From contig MU619341.1 of assembly GCA_025201805.1 (NCBI GenBank), positions 52,566 to 114,765 on the forward strand: DNA of 62,200 bases, in the 5' to 3' direction. Below the pieces are notes generated by a model. It had not been told where the DNA came from and made no database searches. It worked only from the letters and a program-made list of their open reading frames with translations. Source of the DNA: Parasitella parasitica NRRL 2501 (lineage: Eukaryota; Fungi; Mucoromycota). Below, piece after piece: positions 1-62,200 of the stretch. The translations under genes were made by a program, and so were the position numbers. Numbering within the stretch: the stretch's first letter is position 1; each line of letters starts with the position of its first letter.

Positions 1-249
1 TATTACATGTTCTACTGTACATTAATAGCTTATTCCTTGTCATTGTATACAAAGAATTACCAATCTAATAATTGCTTAATCTCATGCCTTTCTGGCACAA
101 CAAGCACCATTAGGATTGATGACGCTATACGGTTAAGTCCCAAGATGATTTGGTTTACAAATAATGCAGACGAACAAAAACACACAAAGGAAACGAGGGG
201 ATAAAAATAAAAACGAAGATGGAGACAGCAAAGCGGAAGTCCCAAGTGT

Positions 250-452
250 GATTTATTGAGCTCACCGAAGTCATCCAATTGATCATAGGCTTCGATAAAC
301 AGCAAAATAAACACTGTCTTATGCGCCATAAGTACAGGCATGATCATCGCTATCTGAGCATAACTTGATTTCCACTGAGCAATGTCTCTATCAAAAGTTA
401 GCTGCAAAAACAGTTTCGCGTTTTCACTGTCGGAGTTTAAAAGTGAAATCAC
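250..452 (-). repeat. Decayed dispersed repeat/coding remnant, copy 1 (homologous to ~43150-43370)
   Basis: 336-430 aggcatgatcatcgctatctgagcataacttgatttccactgagcaatgtctctatcaaaagttagctgcaaaaaca aligns without gaps to 43274-43350; minus-strand peptides LFLQLTFDRDIAQWKSSYAQIAMIMP vs LFLQITFNRKLAHWKPSYVRIAMIIP. Confidence 0.75.
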
Positions 453-1330
453 GTGATGATTTGTTTCTCCGCTTGGTAAAAAAACTTGGCATGTCGAATT
501 GTAGTTATTGCGCAGCCCCAGGTCCTAAAATGATCGCACGAGTTAGGCATCAACATTGACAGCACGAAGTCGCTTAATAGATCAAAGTAATTTCGCAAAC
601 TGAAACTGTTTAAGATGTTTTTTATACCAGACATTTCTATATAATATAAAATATTATCGGCGACATTTAAAGTTAGTTCTGATCAGGTACGATGGCCATG
701 GCAACTGTGGCAAAATGATGGTGTAACCATTGTTTTTTACCGGTAAGATTAATTAAAATTAGAGCTACTGGCAAAGTTTAACAAATATTTGATCCGGTAA
801 TGTTCGCCTTGACAACGCCCTAATCAAAATAATGGCAATCATCGTATTCCACTATAAATATAAAAGAAATATTACTGAAGATCAGTTAGCTGCTTGAAAT
901 TCTGATACGTTGTTTTCCATGCGGAATATAAGGAAAGAACTTGTAAGGATTGCGATATGAACACATCAAATGTTACCTATCCTACCAAACCATTCAATGC
1001 TTTTTAAATTCAAGTATTCAATTTCTTCCAAAAAAAATCGCTTTGATTAGCATTGCATTGCGTGAGACAGCTCAGTTAAATTATTTATTTACATTTTTGT
1101 ATTTCTCTAAATTAAACATCTATATAACATGCACTACGACTATAACTGCTATTCGAATAATTGTACTTTATTCTACTGTGTATTTCAACATAATACATTA
1201 TTTTAAATTTCTTAATGGGGACAAATTATTACATGTATAATAGATATCTGCTCAACAGTTTAGACTCTCGTTGTACTACCATAAGTATTTGTAATTTGTC
1301 AAGAAAATGATATTTCGCCATAGTTAATGT

Positions 1331-2094
1331 TTATTGTATGATAAAACCCCATTTTTTAAAACGAATACGAGCAAAAAGACCACCAAAAACAAGAACCAAA
1401 GAAACCCAATGTAGCCAAATCAGATGAGGATTGTATAAATTATTGTACATGTAATCTGCACGCACTCCTAGCTGAGCTGTGAACCATACAAGAAGCAACA
1501 AGATGTAGCCAAACATACGGTGATACTTCCAAAGACTCTTGGCCTTCTCTACAGATCCAAAAATCAGTTTGGGTAAAAATGCCATGGACAAACCAAATAC
1601 TGCTTGGATAAAAAGATAAATAAACACAAACAACCCCATTTGACCATGAAATCTAGCAATGATAAAAACAAGTAAGTGTTATGTGCCATTAGCCATTTGC
1701 GAATAATATGTAGGTACGATTCAAAATGGTGTTTTCCAGAAATAATCTTATTGTAGATGATGAGCGAAAATCCGGAAATTGCAGACAAGTAACATAATGT
1801 TTGAATAATCGCATGGCATTTTAATCCTCGCTTCTTCTCGGCCACTGTTGCTGTTGGTTGTAATAAAGAGACCCCTTCAGTCACCAAAACGACAAAGGTG
1901 GTCATGAATATGGGGTGATATGTGAAAATACTGAGTGGTATACGAACAAGAACGGAAACAACTAGCCCAACAAACAGAGCTAAACCTGATATAATGCTCC
2001 ATTTAGCACAAACATCTTTTCTATTCCACTGTATTTGTGATTGCTGCTGCTGATGAGTGAGAGGAGTATCTTCGCCTACTTGGGGAGAAGCCAT
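1331..2094 (-). CDS. Cytochrome b561 family membrane protein (2 exons, intron 1653-1717)
   Basis: Multiple TM helices with four spaced heme-ligand His (TYHPIFM, KCHAIIQ, SFHGQMG across the splice, KYHRMFG); a GT-AG intron joins the two ORFs in frame. Confidence 0.85.
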
Positions 2095-2443
2095 TTCAAA
2101 AGAAAGAAGTTTTTTTTTTTTTTTTTTTTTTTTTTTNNNNNNNNNNCAAGCCGAGATATTGATCTTCCAGGGAGTTTCAATGGATCAGAATGAAGCAACA
2201 AAACATAAAGTAGAGATGGCGCTAAAAGAGTTGTTTGATATGCACAACATCTCTTTCTCTCTTATTTTTCTGTGGTTTTATTAGACATTAAAAGCGAGAG
2301 ATAAGGAGGAAAGAGATAAAAGCTGAAATAGTGTTGCAGATTTTTTGGCTGTGTTGCATCTGAAAGAATAAACAAGAAAATCTCTGCATCAGCGTTGAAA
2401 ATGAAATAATTGCCGATTAAACATATATTATTACTGCATAGTA

Positions 2444-2971
2444 TTATTCGTCTTTCACTCTTGGCTTTCTACTTGCACGAATTGGCTTATTTACGTTATC
2501 GGCTGGTTGTGATTCTAGAGGATCGGGAATACTCGATACGATATCTTTTAAAAAATCAAATTTATCGACGGTTTCAACAGTTTTTTTCCTATATGACATG
2601 ATGAATAAATGAATTGATGTAACAAGAAATGTATTTACAAATGCGCAACTGTTAATCGTTTTGCACTTCTTTCGCGGGATTCTTGACATGCTTGATCGAT
2701 TAAAGATTGCATGAATAATTCCAATGCTTTGGCTATATTTTACTCGATTAGTATTTAGAGCATAATGTGGGATAGCTAGCAACTAACAAATTAAGATTGG
2801 AGTAGCTTGAGCAACTTTGCCGACATCTTCATCCAACTGCATGATTTTTTTGATACGCGCCTAGTGCAAGTTGAAAACAAGAATTTGATACTGATTTTTT
2901 TTTTTTTTTTTAGTGTTTATTCTTATACATTGGCTTACCACAGGAAATTTTGTCTTGTACTTTTTTTTCAT
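2444..2971 (-). CDS. BUR6: Negative cofactor 2 alpha subunit (DRAP1/Bur6), histone fold, 4 exons
   Basis: Spliced product [84 protein letters not shown] is the NC2-alpha signature. Confidence 0.92.
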
Positions 2972-4382
2972 TTCGTATTAATATTATCCAGATTAAAACG
3001 AAAGAAAGAGAGAAAAAGGGAGAGAAAATTTTTTTTTTGTTGCACTTGTACACAGCTGAACTTGTATCTGAAAGTTAATGGCTTAGATCGAAGGGCATAC
3101 ACTGGTACTTTATGAACTTATGGTACCGTTGGGAAAGACATATATTAAAGGATTGGTTATGATATATCTCTTGATAAAATCATTTTCAGTAAATTAATAC
3201 TCACCGTATTGCAAATATCCAAATTTGATAGAGAGATATTGTTTAATGCCCAACGATTATTCGAAGACGAAAGCTGAAAAAAAAATATATTTGTAGATCG
3301 TAAGTAGATCGCAACATTTTTCAGTACCTTAGTGGCAAACTTCTAGAAGCAAGTATATAAATCTACAAAGCACTCAATATTTTGTCAACTGATTGGAAAT
3401 TGTGAATATGAAAGTAAACCTCCTAATAATCCACAACCTTAGAGCAATAAATTGTTTTATTATATTGTATTGTCTGTTTTTGTCTTTGTCTTTGTCTTTG
3501 TCTGTCTCTGAATAAAATAAGAGAATTGATTACATCTCAAGGGTTGAGCTTTCACCTTTTTAACAGTGATTGGAACCAGTTATGCATGCCTCGAGTTCCT
3601 CTTGGCTGAAGGTTATATCCATATTGCTTTTTGTATTCGTACGGGCGACTGGTCATGTAGTTTTCAAATGATTTTAGGTTATGGAATCAATGCCGGTAAT
3701 ATGCCTTGTTCGTTTGATCCGGTAGCCCATCAATATTCAACAACAAGATGTATTATAGTTAACAGATACAAGTGTTTATATGATAAAACTGGCCAAGTTG
3801 TTGATGATTGCAGTGAAAAAATACGACGGAAGGTACCCAAGGCATAGGCTCATCTATTATCAATAGGTATTACTTGATATAGATTCTATTCTTCTATAGC
3901 CCACATACTGGAACCACAAACTACAATGCCCACAATTACCTCTCGATACATTATTTGACGAGTAATACCTATACATCTCTCTTGGCAATCCCTTTAAGCT
4001 GACAAATTCATTTCAATCAAGTTGTGATACGTTAAGAAGACTACTCTAAGGAATACCCGATAACAAATGCTTACTATCTACATTTACAGGGCTTTGATTA
4101 CTCTCAAGGATAAGCCCTAATAGCTTCATTTTGATGGTAGCGAGTTGCCTCTCGACGTAACCTATTGACGCGATTTTCAAGCTTTGTTTCATATAGAATT
4201 TGGCCATAAAGAGAAAACTGGCTTTATAAGAGCTTGGCAATATTTTGACCAAGGTACCAAGTGCCTTCATAAAGATATATGCGAGCATACTTCACTCTTA
4301 AACATCGCATTGCAAAGAGACAAATTTAAATGCGAAGAGAATAAGTCGAAGAGTTTCCATAGCAAACATAAAAAAAAATTGT

Positions 4383-6675
4383 TTATTCTTCATTCTGATT
4401 AAAGCCATCAATTGGATTATGTTCCCTTGAAAGAATAGGTATTTTCCGCTTTTGCTGTTCGACTTTTCTTTGTTTTATATTCTGCTCAATTTTACTCTTC
4501 CATAACGCTAGTTGCCCAAACTTGAGTTTAGTTAACAAGACTATTGCTTGACCTTTTGTAATTTTTGAAGGTATCTCTATTTTGTAGTTTTTCAAAGCCT
4601 TCAATTGTGCTTCAGTGACATTGTCGTGGCGATACGGTGCTGATTTCCACATTTGCTGAAAAGCATGTTTAGGAAGAGTTTGAAATTGCTTTCGAAGCCA
4701 AGTGTCAGCGCCTCGGATGGCTTCTGCTTGTGTGTACGTTTCGAGACCTATAGAAAATGGTTTGGCGAAGAAAGATTTGCTCGTATTCTGGAATCTAAAT
4801 GTACCAGACCACCTTTGTGTTTCTATGAGCAGTAATATTAGCAATATAATCGACCATCTATGAATGAAAACCGACCTTTTGATCTTTCTAGGATAATATG
4901 TCCTTTTGTAGGCACATGTAAGACACTTTTATCATTGCCCACATCAACCCATCCAAAAGGGGAAGCTTTATAAGTGACAACTGAGGTTGATAAGTCTGCT
5001 ATGAGCTCGTTTAGGTCATCATACTCTGTCACTTTAATTTTGACACGAAGAGGATCAACTGCTAAAAATGCCGCCTCTTGTTTTTCTAGTTCAGTTGCGT
5101 AAGACATTTATCCATACATATTGGTATGGATTTGTCAAGAGCTTTACCTTGCTCTGCTGCGACCTGTTGTTTTAACAGCTCTGATTGCTTTTGATCTGTG
5201 ATAACCTTTTGCTCCAATTCTAAAATATCGCGATTTTCTATTGCTTCCGATGCATTCAAGCCCAATAATGTAGGGATTGTAATAAGGCTATGTTTGCCTT
5301 TGTCCTTGAAATTATCTACAAAATCAATTACTAAACAATCTTCTTTCCCAGGAAACAATCGTAATCCACGGCCAAACATCTGCTGAAATAAGGTAGCGGA
5401 TTGAGTGGGCCTAGTAAGCAGGATGCAATCCACAATTGGTATATCGGTTCCTTCAGTAAGGATGGCTATCATCATCATTTTTTGTTAATTTTCGGTGTAT
5501 GTTCATTCAATGTAAGCTTATTACCGCAATTCACAAGCACAGGAATCTTGCCCTGCCTAAATTCTTCCAATATCTGATGTCTTTCTATCACATTTGATTT
5601 GCTTGTTATACATTTCGCATTGATACCAGCGTCAATGAAAGTATTGCACATTTCTAGCGTGTGGTTGATATCCACTGCAAACACTAATGTAGCCTTTCTT
5701 CCTTTTTCAAGCGCATATTTCTTCCAAGTAGACACAATCACTTTGTTACGGTAATCTGTATTGACAGCTGCCGCCAATTCTTTTTGCACAAAATCTTCAG
5801 AGGTTGAACGCACAGCACTCAAATCGATTGATGTTCTGATGATTGTTACTCGCATGGGACAAAGGTATTTGTTTTCAATCATCTCCAAGAACCCTTTGTG
5901 ATATGTAATTGCATTAAATACTTGCCGTAAAGCTTCTCCATCGTGTCGTCTTGCTGTGGCAGTGCATCCCCAAAGTAATTTCTTGCATCCGCTTTCATCG
6001 TGGAAACCAAAATATTCGAGAATACGTTTGTAAGTCGCTGCTGTGGCATGATGCGCCTCATCGATTAGTACAGCCTTGAACAATTCTGGGTCATACTGGG
6101 TAATGCGAGATGAATCAAGTCTTCCTAATGTGGGTACAGAGGCAATGATGACATCTGCTTCGTCCACATCTACCTTTCTTTTCCCTTGCTCTACGTGGAC
6201 AATCTACCCAATAGTGATAAATTAGGATGTGGTTGCTGGAATAGGCTGCGTGGCTTACTAAATTTGGATTGTATCTCTTGATTTGATTATGGGCCTGATC
6301 CAGTAATTCAGTCCTATGGGCGAGCAGCAATACTTTGGTAGCCTGTGGTGTTGAAGGGGGTATCAACGGAATCAAATTCGACATGACGACCTAATAGAAC
6401 GGATTAGTACGACGCAGTAATGCTACATCGATGCACGCTCTTACAGTTTTTCCGCTCCCTAAGTAAAGTTAGATGGCCGTATTCGTTCTTTATTTAAAAT
6501 CGTTCAAATTACCAACTGGCAAGGACACAATCTGTTTGGAGCAGCCTTGGTTGTATTCTCGCAATGTTGCATCTATGCATTCTTTCTGATATGGTCGTAG
6601 CAAGCCATATGTGATGGCAGTTGAGCTGAGCCGTTTTATGGTCAAGTTAATAGTGCGCAGCCTTGATTTATCCAT
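4383..6675 (-). CDS. IRC3: IRC3-like SF2 DEAH DNA helicase (probably mitochondrial), multi-exon
   Basis: LRPYQKECI, LPVGSGKT (via a micro-exon), LLLAHRTELLDQ, DEAHH, ATARRHD, TEGTDIP, LTRPT..LFQQMFGRGLR; basic/Ser-rich N-terminus. Confidence 0.88.
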
Positions 6676-6772
6676 CTTTTGACAACCTGGAGGAGAAAGA
6701 AGCAGGAAAAGTTTTTTGGAAATGTATTCTGAGTTTTGCAGTGCCAAATTCAAAAGATGCTTTTTATTTTTA

Positions 6773-7640
6773 CTACTTTTTACACAGGTCTCTAACAATA
6801 GCTCTCGATTTATCCACCCGTTCTAAAAGCTGTTGGGATAATTTAACACCTTCTCTTCTACGTTGTCTAGCAGTCTGGAAGCCACTGGGACATTCTACAC
6901 CATCCAGACTGATCAATCCTTGCATGATCTTTTCTGATAAAAAGATTCCCTTATCCTGCAATTTCTTTTTGTCGTTCTCCTGCAACGATTGAGAACTTGA
7001 TGCCGAGATCATATCTTCGAGCTCTTGTATTTGATCTACCGTGCCGTCTGATAAAGTGTCCACAATCTTTGCAATTCGAAGCATGAGCCCATATTCCTCG
7101 GGATTACCAGATGCCGTTTGTTTGACAACGGATTCCTAATTTCAAAAACATTGTTGGCCACATATTCCAATAACTAAAACCATACACAGCTCCATCTTAC
7201 ATCAGCTAATTCACCATTCAAAGAGATTATTGACTTGGCATGGACACCAACACTGGATAAGATAGCATTATCATCCTTCAAGTTGGCTGCATCTCAGAAA
7301 ATAAGAAAAAAAGGTCTTGCCATTTCAAATAAACACGCAACTACTTACCACCCGATACTTGAATTTTCATTGTTGCAATGGGCACGTTTGTCAAAAGTTT
7401 ACATTTCTCCTTTAAATCTCTTACAGTAGCTTGATCGAATCCCCGTGAAAACTCTTTAAAATTTAACTGTAGCCTCTTGCTTTTCCATTCAAGTAAAACT
7501 GTTGTTCTGATTTCTCTTTTGGAAGTTTTGCGATAGCCAAAGACAGACTTTAGGCTGGCAATAAAGACCTTCCAAAAGAGAAATACCAAGTAGAATATCT
7601 CGTAAATTGTTTGTGCTGTTGTACGTTGTATGTGAACCCT
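6773..7640 (-). CDS. Ubiquitin-like + BAG domain co-chaperone (BAG1/Bag102-like); 5' end uncertain
   Basis: UBL (TVRDLKEKCKLLTNVP..MKIQVSG..LKDDNAILSSVGV) followed by BAG (LSEKIMQGLISLDGVE...ARQRRREGVKLSQQLLERVD); hydrophobic N-terminal stretch; no in-frame ATG in this exon. Confidence 0.8.
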
Positions 7641-8459
7641 TTTTTACAAAAAAAAAAAGCTCACTTTTTGTTTCTTTTTGTAAAGAGAAAAGAAAGAGCG
7701 TGCAATGTCAATGCGTGACCAACATATTTCGCTTTTGCTGCTCTGATGGCTGAATCCAATCCCCTTTCATATCTGTTGATTGTAGCATGGAACAGGGTTT
7801 TCTTTTACAAAGTCTACTAGAAAAACATGCTTTGTGGTTATAAGGTTAGTTGTGGATAACCCAAATGGCATAACATGGTGTTAGCTTCAGTAATAGTCAT
7901 CCGCCAATTTTTAGGAACTATTTGGTGCAATTCTGAGCTCTTGAATACGCCAAATGAACCATAAATTTTCGCCATAAGTATTGTTTTCGCCTGCATTTGG
8001 GTACTTATATCATTTTATGCGTATTCAGTAGATTCTTTACAATGTCCAGTTTACCGCAAAATTTTTTGTTCTTGGAGAAAGCAGATTTCAGATGTATTAG
8101 TTCCATTTTTCGGTCATTTCATTCTTAAGATGTCCCTTTTTTTAGAGGTGTCAAAAGCAATAGATTACAGTATTTGATTAATTTGATAAAGCTACATTGT
8201 GAAATTGCAATGTAGCTACACTATAAGTATTTGATGTGAAGATAGGATCCTTATCAATTTAAATGGACACTATATTATACATCATGTTTCAAGGGGGCAT
8301 CATTTGGAATTAGTTGTAACCTAAAGGCTTTATGATGCTACAATTTCTTTTGCCCTGAACCGTGTATCTACATCCGATAATAAATCTTATAATTAAAGGT
8401 ATTCTCCCTTTGAGCAGTACAACTACAATTGCGCATTGTTTCCTCTTATACTGCTACGC

Positions 8460-8552
8460 CAAGTCTTGAAAATGAGCACGGCCAGATACAAAACTAATGA
8501 TTTATTCATTGATAAGAAGCTGTCTATTTATATAAAATAAATCTGCATAAAT
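8460..8552 (+). repeat. Decayed dispersed repeat, copy 2 (inverted homology to ~43460-43600)
   Basis: aagtcttgaaaatgagcacggccagatacaaaactaatgatttattcattgataagaagctgtctatt matches the reverse complement of 43478-43597 with an internal deletion; 21-nt exact core attgataagaagctgtctatt. Confidence 0.7.
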
Positions 8553-9602
8553 CAATCTACTATAAATAAATTCAGATCCTGTTTGCTTATAGCACAGTAG
8601 TAGTCAGAGCAAGACGTATATATATTTAATCAGCTAGTTATTATAAATGTGAATAATTCATTGATAAGTTTAACTTCGCAATTTAGAATAAGTAGAACCC
8701 AAATAGATAGTCTTTTATACAAGGCGTTGTATTGATTACTTCTATTTACTATATAATAGAATGTGCGGTGATACTTAACCTTGGATTCGATCAGGAACGG
8801 TTGCCATGACAACTGAGTAGTAACAATGGAATTCAATGGATACAACATATACACTTGGCAGCCTCCTATAAACGAAGGTCGAATTTTACCGTAGCGTAGT
8901 GAAGATTCAAAAATCGCCAGAATGAGCGGGGTGGCCAGCTCGTATCAAATAAAATATGTCTTAGGCCTAGCATTTACCATTCTTAAAGGAACAAGGATTG
9001 CAATGAATATCTGCTTTGTTTGGAAAAGACGCTTGTATTGTTTATGAACATTGTTTATTTGTTTTGATATCATGCTAAAATGAAGTGCTCCGTAAATACA
9101 TGTAGCAATATAAATCAACAAGACAAGCAATTGTTTGATGGGATTTTTAATAACTAATCTATCATATATACATTGTAGAGTCTGACAGCAAATCTATAGA
9201 GATACACCTATTTAAACGTTCGTAACTGAGCTATAGAAAGAAACTTTTGTTGATTGTTGATTGTTACACAACTTTTTGCACATAATGCTGTACTCCAGCA
9301 TCTACAGGGAAGATACAAAGCTTTTTTTAAGGTTCAACTTCTCCCGCATTGTTTACATCATTGGTACCTTAATACAGAGAGTCTTGATCTCGTCGGATGT
9401 ATTATCTACGTGGTTCCCAAAATCTGTATGATGTACGGTCCCGAAATACAGTAAATTACAAACGAATCAAGTATGTGTCAGTATTATTTGAACTTTTGAT
9501 GGGCTATAATGGGCATATGCTTTTTATTGCTATTTACAACCATATATATGTCATATGTTCATATGTTTGTATGTTCATATATGTATCTTATACACAATAT
9601 AT

Positions 9603-10995
9603 TTACAAAATAGAAGGTTTGATAGTTGTGCTATTGATAGACGAGAAGTTCACAACGAGATGAAGGATATAACAGAACAGCTTGGCTTTCTGCACCCAGG
9701 GCTTAAAGTAGAGCGGTCGAGATATCCAACGACCCAACATTTGATCTCCTCGACGGATCCAAAGCGAGGAGCAGTTAAATTTACGTATAATTAAAATAGT
9801 TGATAGGAACATGGTTCGATGCAAAGTCGATTTGGATAAATTAGCAGTTAGGATAGGCTTAATTTGTGGCATGTCTGTTATGGAAGAAGGGGGTAGCTGT
9901 GGAATGAAACCACCTATGGTATCAATGGCATATTTGAAGAGCGATGTCAGGGACGGAACGCTACGAAGCATTTTTTGTGATGGCGGAAGGGAGGCAGTGT
10001 CTGGTGACAGTGGAGAGCGTGCTATTGCTTCTGTCATCTCGGGGTAATCATGGTGGTAGTGGTGGTGGTGATAATGGTGATGGTGATGCTGATGGTGAAT
10101 ATGATGGTGATGCTGGTGCTGAATTGCTGTATTGTGAGTCTCTATATTTTCTGATTCTAGCTTTTTTTCTTTGGATGTGGTTTGTACCGTATCTATCAAT
10201 TGTCTCATGGTTATCACCAAACTCCATTGGCTGAAGAGGTATCTCTTTTTTTGCTGCAATTGTATATTATCTAATGTCGGACATGATTCGCTTTTTCGCA
10301 AACTACAGGTGGTAAAGGACTCATGATCTGCATGTTTGTCAGATGTTGGTGAGCTAGCATTTAAGCTCAATTCTGCTTCTAGTATCAAGTTTTGTAAAGA
10401 TTGATTCATGCGGTTAAGGCTGTCATTTGTATGACTTTGATGTGTATATTCCGATTGGTTTACTATAAAATCGAATGATGTTGTAGTATCACTGTAATGA
10501 ATGTTAAATGAGATGTCATATTAGTGAAAGGCGGAGTGGTTCGTTATTGATCAACCTTACATTTCGGATGCAGAACTAGGTTGATTCCTCAGTCTCAGTA
10601 ACAGGGTTTGGTTTTTTAATTCGAGTCTGCGTAGAGTTAACTGTGTTATTCAAAGATTTACGTGATTCCATCATTCAAAAATACCTTTGACAGCTTATCT
10701 GATATGAAGTCAGCATAAATTGTGCATCCTGCATTGATCTCCTCAAAGACTGTAATAGATGATTGATTTCATCCAGCTAAACTAAAGAAATGAATACAAA
10801 CATGGCCCACATTAGGTCAGTATTACTTACCTTTTTATTCCATACTGTTGTTCTACAATGCTGTTGATATTTTTCTGCTAATGCAGCGGAATACGAAGGT
10901 GGAGATGCAGTGCTCATATCATTTTTCTGGTTTAAATTGCTCTCATAATCATAGTGCCTAAATTCTGTTATTACCAAGTCATAGGGTAAAGACAT
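9603..10995 (-). CDS. Hypothetical protein with poly-His tract, 4 exons
   Basis: ATG 10995; GT-AG introns keep the frame through LDEINHLLQSLRRSM, RLELKNQTLLLRL and into ORF 9603-10409; no family recognised. Confidence 0.65.
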
Positions 10996-13900
10996 TCACC
11001 AAATTTTATTTTATATATAGAAAGAATTTGAAAGTGAAGAGAAAGAAGGGAAAAGAGGAGGAAATGCAACAAGTGGCAATTTTGTAGTACATGAAATCTC
11101 GAAGAATAAATATTGTACATAGGACAATCTCGAAGAGATATTTGGTTTGTGTAACAATTAGCAATCCATGAATAGTAAGGGAAACACGTTTGTTCATGTG
11201 AATAATATAAAAAAAAAAGGTCAGTGTGTTTAACTATATTTCACCCCCAAAGTGTTGTTTATTATGTTCATATTAAATTATGTGAACAATGCATAGGCAC
11301 ATATAAACTGTAAACAAAAAACGCGAAAGCAGGTCAGTATCATATGGAAGTATGCAAATATATATATATATCAAAAAAAACGCAATTGTCCTGTAGTAAT
11401 AAAATTTAATTTAGTAGTGGTGATTTATTACAGAACCTTGCAATTTAGAGGAATCGATGCTTAAAAGATAATGGAATTATCTATTTTCACCCTTATAACT
11501 TATACTTCTGTTACATACACAACTGGTCTATATAACTATTGCCCATTTTACGGTATTACACTTAAAGGCACATTAGATATCCTGGCGGTTGGCATAGTAT
11601 TCAATGCTTTGTGAAATTGGAGCTTTGATGGTATTAGCTTCGCAAATACCTTGAACTATGTCAAACCTTTCAAAAGCAGATGTTACACTGACAACAACAA
11701 TAACAAAGTTTGAAAATGACAATATCATACAAAATATAAAAGTGTCAAATAAATACACATCAAATTTCTTTTGAAGGTGAAAACGATACTCTGGTTTCTG
11801 GTCTCTGATCATAAGATTTATATTGTATAGCATCATCTCTAAATCCAGCGGCAGCAAGCAACAAGCATTTTTCTTACTATTTTTGCTTTGTAAAATTGAG
11901 CATTGACGGCTATGACATTGGTGCTTATCATTTATTTGACTTTATACGATACACTCTTTGGGGTTTCTCTACTTTTTTTATTTTAAATTGTATCACTACA
12001 ACGCTTAAAGCAACTGTTGTGCGTCAGTGGAAAAAAAAAATACAGTATTAGCACAAAAGAAACATTTATTACAATATGTGATTTGACATGTATTAACTAG
12101 CAAAGTTTGGCAGCTAAAAACTTGACTTAATCCATCCTTATAAAACAGTTTCACAAGACAGCTAAATGAGTATGTAACGCTTATACCGGGAAAAAAGTGG
12201 TTGAATGTGCAGAACAGATAGAAATGAATATTCGACTTGTAAAATTACCTCATTATTCCGGCTGAAGCTTCAAGGGTGATCACATTGGCCGTATATGGCT
12301 CGCAGACTCAAAACTCAATACACCAGAAGGCGTGTTATTGGGGACCCCCTAACTAGATGTAATACATGGAGAGTTTCATGCGACAGGACAACACTACTCT
12401 AGACTTTTTTACAGTGGCCAAGTTGACATAGCTTCTGAGCTATTGATTGTCAAATTCAAAGACAGCCCAACAGATTTATATAATCTTCATTTGACGTAGA
12501 TGTAGAAAAGCTTTGGCTACAAACACATAAAAGAATGAGATACATAGGAGGCTTGATCACTTCCAGTGCTTCACTATCACTAATATCTCATGCTCCAGGG
12601 CGTGTTATTTTTGGCTTTTACATGAGGTTATGTATATAGACGCATAATGTTGTATGACAGTACGATTATGATGATAATTGATTATTGGTGCGATTTGAAT
12701 AAAAAACATGATCCACACCCTCCTTCAATTTTTTTATGATGAAAAATAGCAATACTATGCATTGATCCTATAAATTTTTTTAGCAATATGTTTAATCCAA
12801 TTTATATGAGACCTAGATGTTCATAAAACAAAGTTTGTGTTTGATCTAGACCGAGAGCGCAAAAAAAAAAAGAGATTTTTTCCATTTTATCCAAAGAAAA
12901 ACGAAAAGTAAAAACTTGGACATATCTCAATCATCAAAAAATTGCTGATCTCGAGTTTATTTTATGTGTTTTGATAGAGCTCAATTTTATCACATGGCTG
13001 AAACTACATTTCAAGGATAAAAACGTTTATTCAACATGTTACAAGGGAGCCATATGTTCAAGTTGCATAATTATCAGGGAGAATCGACGAAAAGAGGAGT
13101 ATCTGGGAGGCAAATGCAAATATAAAGAAACACGCAAAAAAACAAAGAAAAAATATTACATGACAAAGAATTATAGTTAAAGTGCAGGAGGCTGTAACTT
13201 TTGATATTGATGTTTATTTAGACGAGAGAAGAGAGAATTTCCGAAAAAAAAAAAAAAAAGAGGGAGTAGTAGGAGGGAAACAAAGTTCATCAGCAATGCA
13301 AATACGTATTGCACAGAACACACACAAAAGAAGGGTCTAACAGTGTACAAAAATGCTATTCCGATTTATGGTATTTCTCAACATTTTGTTTCTCTCTTGT
13401 GATGTTATTACCTTATAGATTAAGTGGCAATACATGTATCTTTATTCATAATCTCCATGTCGAATCAATAATATAGTTTTCTTTTCTTTTTATAACAGCT
13501 AAATGAACATGTGTAAAGTAAGATTCAGTTCAAAATTCCGTATACCGTGTCAATTATGATATAAATATAGGTCTCGACACACAGAAATGCATTTCTTATT
13601 TATAGAGACAAAGAATAATCTAGATCTCCCCTTTACAATAGATGCAAATAAAATCGATTATACAACAGACAATTTAAATACATTTTCGATTGAAGTTGAA
13701 AACGATTACAATCAATACAAGTGCAAAACTACTATCGTTACCTTGGTTCTTGCCTTCTTGATTTCGATTCAATAGTGTAGGAATATCGTTTCACCCAAAA
13801 CGAGCTGAGTCATATTTTCAGGGGTAGATCATAAACAAAAAGGGACAATTAATGCATTGATTCATATTTTATGTATGCGCATCAATTTTTACTGTGCGTT

Positions 13901-14400
13901 TTTTGTGTAATGTCGATAATTTGGGGGGGGGTTTTTTTTATATGCTTGAAAGATATGAACTAACTCGAGTAGATTTGAAGACAAAAGAAAGAGATTTGTA
14001 TTGATGGTAGAGCTAAAAAAGAGCATGCTAAAACTGCTCCTTTGGATGCTAAAAAAGACATCCCCTTTTATAACATCAAAATTGTTAAATAAGACTCCCC
14101 TAAGCATGAAAAAGCTATTTACAAGAAACGAGCCCCTATAATAATTTTGCAGCGTTTTTGAAAACCAACCAAAAAATAATCACCCAAAAATAATCATTGC
14201 TCTTTCTTTTTCTTTTTCATTTTTTTTTTTTTTTTTTTNNNNNNNNNNTGTTATCATTAAAATCATTTATAAATATATTTCTCTCATATCCTCTCCTTTA
14301 TCCTTAAACTATACACTCTTTTTTTTCCTCCAAGTTTTTAAATATATAAAATACAATAATAATTCAAGGTATAATAGAATTTAAATGTGCGTAAATGTAG

Positions 14401-17400
14401 ATGGCCTGTACTAAATGTAGCTCTGAAGAATCCTTCCAAAAAATAAAAATGCCTAGACAAAATCCATTTCTGCGACGTGCATCCTCTCCAGGAGATATAA
14501 ATACTGAACATAACCATGGTAGTAATAGCAGTTTGCTGTCAGTTCCACCACCACCTTTACCACAGCATCCAGCAAAGTTGACCCAAGCATCACTTTCGGA
14601 TTCTGCACTGAAGGTACCTGTGCGACCATCCACGTTCAGGAACACACAGTCTCGTAATATGAGCATTCGACCTTCTCGATTCATAAAGGCATCCACGCCA
14701 ACCTCATCTACCTCCTCCCCTATTATTTCAAATGATACCAGCGTCTGCTCTACTCAGTCAACTGAAATGGCCTCATTCATCCGGTTATTCGATACATACA
14801 TCCAAAAACTATACATTGAAGGGTATGTCATGAGACACAACAGCACGACTACAGAGGCAGACAACGCCAAACCACGTACCAAAATGTTTGTTGAGCTATC
14901 AGGCTCTACAATGACCTTGTGGGACACTGAGGTTCCTGGATCCACCGTCATGCCAACCTACTTTCAGATTGTTGACACAACCATTGTCTATTCCAACCCC
15001 ACTCTCAGCGCAGACAACAAAAAGAAGAAGCATGTGTTTTCTGTGCAAAACAACAAGATGACCATGATATTTGAAACTTCGGATGAGCCATCAATGATGC
15101 GCTGGGTCAGTGCTATCCGCCTATCTTGCTTTGAAAAGCAAAAGCTGCACCAGTTGTTCACGCTCAAGCTTCTCGGAAGCAGCGCCAACAATGCGCTCAA
15201 CAATATGTCCTCGGCATCCTTGTCATCCAGCGGAAGCAACAGCATGGATGAAATGGCAACGAAAAGCACTTGGCTCCAAGTAAGAATGCCAGGCACTTCC
15301 ATCTGGCAAAAGTACTGGGTTGTGTTGGTCAGCAAAAAGAACAAGGATAGTCAGCAGCAGCGCAACAAGCGATTCGGTAAAAAGGTATCGGTAGATAACG
15401 TCGAAGAGCACATATTACTGTACGAGACAAAGAAATCAAAATCGCCCCTGTGGACGTTATCCCGCTTAACACATGCGTATGCTGTCTATCCAGAGTCCCC
15501 TCAGCTGATTGAAAAGGGCTCCATGATCCGCATCGAATGCAAGGTAGCTAGCGGTGGTGGCAAGTTGCCAGAGCTGTCTGAACAAGCCGAGGACCTCTCT
15601 TTCTGCTGTTGGTTTATGGCAGACCACAGCCAGCTCACGATCCAATGGCTCTTGACCGTGTATGATACGTTTAGTTTGTACGGTAGACCCGAACAGCTAC
15701 TGTCAGACCCGCTGAATCAAAAGTCCCTCAATTTCGGGGAGCCACTCCAAGACGTGGGCACGGTTGTCCATCCCAAGTTGTTTTTGGAGACAGACGAGGT
15801 TGTGAGCACAATGAATGTCTTGTGCATCCCTCGTCAGGAGATCGATACTATTTTTATCGATGCTATCCTTAAAAAGCAAGCAGAGACAGCGGTTGTTACA
15901 ATGACTAGAAGACCCACAGGCACAAGAGCAAACAGTCTTCCCTTGATTACCGTCATTTCAGCTCTTGAAGACACTGCAAAAGATGACAATAACAAATCGG
16001 CCATAGAGGAAAGCACCGTTAAATCACTGGACGTCGTAGAAGACCACGTAGCACCGTTCAAGTTTGCTCGACAGGTAGCCGACTCTAGTGACGAGAGCGA
16101 CGAGGAGGACGACGACTGTGATGATGAGGAAGAAGATGTGGACAGCGATGATGAGCCTATTGGCAAGAAACCGTCCAGTCCACCGCCCACCAGTACAACA
16201 CCTACGGCAGACTCTGCTGAAACGCCCACTAAGAAAGCGCTTGCTGACAGCCTGATCCCTGATTTTGATTTTGGAAACGGATTTGATGTGCCTAAAGATG
16301 TCACTGCAGCAGCTGTTGCAGCAGCTGTAACAGCTTCAAGCATGTCACAGACACTGCCAACACGAGGCAAAAACAAGGGAGCTCGCCACAGCAATTCAAT
16401 GACCATATTTATGGATTCTTCATCCGCTATATCTCCTCTAGACAGTCGAAAGGACGATGAGATTGTGTTTCCCCTACACACCCGCAAAGCATCTATGCCA
16501 GCAACATCCAGCCATCACCACCATTATCACCATCACGGCCAAAGGTCAGCTTCGTCAGCAGGTCATCACTCTATTCCCTCTCGATCGACACCCTCGCCAT
16601 CGCAGCCTCCTGCTCCCTCTTCCTCTTTGTTTGGCGACTTTAGTTTAACAACGGACTTTGGAAAATTCCTCGATGAGCCCCTGGATCAACGAAAATATTC
16701 ATTGCCAGCAAATGTGAAGCTAGCATCCATGGAGTCCAGCCGATCCACGTCCTCTAGCAACAACAACCATCGAGGATGGGGAGATCAAGAATGGGACGAC
16801 GAAAACTATGTCGGGGAAGAAGACGAGGAATACGATGACGAAGAAGAGCCTTCGAGACACCCTTATGACGATGACAATCAGTCTTACGATTCTGACTTTG
16901 ACGGTCCTCTTATCCCTTCCTTGGGCGATCATTTTGCACCCCAAAATAGTCTGTTGGATACCTATCTAGGAGAGCAATTAAGTGCAAAGGAACAGATTGA
17001 ATATGCAAAAGCTACTGGTCAGCCTTTGATCCAGGTTTCAACTAAAAAAGAAGGAGCTCCTCGAGGAGGTTTGGTGGGCATGATTTCGCAAAGAGAAAAA
17101 AGTAGAAAAGAAGGAAACGGCCTCAGAGTCACTGAGCGAGTGAATCAGGAGCGACTTGAAAGGGAAAAAGAAAGAAGAATCTTTGAGCAAAGACAACAGC
17201 AATTCATAAAACATCAGGTATAATCGCATATTTCAACACACAACGCTTTAATTATCATAACTAACGCCATAGTGTAAATAGATGATGCTTTATGCGAATG
17301 GTTACGGTATGCCTCCTCTGCCCATGATGCATAATCACTATATGAGCCCAATGTCGCCGATGGGTCCCATGAGTCCCATGGGCCCAATGTCTCCTATGGG

Positions 17401-17857
17401 TCCAATGAGTCCAATGGGTATGGGGCCTATGGGGCCTATGTCTCCCATGGGTCCGATGTCGCCAATGAGCCAAATGAATATGGCCATGATGCAGCAACAG
17501 CAACAGTATAGTCAAGGCTCTTCCTCGCCTACTCCTCCTCCACTTTTATCCTTGCCACATCTTCAATCACCTTTGAGCAGCAACCCACCTAGCCCACACT
17601 CCCCTAGCTATATGAGGCCTCAACCACCTTCATCCCCAATGGGATTTTATCAGCCACAGCAGTACCAACATGGTAGACAAAGTCCTAGTTTATCAACACC
17701 TTTGATGGCTCATCATACTCGTCGAACATCCAGGCCTTTGCTAGACGATGTGGACGAGTTAAATAATGGCGGTAATGGCAGCCGAACAATGTCACCTATA
17801 CTGAGAAAGAGCCCAGTTGTATCAACTTCCTCAGGAACAAGCAGTGTTCGTATGTAA
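14401..17857 (+). CDS. Caf120/Skg3-like PH-domain protein (intron ~17218-17281)
   Basis: YIEGY..PH-like fold, WVSAIRLSCFEKQ, WLQVRMPGTSIWQKYWVV, AYAVYPESPQLIE, WLLTVYDTFSLYGRP; long disordered tail; GGLVGMISQREKSRK motif. Confidence 0.75.
17342..17471 (+). repeat. Coding 9-nt tandem repeat encoding (PMS/PMG)n
   Basis: MSPMSPMGPMSPMGPMSPMGPMSPMGMGPMGPMSPMGPMSPMS with variable synonymous codons. Confidence 0.9.
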
Positions 17858-18161
17858 ATCCAAAGTCTTGTCTCTTTCTCTACGTTTTTCCTCTTTTTTT
17901 TTTCTTTTTTTTTTTTCTTCATAATAAACATACCATATACGTGTGCATGCTCACATTGATTGTATTTGCAAGCAACTAGTCCTGGCAGGAATTAGAAGCA
18001 GAGAAATATAATTTAAAATTGATTAAATTGTATCAAATGCTTTTACTAAATACGTTTTTCTTTTTCGCCTAGACAAAATAAATATTTTAAACAGGTACTG
18101 AAAAAAAAAAAAAAAGAAGAGAGAATGTGTATATATAAGTTATATGTTGAGAAGCTTGCTG

Positions 18162-18163
<2 letters not shown>

Positions 18164-18207
<44 letters not shown>
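18164..18207. repeat. (TG)n microsatellite, about 22 units
   Basis: Directly visible between two convergent 3' ends. Confidence 0.95.
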
Positions 18208-18211
<4 letters not shown>

Positions 18212-18288
18212 TGCATGTGTATAAATATGAAATGAAATAACATAAGAGAGCAAAGTAATACTAGAAAAAAAAAGGCATATAGAAATTA

Positions 18289-20117
18289 TTACTCACTAGA
18301 GAAATGTTAGTTGTATTGAGCGTACAAAAATCGCTTGCAAATACGCTTACGTGAAAATAAACAAGTTGTTTGTTGCTGCAACAGCAATCGTATTTTCTCT
18401 CGGATGCCATGAAGAGTGCAGAATCTTTTTGTTGTAGTCCATATAATCATTCTCGTCGCGCATTCTTCCACCTGCAGAACTGGCATTTCGATTTCCTTGA
18501 CTCATACTAACCTTATTTTTTGCAGAGCCCAGTTTCTTTGCTTTAAAAGCACTTTTGTCTGCCTGCAAAGTTACTTCAGTGTCATTATCGCGTCCGTATA
18601 TATGAATATTGTTGCTGTAAGAGCCTGTCATCATGTGGCTTCCATCCCCACTGAATGCACATTCAAACTTGTCGAAAATACAGTCGTTTTCATAGAGGTC
18701 GCACAGCTTGGATCTGAGGTTATCGTGGATATTGATGGTACGCAGAGGTTTTTTTTCCATATTAATGTCCCAAATCTTTAGTGTAAGATAATCGCGAGAC
18801 AGAATATACCGACCATCTTGGCTGAATCTGACGTCGGAAATGGACGAAATGATCTCGGAAAAGAAAGATCTGTTGGAAGGGTCTTCAGGCTCCTCGAAAA
18901 CTGCTTGAGCAATAAGCATTCTTTGATCTGCTGGATGTAGCAGTACACAACTTACCCTTTGCATTCTGGTCACATAATGCAGCTTCTCTCATATCCGCCA
19001 ATTTAATAGAGCCCTTGCTGCTACTGTACATGAACAAGTTGCATTGATCTGGGTGAAATTCAGCAGTGGTGATAACCTCGGTCAATTCTTCCATATTCGC
19101 AGGCTTAATGTCAACAATGTCTAAGCAGAATGTTATAAACGATGAAATCCACATGTGCATAGGTCAAAACCTACTGAAGCTTCGATCAGATATATCCAGA
19201 TTCCATAAATTGATTCGAAGGTCGTCTGAAGAGATGTAGGTTTCGCTATCAGAATTGACTGAAATCGAGTTGATATGGTATGCGTGAGCTACCCAAGAAG
19301 CAAGATGGATTTAGCAAATTTCATGCATGCACGTTAGGTGATCGGGGGGGGGGGAGTCGGAGGGGTTTAGATCCCCGATGTAACTTACCGTTTGAGTAAA
19401 TGCGTCTTGGAACAGCTGCGACAATGGTGTCTTGATGGCTGATCCTGGGCATGCTCAAACCAGGATGGACAGGCGAGTCAAAGTTTGCAGATATAGCTGT
19501 TGGCATTCTATCAGGCATCATCGAAACCTCACTCACTGTCTGTAGACTACGTTCATATACCTTCCATAGCTTGATGGTTTTATCTAATGTTGTTGTCTGG
19601 ATCAATCTTTGCGATTGCAAATACAAAAAATAAAAAAATAAAATAAAATAAAAAAATACCATACCATTTGTAGACAGTAAAAAATGAGCAGAATTCTGTC
19701 TTTTGCACCACTTGATTTGATTGATCTTTTCTTCGATCTCCAAACTCTTCAAATAATCAAACTCTGGTTCATGGGACTGAAATTCGGTATGGAAACGATA
19801 TTCGCAAGATTTTTTCTATATAATCAAGTCAGGCAAGAGCGGCATACAGTATACATTCAAATGCAGGCCTACTTACACTTTCATTGCGTTCAAATAAAAC
19901 AACTCTACCGCCTTTGTCGCCAGTTGCCAAGTAGTCTCCCGTGTGGTCAAACTCGACAGCAGAAATGATATCAGCTTTTGTTTGTGGTTTAGTAAAAGGA
20001 AAAAGTTTCCGATATATACAAAAAATTACCTTCTGTTATATCGTCAGAATCACCTTTATCGCCAAAGCATTGAGCAAATCTCCATTTGCTTTCATTTTCT
20101 GTTGGAAGTGCTTCCAT
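18289..20117 (-). CDS. CDC55: PP2A regulatory subunit B55 (WD40), multi-exon; possible extra ATG-only first exon at 20174-20176 or 20210-20212
   Basis: [91 protein letters not shown]. Confidence 0.96.
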
Positions 20118-20522
20118 GTTTTTCTAATAAAAAAAAAAGTCAGCTTCATGGCGCTTACGCGTTTTGCGGTTACCATGGTAATTGCGGGGCCAGGGCATGA
20201 CAAAATTACCATGGCATCCACTAGTGAACTACTGTCTAATGTGTTTTTTTTTACCTTTTGAATAACAATTGGAAACAAAAGAAGAAAAAAAAATAAGCAA
20301 ACGAGATATCAGAAGATGGGATCTTTATAACGATTTCTCACATAAGCACTAAAAAGTCACGATATGACAGAATGATGGTTGTCTTTGCTTGCTTGCTCCT
20401 GGATGGACAACCTACTGAACATGATTTGTACGTCACCGGAGATCCTATTTAGTTGTTTCGAAACTTTTTCAGCAGCTTCTTCTTTCTCTTGTACATCGTC
20501 GTTATCAGTTTTGAAAAGTAAA

Positions 20523-20854
20523 ATGTCAGGATACAACATTGTTTGGACATTTGTTGGTGTTGCTATTGTGTGTGCTTTGGCCTATGTATTCACTCCCAAA
20601 GGAAACGACCAGACGTAAGTTCTGAACATAAGCGAATAAAAAAAAAGCGCTTGATATTGATTTTCAGAGCAGTGTCATCAGAACTGTTATTATCATGTCA
20701 CTCATCTGCTGCTACTTGATGTAAGTGCGAGCCATTTTTGCTATCTGAAAACACGCTAAGTTTAGGGAATAGGTGGGCCATTACTTATCTCGCTCAGTTG
20801 CATCCTTTAATCTTCCCCAAGAAGGTTGGACTTCGACCTCCTCATCACGAATAA
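20523..20854 (+). CDS. VMA9: V-ATPase V0 subunit e, 3 exons
   Basis: Spliced MSGYNIVW...FTPKGNDQTVIRTVIIMSLICCYLMWAITYLAQLHPLIFP is the subunit e signature. Confidence 0.92.
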
Positions 20855-21134
20855 TCAACGACCAAATCCAACATGTTCGCGTCATTTTTTCTCTTTAACT
20901 CGAAAGAAGCTTTGCTGCAACATCTCTCCCTTTCGCCTTGTTTCCTTTATTACATAAAAAAAAATACCCTCATGGAAGAAAAAAAAAATCAGTGCCAAGT
21001 TGTTTTGCTTGATTAGCCAGTGTACAGTGTCATTTTAAGGGGCATTTGAAACCTCCTTGCAAGTTTCAGGTCTGATGAATGTTTGAAATACATGTCCTGT
21101 CAAAAAAAAAAAAAAATGCATATATACATGTTTA

Positions 21135-23567
21135 TTACAGATCTCCTTCAGCGTTAACTAATTGATTATGAAGTCTAAAATAAGTCGATTGATTGTCCAT
21201 CAGTTCATCATGAGTTCCTAGAGTAAAGTGTGAGAAAGAATTCATCATCCCCAGGTACCTTAAAATGTCATAACAAACCTTTCTCTAGAATGTTGCCTGG
21301 TGTTCTTCCCATCACTACAATCATATCTGCTTTTCTAATAGTGGATAACCGATGTGCGATCACAAGCACAGTTCGTCCATGCATCAGTTTGTCAAGAGCA
21401 TCCTGCACCATTCTTTCGCTTTGTGCTAGTATAATGCAAATCCTGTCAGTTCATCAACCTATTTGCTATACATTATACTGTGATACTTTACTGTCCAGCG
21501 CAGAGGTAGCCTCATCCAAAATTAGAATCTTGGGGTCTTTGAGAATGGCGCGGGCAATTGCAATCCTCTGCTTTTGTCCGCCTGATAAAGCGGCTCCGCG
21601 CTCGCCGACTACAGTGTCGTAGCCGTCAGGGAAGCCTTCAATGAATACTTGGGCGTTAGCCTGTCTAGCAGCCTCTCTTACTTGATCCATGGTGGCATCA
21701 GGCCGTCCATAGCGAATGTTCTCCAAGATGCTAGTAGCAAACAAGACTGGCTCCTGGTTAATAAATCCAATGTTTTGTCTCAACCAAGAAGGATCCAGTG
21801 TCTCTAAATCTTGCCCATCCAGCGTTATTGTGCCGTTGGAAGGCTCATAGAAGCGTTCTAACAAGGAAGCAATGGTAGATTTTCCAGAGCCTGAAGGACC
21901 ACAGAGAGCTACAGTTGTGCCTTGAGGCACAGTCAGGTTGAATTTGTCTAGTACCTTTTGATCAGGACGGGTAGGATAGCTAAAGTCGACATCATGGAAC
22001 AAAACGTTGCCTTGGACATGATCAAGCTTATGACCACCCTTTAAAGGCACGCTAGGATGCAAGTGAATGAATTCAAAGACACGCGTGGCAGAAGCAGCCG
22101 CCTTGATGGATTGGCCAAACAAAACACCGAGCGAAACTAACGAATGCTGTGCTGTTTGAGTAGAAAGCATATAGGACATGAGATCACCGCTCGTTAGCTT
22201 GTTCTCGACCACCAAGGAGCCGCCGTAATACAACACAGTTAATACCATACAGCCAACAGAGATGTTGGTCAGTCCTTGAAAGAGGCCGATGTGAAGGCCC
22301 ATATGCTGATTAGACAAAGCTACCTTTTGACATGCCTCTCCATAGTGTTCCATTTCACGATCCTCTGACGCAAAGGCCCTTACTGTTCTCATGTTTGTAA
22401 TCACCTCGCCTGCAACACCACCCGAATATCCATCCAATTGCTTGTTTTCCTTACTGAGTTTTCGCAAGTATGCGCCATACATGTTTAATAGAACATATAA
22501 GACTGGCATTGTGCCCAGCATTGTCAGAGTAAGCGACGTAGAAATACGGAAAAGTTGGATAGATGAACCGATGGTTTGCGTGATGGACTTAAGACCTTGA
22601 GTTACCAGTTGTTTGAATGTACTCTACAGAATAGAATATTATAGCATGTGAGCGACCCGGATGTTCTGATTATATAATACAAAAAAATACCTTGAAATCA
22701 GACACATCTGCCGTCAAACGACTCACAAGTTCGCCGCTGCGATGGCAATCGAAAAACGAGATATCCTGTCGAATAATGGCCGAGAATAGCTTTGCACGCA
22801 AACGTTTGGCTACGTTTTCGCCAAAAGCAGAGACCAACGAAATATGAGCAAATGTCAAAAGTCCCTGTGCAGTCAAAAGCCCAAATAGCTTGATGGCAGG
22901 CGCGTTCAAATCACGAATCGTAAGAGCGCCTAATCCGTCTGCTGCTGCCTGAACGCTGCTTGATAGTATGTTGATCAATTGCCCCGTAACCAACGGCGTT
23001 TGTAACTGAACAATGGCTGCACCGACCGCGGTCAGTACAATCAGCCCCAACAAAACGAGATCTGGCTTTACCAATTCCCAAACATCCTGGGTAATGCTCG
23101 CTTTTTCCGGTAAAGGTAGTATTTTATCAAGGACCTTGGCCTTGGTCACGGCTTCTGTGATAATGGTTGGCTGTAGCTGTTGTTTGTATGGAAGTGTAGC
23201 ATCACAATAGACAATCCTTCCTTGTTGCGCGAACCGCAGGCCAACAGCAAGTGAGGCGAGAGGTACACTGTGTGATTTCACCATGGTGAAGGTCGACCTG
23301 ATCCTGGGGAATCGAGAAAAACTGCTGTGGCTGTATTGATAGACATATTAGACTGACTATGCCATGCAAAAGTGGCTATTACTCTCTCTCTCTCTCTCTC
23401 TACCTCCAGTTCAACAGCTGTTGCTGAGAAAATTGCCGGTTTGCGGCTGCTTTGTATAAACTAAAGACCTAATTCATAATCATCAGTTTGGAATTCAAAC
23501 CCTGAAGCTATTCGTCTACCGTTTTTGAGCATGGCCGAAGCGTAAACCTGGCTACCAACAAGGGCAT
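21135..23567 (-). CDS. Mitochondrial ABCB half-transporter (ABCB8/Mdl-like); start approximate
   Basis: TMD followed by NBD: [46 protein letters not shown]; Arg/Ser-rich presequence-like upstream exons. Confidence 0.9.
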
Positions 23568-23987
23568 ATTCGTAATAAAGGCCCTGCTAAAGACTCAAGC
23601 GGGGATATTGCCATTTTAAAGAACGAGAACAGAAGGGAGGGTTGCTGACATGATTGGACTAGTTTTCACATGGCTCCATCAAAAAAGTGTAGCCATACCT
23701 AATGAAAATAGGACAAAGGGCTATATATTACATTGCATACTCACATGACAGAGAGCTGTTAGTCTGGGTTCAGTGACAGATTGACGTATTTAGACTGCAG
23801 AGTTACCGTGTCTCGTGCTCGAATATAGAAAGTTTAACATTTAATTTGCTCATCATCTACGATGCAGACCCTCCAATGTCGAAACTTGCATTAATTACCT
23901 ATATATATTAACACAAAAAAAATATCACAGCATCCTGTCTCTTTTCCTCTTTTTTTTTCAAGCATTCAATCATTATTCCCTTCCCAA

Positions 23988-25037
23988 ATGTATATCCAGA
24001 AATTACCATTCGAGCTTTTCCATGCGACATTAAACTGTATCGACTCTCTGCAACAATTAGCAAATTGCAGGTTAGTTTGCAAAAGTTGGAACATAATCAC
24101 CCAGCAAGTAATGCTCAGCAGAAAGATCAACATCGCAACACCCACTGTAGCAGGAAAATTGTACAAACATTTGAAAAGAGTTCCTGAATATGGAAAGCTG
24201 GTCAAATATATGGATATCGGCATCCACTACCAGTGTTCCCTGTATGAAAAGCTGTTGGGAATAGCGCTGACACCAAACATGATAGAACTTGAAGGAATAG
24301 TCGATAATTGCGTATTTTATGAACTTGTTCTTGCAAAATTAGACAAATCGCCGGAAAAGTTTGATAGGCTGAAATGCGTACCCCATCCTATTTTCATTAG
24401 CAAGAGCTATTGCAAGTTGGTTCTTGCTTTAAAAGAAAGCTTGGAGAAGATCTGTATCGGCTATGAAGAAGAACAGTTTGATTTAGCTATGGAATTGACC
24501 AGCAACCTAGATGCATTTACGTGCTTGACTACCCTAGACATTCGTAGTACGACTCTAAGTCTCGATTTGTTGGATCTTGCCATCTCAAAATGCCACCGCC
24601 TGTTAAAGTTGTCGCTGGATTTGGATACGGTCTATGTTTGGGATGGTGGATTGATGCTAGGGGATTGTACAGTTAGTGATTGGATTCTGCAAAATCAGGC
24701 GCGCAAGATCCCATCCACATTGGCCATGCTTGAATGTAGTGGCAGTATTCCCGAAGTCTTGGAATTTGTCCTTTTCAAATATTCCAAAATTCAACATGCT
24801 ATAATCCGCATGCCATTCTTCAATCTGCCTTTCCCTCCAATAGATAATCTTCTTTGCGTCCTTACTATTGTCACAGAAATCCCTACATTTGAGGTTATGT
24901 TTCCTTTTGCTGGAGATGATCTCGACAGAATTTTTGCTCATGTTAAAAACTGCGACAGAGACATCCAGATGGAGGTTGTGTCTCAAGACCAGTTTACTGT
25001 CCATATGACTGGGTGCCATGTAGAAGAAGTAAAATAA
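23988..25037 (+). CDS. Intronless F-box protein with LRR-like C-terminus
   Basis: N-terminal KLPFELFHATL..LANCRLVCKSWN F-box pattern; Leu-periodic downstream repeats. Confidence 0.75.
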   Translation: MYIQKLPFELFHATLNCIDSLQQLANCRLVCKSWNIITQQVMLSRKINIATPTVAGKLYKHLKRVPEYGKLVKYMDIGIHYQCSLYEKLLGIALTPNMIELEGIVDNCVFYELVLAKLDKSPEKFDRLKCVPHPIFISKSYCKLVLALKESLEKICIGYEEEQFDLAMELTSNLDAFTCLTTLDIRSTTLSLDLLDLAISKCHRLLKLSLDLDTVYVWDGGLMLGDCTVSDWILQNQARKIPSTLAMLECSGSIPEVLEFVLFKYSKIQHAIIRMPFFNLPFPPIDNLLCVLTIVTEIPTFEVMFPFAGDDLDRIFAHVKNCDRDIQMEVVSQDQFTVHMTGCHVEEVK

Positions 25038-26770
25038 TACATGTGAGCAAACCAAACAGGAATTTGTCAGGCACCAGATAGTAATATCGATCACTTTAAA
25101 ATATAAATTATTGTAGCCTTATTTAATTTGCATAGGCTGGTTTACTATAAGCGATTTCATTATCTAGCTGATACTTTATTCTGAAAGCTATGATCCAATA
25201 TTTGTACATCTGCCCTGGATTTTCAGAAATTGTGTGTAACTGAGTAACAAAAGTTTCATAATTACCACTTTGAAGACATTGTTTTCAATTCGTCAAAAAG
25301 TAACATCTGCTTGCTCTTTGACCCATAGATTTCTTTTATATTTAATGCCTTTGGCTTTATATATTTTCAATTTTCAGTTTTTTTAACTTGTGAAACAGGA
25401 AATTTTTGATTTTCAAATAGCCAGAGAATACATGATCTTGGTACAGAGTCATTCAATTATTAGGTTTATAGAAATTCTTTCGAGATTTTCGTTAGAAATT
25501 GATATCATTATAATTGAAAATCGCCAAACGCCTTATTGGATATGCAACAAACGTTTCGTAAAAAAGAAAAGACAGCAGTATAAACTTTATTTAAGCCAGG
25601 ATATTAAACTTACATATAATATTTGGATAGTAATAACATTCTATATCTCATGCGTCAACATATTCACCTAGTATCGACAACAATGATACACCAAAACCGG
25701 CTTCGAAATATCTCTCTTTTTTCAATTTTCCTACTAAAAAAAGACTCAATTGAGTCCACTTTAATAATTTTTGAATATATACAACTTTTGGCCTGTTCAG
25801 GAAGTAAATCTAGTAGAGACGTTCACATTGGCTTCTTGCTACAAGATCGTCTTTTAGAGCAAGAGCAGTTGTCAATTAGCTTTAGGAAACAATACAATTT
25901 TTACATTTTTACATTACGTGAGCTGGGCTGCACCTTTTCATATAAATACCACTACAGCAAGTCTGTTTCGTTTTACGATGCCCAGATGTTTAATTTCATC
26001 ATCGAGCCACCCTTGTTGATGGCGATCTTTTTAGCAAATAATCATTCTTCTATAATGATGCTAAATGTTGTGATATCTCCATAATACTTTCTTCTTTTCG
26101 CTACTACTATGGTCTACCGTGTAAAGAAATTGTAGTTGTTGGTCCGTAAAATCTTCTAAAGATATCATTTATCCTGGATTGGACATAAATATCATCATGC
26201 ACTGAAGTCAGTTTTATCTGTTGATATCTACCTTGTTCCAATTGTATGCGTATACATAAACATTTGGTTACAGAAAACACCAAATTTCGTACGAAAAATG
26301 CATATAAAGCAATGTTTTATACTCGTCCCATACCACCATGATCGAAGCTATCTAATATATACTTGGATACCACTGGGCGACAAATATAGCAAGACTTGTA
26401 TGTAAAATTAATTAGTTTTTGACTATATACACAGGCTACATTTTGTATTATTTACGAAATATTCTGTAAAAATAACGGATTAGTTATTATCAATATTTTG
26501 GGAGAAACATTTTCTTTGAAATCAATGCTTCATCAGAGCTTTTACTATCCTGAAGGTAGGTTACTTTGCTTGACATCCTCTTGTAGGTTCTAAAAAGTAT
26601 TCTATCCAGGTTCCCTTCAAGCTCTGCTCGTTGATGGTTGATGGCGTTGTAGTGGATCACTTCCATTGGCACATTATGTCCGCTAAATTTTAAATTNNNN
26701 NNNNNNNNNNNNNNNNNNNNNNNNNNNNNNNNNNNNNNNNNNNNNNNNNNNNNNNNNNNNNNNNNNNNNC

Positions 26771-27372
26771 ATGGTAAGGACAGCTTTTTTTTCTTCTTTT
26801 CAGCCATTGAATTTACTCAATGAGTAGAAATATAGTCTAGATTTATGGGCCAAACAAAATGAAAAGGGAGAGCATTGCTTATCACGACAAGTGCTTGGCA
26901 AGCCATCAAGCGATTTAAAAGTCATATTGGACAAATGTATGCAATTCAGTCATTTTTCAGATTAAAAAAAAAAAAAACCAAAAAATTGTTAAACATCATG
27001 ATTATAGTAAAACAGGTGCTGGACACAATGTTTGAGGAATACTCTATGATTGTCAACCAGCTTGGTCTAGTAGAAAACTTACAAAATGAGAAAAACGAGG
27101 CAAATATACCGAAAGAAGTGATCCTCTTGAGGAATTGTATTGACATGTACGATCAAGAGTATATGGTAAAGGTATGGTGGTATGGTGGTATGGTTATATA
27201 TATATATATCAGGATGTATGTCTTTAATGTATGCCCAATTTAGGAATGTATACGAGGCATTGTTAGTGGGGAAGGGTTCGCTACTCAGCAGCATTTAGCA
27301 GGATCTATAGCTCTGTGGAAATCCGAATCTTACCTAGATGAGCAAGTACAACAGGAAATAAAAAATCTATAA
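26771..27372 (+). CDS. Small spliced protein, C-terminus resembling CINP; 5' end abuts the N gap
   Basis: ATG|gtaagg, then exons KYSLDLWAKQ..ILDK, LKQVLDTMFEE..CIDMYDQEYMVK, ECIRGIV..SIALWKSESYLDEQVQQEIKNL* all splice in frame. Confidence 0.7.
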
Positions 27373-27387
27373 TTACACATTGATATC

Positions 27388-27390
<3 letters not shown>

Positions 27391-27420
<30 letters not shown>
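27391..27420. repeat. (TTA)10 microsatellite whose first unit on the minus strand is the CCT stop codon
   Basis: Directly visible. Confidence 0.9.
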
Positions 27421-27421
<1 letters not shown>

Positions 27422-28563
27422 CGTGAGAATGCTGAATTTAGTGTTGACGACCTCTTTATCTCGTCCTGTTCTGACATGGAGATGGGAGTATTTGACCCAC
27501 TGCTTGATAAAACGGGAGTATTCGCTCCACTGTTAATCAGCCTCCTTTTGGCCAAAAAATTGCCAACGACCAATTCAGCACCAAACAAACTAGCAAAGTC
27601 TGTAATAAAGTTATGGCTCTGGTTCTCCCACATTTCTAAATGGTCAATCACTGTAGATCTCACTCTTTCGATGTTCAGTTTTGTTTTGATTTGCTGTTCT
27701 TTGAGAAACGAAATGTTCAGATCTTTAGCAGATACGCCGCGCTCTAGATTTCTTCTGAGGAATTTGTCATAATCACGCACAATACGAGTGATCATGTCTG
27801 ACGTCGAGATGCCGTCTGTACGTTTGGTGGGTAAGAATTTTCCTTGGGACTTTACAAAAGCATACACATCTCCAGACTCGGAAGATTGGTAAGGTTCAGC
27901 GTCATGTGCTACATAGTCTATTTGATGCTCATCTAAGAACTCCTGTGCAACAAACCATGGTGCTGCTTCGATTACTTGGTCCACCCATTTGCAATGACGC
28001 ACCGCTTCATAGCGTTCGACATCGGTCATCACTGTCCTGCCTTTTCTCTTGTGAGTTTCCTCGTCGTTACACACTATGTTCAATGGTTAATCCTCGACAA
28101 TTATTGTGGACATGTGTCTTCAAACATTCAAACATGACGAACCTCCGACTAGTAGATGGACATTTGGAAATGCCCTCTTGGCTTGCTCGAGTGCCTTGGC
28201 ATGGCCAAAATGAAACATGTCGTATATGCCGTCGCAATAAATTCTGACGGGTCTATCTGTCGGTGGCTATGCATCAAATATGGTTAGCGCAAAATGTACC
28301 AGCAATGTTGACATACAACATAAACAACCGGTACCTGATTTATCTTGAAATCGAATCCTTGGGGCAACCGACACGAGTTTAGGTCATCCTCTTCAACATG
28401 GTTCATGACTGAAATGTCCGAATGGGTTCTTTTTAGATTGGGCGAAGCTACAGGCGTCGGAAAGTCTTGTAATTTGCGGAAATGTGTTAGCAGATGTTTG
28501 TCGTTGATGCGTGCCCCAATTCCTTGAAAAACAGACATTACCTTTTATGGTATTTTTCGACAT
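27418..28563 (-). CDS. PCT1: Choline-phosphate cytidylyltransferase (CCT), 4 exons
   Basis: [30 protein letters not shown] (HxGH), [37 protein letters not shown]. Confidence 0.95.
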
Positions 28564-28860
28564 GATTGCAGCACTTTATGAAACTGCTTTGAATTGGACC
28601 GAATTTTTTTTGTAAAGAAAGAGCGAGAGAAAGAGAGAGAGAAAAGAAAAGAAAAGAAAAGAAAAGGATGTCCTTGGATGTTTTTGCCAGATATATAGCA
28701 TCATTTGTTTCTTGTTCAAGATGAGGTTTCGCCATCTAACCAGTCACGAGCGTCTCCCAACATAAATTGGGGTTGGGAACATGTCTTTTGGAGTTTATCT
28801 TTTTCCGCCTGGGATATAGAGAATCCAAGAGAAACACTATTATTCTGGTTTATATGCAAC

Positions 28861-30494
28861 ATGCTGTATAACATTTGGTAATAATAATAATAATAAAAAA
28901 AAGAGGCTTAAATTAGGCTCACAACCCAAGAATTAAACTTGTATTTTAGCATGGCATCTGACTTTTTTTACCCGAATATGGGTGGAGTGGAAAGCCACTT
29001 GTACGAGCTTTCTCAGAGATTGATTCAAAGGGGCCATAAGGTGATAATAGTAACGCACGCGTATGGAAACCGAACTGGCGTGCGCTATCTAACCAATGGC
29101 CTGAAAGTGTACTACGTCCCAACAAAAGAGATTTACTCTGCTGCAACATTGCCTACGATCTACGGGTTTTTCCCGCTCTTCCGAAACATACTGATTCGAG
29201 AGTCCATCCAGATAGTTCATGGGCATGGCGCCTTTTCATCGCTGTGCCACGAAGCTATCATACACAGCAAAACCATGGGATTAAAAGCCGTTTTTACTGA
29301 TCACTCGTTGTTTGGATTTGCTGACGCATCGTCCATTCTAACAAACAAACTGCTAAAATTTTCGCTGAGCGATGTGGACCATGTAATTTGCGTATCGCAT
29401 ACTAGGTAAGAAACCATGCCCTGGGCGTTTGTATCTATGCCACAAGCCTATTAACAGCAAGGTGGTGGTGGTGGTGGTGGTAGCAAGGAAAACACAGTGC
29501 TACGAGCAGCGCTATCGCCGAGACATGTGTCTGTTATACCCAATGCCGTTGTCGCATCGCAGTTCTTGCCAGATCCCACAGCACCCGATCCCAATTGGAT
29601 TACAATTGTCGTCATTAGTCGACTTGTATATAGAAAGGGCGTTGATTTGTTGATTGCAATCATCCCACGCATATGTGAAATGTACAAGCATGTGCGATTT
29701 ATTATTGGAGGGGATGGACCTAAACGCATTGATCTGGAGCAGATGCGAGAAAAACATTTACTGCATGATCGAGTCGAATTACTGGGTCCAATTAAGCACC
29801 ACGAAGTTCGGAATGTTCTAATTCAGGGCAATATTTTTTTGAATACAAGTCTAACGGAAGCGTTCTGTATTGCCATAGTGGAGGCAGCCTGTGCGGGGTG
29901 AGTGGACGACGCCGATATTCGTGTGTTTGCCCGCGTAGCTGACATTTTGCTTGCTTGTGTAGACTGTTGGTTGTCAGCACAAAGGTCGGCGGCGTACCTG
30001 AAGTATTGCCCAGTCATATGATCAACTATGCAGGCCCCGAGGAAGATGATCTTGTCATAGCTGTGTCAAAGTCCATCCACCAGTACAGGTTTGGCAAAAT
30101 AGACACCAGTCTGTTCAACGACCAGCTCAAGGAAATGTACAACTGGTCCAATGTGGCCGAGAGAACCGAAAAAGTGTATGGGTTCGTATACCAAATGAAA
30201 AACTCGCCCTTGATTGAGAGACTAAGACGGTATTATGGCTGCGGTGTGTATGCTGGAAAGATATTCTGCATGGTGATCGCACTAGATTATCTCATCTGGA
30301 GATTCTTGGAATGGTTGTTTCCAGTGGAATCTGTAGAAAAAGCGCCAATGTTCCCATACAAGAAATATCGACACTATTTCCAAAAAAGAAACAGCCCTTA
30401 TAATAATAGTAACAACAACATTATTCAGCAGACACTCCTCGAAGAAGTAGAAGAACAAGAAGAAGAAGAACAAGATCTAGATTTTCCTTTTTGA
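28861..30494 (+). CDS. GPI3: GPI-GlcNAc transferase catalytic subunit (PIG-A/Gpi3), 4 exons
   Basis: [66 protein letters not shown]. Confidence 0.96.
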
Positions 30495-30533
30495 GATTCA
30501 CCGATCTTGTACATCTTAGAAAGGAAATTCTCT

Positions 30534-31322
30534 TTATTTTTCATTTTGGCCGACAATAAATAGCTGTCGAGCAGCCAAATAAGCGCTCAGCGATAAGTCT
30601 AACCATCTTGTTGCGTTCTGATGTGTGTGAAGTGGCGGCTTTGTCACCCATTCGCACATCAGCTTCCACACTTGCACTAAATACTCTGTCATTTGAATCT
30701 GGCCAAACAGTATCTTTAGCAGTTTGTCTCTGAATTCGTCCACAAGGATTGATTTTCCCAGCTTCATGTCCACTTGCAACTGTTCAAATTCATACAGCAG
30801 CAGCTTTGGCGCATCGTCTTTGATAGTGATTCTGTCGCAGTATCGCATCAGCTCCACAAACACTCTACAAAGCCAAGAGGGTGGAGGGGCAGGCGTCAAC
30901 GGGTTTAATGGGGTATTTTGTTGCTCTGTCTCTTGCTCTTGCTCTCCTTGCTCGTCTTGGTCCTCCTCGTCCTCGTCCTCGTCTTCATCTTTGTCACCAT
31001 CACCATCGCCATGGTCCTCCTCCTCTTGGTAATCGTCCTCCTCATCATCGTCACTGCTGCTACTGCTGTGTATAAAGTCTTCAGTGAGAGGCGGTAGTGG
31101 CAGATGGTGGTGGTAGTGGTGGTGGTGGTGGTGGTGGTGGTGGTATTGGAATCTGCCTGGATCCTCATGTAGCATTTCAGCTAATTCGCTGTAGTTTTGA
31201 CAGTGTCTTGGTTTAATGTTATTTTGCAGCCGATAGATTTCATTCTTGATCCATTCGTCCATTGTCACCACGGTACCAGAAATCAGGTCGTTCAGCTTTA
31301 CGACAGGTGGAGCAAAATTCAT
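30534..31322 (-). CDS. Hypothetical protein with poly-His and Asp/Glu tracts; may have an upstream exon
   Basis: Long ORF with a helical-looking C-terminal domain; no family recognised. Confidence 0.65.
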   Translation of the reverse strand: MNFAPPVVKLNDLISGTVVTMDEWIKNEIYRLQNNIKPRHCQNYSELAEMLHEDPGRFQYHHHHHHHHHYHHHLPLPPLTEDFIHSSSSSDDDEEDDYQEEEDHGDGDGDKDEDEDEDEEDQDEQGEQEQETEQQNTPLNPLTPAPPPSWLCRVFVELMRYCDRITIKDDAPKLLLYEFEQLQVDMKLGKSILVDEFRDKLLKILFGQIQMTEYLVQVWKLMCEWVTKPPLHTHQNATRWLDLSLSAYLAARQLFIVGQNEK

Positions 31323-31771
31323 TCTAATAATCGTTTGTTTGTTCAAGTGAGGAAACAGAAATTAAATTGTGTATCCCCTTTCTCTTTTATACTAGTTTTT
31401 TTTTTTTTTTTTTTTATCTCCCAGCTAGCTTAGCCCTCGCGGCTTGCTTCGCCTCGTTTTTTGTGTTTATGTCTTGTACGCCCATCTTGTACGCTCTTTC
31501 CGTGATCTACAAGTGGTGTCTGCTGCAAGGTCGCAGTCATTGGCCCTGGCCATGGCTAAAAAGGACATAGAGTGCAATCTCGATACGGTCATGATTTCAT
31601 AAATACCATATTTTAAAGGTGACAACGTCGTGTTATAGGAGACATACAATAATAACACTGTGTACAATTAAAAGTTATTTTGCAAATGGACTAAATGCCA
31701 ATAAAGTTGGTTTTCAATTTCGCTTTCTTTTCCATTCTTTGGTATTTTCATTCATTCTTCCAATACGCTGC

Positions 31772-33453
31772 ATGGCATCTAAAGGTATATAAATCAACCA
31801 GCGATAATCCAGACTACCCCCATTGAATTTTATTGAATGCAGACGTTCTTGATCAGATTCGTGATTTGCAGTCATTCATAGACGACTTTGCTGCAGAAGG
31901 TAAGGTTCAAAATCAGTATATCAGTATATCAGTAGTATAAATGTCGGAAAATTTACATCCGGCTCAATATTGTAGCAGGTACAAACAGCGTACCAGGTAC
32001 ACCGACATCGATTGAAAACAACGATGAGAAAACAGAGATAGAGCCACCAATGATTCTTCAGAAACCAGACGAAAAGACGGCTGAGCCAGCAAGAGATCAA
32101 GACCACGATAAAACACTGGTTGAGAAGCCTGAAGGTCCAGCAAAAGTAGATACAGAACCCCTTTCGATTTTATCCTATGATTTGAATTTATCCGACGATT
32201 TCTCATCGCTAGTAGATCAGTTCAAGGACCTAAAAGTATCTCCCATCGAAATCAAAAAACTGCAACAGCAGGATATATTCAACGACTTGGTCGTCAAAAT
32301 GGAGGAAGAGAAAGTGCAAGTAGAGCCAGTTCTCATCTCTGTTACTGACAAGAAACCGCCGCTTTCTGTTACAACTACGAGATCAAGAAGAACCTCCGCT
32401 TCTAGCAAAAGATCTCAGAAGTCACCCAAGAGCTCGAAAAGTTCTAGAAGACTGCATAATGAGAAGAAGCATCTCAAACATCAACAGCCGCCTTCAGCAG
32501 CAACAGCAACAGCAGCAGCAGCAGCAGCAATAACAACAACACCGCCTCCATCGCGACCACCTCAGCAACAAAAATACATTGAAAGATCACTGGATGAAAT
32601 GATGCGTATTCCTGACATCTACGAAAGATTGGCATTTTATGAGAAAACCTTGGACCTATGTCTAAAAGCGGATTCACCGATCGCATCTTGGTGTACATCG
32701 AATGCGAAAAAGGGAAAGCCCGCGCCTTTATTAGAAGGTTACGTTCCACCGGCAAGACTCCTATCCCCCGAATTGCCACAACACAGTGATTTTGGAAGCA
32801 TGAGCTCGACATTTAGCGAGTCGATATCCATGTTTTTAAAGAAGGCAACCATCAGCACACCCTCAGCCTCCAAGCGATACTTGGCAATGGACAACAACGG
32901 CTACGGAACACCCTATGTCCAGAGTAGTAACAGTAGTAGTATTTTTGGTAGATCTATTAGCCGTTTAAGTTTATCACGATCCACACAGGTTCCTCGGTAT
33001 GATCATACAACGTCCTCACCATCGACACACAGGTTCTATACTAAAAACAAGATATACAACAACAAGTCGTCTCTGCAGCAGCAGCAGCAGATGCAGCAGA
33101 TGCAGCAAGGGCTACCACCGCTCTCTATTGACTATTCGTCGTCGTCCTCTACGTACATAGCAACACCAAGGTCAACTTCAAGCACGCCAACGTCTTTTGG
33201 AAGCACTTCGTCAGTAAACAGTCGGGGAGAATCAACTGTAATCAACCCAGAGCTGGCTTACATGATGAATGTACTACCTCAAATTGATATGCGCATCTTG
33301 CAAAATGCCTTGAACGAAGCCAAAGGAGATCCGATGGTGGCCATTTCCATTGCTGTAAGTGCTAGTAAACAGCGCTTCAACGAGTTGAATTCGCCCGGTG
33401 GCGCTTTCAAATCAACTAAATCTCGCGGCAAGCGATACACTAACAAAGCTTAG
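31772..33453 (+). CDS. Ser-rich protein with C-terminal CUE-like ubiquitin-binding domain, 3 exons
   Basis: MASK-DVLDQIRDLQSFIDDFAAE-G splices into the 467-aa ORF; C-terminal LAYMMNVLPQIDMRILQNALNEAKGDPMVAISI fits CUE. Confidence 0.7.
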
Positions 33454-33608
33454 TGTGGGCGATTGCCTTTTGCGGAAGCTCAGATGGAGTTCACAAAAAT
33501 ATCATATTACAATATTTATACTCTAATTACACGAACAACTTTGCCCTTTCCACGCAATTACCTTTTTTTTATTCCTTTCTTCCCAACACTATCCCACTGC
33601 AACCAAAC

Positions 33609-33642
<34 letters not shown>

Positions 33643-33687
33643 CCTTCTCCATTTTAAATAATAAACATTACCTAAAAGCACTAGCAA

Positions 33688-35249
33688 ATGTCCTCTGAAC
33701 GGCTTACGTCGTACCTAGTTTTCGTTGTCGTCTCCATACTATTGGTAAGCCTAGTTTCTTTATGTGGCTAAACAAAACATAGTGTGATTAACATGGCACG
33801 ACACAAAAGGCCGCTTTTCAGTACGGATATCATAACGGCGAACTCAACACACCACAGCAAGTCATCTCCAAATGCGCCAATACAAACACAGTGGGCCTGC
33901 CCCAATGTATACCCATGCCTGATTCTCAATATGCGCTTGTCGTCTCTATCCTCACTGCAGGCGGGCTGGTAGGCGCACTCGCCGCTCCATTTTTCAATGA
34001 CAGGTACGGCCGTCGGCTAACCTTGTTTGGCACCAACGGCTTTCTGGGCATAGGCTCATTGATTACTACGTTGGCAACCACGCCGCATACTATGATGTTG
34101 GGTCGGTTTCTGTCTGGCGTAGGCAGTGGTGTTGTTACAGTAGTTGTACCGGCCTACATTGCTGAATGTGTGCCGAAATCTCGCCGTGGATTCTTTGGTG
34201 CCCTGAATCAATTAGCCATCGTCATTGGCATCATGGCCGCACAGATAATCAGTCTTGCATGGTCGACGCTGACTAAATGGAGGTATATTTTGGCAATGGG
34301 TGTACTGCTTGCTGTTCTTCAGTCTTGTCTGCTACCCTTCTGCGTTGAATCGCCACGCTATTTAGCTTCGTTGCCTGGGGGATTCAATAGGGCAAAACTC
34401 TCCCTGTTAAGGTTAAGAAGTGCTTCGATAGATCAAGTGGAAGATGAAATCAATGAATGGCGCAGAGACTGGGCCAGCAACGCTCAGGATCAACAGGCTG
34501 CCATTTTTGAGCGCCAAGAAGCAGAAGATGATGCTGAGACGCCTTTAAATGGAAATGCAGCAGGAGCACCAACATCCAAAGTAAACGTCTACAAATTCTT
34601 GACTGCACCTTACTACCGGAGGCCTCTTTTTATCATTGTTCTATTACAGCTGGCACAACAGCTTTCTGGCATCAATGCCGTGATATTCTACTCAACATCC
34701 ATTATGTCCACTGTATTCCCAGACTCTGGCGGCGTTATCACTGTATACATTTCCATAGTTAACCTTATTGTCACTACCATATCCGCAGCTTTGATGGATA
34801 AAGTCGGTCGTCGCAGCCTGTTTCTTGTCTCTGCCTCTCTCATGGCTTCTATGAGTATGCTGCTGGGTTGGAGTATCTCGTATGGCTTTGATAAGACTTC
34901 TGTCGCTGCTATTCTTGGCTTTGTCGCTTCGTTTGCTATCGGCATCGGCCCCATTCCATTCTTGATGATACCCGAGCTTGTCGAAACTCCTGCTGTCAGT
35001 AGCGCATGTTCTGTAGGCTTGGCGTCCAATATGATATCTAATTTTGCAGTGTCTGCTGGATTCTTGCAGCTTCGAAATATCATGGGACAAGGGCAAGTGT
35101 TTTATTTGTTTGGGTTGTGTTTGGCCGTACTGGTTACTGTTGCTGTCATGATTTTGCCGGAAACCAAAGGGCGAAGTGCTGAGGATGTGATTCGGTCTGG
35201 TTATTCCATTTACCCTTGCAATTATGAGCATATTGCAACTGCTGACTAA
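33688..35249 (+). CDS. MFS sugar porter (Vps73/YBR241C-like), 2 exons
   Basis: FQYGYHNGELNTPQ, DRYGRR, GRFLSGVGSG, YIAECVP, ESPRYL, QQLSGINAVIFYS, DKVGRR, PETKG. Confidence 0.92.
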
Positions 35250-35990
35250 AGTGAGGGCAATAGAGACAAAGAGAGAGAGAGAGAGAGGGAGGGGATGCTC
35301 TCATTTAGTTGTTTATGTACATACATACATAAAACTGTTTTTATTTTTTATTTTCATTTTTGCTGTCATATACCTGACGATTTTTCAATTTAAATGGTTC
35401 GCCTTTGTACAAAAGAGCTAATTGACAGTAAAAAGAAAACCTCTTTTTGACATATATGTAGGACAGTATTTATTTCATTCAACAGATGGAACTAAATGAT
35501 GTAGAAGTCTTTAAGGTCATATTTTACAGCGTCTTGGCTATCGACAACAATAAAAAATGCGCATAATCGTAGAATGTAACTTCTCATAAAGACCAGAAAA
35601 AACAAGATATGCTTTATATTTGTCTCATATACCGTAATGATTAGGGCTATCTGATAAACACTTTAATTTCACTGTATAAAGTGTGTATTTTTTTTTATTT
35701 TTTTTAAAAAAAACAGTTTTTCCTAGATGTTTAGCTACTTTCAACTAGATGCATCGTTTAGCCTTGATTTGTCGTAATAACTTTAAAGTCTTTCGAGACG
35801 GCCGGGTACGAAATCTTATCTGCAGAAATAGCTATAGCTTTTGCCAAATCAATATTTCGCATGGATCTGATGTATATTACATTTCGAATACGTTCGAGGA
35901 TTGACTGATATAAACATTATGGCCGAGGCAGATGGTAAATAATTTAATAATAGTATATATATATATATATATATATATATAATGCTTGGC

Positions 35991-37334
35991 TTAAAGCATA
36001 GTTGCATGAACAGTTCTATCATCCTCATCATGTTCTTGATTGTGATGAATACCAGTTCTTTCTCTTTCAAGGGCATAAAATTTTTCCAACTGAGCAGGAT
36101 CAATAGGATATGTATTTTGGGGAGCAGGGAATCGTCCAGTCTTGACATCCTCATGGTATTCTCTCAAAGCCGATGTTATGATCTTGTTTAGGTTGCAATA
36201 TTGTTTCGTGAATCTATAAAACAATGATTATTTAGTACCATCTTGAACGAGCATGCATTTACAGCAAGAAAAAATTACTTGGGCACAAATTTATCGAATA
36301 AACCTAGAGCGTCATTTTGAACTAGTACTTGGCCTGAACAATGCACACCAGCGCCAATACCGATGGTAGGGATTTTCAGCTGTTCTGTAATATAGCCGGC
36401 AATCTCAGCTGGAATAGCTTCGAGAACCATGCCAAAAGCACCAGCCTCCTGCACAGCAAATGCATCTTTTAATAGAGCACTGGCTTGCTTTGCGGTCTTG
36501 CCTTGAACTCTAAAGCCACCCAAAGCAGATTGTCTCTGTGGTGTCAAACCGATATGGGCTAATACTGGGATTCCGACTCTTGTGATTCTGCGAATAGTCT
36601 CTGCCATTTCAACACCACCTTCCAGTTTAACAGCCTGAAAACAATTAAAATAAAAAAATTAGCACATCTCGCATAGTGTTGGATGTATTGTACAGCTTAC
36701 GTCGCAATTGCCTTCCTTCATAAAGCGAAGGGAGACTCTAACAGCATCATCAGGGCTGGCTTCGTAACTGCCATAAGGTAAATCTGCTACAATAAAAGGA
36801 GCTTTTGCGCCCCTGGCAACTGCACGACAATGGTGAAGCATGTCCTGAATTTTTTCAATTTGTTTGTGTTAAATTATGATTTGTCATATGAAATAAACAA
36901 ATGATAATGCACCTCTACCGTGAGGGGGTTTGTAGAATCAAAACCCAAGCTGACCATTGCTAGAGAATCTCCAACGAGACATACGTCAATGCCAGACTGA
37001 TCAACGACTAGCCCTGAAGGATAGTCTTGAGCTGTCATCATTGAAATTGTCTCCTTTCTTTTGTACATGCTTTGTATAGTTTTAATCGATACTTTGGATC
37101 TTCCTACAAACCGCAATTATAAAGTGGGGTAAGTAAGTTTCAGTTACACAACTTTACATGAGAAATTTTACTTTGCGCAGCATTTGAATTTTCTACTGGT
37201 CTACTAGAGTAGTTTCTATGCTTATTCGTCTGGAAATTCGGCACAGCAACTAAAACTCTAGGCACTACTTGACCGACGCAGGATTGCTTGATGGACAGTA
37301 AACTTCTCAACGCTGTGCGGGATATAAGCGACAT
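35991..37334 (-). CDS. ECM31: Ketopantoate hydroxymethyltransferase (PanB/Ecm31), multi-exon, mitochondrial presequence
   Basis: [48 protein letters not shown]. Confidence 0.96.
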
Positions 37335-37681
37335 TGCAATTTGATTACTAAAGATAGAGAAACAGAGGGAAAAGAATGGAAGGAGTGGTTGACAGAAGTT
37401 GGTTTCTCTTTTTGTGCACAAAATTTTTTTTTTTTTGTCAGCTTTAATGATTTGTATGGTTTGGATGATTGATTATCGCTTTATTATTTAGACTCAGTGT
37501 GTTGCCAAAATATGTGATTTAGGAAGACCTTTTGAGCCTTCCAAAAGGTTAGAAAATATGAAGAAAGGGAACCAAATCCTTTATGGAAAATGAATATATA
37601 TATGTTACAAATATTAAGAAAATCTTAATTTCTACACGTAAATAGAAGGTATTTTTTTTTTTTTTTTCTTGAGTAAAATTA

Positions 37682-38671
37682 CTAGAATTCAATGTCGTCT
37701 TGAGCAAACATGCCGCCTAAAGCGACCTTTTCGCCTGTGCTGAAAGCTGGCATTCCCAAGTAGGGACATGTCGAGCATCTAAAGGCATCGCCCAGCGCAC
37801 AACTACCACATCCGCCAGTCTTTTTAGGTGCGGGATCGACTTGTACAATCTCATCTTCAATATCGTCCATCAAATCCAATGAAACAACGTTATTTGACTC
37901 CTTCTCTTCCTCCTCTGCCCTTCCACATGTGCAATTTTTACAGGCTTTTCTCTTTCCGTCAGTCAATTCGCAATCATCAGGTCGAGTCAAAGAGGCTTTG
38001 CTTGGTTTTATCTTATCTTGTTCATCTAATAAAGCATCTTCGTCTTCGAGGTCATCAGCAGCAAGCGCAGTCCAAACAGCCTTCTTTGTGGCATTCTTCT
38101 TTTTACCAAAATTCAAGGCCATCTTTTGTCCAACTTCATAGGCAGGCTTCTTTGCTTCAATATGAGCAATGCCAAATTTACCTGTTAATCGACCCACACC
38201 TTGCTCAACCTTTGTTGTGCCCCACAAACGAAAATAGTCAGCCAGCATGTCATCAGAAACAGGGGCGACATTTGTCACTTTGACGTCTACGAAGCCTGCG
38301 AGCTTCAACATGGATTCTAAATCGGATGCTTTGCGGGTGATGGGACAGACAGTGTTTGCTAAATCAACAAGTAAAACGACTTCCTCCAGGACTAGACGAC
38401 CATCGGCAGCCAACGTAGTCAAATAGCGAGAGAACATGTTTGGTGTATGGGTAGAAACTGAGGGCGTGAATAAGTTTGAATAGATGACGTTGAAACTGGA
38501 TTTGTTCAAAGGAGCATCAGCTACTCTATCGATAACTTCAAATGCGGTTTGTCCAGTAGGGCCAACTGATTGTTCAGCGGATGATTTAACCTGAACAAAG
38601 GTGTTCTGATCAACTGAAGCAGGGGCCACAAATAAAACGTTCTCGCCAACAGAGAGTGTATCAAATGGCAT
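37682..38671 (-). CDS. DRE2: Fe-S cluster assembly protein Dre2/anamorsin
   Basis: C..RKACKNCTCG and GCGSCALGDAFRCSTCPYLGMPAF motifs after a methyltransferase-like N-domain. Confidence 0.96.
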   Translation of the reverse strand: MPFDTLSVGENVLFVAPASVDQNTFVQVKSSAEQSVGPTGQTAFEVIDRVADAPLNKSSFNVIYSNLFTPSVSTHTPNMFSRYLTTLAADGRLVLEEVVLLVDLANTVCPITRKASDLESMLKLAGFVDVKVTNVAPVSDDMLADYFRLWGTTKVEQGVGRLTGKFGIAHIEAKKPAYEVGQKMALNFGKKKNATKKAVWTALAADDLEDEDALLDEQDKIKPSKASLTRPDDCELTDGKRKACKNCTCGRAEEEEKESNNVVSLDLMDDIEDEIVQVDPAPKKTGGCGSCALGDAFRCSTCPYLGMPAFSTGEKVALGGMFAQDDIEF

Positions 38672-38846
38672 TGTGATTCAAATAATTTTGCAGTGTAAGT
38701 ATGTTAAAGAGAAAAGAAGAGCAAAAGGGAAAAAGCCAACAGGAATGAAAATTTTTATACGGTACGTGTCTGACAAATTGATAAGGGTATCGATTTTATT
38801 GGCGAAAAACATCTCTTTCCTATCAGGCTATCTTTTTTTAATTGGT

Positions 38847-41332
38847 TCAATAGCCTTCTATGGTCAGTGAAGAAGATGGCTTTTTAATATCTCTTTTGGG
38901 TCTATTCATAATGCTGTCCTTCGCTTTCCATTCATAGGGCAATTGAAATTTGAAATTCGTTTGCGTCGGCAGGCTCTTCCAGTATTTTTTTTGTATGTCT
39001 ACAATTGTTCGGAATGATTCAATCGCACCAAGATTAGGTTTGATTCCGTTCAAAGAATGCTTGAAGCTGGTATTGTTGGACAAGAGCTGTGCCATGCTGG
39101 CTGTCGCGCTATTGGCGAGCGATTCAAGTTCATATCCGCCTTCCAGACTCAAGACCAGCCGATCATGGCACAATTCTTTTGCTAAATCGCATACTATCTT
39201 TGTCATCAAACTGAATCCTTTTGGACTGACGTTATAACCACCCAGCTATTCAAATGCTTAATGTTAAGGGCACTGTACTTTAAACAAATGATCAAATCAC
39301 ATTACGTTCTCGGGATGTCCCTCTGCTGCATCAAATCCAGCAGACACAAATATCTAGGATGAAATAGAATGAGTTGTTTTTTTTTTTTTTTTTTTCATGT
39401 GGCAAGGATAGCGCATATTTTACCATATCGGGTTCAAATTGTCTTGCGATAGGTATCAGTAGATGATAAAACGCAGCTATAAACTCTGTATCACCCATGG
39501 CCTCTATAACATTGAACTTTTAGAACGAGAGATTCACAGTAAAAGTATATTCCATACTTGGTTTATCTTTTGACTCATTCAATGCAATGTTGATGTTGAA
39601 CCCCAAGCCTTCCAACTGCCCGCATTCATCTGGGGCACCACTAAAAGGGTAAAACTTGCCATGCTCCCAGCGATGAACACTAACATACAGCACATTTGGA
39701 TTATCGTAAAAGATCTTTTGTGTTCCGTTGCCATGNNNNNNNNNNAAAAAAAAAAAAAAAAAAAGAATTGATTATTAATACAACAACTACATGTCCAGTC
39801 GCTTGATTCACCACCGCCTTACTGAATGTCCCTATGTAAATCTATTAAAAAAAAACAACAGAAAACATACTTTTGGGTGTATGCTCACACATTACCAGTC
39901 AATGATGAGTATCTTTTTGATTTTTGTTGGGTATCTCTCCATAATTGCGGATACAGCTACTGCAACATTGTTGTAAAAGCAGAATCCCATTGCAGCATCG
40001 TCTTCCGCATGATGGCCAGGTGGTCGAATCAATGCAAACCCGTTTTTAAGTTCCCCTCGAACAATCGTGTCTGCCAGTTCAATCAAACCTCCCGCAGAGA
40101 TCTTCGCAGCTGTTCTGGAGTACTCGGGATGGTACGTTGTGTCTACAGATATGCCTAATTGTCCACAGTTCATTTTATACAGCAATTCTGGCGGATTAAA
40201 TACAGTAGATGGCGATACTTGTTGTTGTAAGGAAGGTTCTATTTTTAACCCAGGTTCTCCTCCTCCAACTCCATACGAGGTTGGTTTCAATATAGGGGAT
40301 GTAGGTGGTGAATAATTAAGTAACGCTGCAATTGATGTTATTTTGATGGGTTTCTGTTCCTGTGTTGTGTTGGGTAGCAGCAATGGGTAATAGTTTCTAA
40401 CATGTGAAAAAGTATGTACACGTAAAAGTTCGTTCGAAGTAACTTCGCGAGCATGGATGCGGCGGAAATATCGCAAAAGTCTAGTTACCGTCTTAGTGCG
40501 CGCAAGACCAGCGCAAATCAGCATGTACATTACCTTTTAGCATGCAATGAATCAAATATCGAAGCCAGTCTTTCGGGTCTTTCGGGGTGGATCATGCGTT
40601 CAGACTCGCAAGGACAATTGTGCAAATTCATCTGTGCATCAGAGACAAGGCCGGTATTCTTCCTCGACTCAAAACCAGCAGGCGAATAGTAAAACTTTTT
40701 AAAATCTGCCCAAGATGACTTTGATTCTCTTCCTTTTGGTCCAAATGACACTGTGTCGTAGTCTGGCACGATGCCATTGTAATCTATCCAACTGGCTTGA
40801 TCTGGCGGCCATCCTTCATAATGCACCAATATATAGGTGGGTGCTAAATCAACAATTCGTGCATAATAATAGGCTCTCTGTTCGACCTTGTAAGCAACAA
40901 CTTGATCCCCCACACGTTTTTGAAAATCTAAAAGGAGAGGACATTGTAAGTGGCTTTTTTGTTTTATTTTTTATTTTTTATTTGCCATACCATCCATTAA
41001 TGGATATTTACCATATTGAGGAACATTATTGCCATGCATAGTTTTAAACTTTTTGGTATCCTTGGCCTCAGTCAGCTCTTTTTTTAATGGCAATATGGCC
41101 GATTTTCTCTTGATTTTTTGCAACGGTTGATGGTGAAGGTAGTTTTCTTTTTGTTGATTGTTGATATCATTCATTGGTGCCATTAATAAATAATTTAAAC
41201 TTGTTACCGTCGTCGTCGTTGTTGTTTGTATCAATGGTGGAGGCTGTGGAGGCTGTGATGGATGATTTGGTGTTGATGGAACCTAATTACTTTCAGAATT
41301 CATCATTTTAAAAATCGAAACCTTACCATCAT
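38847..41332 (-). CDS. Tudor-knot + class IIa-type histone deacetylase, multi-exon (part of the DxH motif falls in the N gap)
   Basis: ILVHYEGW..ASWI; TGLVSD..HNCPC..HPERPERL; NCGQLGISVDT; RPPGHHA; GFCFYNN; HGNGTQ; SAGFDAAEGHPENLGGY; LEGGY. Confidence 0.9.
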
Positions 41333-43149
41333 GATAGCAAGAGGTTGGTTATATATGCTGCTAAAGTGATACGGAATAATTAAATTAAAGGCGGGCAAAA
41401 AATCATTCAATTTTTTTTTTTTTTCTCTTCAAAACGTAATCAATGGCTGAGAAACCTTAAAGAAAATGATTTATATACAATGAAAACGGAAAGTCAAAGA
41501 AAGAGAGAGAAAAAAAAATAAAAAAAAGAGACAAGAAAAGAAAAGAAAAGAGAAGGGGGTTTGAGGAGTGCTGGAAAGAAGAGAAGAGGAAGAACCTCAT
41601 TGTATCTATTTATTTTATTTTTCACGTACCAAATGCCAAAAAATGGAAAACTCCTTTAATTTTACAAGTCAGATATCAAAACCCAAATGATGTTCAATAC
41701 CATAGCAATCCATCAACGCCTCTTGTCAATATGTGTGATGCAAGTTAAATTAATTCAGAGATATAGGATTCTAGATTCCATAGCAGGTTCTTAATTTTTT
41801 CATGTTCTTCTTCCCCCTTTTCTTATATCAGGAATGATCAAGTTTCAATGTCAATATAAACAAAGGACTAAAATCCAAAGACTCATTACGTTTTCAACAT
41901 ATCACAAATTTGAATTTTCTTTGTTGTTTGTCATACATGATTATCGTCTAAAAGACATCAACGAGTAAACAAAGAAAGTTTTCTTGCAACTCTTTGCTCA
42001 GAAGAGCATTATCATACTAGTTAGCATTGAATTGCGTAGAATTAGGATCACCAAACGAGACATGCAACATGTATTCACAATCATACCTATGCCTCCTTCT
42101 TTTTTCTGTTTATATGAATACATTCACACAGCTGCTCTTCATAGCAACTATTGCAAACATAAAATGATTCGAACTTGTTGCAACTTGATATCTATTGCTG
42201 GGCTTCTATCTCATGGCAAAAAGATGTGTATCATTGTAGACAAGGATCTCATAACCATCTTTAGTACAACGATATCGAAAACAAGGAGCAGAACCAAACA
42301 TCTATTGTAGTTCTTACAGAGCATACATTATTTATTTATTTTTCTACTGATTTACAGTAAAATACGTATGTCAACTACTATAACGATTAACACTTTTGAG
42401 TTATAAGATTAAATTTGAAACATTTGCATAAAATGTATTACACGTAGTATATATTTAGCTTGTATGCAATAAATAGATAGTGCTTTTAAATACGTGTGTA
42501 CAGCTGGAAGACAATTACGCTAGACAATCAATGTCGATTATACATGTACTATAATGCATTTTACTATTCGAATACTATTTACAACTCCTCATTTCTTGCT
42601 ATATAGCTGTATGTGCATCAGAAATAGTTATATTAAAAACGATCCTATTTGTCAACCATTATGTATGTTTTTTGAAGGATTGGAAAAGAAAATATTTGAC
42701 TGAAAAACGCATGCATTATTGGAGCAGGTAAGGTCTTTCGTTTCGTGGCTAAAACTGTGCAAATGGCCATATATCTATCAATTCGAGAAATAAATTGTAA
42801 AAAAGATATAAAACAGAAAATACGTCTCTCAACTATCAGCAGAAATGCCTTCGATTGGAAATGTGTCAAGTCTCTGTACCTACGACAGATGACTGGCAAT
42901 GGCTAAGACCCTTCAAGACTACCTTGGAAAAGGATGCCAAGAATCGAGACGTTAAAAGACGTCGACAACGCCACAAGTTCTAAAACAGAGGATGGGATAC
43001 AATGTGAAAATTTAAAAATAATTCGGAGTAATCAGTAAAACGTAGTGTTATCAATGCAAAATATCTCCATTTGCTCCATAACTTACAATAATCTTCCCTA
43101 CTTGTATCAAATAAGGATGACATATCTAACCACATGGAACCAGCCATAA

Positions 43150-43600
43150 AAGTGATTTTGATGAGTTCCAAAAAATAAACGCTTGGAAAACACATTTGCA
43201 TCCATGTTTTTATCTATCCCTATCAAGTTATCAGATGTTATCATAATTTTTCATATTAGAATTGCATCAAATTAGGTATGATCATCGCTATCCGAACATA
43301 ACTTGGTTTCCAATGGGCAAGCTTTCTATTAAAAGTTATCTGCAAAAACAATTTTATTCTCATCACTTTTCAGATATTTGCTCATAACTTCTGCTGAAAT
43401 GACCTTGGAACCGCAATCTAACTAGGAAAACTTTGGCGCTACCTGGCGACAAAATTTCAGGTAGGTTTGTCATAATATGAATAGACAGCTTCTTATCAAT
43501 CAGTAAATTCAATAGTATTGCATCTGGTAAATTATCAAGTCCTTGATTACTTTTTTATCATACAATCGCTGCTGTGCTCATTTCCAGGAGGACTTGACTC
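43150..43600 (-). repeat. Decayed dispersed repeat/coding remnant, copy 3 (longest)
   Basis: Shares one segment with 250-452 and another with 8460-8552; reading frames interrupted by stops. Confidence 0.7.
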
Positions 43601-45479
43601 AACAGGCTAGATTGAGTATCTATCCTAAAAAATGTTATTTCATGTTCATATTAATAATATGTATTATTTTATGATGTGATGTTCTACGCTTTGATAGGAA
43701 GTAGCATTATATCGACACTCGGTTTTAAAATTGATATATAAGTCAGAAGATCTTTATGAATATATTTTGAGTTAATTGAATGTGTATTCAAGCTTATATT
43801 GCACATCTGTTGTTCTATGGCAATTATTATTACAAAACTAATAAAAATCACCGCTGCCTTTATTCCTTAAAGTAATAAAGGTTGTCTTTTTTTTTCTTCA
43901 TGCTTGTAAAATTGTATGTCCCTCTTTGCTTTTCTTTTTTTATCTAAATTTCTCAAGTAAATCAACAACAGTAATATAGATTCTATTATTAGCATGATAA
44001 CATTTGTTTGTATTGCCGAGATAAACACGCAGAGTTTTCACAATTAATCAAGATGGATTATTGAATAGGAAACGAATGCTCCAAAATATACATTAAACTT
44101 ATCAGTATTCAGCTTTTCTAGAAAAAGCGTAGTTTCATCAACTGCAATTGCTGCTGTTCTTCACTTTGTTATAATACAGTAATAGTCGAGCTTAATAAAG
44201 GATGTACAGGGCAGTATAAAAGAACTGGAAATATTGTTTCATGTCTCAAGGCGCACTTAATTTATATTGATATTTGTCAACGAATATTGCATGTGTACAG
44301 ATTATAGCGTATTTGTATGTCAATTTTGAATCTATTGCGGTGATAAATGTAGAGTATACCATATGCACAGCAAAATTAGATGCGCAATTCATCTTTATTC
44401 CCCCTCCCCTCACTTTTACGTGCATAATAGTTAAAATTGATTGAAACTTGATGTATACGTATACCGCAGTGTAGCTCAGTTGCGTACAACTTGGTACTTT
44501 GTCAATTCCATATTTTCGTAATATGATAAAAAAAGCGCCTAAGGTCATGCATAATATGTATGTATGTGTCATCCATATTATACTCCATGTACAGTAGACG
44601 CAAGAAAGCGAAGATTTTCTCTACATATACGCGCTTATTTCGCATTTGATTCTTATCATATGGCCCCAACCATAAACAGGGATATATACTGCATCTTAGC
44701 AGAGGGGATATTATACTAAAGTATAAAAAGAAAAAGTGAAAAGTGAAAGATTTATGACAGCATTTACGGCACATATTTTTCAACATTGGGCTTCATTTAC
44801 TTCTTTAAGATTTAATCGAACCTGTTGTTACAAGTTCCTGCTAAAGATGGTCCTCCGCATTAAAGTCATGAGTATATACCTTTACACGGCCATCCATTTA
44901 ATGAAATAGCACGTAGATTGAGAATTATGTTCGTTACAACATGTAACGATACGTTTTCCCATCGCCACACGAACATAGTAAAGGTACATATGGATGAAAA
45001 ATTACGTCTCGTGCTCCTATGTCTTGATGTTCTTTGATGATAGTAGTAAATTGACGCGACAGCATGTCGAATACAAATATTTGTCCATGGATAGTTGGTG
45101 CTAGTAAATATCGGCCGTTGTAGGCTATTTTGACTAGTTAAGGATTTGAATGATTTTTATAATATACGCTTGGCAAAGAATTTGGGCATATATTTGCTGA
45201 TGAAAAGCTTACTCTTCGTGTCGATAGCTCTTGATTTAATCCAATTGGAAGCTGTCATTATCTTGGTAGGATAGACCAGATTATGCAATGACTTGAATTT
45301 GGTTTGATGCTAAAATGTATTTTTAAGTTTTGTATTGTGTCAATTTTTTTCTTTCCTAATCAGAATGATCATCCAACGACTTACAGACTCCTTTGCTTTG
45401 GTCACACATTTCAGCACCTCGACTTTTGAGCCATGCACAGCTGCTGTTACTACAGCTGCTAGTATTACTAACGGCCGTA

Positions 45480-46260
45480 CTGCTATCACATGCTTCTGCA
45501 TCCAACCAGTCAACAAATATAGCGCAATCGCAATATGAAGAATACATGCTCGAAAATGTTTGTAGATTTTTCATCTGCAGCCGCAATAACTTGTGTATGC
45601 AGTATTTGGCAAGAACAAAATATTCAATGCCACATCCGTAGCATCGTCTTTCATTCTAGTTGATTCTAGCAATGTTTTTACAAATGGATACAACTTTGGC
45701 TAGTGGATATATATTAATTCCGTCCCATGAATATTAGAAGTTTAATGCTTAGAATCTTCTCCTTGTGTCCCGTAAAAGCTTGCTAATAATTTGTTCTCAC
45801 ACACATCGAAAATCTTAATATCGGCAAGGCAAGATATAATTGTCTGCATCGTCATCAGACCAACGATATCGATCTTTTGATTTACCACCCACAGCGAGTG
45901 GGCTTTCGGGAGTAAAAGTTGCCGCACTAAAATTCATCTACATGTGTTTTTCGTCTGCATATCTTATTTTGCGTACTAGTTTAAAATCTTTGAAAATATC
46001 GTATATTTTAACAGTGCCAGCGCTGCAATAGGTTACAAGGAGCGTACCCTCGTCAGACAATGTCATGCTTGTGATAGGTCCTTGATCTGCAATAGTGCAG
46101 GAATTATTGGTTAACGGGAATTCCTAGTTTACGTCTTTCATCACAAAATTTTGAGGGGTATCAGCATAAATCTCCAATAGACATCTGGGCATTTTTCTGC
46201 GAGTTCTTGAGTCCGTTTGTCACCCCATGCTAAAATGCCAGCTGTTGCTGTTGTCGTTGG
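45480..46260 (-). pseudogene. WD40-repeat protein pseudogene
   Basis: Frame-hopping peptide DQGPITSMTLSDEGTLLVTYCSAGTVKIYD / DEF*CGNF / AVGGKSKDRYRWSDDDADNYILPC / IKIFDV / GHKEKILSIK..N*YISTSQ / YSSYCDCA with at least 4 frameshifts and internal stops. Confidence 0.8.
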
Positions 46261-46683
46261 TTGGGTGAGTATCTATATGCATGCTTGTGTGAGTAGCCAG
46301 CTCTAATAGAAGGCTGGAGCAAGCAGAGTATATAAACATTACCGTAAGTAATTTCCTTTTTGGTTTTGATTTACTCTTCTTAAAATCTATGCCGCCGCCA
46401 TCTGTGTCACGCTCAAAGCCTGATACGAAATCACGAACTTTTTTGTATGAAATGCACTCTTTTTTTTTTTTTTTTTTNNNNNNNNNNTTCGTACGCATTG
46501 ATATGAATATACAGTAACTAGATGAACAAAGAAACGAAACAGTGGCACATGCCGTGACTTATTGGCTTATACTTATTTACTATACTCAAATGTAAGCCGA
46601 TGCGCGCGCGCGTGCACGCGCGTTTAGCTCCGTTATTAATGATATTATTTTATTGACATTACTATTATATGATACAAAAAAGT

Positions 46684-48024
46684 TTAATCATTCGTTGGCT
46701 TTTGTACTAAAAATGCGTATAAACCCATGAACGAATTTGACTGAATTAATGCAGACTTAAGTTTAGATATCAAGCTCTCGTACTCTCGATTCTCCTTTAT
46801 GCCAAGCGACCGCTTCAACCAAGGCGATAAACCATCGAGAGCCCCGTGAAATATTTGTATGTAGGCATTACCAATGGGACCGCCCCATCCGAGTGGAATT
46901 TCTCTATATTCACTCTGCAAGATCTTCATCCCACCTCCTTCTGTTAACAGTAAATCCAGCTTTGCGCCTGCCGAAGCGTCTAAACCATATGAGGCACAGA
47001 ACGCTTCAACTAAAAAGTGTTGTTAGTAAAAAGAGAAATCAGATAAAAAGAATAAAAAATGATCTGCTTTACATGCTTTTGTGTATCGTATAGCAGTGGG
47101 ATCCATGGTTATAATCTGTAGAAAGCAAGTTTAGTCTCTTGTAAAGCATGTTTCATGAGCAGGCACCTTACTCTCATATCTAATTCTACGCATTGAAAGC
47201 AGCCGCCATCTTTCAACACTCGCTTGATTTCAGAGATGATAAAAGGCCACTCGTTCAATCTAAAGGCAAGGACAACAAATCTATAGAAGACTACATGCAT
47301 CAGACAATAATTTCATTGTAGTGCATTACGAGGATTACCTCATTTGAATAAAATCTAATGCATGAATCAGTTTTTAGTAAGATGTTGTCTGATTATCGCA
47401 GGCTGTCTACGTACCAAAGGTTTTATCAGGATATGGTATCCCCTGTAGTACATTTGCCTCTGTGAAGGTGAGGTTCACAGGTCGGATCACCTGGGGCCAT
47501 AGGCTACACATATCTATGCCGGTAAAACGACAACTGGGGTAATCTAGACTAGTTTCGCATAGCCAGGTTGCAGGGCCACAGCATACATCGAGTACTTGCA
47601 AGCTGTCGTTTTGAAAGTCAAGCCTTTTTAATGCTTCAATCATGATATTGCTATAGTCATTTTATTAGTTTTTACCCCTATAAAAGGATTCATGCAAAGC
47701 TTACAATCCCAATAATTCTTTTGTCACAAAATGTTCTTCATGCAAACGGTCAATCTCTTTGTCATCTTTGGGTAGCATGTAAGAGCTAGATTCTACAGCA
47801 TGATATGTGCGGCCGCCTATGGTTCGTTTATCCGGCTTTATAACAGGCACCTTTTTCTCTTCGCTAACGGAATTGGTTTTGCTATTTCTCAAGGTTGATG
47901 ATTTGGATTTTCTTGTCGCTGATGAAGGCGAGCTGCTGCTGTTGCGTCTATGTTGTTGGCTCTGATGATCATGATGTTGCTGTATAGTATCATTTGGTGG
48001 ATCACGTGAAATATTACCACCCAT
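46684..48024 (-). CDS. Class I SAM-dependent methyltransferase (LaeA-like superfamily), 6 exons
   Basis: GRTYH..YMLPKDDKEIDRLHEEHF, VLDVCCGPATW, GIDM, IPYPDKTFDFIQMR, EIKRVLKDGGCFQCVE. Confidence 0.88.
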
Positions 48025-48955
48025 TCTGTTTATTAGATTTTGTATATTTAAAAGAACAGGAAGAAAAGAAAGAATAAAAAGGAAGCATACAAGAAAATAT
48101 ATATAACATAGGTAGTACCGAAACTTTATAATATATAGGGTAACTCCTGAATGATTGGGGGATCATCGGAGAGTGCTTATTTCACACTGTAACAAGGCAA
48201 CGGTTTACTGTTTGTTTACATCATGCACAATAGAAAAAAAAAACGCCATGTAACCATACCAGTATTGTGATAACAGATGGGTTTTTTTTATTTTTTTCTT
48301 TCATCCATAACAAAAACNNNNNNNNNNNNNNNNNNNNNNNNNNNNNNNNNNNNNNNNNNNNNNAAAAAAAAAAAAAAAAACCAAAAAAAAAATGTAGACC
48401 CTCGATTTTAACCCTTTTTGCTTACTTACATGAAAAAAGAAAAAAGAAAGTGCTCCCTATGTAGCTTATTTTACGTATAACGATTGTGTATTGTGATAGC
48501 CCCACAAAAAGTACAATAAATAAGTGTCAATGGCAATATAAAAATATTTTCTCCCTCTTAATCATTGTCGTCGGTTAGTTTGTTTACTCTATATTCGCTC
48601 CTCTTGCTCTCTCTCCTAAACGGAAAACACTGCCATTGTTTAAAATAAGTGTGCATTTGAATAAAATTTTGTCCATCGCACACATACATTTGCCCTCCTC
48701 TGTGTCTGTGTGTGCAATGTGAGGTGTCTTTAGTTTTCCGTGAAAAATAGAATGAGGGGATAATGTATCATTGCCAGGATGAATAAATAAATAGAAAAAA
48801 AAAAAGGAGTGGAGAAGGAGCACTTGCAACATGATTCATACACGGACAATAACGAAATTGCCTCTCGAACTATCCTACATATGATATATCAAATAACCTC
48901 ATTATTGCACATGTACGATTTTTTTCACATGCTGCTTTATTGAATTATCTTTTAT

Positions 48956-51900
48956 TCATGCATAATCTTCGTATTCTTCACTATCATCGTCTTCATTATT
49001 AGGGTATAAACAGTTAGCATCATCCTCAATACCCAGTTCATTGACCTTTTGGTATAGTGTGTATGCAATCAAGCCTTGTAGAGCACAGTATTTCAAAATT
49101 TCTTCAGGCAGCTTTTGTTTCTCCCAGCAGCTCCCACCAAACTTCTTTCCTATAGCTGTACTTTTGTCGTATCCTTCCTTGAGCTCAAAGTACATATCGG
49201 TGTCGGGCATGTCAGCCAAATACTTTTTAACAGCTCCAGCAAAGGTCAGAGGATGGTCTTCTATTACTTTCACCGCCAAGTCAGTTGTTGGCCCCAAAGA
49301 GAACCCTAAAATTTGCACAAGAGAGTCTTCGATAAATTCAGGGTACCAGCAAACACGTTTAATGGTCGGATCTGAAAGCAAACGGCCAAAGGCAGTAGAC
49401 TGAAATCTAGGCTTATTTAGGATCTCACAAGCTTTTTCCAGCACACAAGTGTACGATTCACCAGTGCTCAAGTAAAGCTGCAGAGCCTTGAGCGTAAATC
49501 TTGTAGTCTTGGACTCGACTATATGGAAGCAGATGGTAACAGAAAAGGGTTCGTCCGGGATGATAATCATGTCCAGATGCTCAAATTTTGTGAGTGTAAA
49601 CATGGCCAGCTCTTGATTCGATTTAAAGCTGTACGGAAACATATAATCCACAAATATCGGTAACTTCTCCAGTGCCTTCTGGCTTTTAGAAGTCTGGGTA
49701 TCTAGTAAACTCAACCTGAGCCCAACATTCGCAGCAACAATGTCCTTTTGAGAAGACCGTTTTCGATTGAAATAAGGATCATCGTCAACATCATTGTCAT
49801 TGTCATTGTCATCGTCATCGTCATCGTCATCGTCGTCATCATTATCTTCAGTATCACTATCGCCATCATCAGGATGCATTGTACGGGGCCCACTAAATTT
49901 TTTGCGAATGGGAATTTGGTTCATCATCATCTCCATTGTATCAGGTCTCTTGTCAAGACTTGCCCAGTTGTCAACACCGTTTTTAGGAGCATTTTGGCCA
50001 CCACCACCAGCGGTTGAGCTCACAACCGTATTGAATTTGATACTTTCCATCTTTGTAGTTTGCGGTGTAGTGCCTTGTGAATTTTGTTTTGCTAGTTCCC
50101 AATCTGTCATGTTACTGTCAATGCCCTGATCCCATTTATTACCCGCCGAACTTGCAAAAGATGTCCAAGAAGCCGTGCCAACCCCGTTCGTTGCATCTTG
50201 ACTCCAAGTGAATGCGCCATTTTGATCCCCCATCATCACGCGATTCTTGAAATCCGTAGCATACTTTTCTTTCTTAGGTTTGCTACCGAACCCGGCAGAG
50301 CCAGACGACGCGGTAGACTCTGCTACGGGGGGTGCTGATTGACTTTGTGGGGGAGGAGCACGAGCTATATTGTTGAACGTTTTGCGAGGTGAACGTTTTA
50401 CATTGTAGTTGCTACGAGGTGCAAATGTCACAGGCGCTGGTAAATGCTGTTGATCTGGATATTGTTGCTGCTGTTGCTGAGCAGATGGCGACGATTGCTG
50501 TTTATTTTGATGCATGGCATGAGATGGTCTGCTAAATCGATGTTGGAATTGTGGAGATGCAGCTGTTGGGGCTGGCATTGGCTGTCGTACGGGCACCGAG
50601 ACAGATAATGGAGTTGTTAGAGGATCAGCAGGAGTAACAGCAGCAACAGACGCAGGAGACGCAACTGCTGGTGGACCATAGTCAGAGCCATTCGCTTCAG
50701 CTTTAGACAAATTAGGGCTAGCAAATGCATTTTCACTCCCAAAGAACGGCTGAGAACTAGGGTCAAATTCACCCCAACTTCGATAATCAGCTTCAAGCAC
50801 AGGTGGATCCACTGGCGCATCTGTAAAACTTGGGTTTGACGAGTCTTGTTCATTATCATTATATTCTGCTACAGGATTGTCATCTTGCCAACCAGAAGCA
50901 GCACTAGCACCGTTGCTACTAGATTCTCCTCCATAAGCGTGGTATTCTGCCTTTGCAGATTCTTTAACAGAAAGTATGATTGCCTGCTGCAGTTCTTTTG
51001 TGAATCTCGGATCGTTATCATCGTAACCGTCATCAGTTTCTGGCTGTGGCGATACAGGAACATACTCTTCTTCTTTCTGACGTTGCTTATGATCATTACG
51101 GCGATATGTTGGAGAGGTTGACCTATAGTTGGCGTTCCAATGTGATCTGGAAGGAGCTTTTCCTGGATTTCCTCTAAACGGCGGGGTTGGTGATTTACCT
51201 GGAGACGGGGCAGGTGAGGAAATGCCAATGGCTCTTTGCTGATGTAGCCTATTAATAGACTTTTCCGATTGATTATTTGTGATGGTGTAGGGCCAGTAAA
51301 ACTTTTCTTTGTTGGTGTATTGCGCCGTATATTCGTGAAGAGCGTGCACACTCAGAACATCAAAAACAGAGTACACAAGCGCTTTGGGCGGCAGAGGGTT
51401 TTTTGTCCAGATACAATCATCATCCTTGTAGTAGAACCCTTCGCCATAATGCTTTGCTTTTCTGAATGCTTCAAGGCCCTCCCACTTGTCAGCGAATTTA
51501 ACCATGGCAGCCTCCAAATTTAGAGTTTCTACAGCGACAGGCAAAAATTTAGCTTGAAGATCCAAGACCGGAGCCTGAACAATATCTTTGAAGAATGATT
51601 CGATGGCCAATGCATCAGAACGGTAAGACCACCCAACAATGTTCATATGTTCATCCTCCAAAATAGGTTTCAACTTCTGCGATAGAGTATCTACGCCGAT
51701 AATATCAACCTGGATGGCAAACCCCTTTTTAGAAGACACACCAACTTGCAAAAGCTTGAGTTCAGGCAGTGTTTTCTTTGCCGACTGGAATTCACAGTCA
51801 ATCGCAATGTAGCTGGCTTGTTTAATTTCGCTAATGGCTTGATCGAGTTGCTCCTCCGTTGACACTGCAATACACGTAGCCATTTGGCCATTGCTTAGAG

Positions 51901-52240
51901 GCACTTGAATGTGACCTGCACTCACTGTAGTCCACTCAGGCTCAACATCATAGGCTGGAGAGCTGTACCAAGATCTTCTGCTTTGTTGCTGATAGTATTG
52001 TTGCTGTAGCTGCTTTGGCTGCTGTAGTTGCTGTAAATGTTCTGGCTGCTGTGATTGCTGCGGCTGTCTCACCTTATTGAAGTCGCTGCCGCCAGCTATC
52101 AAGTCGCGAAGAGACGCAATGGCCTTGTCTACACCCTGAACGTTCTTGCCTTCAAAAAGTAAAAGTACATCCAAGGTAGCTTCAGCTGTCTTTAGTGTAG
52201 CTTTCCAATAATCATTTACGGATATCTCTAATTGTGCCAT
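48956..52240 (-). CDS. Intronless ~1094-aa protein: DEDDy 3'-5' exonuclease domain, disordered linker, degenerate second exonuclease-like domain
   Basis: IAIDCEF (ExoI), YRSD (ExoII), LDLQ, W..NPLP..LVYSVFDV (ExoIII); the C-terminal region repeats the pattern without the acidic catalytic residues. Confidence 0.85.
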   Translation of the reverse strand: MAQLEISVNDYWKATLKTAEATLDVLLLFEGKNVQGVDKAIASLRDLIAGGSDFNKVRQPQQSQQPEHLQQLQQPKQLQQQYYQQQSRRSWYSSPAYDVEPEWTTVSAGHIQVPLSNGQMATCIAVSTEEQLDQAISEIKQASYIAIDCEFQSAKKTLPELKLLQVGVSSKKGFAIQVDIIGVDTLSQKLKPILEDEHMNIVGWSYRSDALAIESFFKDIVQAPVLDLQAKFLPVAVETLNLEAAMVKFADKWEGLEAFRKAKHYGEGFYYKDDDCIWTKNPLPPKALVYSVFDVLSVHALHEYTAQYTNKEKFYWPYTITNNQSEKSINRLHQQRAIGISSPAPSPGKSPTPPFRGNPGKAPSRSHWNANYRSTSPTYRRNDHKQRQKEEEYVPVSPQPETDDGYDDNDPRFTKELQQAIILSVKESAKAEYHAYGGESSSNGASAASGWQDDNPVAEYNDNEQDSSNPSFTDAPVDPPVLEADYRSWGEFDPSSQPFFGSENAFASPNLSKAEANGSDYGPPAVASPASVAAVTPADPLTTPLSVSVPVRQPMPAPTAASPQFQHRFSRPSHAMHQNKQQSSPSAQQQQQQYPDQQHLPAPVTFAPRSNYNVKRSPRKTFNNIARAPPPQSQSAPPVAESTASSGSAGFGSKPKKEKYATDFKNRVMMGDQNGAFTWSQDATNGVGTASWTSFASSAGNKWDQGIDSNMTDWELAKQNSQGTTPQTTKMESIKFNTVVSSTAGGGGQNAPKNGVDNWASLDKRPDTMEMMMNQIPIRKKFSGPRTMHPDDGDSDTEDNDDDDDDDDDDDNDNDNDVDDDPYFNRKRSSQKDIVAANVGLRLSLLDTQTSKSQKALEKLPIFVDYMFPYSFKSNQELAMFTLTKFEHLDMIIIPDEPFSVTICFHIVESKTTRFTLKALQLYLSTGESYTCVLEKACEILNKPRFQSTAFGRLLSDPTIKRVCWYPEFIEDSLVQILGFSLGPTTDLAVKVIEDHPLTFAGAVKKYLADMPDTDMYFELKEGYDKSTAIGKKFGGSCWEKQKLPEEILKYCALQGLIAYTLYQKVNELGIEDDANCLYPNNEDDDSEEYEDYA

Positions 52241-53438
52241 ATTATTCCCGTCGACGCATAACATAAACCATATGTTAATCAATTAAAAGAAGAAGAAGAG
52301 AGGGAGGAAATTGGGCGGCGCGTAATGTTGATTAAATTGACAGAAAATGTGAGAGCCCAACAAATTCTAATCAGCGAGAAAAATATAGAACTTTTGTATG
52401 CACACACACACACATACACAACAACAACATATTTGATATTTCACAAACAAATGCATTTAGATTCAGAGGAGTCTGATATATGTAAAGAGTATTCACTTTA
52501 ACAATCCCTAGTACGCATAGCCTCAGGCGGCGAAAAAAAAACAAAAAGCCTGGTATAGGTTAAAAAAAGCCTGTTCAACCTAGTTGCTTGATGTACTTTT
52601 GATACTTCTTTGTCTAGACTGATACCATAGCAATGATATATGATTATACTATCATGATTGTATACAAAAAAAGTTGTTTGATGGTTTTATTACATCTTAT
52701 TGCATCTTGCACATGTTTCAATAGGATCTATATGCACATTGGTTACGAGTATACGGGGATTACTGTTCAATTTGTCTGTTTATATATATATAAACTTGTT
52801 ATATGGTTCAATCGGTTTTAATTTAATTCCATTGTCTGCCTCTCGGGCATCGTAATTTACAAGCTTTCAAGAACCAATTATTCTGTTCTACAAAGAAATG
52901 AATGGTTTTGCTCAAATGCAAGTAGTCGATGTACGTATCAGGATGGTAAAAGCTGTATGAAGGGCGATAAAAACATTTGCATAAAACACTTTTGCAAGAT
53001 GTACACTTAAAACCTCAATATCATTATTACGTGTAACGAGGTATGCGTGATTCTATTCTCATTTACGGTTGTATAGCAATCGCTATGTTTCGTTTTTTTC
53101 TGCTCATAGGGGGAGACGTAATAAAGAAACCTTGTATTTAGATACACTTATTCAAAGATGTTTTATCATTTGACACTTTTTATAGAGGATTTAGCGCACT
53201 GCACTAAACATAAGCCTCAGTTGGATGACCAGACAAAAAAGGCAACCTCCACTATTTTCATTGACCAACAACTGTAAAAGGAACATGGCAAATCCGTGCC
53301 TATATATAAATATAAATATCCTCTTCTTGTTTCTTTTTTAGTTTTTTTCTTTTTTAGTTTTAAAAAAAAACTCCCTCATCTCCTCTTTTGTAATCTATCT
53401 TTGTCTGTTTCTCTAATAAATTAGAGATACATATAGCC

Positions 53439-54606
53439 ATGATGGCTCAATACCAAAATCAATGTAAAGATGAAAGATCAAGTACACCTACATCTATATC
53501 ATCTTTATTAAACGATAAATCGCAAAATGAGACTCATTTGCCTACACCAGATGAGCAAGACACCAAAACAGCAGCAGAGAAACCTTTTGTCTGCAAACAG
53601 TGTGATCAGTCTTTTAGCCGTTCCCACAACTTAAAATCACACTTAGCCACACATTCACCAGAAAAACCATTTCAGGTAAATTCAATTGATTACAATTACA
53701 AGTAACCATGCCAACTAAACAAACGAACAATTTAGTGTGACACTTGTAATCACCTCTTTCGACGCCAACATGATCTCAAGCGTCATCAAAAATTGCACAC
53801 AGGGGAAAGACCGTATGTTTGTGTTTCCTGTAGCCGTTCTTTTGCGAGGCTAGACGCTCTCAACAGACATCAAAGTGCCTATGGTGGTACGGCATGCAGC
53901 AGCAATCATCACAGGAACTCCATCACAAAAGTAGTGCCACTGCATCTAAAAACAGGAAATAGTAATACAACATCACCGCCACAACGCCCAGCTATTCCAC
54001 ACATCAATATCGATCGACTCTCTACACAACCTTCTTCCCCTCCCCTTCCACCACTGACATCTTCGCCGACTTCAATCGATGCACCGCCACAACAAAAAGC
54101 CCCACACCTGTCGCTACCGCCCTTGAGGTCAAATAGTTTATCGCCGGGCGGCACATCTCCTTCTCTAATTCAATTCAAGCTAACCGATACGACAATAGCA
54201 AGAATATCATCATTGCAACTACCATTTAGATCTTGGTCATATCCCACAAACTCCTCTATCTCATCGCTTCCTTCACCACACACACCACACACAACAAGAA
54301 TATTGCCTTCCATCAATGACCATACACTGCTACAACAGCAAATCAATCATTTAGAACACGAAAACACAGCATTAAAGCAAGAGTTGATTCAGGTTAGCTT
54401 AGATAAACAGCATATCCATGATCTGGAGGTCGAGGTAAACAAATTATGCATTGGCAAATTCACAGTGACTAAGCGCTGTATTATTTCATTAGAACAAATT
54501 GTTGAAATCGCTGATTTTGAATCAACCACAACTGCAAGACCGTAAAAGACTCAACGATGTGGATGGCAGTGATCTACTGAAAAAAGTAAAATACGAGCAA
54601 GATTAA
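53439..54606 (+). CDS. C2H2 zinc-finger transcription factor (3 fingers, C-terminal coiled coil), 3 exons
   Basis: CKQC..HLATH-SPEKPF-CDTC..HQKLH-TGERPY-CVSC; LEHENTALKQ..LEVENKLLKSL. Confidence 0.92.
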
Positions 54607-54749
54607 AAAAAAACAAAAAGCAGGCTATACAATACGGTATATGTATGTTACCTTGGCATGAGGGAAAAGGAGGACAAACAATTCTGACAATTTTATAAAT
54701 AGTAAATAAATCTCATTTAAAATACTACAAACATACCCTTTTTTTTTTA

Positions 54750-55538
54750 TTATATGGGATTGTATCCATCTGTGTCTGATGATTCAATGCTCATACAACC
54801 TCTCATTAGAAAATAACCACCTAAAGCAAACGACGCAAAGCTGCATCCAATCATGGGCATGCCAGGTCCTGTAGATGCTATTAAATGCGGATACGTCGCA
54901 TTTAACTGATCCACAGCACCTTGATACATGACACTTGACAAAACTGTCAGCAATAATGCTAAAATAGCTGATCCCCATGCTAGAAATCCTCTCGTATAGT
55001 ATTCGTCTTGGTATTTATGTGGAGACGCAACTCTATAAAAGCAGAACACTAAACATGTCGCTGAACATAGCAAGCAAAGCACTGCTGCTGGGAATATTTT
55101 GGGATCGTGCGAGGGATTAGGTGCTGCTCCAGGATTCAATGATTCGTCCTGTGGGATTTCGTCTTTAAATAGCCGAGAATAAGTATCGTTTAAATGATTA
55201 ACAATGGCATTGTCTATGTAAAGGGGAGTGTTAGTCGACATTTGATCCGCTTGCCTTCTTTGTTGTGTCTGATTACCGAAAGGCACAACCATAATACTTC
55301 TGTCGCTGTAGCAATCGAGCTGCACATCTTCGATACAGAATCCTTGCCAGCCGTAATACACAGAAACAGGATTTCCCCCAGTAGGTGCTACAGCATCTGT
55401 TACTTTTGCAAAGTAAAGGCCACGACCGCTTGGCTTCTGACATCCTACTAGACATAATATAGCAAGAACAAATCCTATAACGGCCAAACAAAGCCCTGTT
55501 CCATTAAATGGGCCTTGTCTAAAATGAAACCTCTTCAT
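54750..55538 (-). CDS. Sur7/PalI-family membrane protein (probable intron 55214-55276)
   Basis: N-terminal TM, YYGWQGFC..C claudin-like motif, three C-terminal TM helices. Confidence 0.7.
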   Translation of the reverse strand: MKRFHFRQGPFNGTGLCLAVIGFVLAILCLVGCQKPSGRGLYFAKVTDAVAPTGGNPVSVYYGWQGFCIEDVQLDCYSDRSIMVVPFGNQTQQRRQADQMSTNTPLYIDNAIVNHLNDTYSRLFKDEIPQDESLNPGAAPNPSHDPKIFPAAVLCLLCSATCLVFCFYRVASPHKYQDEYYTRGFLAWGSAILALLLTVLSSVMYQGAVDQLNATYPHLIASTGPGMPMIGCSFASFALGGYFLMRGCMSIESSDTDGYNPI

Positions 55539-55608
55539 TATTGTAAGTGAGAGAAAAAAAAGAGAGAGTAANNNNNNNNNNNAATCTAAATATATACAGT
55601 GTGCTTTA

Positions 55609-58600
55609 TTATTGATTCTTGGTCTTTTTGGCTTGAACGATAGTTGGAGGTGCAATCCAAGTGCGAGTAATCAGCTTTAAAACTTCATCTATAAGTATCA
55701 CTGGAAGAGAGATCCATAAAACTGCCATCCATTCATCAAAATTAAGTGGGATAATGACAAATAACTTTGTAAAGAATGGCACATACAAAATCATAAAATG
55801 CAGAATCATTGATAAGCCAATGGACAGTACGAGATAAGGATTTTTCCACAAGGGTAGCGTGAGCAAAGATTCATTCTCGCTCAGACTATTCATTGCGTTC
55901 AGCATTTCAACCACTACTAGGATTGATAAGCTCATGGTAGTAGCTTTCATGGAAAATGCGTTGGTAAACATCTCACATCCAATCTCAGGAAACAATTCGC
56001 TGCATTGATGGAAATGCGATAACTGGTAGTAAGAGATTTGAGGACCTCCAGCATAGTACATGAACCACCAAACATATCCAAAAACGGTAGCTATGCCCAC
56101 ATAAGTACCAACAAACATGTATCTAAAGAACAGCCATCCACCGACAAGAGGTTCCTTAGAGCTGCGAGGAGGCCGACGCATAATGTCGTGGTCAGGAGGG
56201 TTAAAACCAAGTGCAGTTGCAGGAAGACCATCCGTAACCAAGTTAACCCAGAGCAATTGAACAGGAATCAGAGCTTCAGGTAAGCCCAAGAGTACAGTTA
56301 AAAAGATAGAAACGACTTCACCGATGTTGGAAGAGATCAAATAGCGGATAAACTGCTTGGTGTTGTTGTAGATGCTGCGTCCTTCTTCAACAGCTTTTTC
56401 AATGGTAGCAAAATTGTCATCAGCCAAAACCATATCTGCAGCAAGCTTGGCAACGTCAGTGCCTGAACCCATAGCAATACCAATATCCGCTTTCTTTAAC
56501 GCAGGTGCGTCATTGACACCATCACCAGTCATGGCCACAATCTCTCCACTAGCCTTCAACAGATCCACCAATTGCTGCTTATGGGAGGGTTCTGTGCGAG
56601 AAAACAGACTAGCGCGCTTGATAGCCTCTACCTTGCCGCTCTCAGAGAGAGCATCGAACTCACGTCCAGTGTAACTCTTGTCAGTCAAATCCTCGTCAGT
56701 ATCAAAAACACCAATTTGTCTACATATAGCTTCGGCAGTATTCTTGTTATCACCAGTGATAACAATGACACGGATGCCGGCAGTTTTGCATTCAAGAATA
56801 GATTCAGCAACCTCAGGGCGAGGAGGGTCCATCATACCAACAAGACCGACAAAAGTCATGCTGCTCTCATATTCAGCAAATCTTGCTTGATCGCGCAAAT
56901 TGAACTGGCTGGGATCAATGTTTTCAATTTTGGCTAAACCGATACAGCGAAGAGACATGCCTTGACCATATTCAAGAACCTTGTTATTCAAACTGTCGCG
57001 GATGGCAGGAGTCATGGGTACTGGACCAGAAGATTCCGAAAGACGGACAAAAGAGCAGCGATCAATGATAGATTCAGGGGCGCCTTTCACGAGCAGCATG
57101 TTGTTGTTGACAATAACTGACATGGATTTACGGTCACGGGTAAATTCAAGAGTGGCAGTGCGCTTGGCCAAGTTGCTATAGTAATCGTTGCATGCGGTGG
57201 AACGATTTTCCTTGGAAAAAGTGCTTAATTGGCCATTGAATTGGTGATCGGTGGTGCCTAGCTTTTCAACAAGTACCTGAAGAGCAGCTTCAGTGGGTTC
57301 ACCAATAGCATTGTACGTGTCAGAAGAAGTATCATAAACAATACGAGCATCATTGCAAAGGGAACAAACAAGGGCAACATCATGCATGACAGAATTGCCA
57401 TTTGGTGTAACTATTTGTTTGTTTGACATGGCCTTGACATCGCCGACAGGTTCATAGCTAGTGCCTTCAATGGCAAGTTCGTCAATAGCACCAGATACAT
57501 TCGAGATCAGAGCAACTCTGGAGACACTCATCTGATTAGTAGTCAATGTGCCAGTTTTGTCAGAGCAGATAACACTAGTACAGCCAAGTGTTTCAACACT
57601 AGGCAAGCTCCGAACGATAGCACCGCGCTTGGCCATTTTTTTAGTACCCAAAGCAAGACACGCAGTAATAACAGCAGCCAGACCTTCCGGAATTGCAGCA
57701 ACGGCTAAAGCAACAGCAATCTTAAAGTAATAGACGGCTCCTCCTAACCAGCCTTTATGTGAAGGGTGATTAAAGTTGCGGACGTTGACAAGCCAAACCA
57801 AGATGCAAATCACCGTAATAACCTTTGCGAGCATGTCACCAAAGTCATCCAATTTGCGCTTGAGAGGGGTTTTTTCAGAGATTTGAGACGAGATGGATGT
57901 ATGAATATCTCCAATTGCCGTTGATACGCCTGTCTTTACAACAATAGCCCTTGCCTTACCAATAACACAGGTTGTGCCAGAAAACAGCAAGTTACACTGA
58001 TCTTGCTTTACAGCACCTTCGTCCTTGATGGCTTCGACTTGCTTCTCAACACTAACAGACTCGCCGGTCAATAGAGCCTGGTCTACACGGAAAACACTGG
58101 AATAAATAGCAAGCACACGAGCATCAGCAGGGATCTTATCGCCCACAGCCAAATCGATGATGTCGCCAGGCACTAATTCTTCAGCACGCAGCTTGCGCAC
58201 AACGCCATCACGCAGTACCTTTGCTTCGTCGGGTGAGTATTCACGCAGGGCATCGATTGCCTTTTCAGCGCTGGACTCTTGGAGCACGCCCACAGTGGCA
58301 TTGGCGATGAGAATAATCAGAATAACGGCAGGTTCAACAAACGCTGTGGTTGTATCTTGGTCTTCGAAAATAGCAAGAACGAATGACACAATAGCAGCGC
58401 CCAACAAAATCAATACGAGTTGATCTTGAAACTGTTCCAATATCAATTTATACAATGGAGTAGACTCTTCTTCAGGAAGTTCTACAGTGGTTTACAGACA
58501 CATATAATTAGCTCTACTGCAAACCCAACATTGTTTCGTCCGTTTTACCATTTTTACCAAACTTCTTCTGCTGTTCTTTGACTTGATTGATGTTCAAGCC

Positions 58601-58666
58601 TAGAGAGTTGTCGACATTGAAGAATCGACAAACTTCTTCAGGCGTTCTGACAAACGAGTCGTCCAT
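55609..58666 (-). CDS. SERCA-type P2A Ca2+-ATPase (intron ~58483-58548)
   Basis: [64 protein letters not shown]. Confidence 0.97.
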
Positions 58667-61600
58667 TTGTTGTTCTTTTTTTTTTTTTTCTTTCTTTTTG
58701 TATAAAAGAAAGAAAGAAAGAGATGGAAACTACTAGCCTATGATTATATTATTAATCAAGTAGCTCCCTTCAAATTTTAATACTAGCAATTATATGGCAA
58801 AACGTTTGCATCTCCGAGCGAGAATGGGGGAGCAAGGGAAACCTCCCCACAAATCGAAACGAGACAACACATTCCAATACGTAAATCCACACACCTCTCC
58901 AGGACTCTATTTCATTGGCCGTTAAATATTCATTGCGTGACAACATGTACAACTAAGCAGCACCTATTCTTGCGCACTGATATATTCGGTGCGGTATCAT
59001 TTTCTAACGAGAATAGCATACATCAGTGCGCAACTCAAACTTGTCAAATGAGCGCCTCAAATTGTATCAATACTGAATTGTTCTCGTATTATTGTTCTTT
59101 TTATACCGAGTCAAAGTGTGCTTTTGGACATGTAATAGATATCAATGAAGCCACCTTAAACACCGGATATCAATGCAACGACACTCAACGCTTCGAGATC
59201 TCCGTTTTACAATAAAAGAAAGTAATTGTTGTGCTGCATGTATCATTATCAAGCAAAATTCACGCTGCATATAATGCTTGAATTGAGTGTAGTCTCTAGC
59301 ATGGCAGATGTCAATTCCTGTTATTTGAATATAGCTTTGGGGGCACGCTTCAGTTTGGCATAAATCAATACCTGCAAATTGAGGATGTGAATAAATACGA
59401 GAGCAGCATATCCACATTTGCTTAAATAGCATTGTATTTAACTATATTTTTATTACCTGCACTCACATCTCATAGATGTACGGCCTATTTTTGCCTTATA
59501 AATCTATGTTTCTTTCACGACCCTTTCATTTTCTTATGAAACTGCTCTAAAGTTTTGTAGGATGTTTTGAGGAAGCGCAAATCTTTCTATAAAATGTATC
59601 ACACAATCAAGATCAATATCTAGTATATGATTACATTAAAAACTCCCCACTCTAATCACACTACTTTTCTCAACTTCATATTTATTTTATCAACATCACC
59701 AACAATTATTTGGTCTGAAATTATTACAATTCTATTATTAAGCTATTTAAATTAACAAACAATAAAGTTGGCTCTTTTATATAACTAGAAAAACACAATC
59801 TAATTTATACTTCAAAAGTACTACTTCAAATTAATAACTAAAAATTTTCCTCAGGCCTTGTTTGCAATTTATAATTCTTGTAAGAAATCCTTCTAATGAA
59901 AGACCTAGATACTGCCATTATAAGAAATAATGATTGATTGCTTCTCTTCACTCTAACATTTAAAGGCTACTCTCATTGTTTTTATCAATAAAATCTTAAA
60001 AAGGTGCTTTTGATTAACAACGTGGAAACCACATCTATAAAATTGAATTGAAACGTTATATAGATTCTTAAAAAAAAAATAAACTTAATAAGGTGTAGGT
60101 TTTATTATCGAATCGACAGGTGTATAACGCTCTCGTTCATCTATTGTCCGTGTAGAGGGACCTTTATATACGCTAGCTATGGATAACTCTAGTAATTATC
60201 ATCGTTGATTTCGTGCTAAATGACATCTCAGCAGACTAAAAAATAATTATATATTTGAGTGTAAATCATTGAGCGAGTGTTCATCTTAAGCGTGTATCTG
60301 GATAAGGGGCATGTCCATATTGTGCATATTGTACAAGTCTGTAAGTAGCATCATAAATATAAGTATATCTCTTTCTATACTGATGTATACGCACTGCTAC
60401 ATCATTATTATATCAATTCCTACAAGTATTACGCTTCCTGGTTTACTGCGAAAATATTATATGATTGTATCAAGTACGAATCAGTTTAAGACCTCAACTG
60501 TCAATGGATATCGTAATATCTCGATTGCCATGACATCAACCAAATATGCCGACTTACTCAAATGTCAAACTGTAAACAAACTATTTGATATGTTACATCA
60601 GCTCATATTCTCGGATCAATTTCAACAATGGAACACATCAAACCAATTGACAGTGCTAACACGGTGTATTTTCTATTCGCTCATCAACAGTGAAAGCATT
60701 CTATCACATTGATCTATTAGTTATTACAGTTACCATCTCAGTTGTAGTAAATAATTGAAGATATAAATACCCTGTATTTATATCATAATAAACGAGATAC
60801 TTCTTTTATTGTTCGGATACAGTTGAAAGCTGTGAATTACTACAAGTCTCTTTTATTGTATTGAAATGTTTGAAATATATATCAAGTAGTGCGTATTTGG
60901 AAACCTAAAGTACATATCCGAAACGTAAATTTTGTATCAAATAAGTTCGTAGCACATACTACTGAGTCTTGAAAATGTCTATGGCTCATCTCGAAATACG
61001 ACTATACATTTATAACGTCATCCATCCTCAAGGCGCCAACTCTAGCCTACTTGCACCTAAAATAATATAAACCAACTGTGCACATCTGTTATTGGTCTAT
61101 AGCAGTTTAAGATAATTGGACGAATCTAGAGGAAGAATAAAGAACATTAAATAGTGAATGTATTTCATGCTTTGATTGTATTACTCGCTCAGTGTTTGAT
61201 TTATCAGAATGAGAAATTATTTAAATAAAACAGTTGTGAGTTAATCAGGTAAAGATCTCGTTTATTACATGGAAAAACGATGGTTTATATACTAGTGTAT
61301 AGAATCTAAGTGGACTAATGGGTGGATAAGATACAAGTGTGAGTCATGGTGTGATTTAGAGAATGGAACGATAGATCGTATCTATTGTCCATGAACATGT
61401 CATGTTGAGTTATAAATAAGGAACATGATCCATTGGGATATGTTCCTGAATTGTGTTCAGGATTGAGTTTACTTGAGTTTGACTTCCGGTTGGGAAATTG
61501 ACACATCAATGTTCATTGCGTATGTTCAAATAAAGTGGCAAGATGATTATGTATTTTTTAATTCTGTTTATTTTTTATTTTTTTTTATTTTTGTTTTTGT

Positions 61601-62200
61601 TTTTCTCATAAAATCACGATTAATTTGGCTAAGTCAACCCCAAAATCTTAAAAACAAAAAAACAGGGTTTCCCCCTATTTTGATGTTAGGCGGAATTTGA
61701 AATTCGACCAAAAATAGAAATTGGTAGAATTTCAATGAATACCCCCCCCTCAATAGCCGAAAAATGCCTTACCACACTTCACAGCTTCGGATAAAATGGC
61801 CCATCTCAAAAACTGCTAGGGTAAGCACAGTCGATGAGTAGAAACAGCCTACATGCTCCTGTATGACCCGGATAAAAAGCTAATGTCAAGTTTCAATGAT
61901 AGGCTATCCACTTGACATCAAGAGAGAACTAAAACTACAAATGTAAACTTTTCAATTAGTAAGAAAACTCTCACAAAATCATAATAAATGATAATACCTG
62001 AATGAACTATTGCACTAGAAACACGCCATCCTGTATATTGTTTTCTTGTAATAGGTACTATAAAAAATGTGCATGAGAGTGTTAGTTATGGTCTTTTAGA
62101 AAACGTATGTATTATTCACTGTCTTTAAGGAAAAAAATCGACTTTACCCAGAATCAAAGCGGTACAAAGTATAGTACCAGCAATAATGAACACAAATTGC

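What the first reader, a model, noticed from the sequence alone, without database searches (positions are those of the whole stretch)
38847..40930. Animal-like class IIa HDAC in a fungus, with the catalytic Tyr retained and a fused Tudor-knot reader
Seen: TGLVSDAQMNLHNCPCE..HPE plus a distal NCGQLGISVDT, and GFDAAEGHPENLGGY. Established: HDAC4/5/7/9 carry a CCHC structural-zinc subdomain (HxCxC..H..CGG.G..DT) and GHP..LGGY, whereas fungal Hda1/Clr3 are usually treated as class IIb-like, with GDP and a C-terminal Arb2 domain. This gene ends soon after the catalytic domain and has no Arb2. It has LEGGY (active Tyr, as in invertebrate HDAC4) rather than vertebrate GGH. Upstream, exon 40534-40927 encodes VVAY..YYYARIVD..ILVHYEGW..ASWI, a Tudor-knot/chromo-barrel pattern with aromatic cage residues, in place of the MEF2-binding arm. 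Inference: an active, self-targeting reader-eraser HDAC lineage retained in early-diverging fungi. I know of no description of this architecture.
Basis: partly seen in the sequence, partly recalled or inferred. Interest (0 to 1): 0.85.

Follow-up and report, generated by a model that had tools for sequence, protein, structure and literature searches.

The report
Fungal class IIa HDAC with reader domain
This Parasitella (Mucorales) gene encodes a histone deacetylase of the lineage so far described in animals (HDAC4/5/7/9). It keeps every catalytic residue and carries a fused chromo-barrel/Tudor/MBT-like domain, an architecture shared with other early fungi and with ichthyosporeans and apparently undescribed.

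Summary
A minus-strand, nine-exon gene (38847-41332) encodes a Royal-family beta-barrel in the same open reading frame as the start of an HDAC domain.

**Class IIa lineage.** The HDAC domain has all four structural-zinc ligands of class IIa (CCHC), GHP..LGGY and the catalytic Tyr. In a careful ML tree the fungal family, four ichthyosporean proteins and animal class IIa form one clade (100/97). An AU test rejects grouping the fungal family with fungal Hda1 (p = 0.0003). The model of the close Mucor ortholog matches HDAC4 and HDAC7 first.

**The assembly gap.** The gap hides only an intron's 3' end and one coding base. A 9-nt microexon just upstream encodes Asp-Ile-His, which holds two catalytic zinc ligands. 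The same microexon is present in the genome's own paralog and in the Mucor ortholog. The deposited gene model skips it.

**Distribution.** The barrel-HDAC fusion is conserved across Mucoromycota and in Neolecta and Ichthyosporea, so it probably predates the fungus-animal split.

**Not tested.** Reader function is unproven. The fungal barrels lack one aromatic cage residue that the ichthyosporean ones keep. No RNA evidence could be obtained.

Databases auto-name some members "HDAC4/5". I found no paper describing the architecture. The scan had not noted it before.

The parts
41327..41332 (-). Putative first coding exon (ATG ATG), followed by gtaagg
   Evidence: Sequence. The deposited model P0183 starts MM. 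No RNA evidence.
40991..41282 (-). Exon 2: low-complexity, basic N-terminal region with no domain. The acceptor is uncertain (41282 here, about 41252 in the deposited model).
   Evidence: Pfam finds nothing here. The donor at 40991 is supported by the orthologous YGK..LM segment in P0182.
40656..40925 (-). Royal-family module: a 4-5-stranded beta-barrel (HYEGW..W signature) plus two helices (GPKGxES..W..Y..FY)
   Evidence: AF2 pLDDT is about 90 over residues 1-90. Foldseek top hit is the MSL3 chromo-barrel, followed by Tudor, MBT and MRG15. VIA Z is 7.6 to 6.8, with only Royal folds listed. Pfam MBT scores 22 bits, exactly at the cut-off. H35, E37, G38, G62 and W72 are invariant in 44 sequences.
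40534..40655 (-). Start of the HDAC domain in the same exon, including the structural-zinc loop HxCxC..H (H102 40620-40622, C104 40614-40616, C106 40608-40610, H113 40587-40589)
   Evidence: These residues are invariant in A1 and A2. They align to HDAC4 H665/C667/C669/H675.
39896..40480 (-). HDAC exon B: a disordered insert, the fourth structural-zinc ligand Cys (40165-40167, NCGQLGISVDT), and the His pair of GHHAE (first His at 40012-40014). The exon ends ..IID-W(TG).
   Evidence: The Cys is invariant and aligns to HDAC4 C751.
39823..39831 (-). 9-nt microexon GGACATTCA, encoding (W)-Asp-Ile-His(CA.), i.e. two of the three catalytic zinc ligands
   Evidence: Canonical splice sites. Conserved in paralog C7 and in Mucor locus L015. 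It fills Pfam positions 149-152. Relatives read DWD[IV]HHGNGTQ.
39736..39745 (.). Assembly gap (N) after a poly-T tract. It hides the intron's acceptor and one coding base (the third base of the His codon).
39558..39735 (-). HDAC exon D (HGNGTQ...)
   Evidence: PF00850 positions 153-206, E 3.5e-17.
39424..39503 (-). HDAC exon E
   Evidence: PF00850 positions 207-231.
39306..39353 (-). HDAC exon F (SAGFDAAEGHPEN), with the third catalytic zinc ligand Asp at 39330-39332
   Evidence: Aligns to HDAC4 D934.
38847..39245 (-). Last exon: LGGY.., LEGGY with the catalytic Tyr (39132-39134), the KPN..YW helix, a conserved basic tail ending ..EGY, and the TGA stop
   Evidence: The tail is conserved across the family.

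Best explanation
The locus is an intact nuclear gene of Parasitella parasitica. It has nine exons and encodes about 650-663 aa; the deposited model is P0183. The product is a zinc-dependent lysine deacetylase of the class IIa lineage (the HDAC4/5/7/9 clade).

**Shown.** The protein has the full catalytic set: the His pair, the Asp-His-Asp zinc ligands (once the microexon is included) and the transition-state Tyr. It also has the four Cys/His ligands of the class IIa structural zinc site. A Royal-family beta-barrel is joined, through two conserved helices and without a flexible linker, to the first strand of the HDAC domain.

**Inferred.** The enzyme is catalytically active, unlike vertebrate class IIa, which has His in place of the Tyr. 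The barrel docks the enzyme on chromatin, most likely on a methylated lysine of a histone tail, so that reading and erasing happen within one polypeptide. Rpd3S achieves the same in trans through the Eaf3 chromo-barrel. The architecture is ancestral to opisthokonts. Animals replaced the barrel with the MEF2/14-3-3 arm, and most Dikarya lost the gene.
For: **Identity and gene model**
- P0183 maps onto these exons, and its contig length equals the end of the window's contig.
- The model has canonical splice sites and stays in frame.
- The microexon is conserved in the paralog and the ortholog.
- An anamorsin gene lies downstream in both Parasitella and Mucor.

**Class IIa lineage**
- Taken one domain at a time, the best solved-structure sequence matches are HDAC4, then HDAC7, Clr3, Hda1, HDA15 and HDAC6.
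- In the IQ-TREE analysis (LG+C20) of the HDAC core, with the CxC loop left out, the joint clade has 100/97 support. Animals alone have 99/96 and the fungal family 100/98. Window exons B and G both fall inside the Mucorales.
- The AU test rejects the fungal family plus fungal Hda1 as one clade (p = 0.000345, delta lnL 52.7).
- H, C, C, H and C are invariant in 52 fungal, ichthyosporean and animal sequences, and they align to HDAC4 H665/C667/C669/H675/C751 (ligands as given in PMC4505066).
- The AF2 model of ortholog P0182 has pLDDT 83.8 and pTM 0.87. Its first 28 Foldseek hits are all HDAC4 or HDAC7.

**Barrel**
- A home-made HMM finds the module in 65 of 275 proteins fetched by then: the fungal family members that keep their N-terminus and the four ichthyosporeans, but no animal class IIa protein.
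Against: - There is no RNA evidence for any splice junction.
- No activity or binding data exist.
- The fungal barrel lacks the third aromatic cage residue. Position 43 is Gln, His or Glu in fungi and Tyr only in the ichthyosporeans.
- The GHHAE loop has low pLDDT in the model.
- The fungal and ichthyosporean sequences group together (84/88) rather than following the species tree. Ancient paralogy or a tree artefact is therefore not excluded.
Confidence: 0.75

Rival explanations
1. The identity is the same, but the barrel is not a methyl-lysine reader. It would instead be a structural cap, a regulatory module, or a nucleic-acid or protein-binding module of the enzyme. Some chromo-barrels bind DNA or RNA, and some Royal domains have degenerate cages.
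For: - The cage is incomplete in all fungal members (alignment to L3MBTL3).
- The barrel is rigidly joined to the HDAC core, and the whole model has pTM 0.87.
- The conserved positions include non-cage residues: H35, E37, G38 and the GP.G.E...W linker.
Against: - Two or three aromatic positions (Y19/Y20, Y36, W39) and an acidic residue at position 42 are conserved.
- The ichthyosporean members have the full MBT-like F/Y-W-Y triad.
- All structural neighbours are histone or methyl-arginine readers.
Confidence: 0.35
2. It is an ordinary fungal Hda1/Clr3-type class II deacetylase whose class IIa-like motifs arose by convergence.
For: It is a fungal gene. Clr3 and Hda1 score only slightly below HDAC7 against exon B (79.9 and 76.3 versus 81.7 bits).
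Against: - The tree and the AU test reject it.
- All CCHC ligands are present, and they are absent from the Hda1-type rows.
- No Arb2 domain was detected.
- The fold ranking puts HDAC4 and HDAC7 first.
Confidence: 0.03
3. The gene is broken or catalytically dead, as the deposited model implies (it reads IIDW|HGNGTQ, without Asp-Ile-His), or the two sides of the gap are not contiguous.
For: P0183 lacks D-I-H. The gap is real, and its length is only an estimate.
Against: - A microexon with canonical sites restores the motif and the reading frame.
- The structure is identical in the gap-free paralog and in Mucor, whose deposited protein reads DWDIHHGNGTQ.
- Nine other deposited Mucorales models show the same skip, reading IIDC|HGNGTQ. 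This points to a gene-caller error.
Confidence: 0.04
4. It is an animal contaminant or a recent horizontal transfer from an animal.
For: The nearest characterised relatives are animal proteins.
Against: - The family is present throughout Mucoromycota and follows the fungal branching order.
- It shares synteny and the microexon with Mucor.
- Identity to animal class IIa is only 36-40%.
Confidence: 0.01

Closest known systems
Animal class IIa HDACs (HDAC4/5/7/9; invertebrate HDAC4)
   Same: - Same clade in the tree.
- Same CCHC structural zinc ligands, GHP..LGGY motif, CG.xG..DT hairpin and KPN..YW C-terminal helix.
- Like the invertebrate-type members, it keeps the catalytic Tyr.
   Different: - It has no MEF2/14-3-3 regulatory arm and no glutamine-rich domain; a Royal barrel stands in their place.
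- The structural-zinc loop is one residue longer.
- The alternative ligand His678 is Arg or Gln.
- It carries a disordered insert inside the HDAC domain and a different C-terminal tail.
Fungal Hda1 / Clr3
   Same: Class II HDAC fold, catalytic Tyr, fungal host.
   Different: It falls in a separate clade. Hda1-type rows have no CxC..H..C ligands and read GD[PTVQS] rather than GHP. No Arb2 domain was found here.
Rpd3S (Rpd3 with the Eaf3 chromo-barrel) and MSL3/MRG15 chromo-barrels
   Same: A chromo-barrel-like reader is coupled to a histone deacetylase. The HY.GW......W signature is shared. MSL3 is the top Foldseek hit, and Eaf3 in Rpd3S also appears.
MBT repeats (L3MBTL1/3, SCML2, Sfmbt)
   Same: This is the best Pfam match, at the cut-off. 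Weak sequence matches and structural matches with Z about 7 were found.
   Different: It is a single barrel rather than a repeat array, it lacks the MBT arm, and the cage Tyr is replaced by Gln.
HDAC6 (deacetylase plus zf-UBP ubiquitin reader)
   Same: A precedent for a class II deacetylase fused to a reader domain.
   Different: HDAC6 belongs to the class IIb clade.

Membership tests
Class IIa HDAC (HDAC4/5/7/9 lineage) | The catalytic domain groups with HDAC4/5/7/9 rather than with Hda1/Clr3 or HDAC6 | tested here: met
   Clade support 100/97. The AU test rejects the Hda1 grouping, p = 0.000345. HDAC10 and named plant HDA5/15/18 were not in the tree.
Class IIa HDAC (HDAC4/5/7/9 lineage) | Structural zinc site with ligands C667, C669, H675 and C751 (HDAC4 numbering) | tested here: met
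   All four are invariant and aligned. The ligand set is taken from PMC4505066. The 3D geometry was not measured.
Class IIa HDAC (HDAC4/5/7/9 lineage) | Long N-terminal regulatory arm (MEF2-binding motif, 14-3-3 phospho-sites, glutamine-rich domain) | tested here: not met
   The N-terminus is about 100 low-complexity residues followed by a Royal barrel. Pfam finds no other family. No specific profile for the MEF2 motif was run.
Class IIa HDAC (HDAC4/5/7/9 lineage) | Catalytic Tyr replaced by His (vertebrate members only) | tested here: not met
   The motif is LEGGY. Non-vertebrate rows of the animal clade also have Tyr, so this does not define the lineage.
Class IIa HDAC (HDAC4/5/7/9 lineage) | Fold closest to solved HDAC4 and HDAC7 structures | tested here: met
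   Ranks 1-28 are all HDAC4 or HDAC7, with E 3e-40 to 2e-33. The model is of ortholog P0182, not of the window's own protein.
Hda1/Clr3 family | C-terminal Arb2 domain | tested here: not met
   The last exon matches only PF00850, and the protein ends about 95 aa after LEGGY. The genome-wide PF09757 scan was uninformative because its controls were silent.
Hda1/Clr3 family | Groups with fungal Hda1 in a tree | tested here: not met
Royal family (chromo-barrel / Tudor / MBT) | Small SH3-like beta-barrel of 4-5 strands | tested here: met
   AF2 predicts strands 8-13, 18-27, 31-36 and 45-48 with pLDDT about 90. Nearly all structural neighbours are Royal domains: Foldseek probability 1.00 with best E 1.3e-3 and VIA Z up to 7.6. 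The atlas search gives mostly MBT, Tudor-knot and Tudor clusters.
Royal family (chromo-barrel / Tudor / MBT) | Aromatic cage for a methylated residue | tested here: inconclusive
   Y19/Y20, Y36 (Y/F) and W39 (W/F/Y) are conserved. The MBT cage-Tyr position is Gln, His or Glu in fungi and Tyr in the four ichthyosporeans. Binding was not tested.
Pfam MBT (PF02820) | Score at or above the gathering cut-off | tested here: inconclusive
   22.0 bits against a cut-off of 22, E 1.9e-4, covering only profile positions 10-45. The precomputed Pfam for all relatives lists PF00850 alone.

The most novel reading that the evidence does not exclude
The last common ancestor of fungi and animals had a catalytically active class IIa deacetylase that carried its own methyl-lysine reader: a barrel with a complete cage, as ichthyosporeans still have. 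The animal class IIa 'pseudo-enzymes' would have arisen by swapping this barrel for the MEF2/14-3-3 arm, and in vertebrates later by the Tyr-to-His change. In Mucoromycota the fusion would still couple a histone methyl mark directly to deacetylation. It may also recruit an Snt1/NCoR-type corepressor through the conserved structural zinc domain.
Probability: 0.3. Interest if true: 0.8.

Novelty: new variant of a known kind. Interest (0 to 1): 0.62.

Why it matters
The papers I read treat class IIa HDACs only in animals. They describe them as signal-regulated scaffolds whose weak catalysis is puzzling.

This finding has three consequences.
- An active-looking, reader-fused version is conserved across Mucoromycota, Neolecta and ichthyosporeans. 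That places the structural zinc domain before the fungus-animal split.
- It suggests what the lineage did before it acquired the MEF2 arm.
- It offers a genetically tractable system, Mucor lusitanicus, in which to test the native function of the class IIa fold and its zinc domain.

There is also a practical point. A 9-nt microexon carrying two catalytic zinc ligands is skipped in at least ten deposited Mucorales gene models, so those proteins look dead in the databases.

Tried and rejected
- **Arb2 scan.** The own-genome PF09757 scan found nothing, but its controls were silent too, so it is uninformative.
- **Large tree.** A 153-row IQ-TREE run did not finish. It was replaced by FastTree on 152 rows and a careful 76-row tree.
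- **Wider distribution.** The region-limited homolog search of the barrel module returned only 14 close relatives, because of the word-index limit. The A2 profile search was swamped by two-domain HDAC6 proteins and added only more Mortierellomycotina. Presence in chytrids, Zoopagomycota and Basidiomycota therefore remains unknown.
- **Atlas.** The protein-atlas search gave no usable hit.
- **Other HDAC loci.** A blastx classification of the genome's other HDAC loci was confounded by multi-domain subjects. It only confirmed that C7 corresponds to P0190.
- **Papers not held.** The Bottomley 2008 paper and the journal version of the chromatin-evolution paper are not held. The preprint's main text has no passage on this fusion among those shown.
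- **Exons not joined.** Searches were run exon by exon, by reference. Whole-protein steps used the deposited model P0183 or the intact ortholog P0182.
Full report
**Gene model and the gap**

The feature is a minus-strand gene. Reading the reverse strand and the ORF list gives nine exons:

| Exon | Coordinates | Content |
|---|---|---|
| 1 | 41327-41332 | ATGATG, tentative start |
| 2 | 40991-41282 | low-complexity N-terminal region |
| A | 40534-40927 | barrel and start of the HDAC domain |
| B | 39896-40480 | HDAC |
| microexon | 39823-39831 | 9 nt |
| D | 39558-39735 | HDAC |
| E | 39424-39503 | HDAC |
| F | 39306-39353 | HDAC |
| G | 38847-39245 | HDAC end, tail and TGA stop |

All introns are GT..AG. 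The coding length is 1992 nt, counting one base hidden in the gap. That is a multiple of three.

Pfam PF00850 matches the exons in order, at profile positions 25-148, 153-206, 207-231 and 246-297. The four missing positions are exactly what the microexon GGACATTCA supplies: (W)-D-I-H. These residues include two of the three ligands of the catalytic zinc.

The N run (39736-39745) follows a poly-T tract and directly precedes CATGGCAACGG (HGNG). It therefore hides only the intron's acceptor and the third base of a His codon. Two independent sequences confirm this.
- The genome's own paralog on contig C7 has no gap. It reads ..GACTG|gtaag..gtag|GGACATACA|gtaagt..gttag|C CATGG...
- The Mucor lusitanicus ortholog reads ..GACTG|gtaaa..gtag|GGACATACA|gtaag..gtag|T CATGGCAACGG... 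Its deposited protein contains DWDIHHGNGTQ.

**Organism and deposited model**

Protein P0183 is a Parasitella parasitica hypothetical protein (BD408DRAFT_446605, 650 aa). It maps onto these exons.

The deposited model skips the microexon and reads IIDW|HGNGTQ. Nine other deposited Mucorales models read IIDC|HGNGTQ, which is the same skip. This is a gene-caller error, not a dead gene.

Searches were run exon by exon, by reference. P0183 or the intact Mucor ambiguus ortholog P0182 served for whole-protein steps; P0182 is 85% identical to the window over the barrel exon.

**The HDAC domain belongs to the class IIa lineage**

- **Sequence ranking.** Against solved structures, single-domain scores for exon B rank HDAC4 (87.6 bits), HDAC7 (81.7), Clr3 (79.9), Hda1 (76.3), HDA15 (74.1), HDAC6 domains (about 66) and HDAC10 (60). 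Only the HDAC4 and HDAC7 alignments reach back over the NCGQLGISVDT hairpin. Exon G and the end of exon A give the same order.
- **Wider relatives.** A search of 1.8 billion representatives and a homolog search show a conserved family. It covers Mucorales, Umbelopsis, Mortierellomycotina, Bifiguratus and Glomeromycotina (Dentiscutata), and the early ascomycete Neolecta. Four ichthyosporean proteins also belong: Chromosphaera, Creolimax and two from Sphaeroforma.
- **Tree.** I built trees from the HDAC core only, leaving out the HxCxC..H loop. In FastTree on 152 rows the joint clade is supported at 99. In the careful IQ-TREE analysis (LG+C20, 76 rows) the clade of animal class IIa, the fungal family, the ichthyosporeans and one unnamed protein has 100/97 support. 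Animals alone have 99/96 and the fungal family 100/98. Window exons B and G, entered as separate rows, both fall inside the Mucorales.
- **Outgroup identities.** Rows named HDA1 or hda1 from Basidiomycota (Ceraceosorus, Tilletia), and an unnamed ascomycete protein (Peltaster) that I took for Hda1-type, lie outside this clade. So do HDAC6 CD1 and CD2.
- **AU test.** Forcing the fungal family together with these fungal Hda1-type rows is rejected (delta lnL 52.7, p-AU 0.000345).
- **Structural zinc ligands.** In a 52-sequence alignment, H, C, C, H and the hairpin C are invariant. They align to H669/C671/C673/H679/C755 of a vertebrate HDAC4 ortholog. I infer a numbering offset of +4 from human HDAC4, based on its identical HQCTCGSSSSHPE loop and its length of 1088 aa. 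These residues then correspond to human H665, C667, C669, H675 and C751. PMC4505066 gives C667, C669, H675 and C751 as the closed-form zinc ligands, and H665 and H678 as the open-form substitutes.
- **One difference from animals.** The H678 position is Arg or Gln in the fungi and ichthyosporeans. The alternative ligand set is therefore animal-specific.
- **Catalytic residues.** The His pair, D-H-D and the Tyr of LEGGY are all present. In the tree, His replaces the Tyr only in a sub-clade that includes the HDAC4 ortholog. This agrees with PMC12383505, which places the substitution in vertebrates.
- **Fold search.** An AF2 model of P0182 residues 90-646 has pLDDT 83.8 and pTM 0.87. Its 28 best Foldseek hits are all HDAC4 or HDAC7, ahead of HDAC6 and HDA15.
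- **Limit.** I could not measure distances at the zinc site, because coordinates are not exposed.

**The N-terminal domain**

The barrel lies in the same stop-free exon as TGLVSD..HNCPCESERMIHPE. The domain join therefore does not depend on splicing.

Sequence evidence is weak. Pfam gives MBT at 22 bits, exactly the cut-off, and Chromo at E 0.045. The best sequence matches among solved structures are L3MBTL3 MBT repeats at E 0.05.

Structure evidence is stronger. With a 44-sequence alignment, AF2 predicts residues 1-90 at pLDDT about 90. The model has four main strands with a short fifth element, followed by two helices formed by the conserved GP.G.E...W..Y..FY segment. In the longer model these helices run straight into the first HDAC strand.
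- Foldseek lists almost only Royal domains. The MSL3 chromo-barrel is first (E 1.3e-3, rmsd 2.3 A over 63 columns). Krimper and TDRD1 Tudor, L3MBTL and SCML2 MBT, MRG15, PHF20L1 and Eaf3 in Rpd3S follow.
- VIA-align gives tied Z scores of 7.6 to 6.8 for TDRD3 and SMN Tudor, Sfmbt and SCML2 MBT, Tip60 and MRG2.
- The ESM Atlas search gives mostly MBT, Tudor-knot and Tudor clusters.

The fold is therefore Royal-family, but the sub-type cannot be decided.

The signature H-Y-E-G-W-x6-W matches the HY.GW......W pattern of chromo-barrels and the HF.GW...Y..W pattern of MBT. In the HMMER alignment to L3MBTL3, the MBT Tyr pairs with Gln43 here. I identify that Tyr as a cage residue from memory of the MBT structures, not from a tool. 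Across 44 family members, position 43 is Q, H, E, D or R in fungi and Tyr only in the four ichthyosporeans. Y36 (Y/F), W39 (W/F/Y) and W46 are conserved. Reader function is plausible but unproven.

**Distribution and history**

An HMM of the barrel module, built here, finds it in 65 of the 275 proteins fetched by then (73 domain hits). These are the fungal family members that keep their N-terminus, including Neolecta, Bifiguratus and Dentiscutata, and the four ichthyosporeans. No animal class IIa protein has it.

The simplest reading is that the barrel-HDAC fusion predates the fungus-animal split. The barrel was lost or replaced on the animal stem, and the whole gene was lost in most Dikarya.

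The fungi and ichthyosporeans group together at 84/88, which does not follow the species tree. Ancient paralogy or retained ancestral states could explain this. The tree is unrooted, so I leave the question open.

**Prior knowledge**

- NCBI auto-names several Mortierellomycotina and Apophysomyces members 'Histone deacetylase 4' or '5'.
[quoted passage not shown] It is the only held paper that contains 'class IIa', 'HDAC' and 'Mucoromycota' together.
- Searches on Mucorales HDACs, unicellular holozoans and reader-eraser fusions found no description.
- The passages of the chromatin-evolution preprint returned for deacetylase, Tudor, MBT and fusions say nothing about this fusion.
- The precomputed Pfam for every relative lists PF00850 alone. 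A domain-architecture survey would therefore miss the barrel.

**Verdict**

The gene is intact once a conserved microexon is recognised. It is a new architectural variant of a known enzyme class, with an interesting evolutionary implication.

Noticed in passing
window 39823-39831; L012 (paralog, contig C7); L015 (Mucor lusitanicus): A conserved 9-nt microexon encodes Asp-Ile-His, which includes two catalytic zinc ligands. It is skipped in the deposited model of this gene (P0183, IIDW|HGNGTQ). It is also skipped in nine other deposited Mucorales proteins, which read IIDC|HGNGTQ: P0157, P0160, P0171, P0177, P0189, P0190, P0193, P0202 and P0212.
   Followed up: yes
window 38847-38960 (C-terminal tail): The tail after the HDAC domain is conserved across the family: RF.LP..W, then a basic RP.R...K stretch. 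In most Mucorales, Umbelopsis and Bifiguratus members the protein ends exactly at ..(E/P)GY. Mortierellomycotina end differently. The function is unknown; the basic stretch could be a nuclear localisation signal.
   Followed up: partly
window 40190-40390 (exon B residues about 30-95): A disordered, low-complexity insert lies inside the HDAC domain, between the first helices and the zinc hairpin (pLDDT below 50 in the ortholog model). It grows to about 350-450 residues in Mortierellomycotina.
   Followed up: partly
alignment A2, column of HDAC4 His678: The alternative 'open-form' structural-zinc ligand His678 (HPEH in animals) is Arg or Gln in all fungal and ichthyosporean members (HPER/HPEQ).
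   Followed up: partly
alignment A1, window exon A residue 43 (40797-40799): The cage position that is Tyr in MBT repeats is Tyr in the four ichthyosporean homologs, but Gln, His, Glu, Asp or Arg in all 40 fungal ones.
   Followed up: partly
window 37682-38671 (minus strand): The intron-less downstream gene encodes an anamorsin/Dre2-type protein (CIAPIN1). The same neighbour follows the ortholog in Mucor lusitanicus, so synteny is conserved.
   Followed up: partly
G000 contig C7:267115-268520 (L006/L012): Parasitella has a second barrel-HDAC paralog (P0190 or P0202). Many other Mucorales also show two or three copies.
   Followed up: partly
P0026 (Neolecta irregularis): The deposited Neolecta protein joins this HDAC to a GH76 mannosidase (DCW1). 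This is probably two merged gene models, and the protein is named only after the mannosidase.
   Followed up: no
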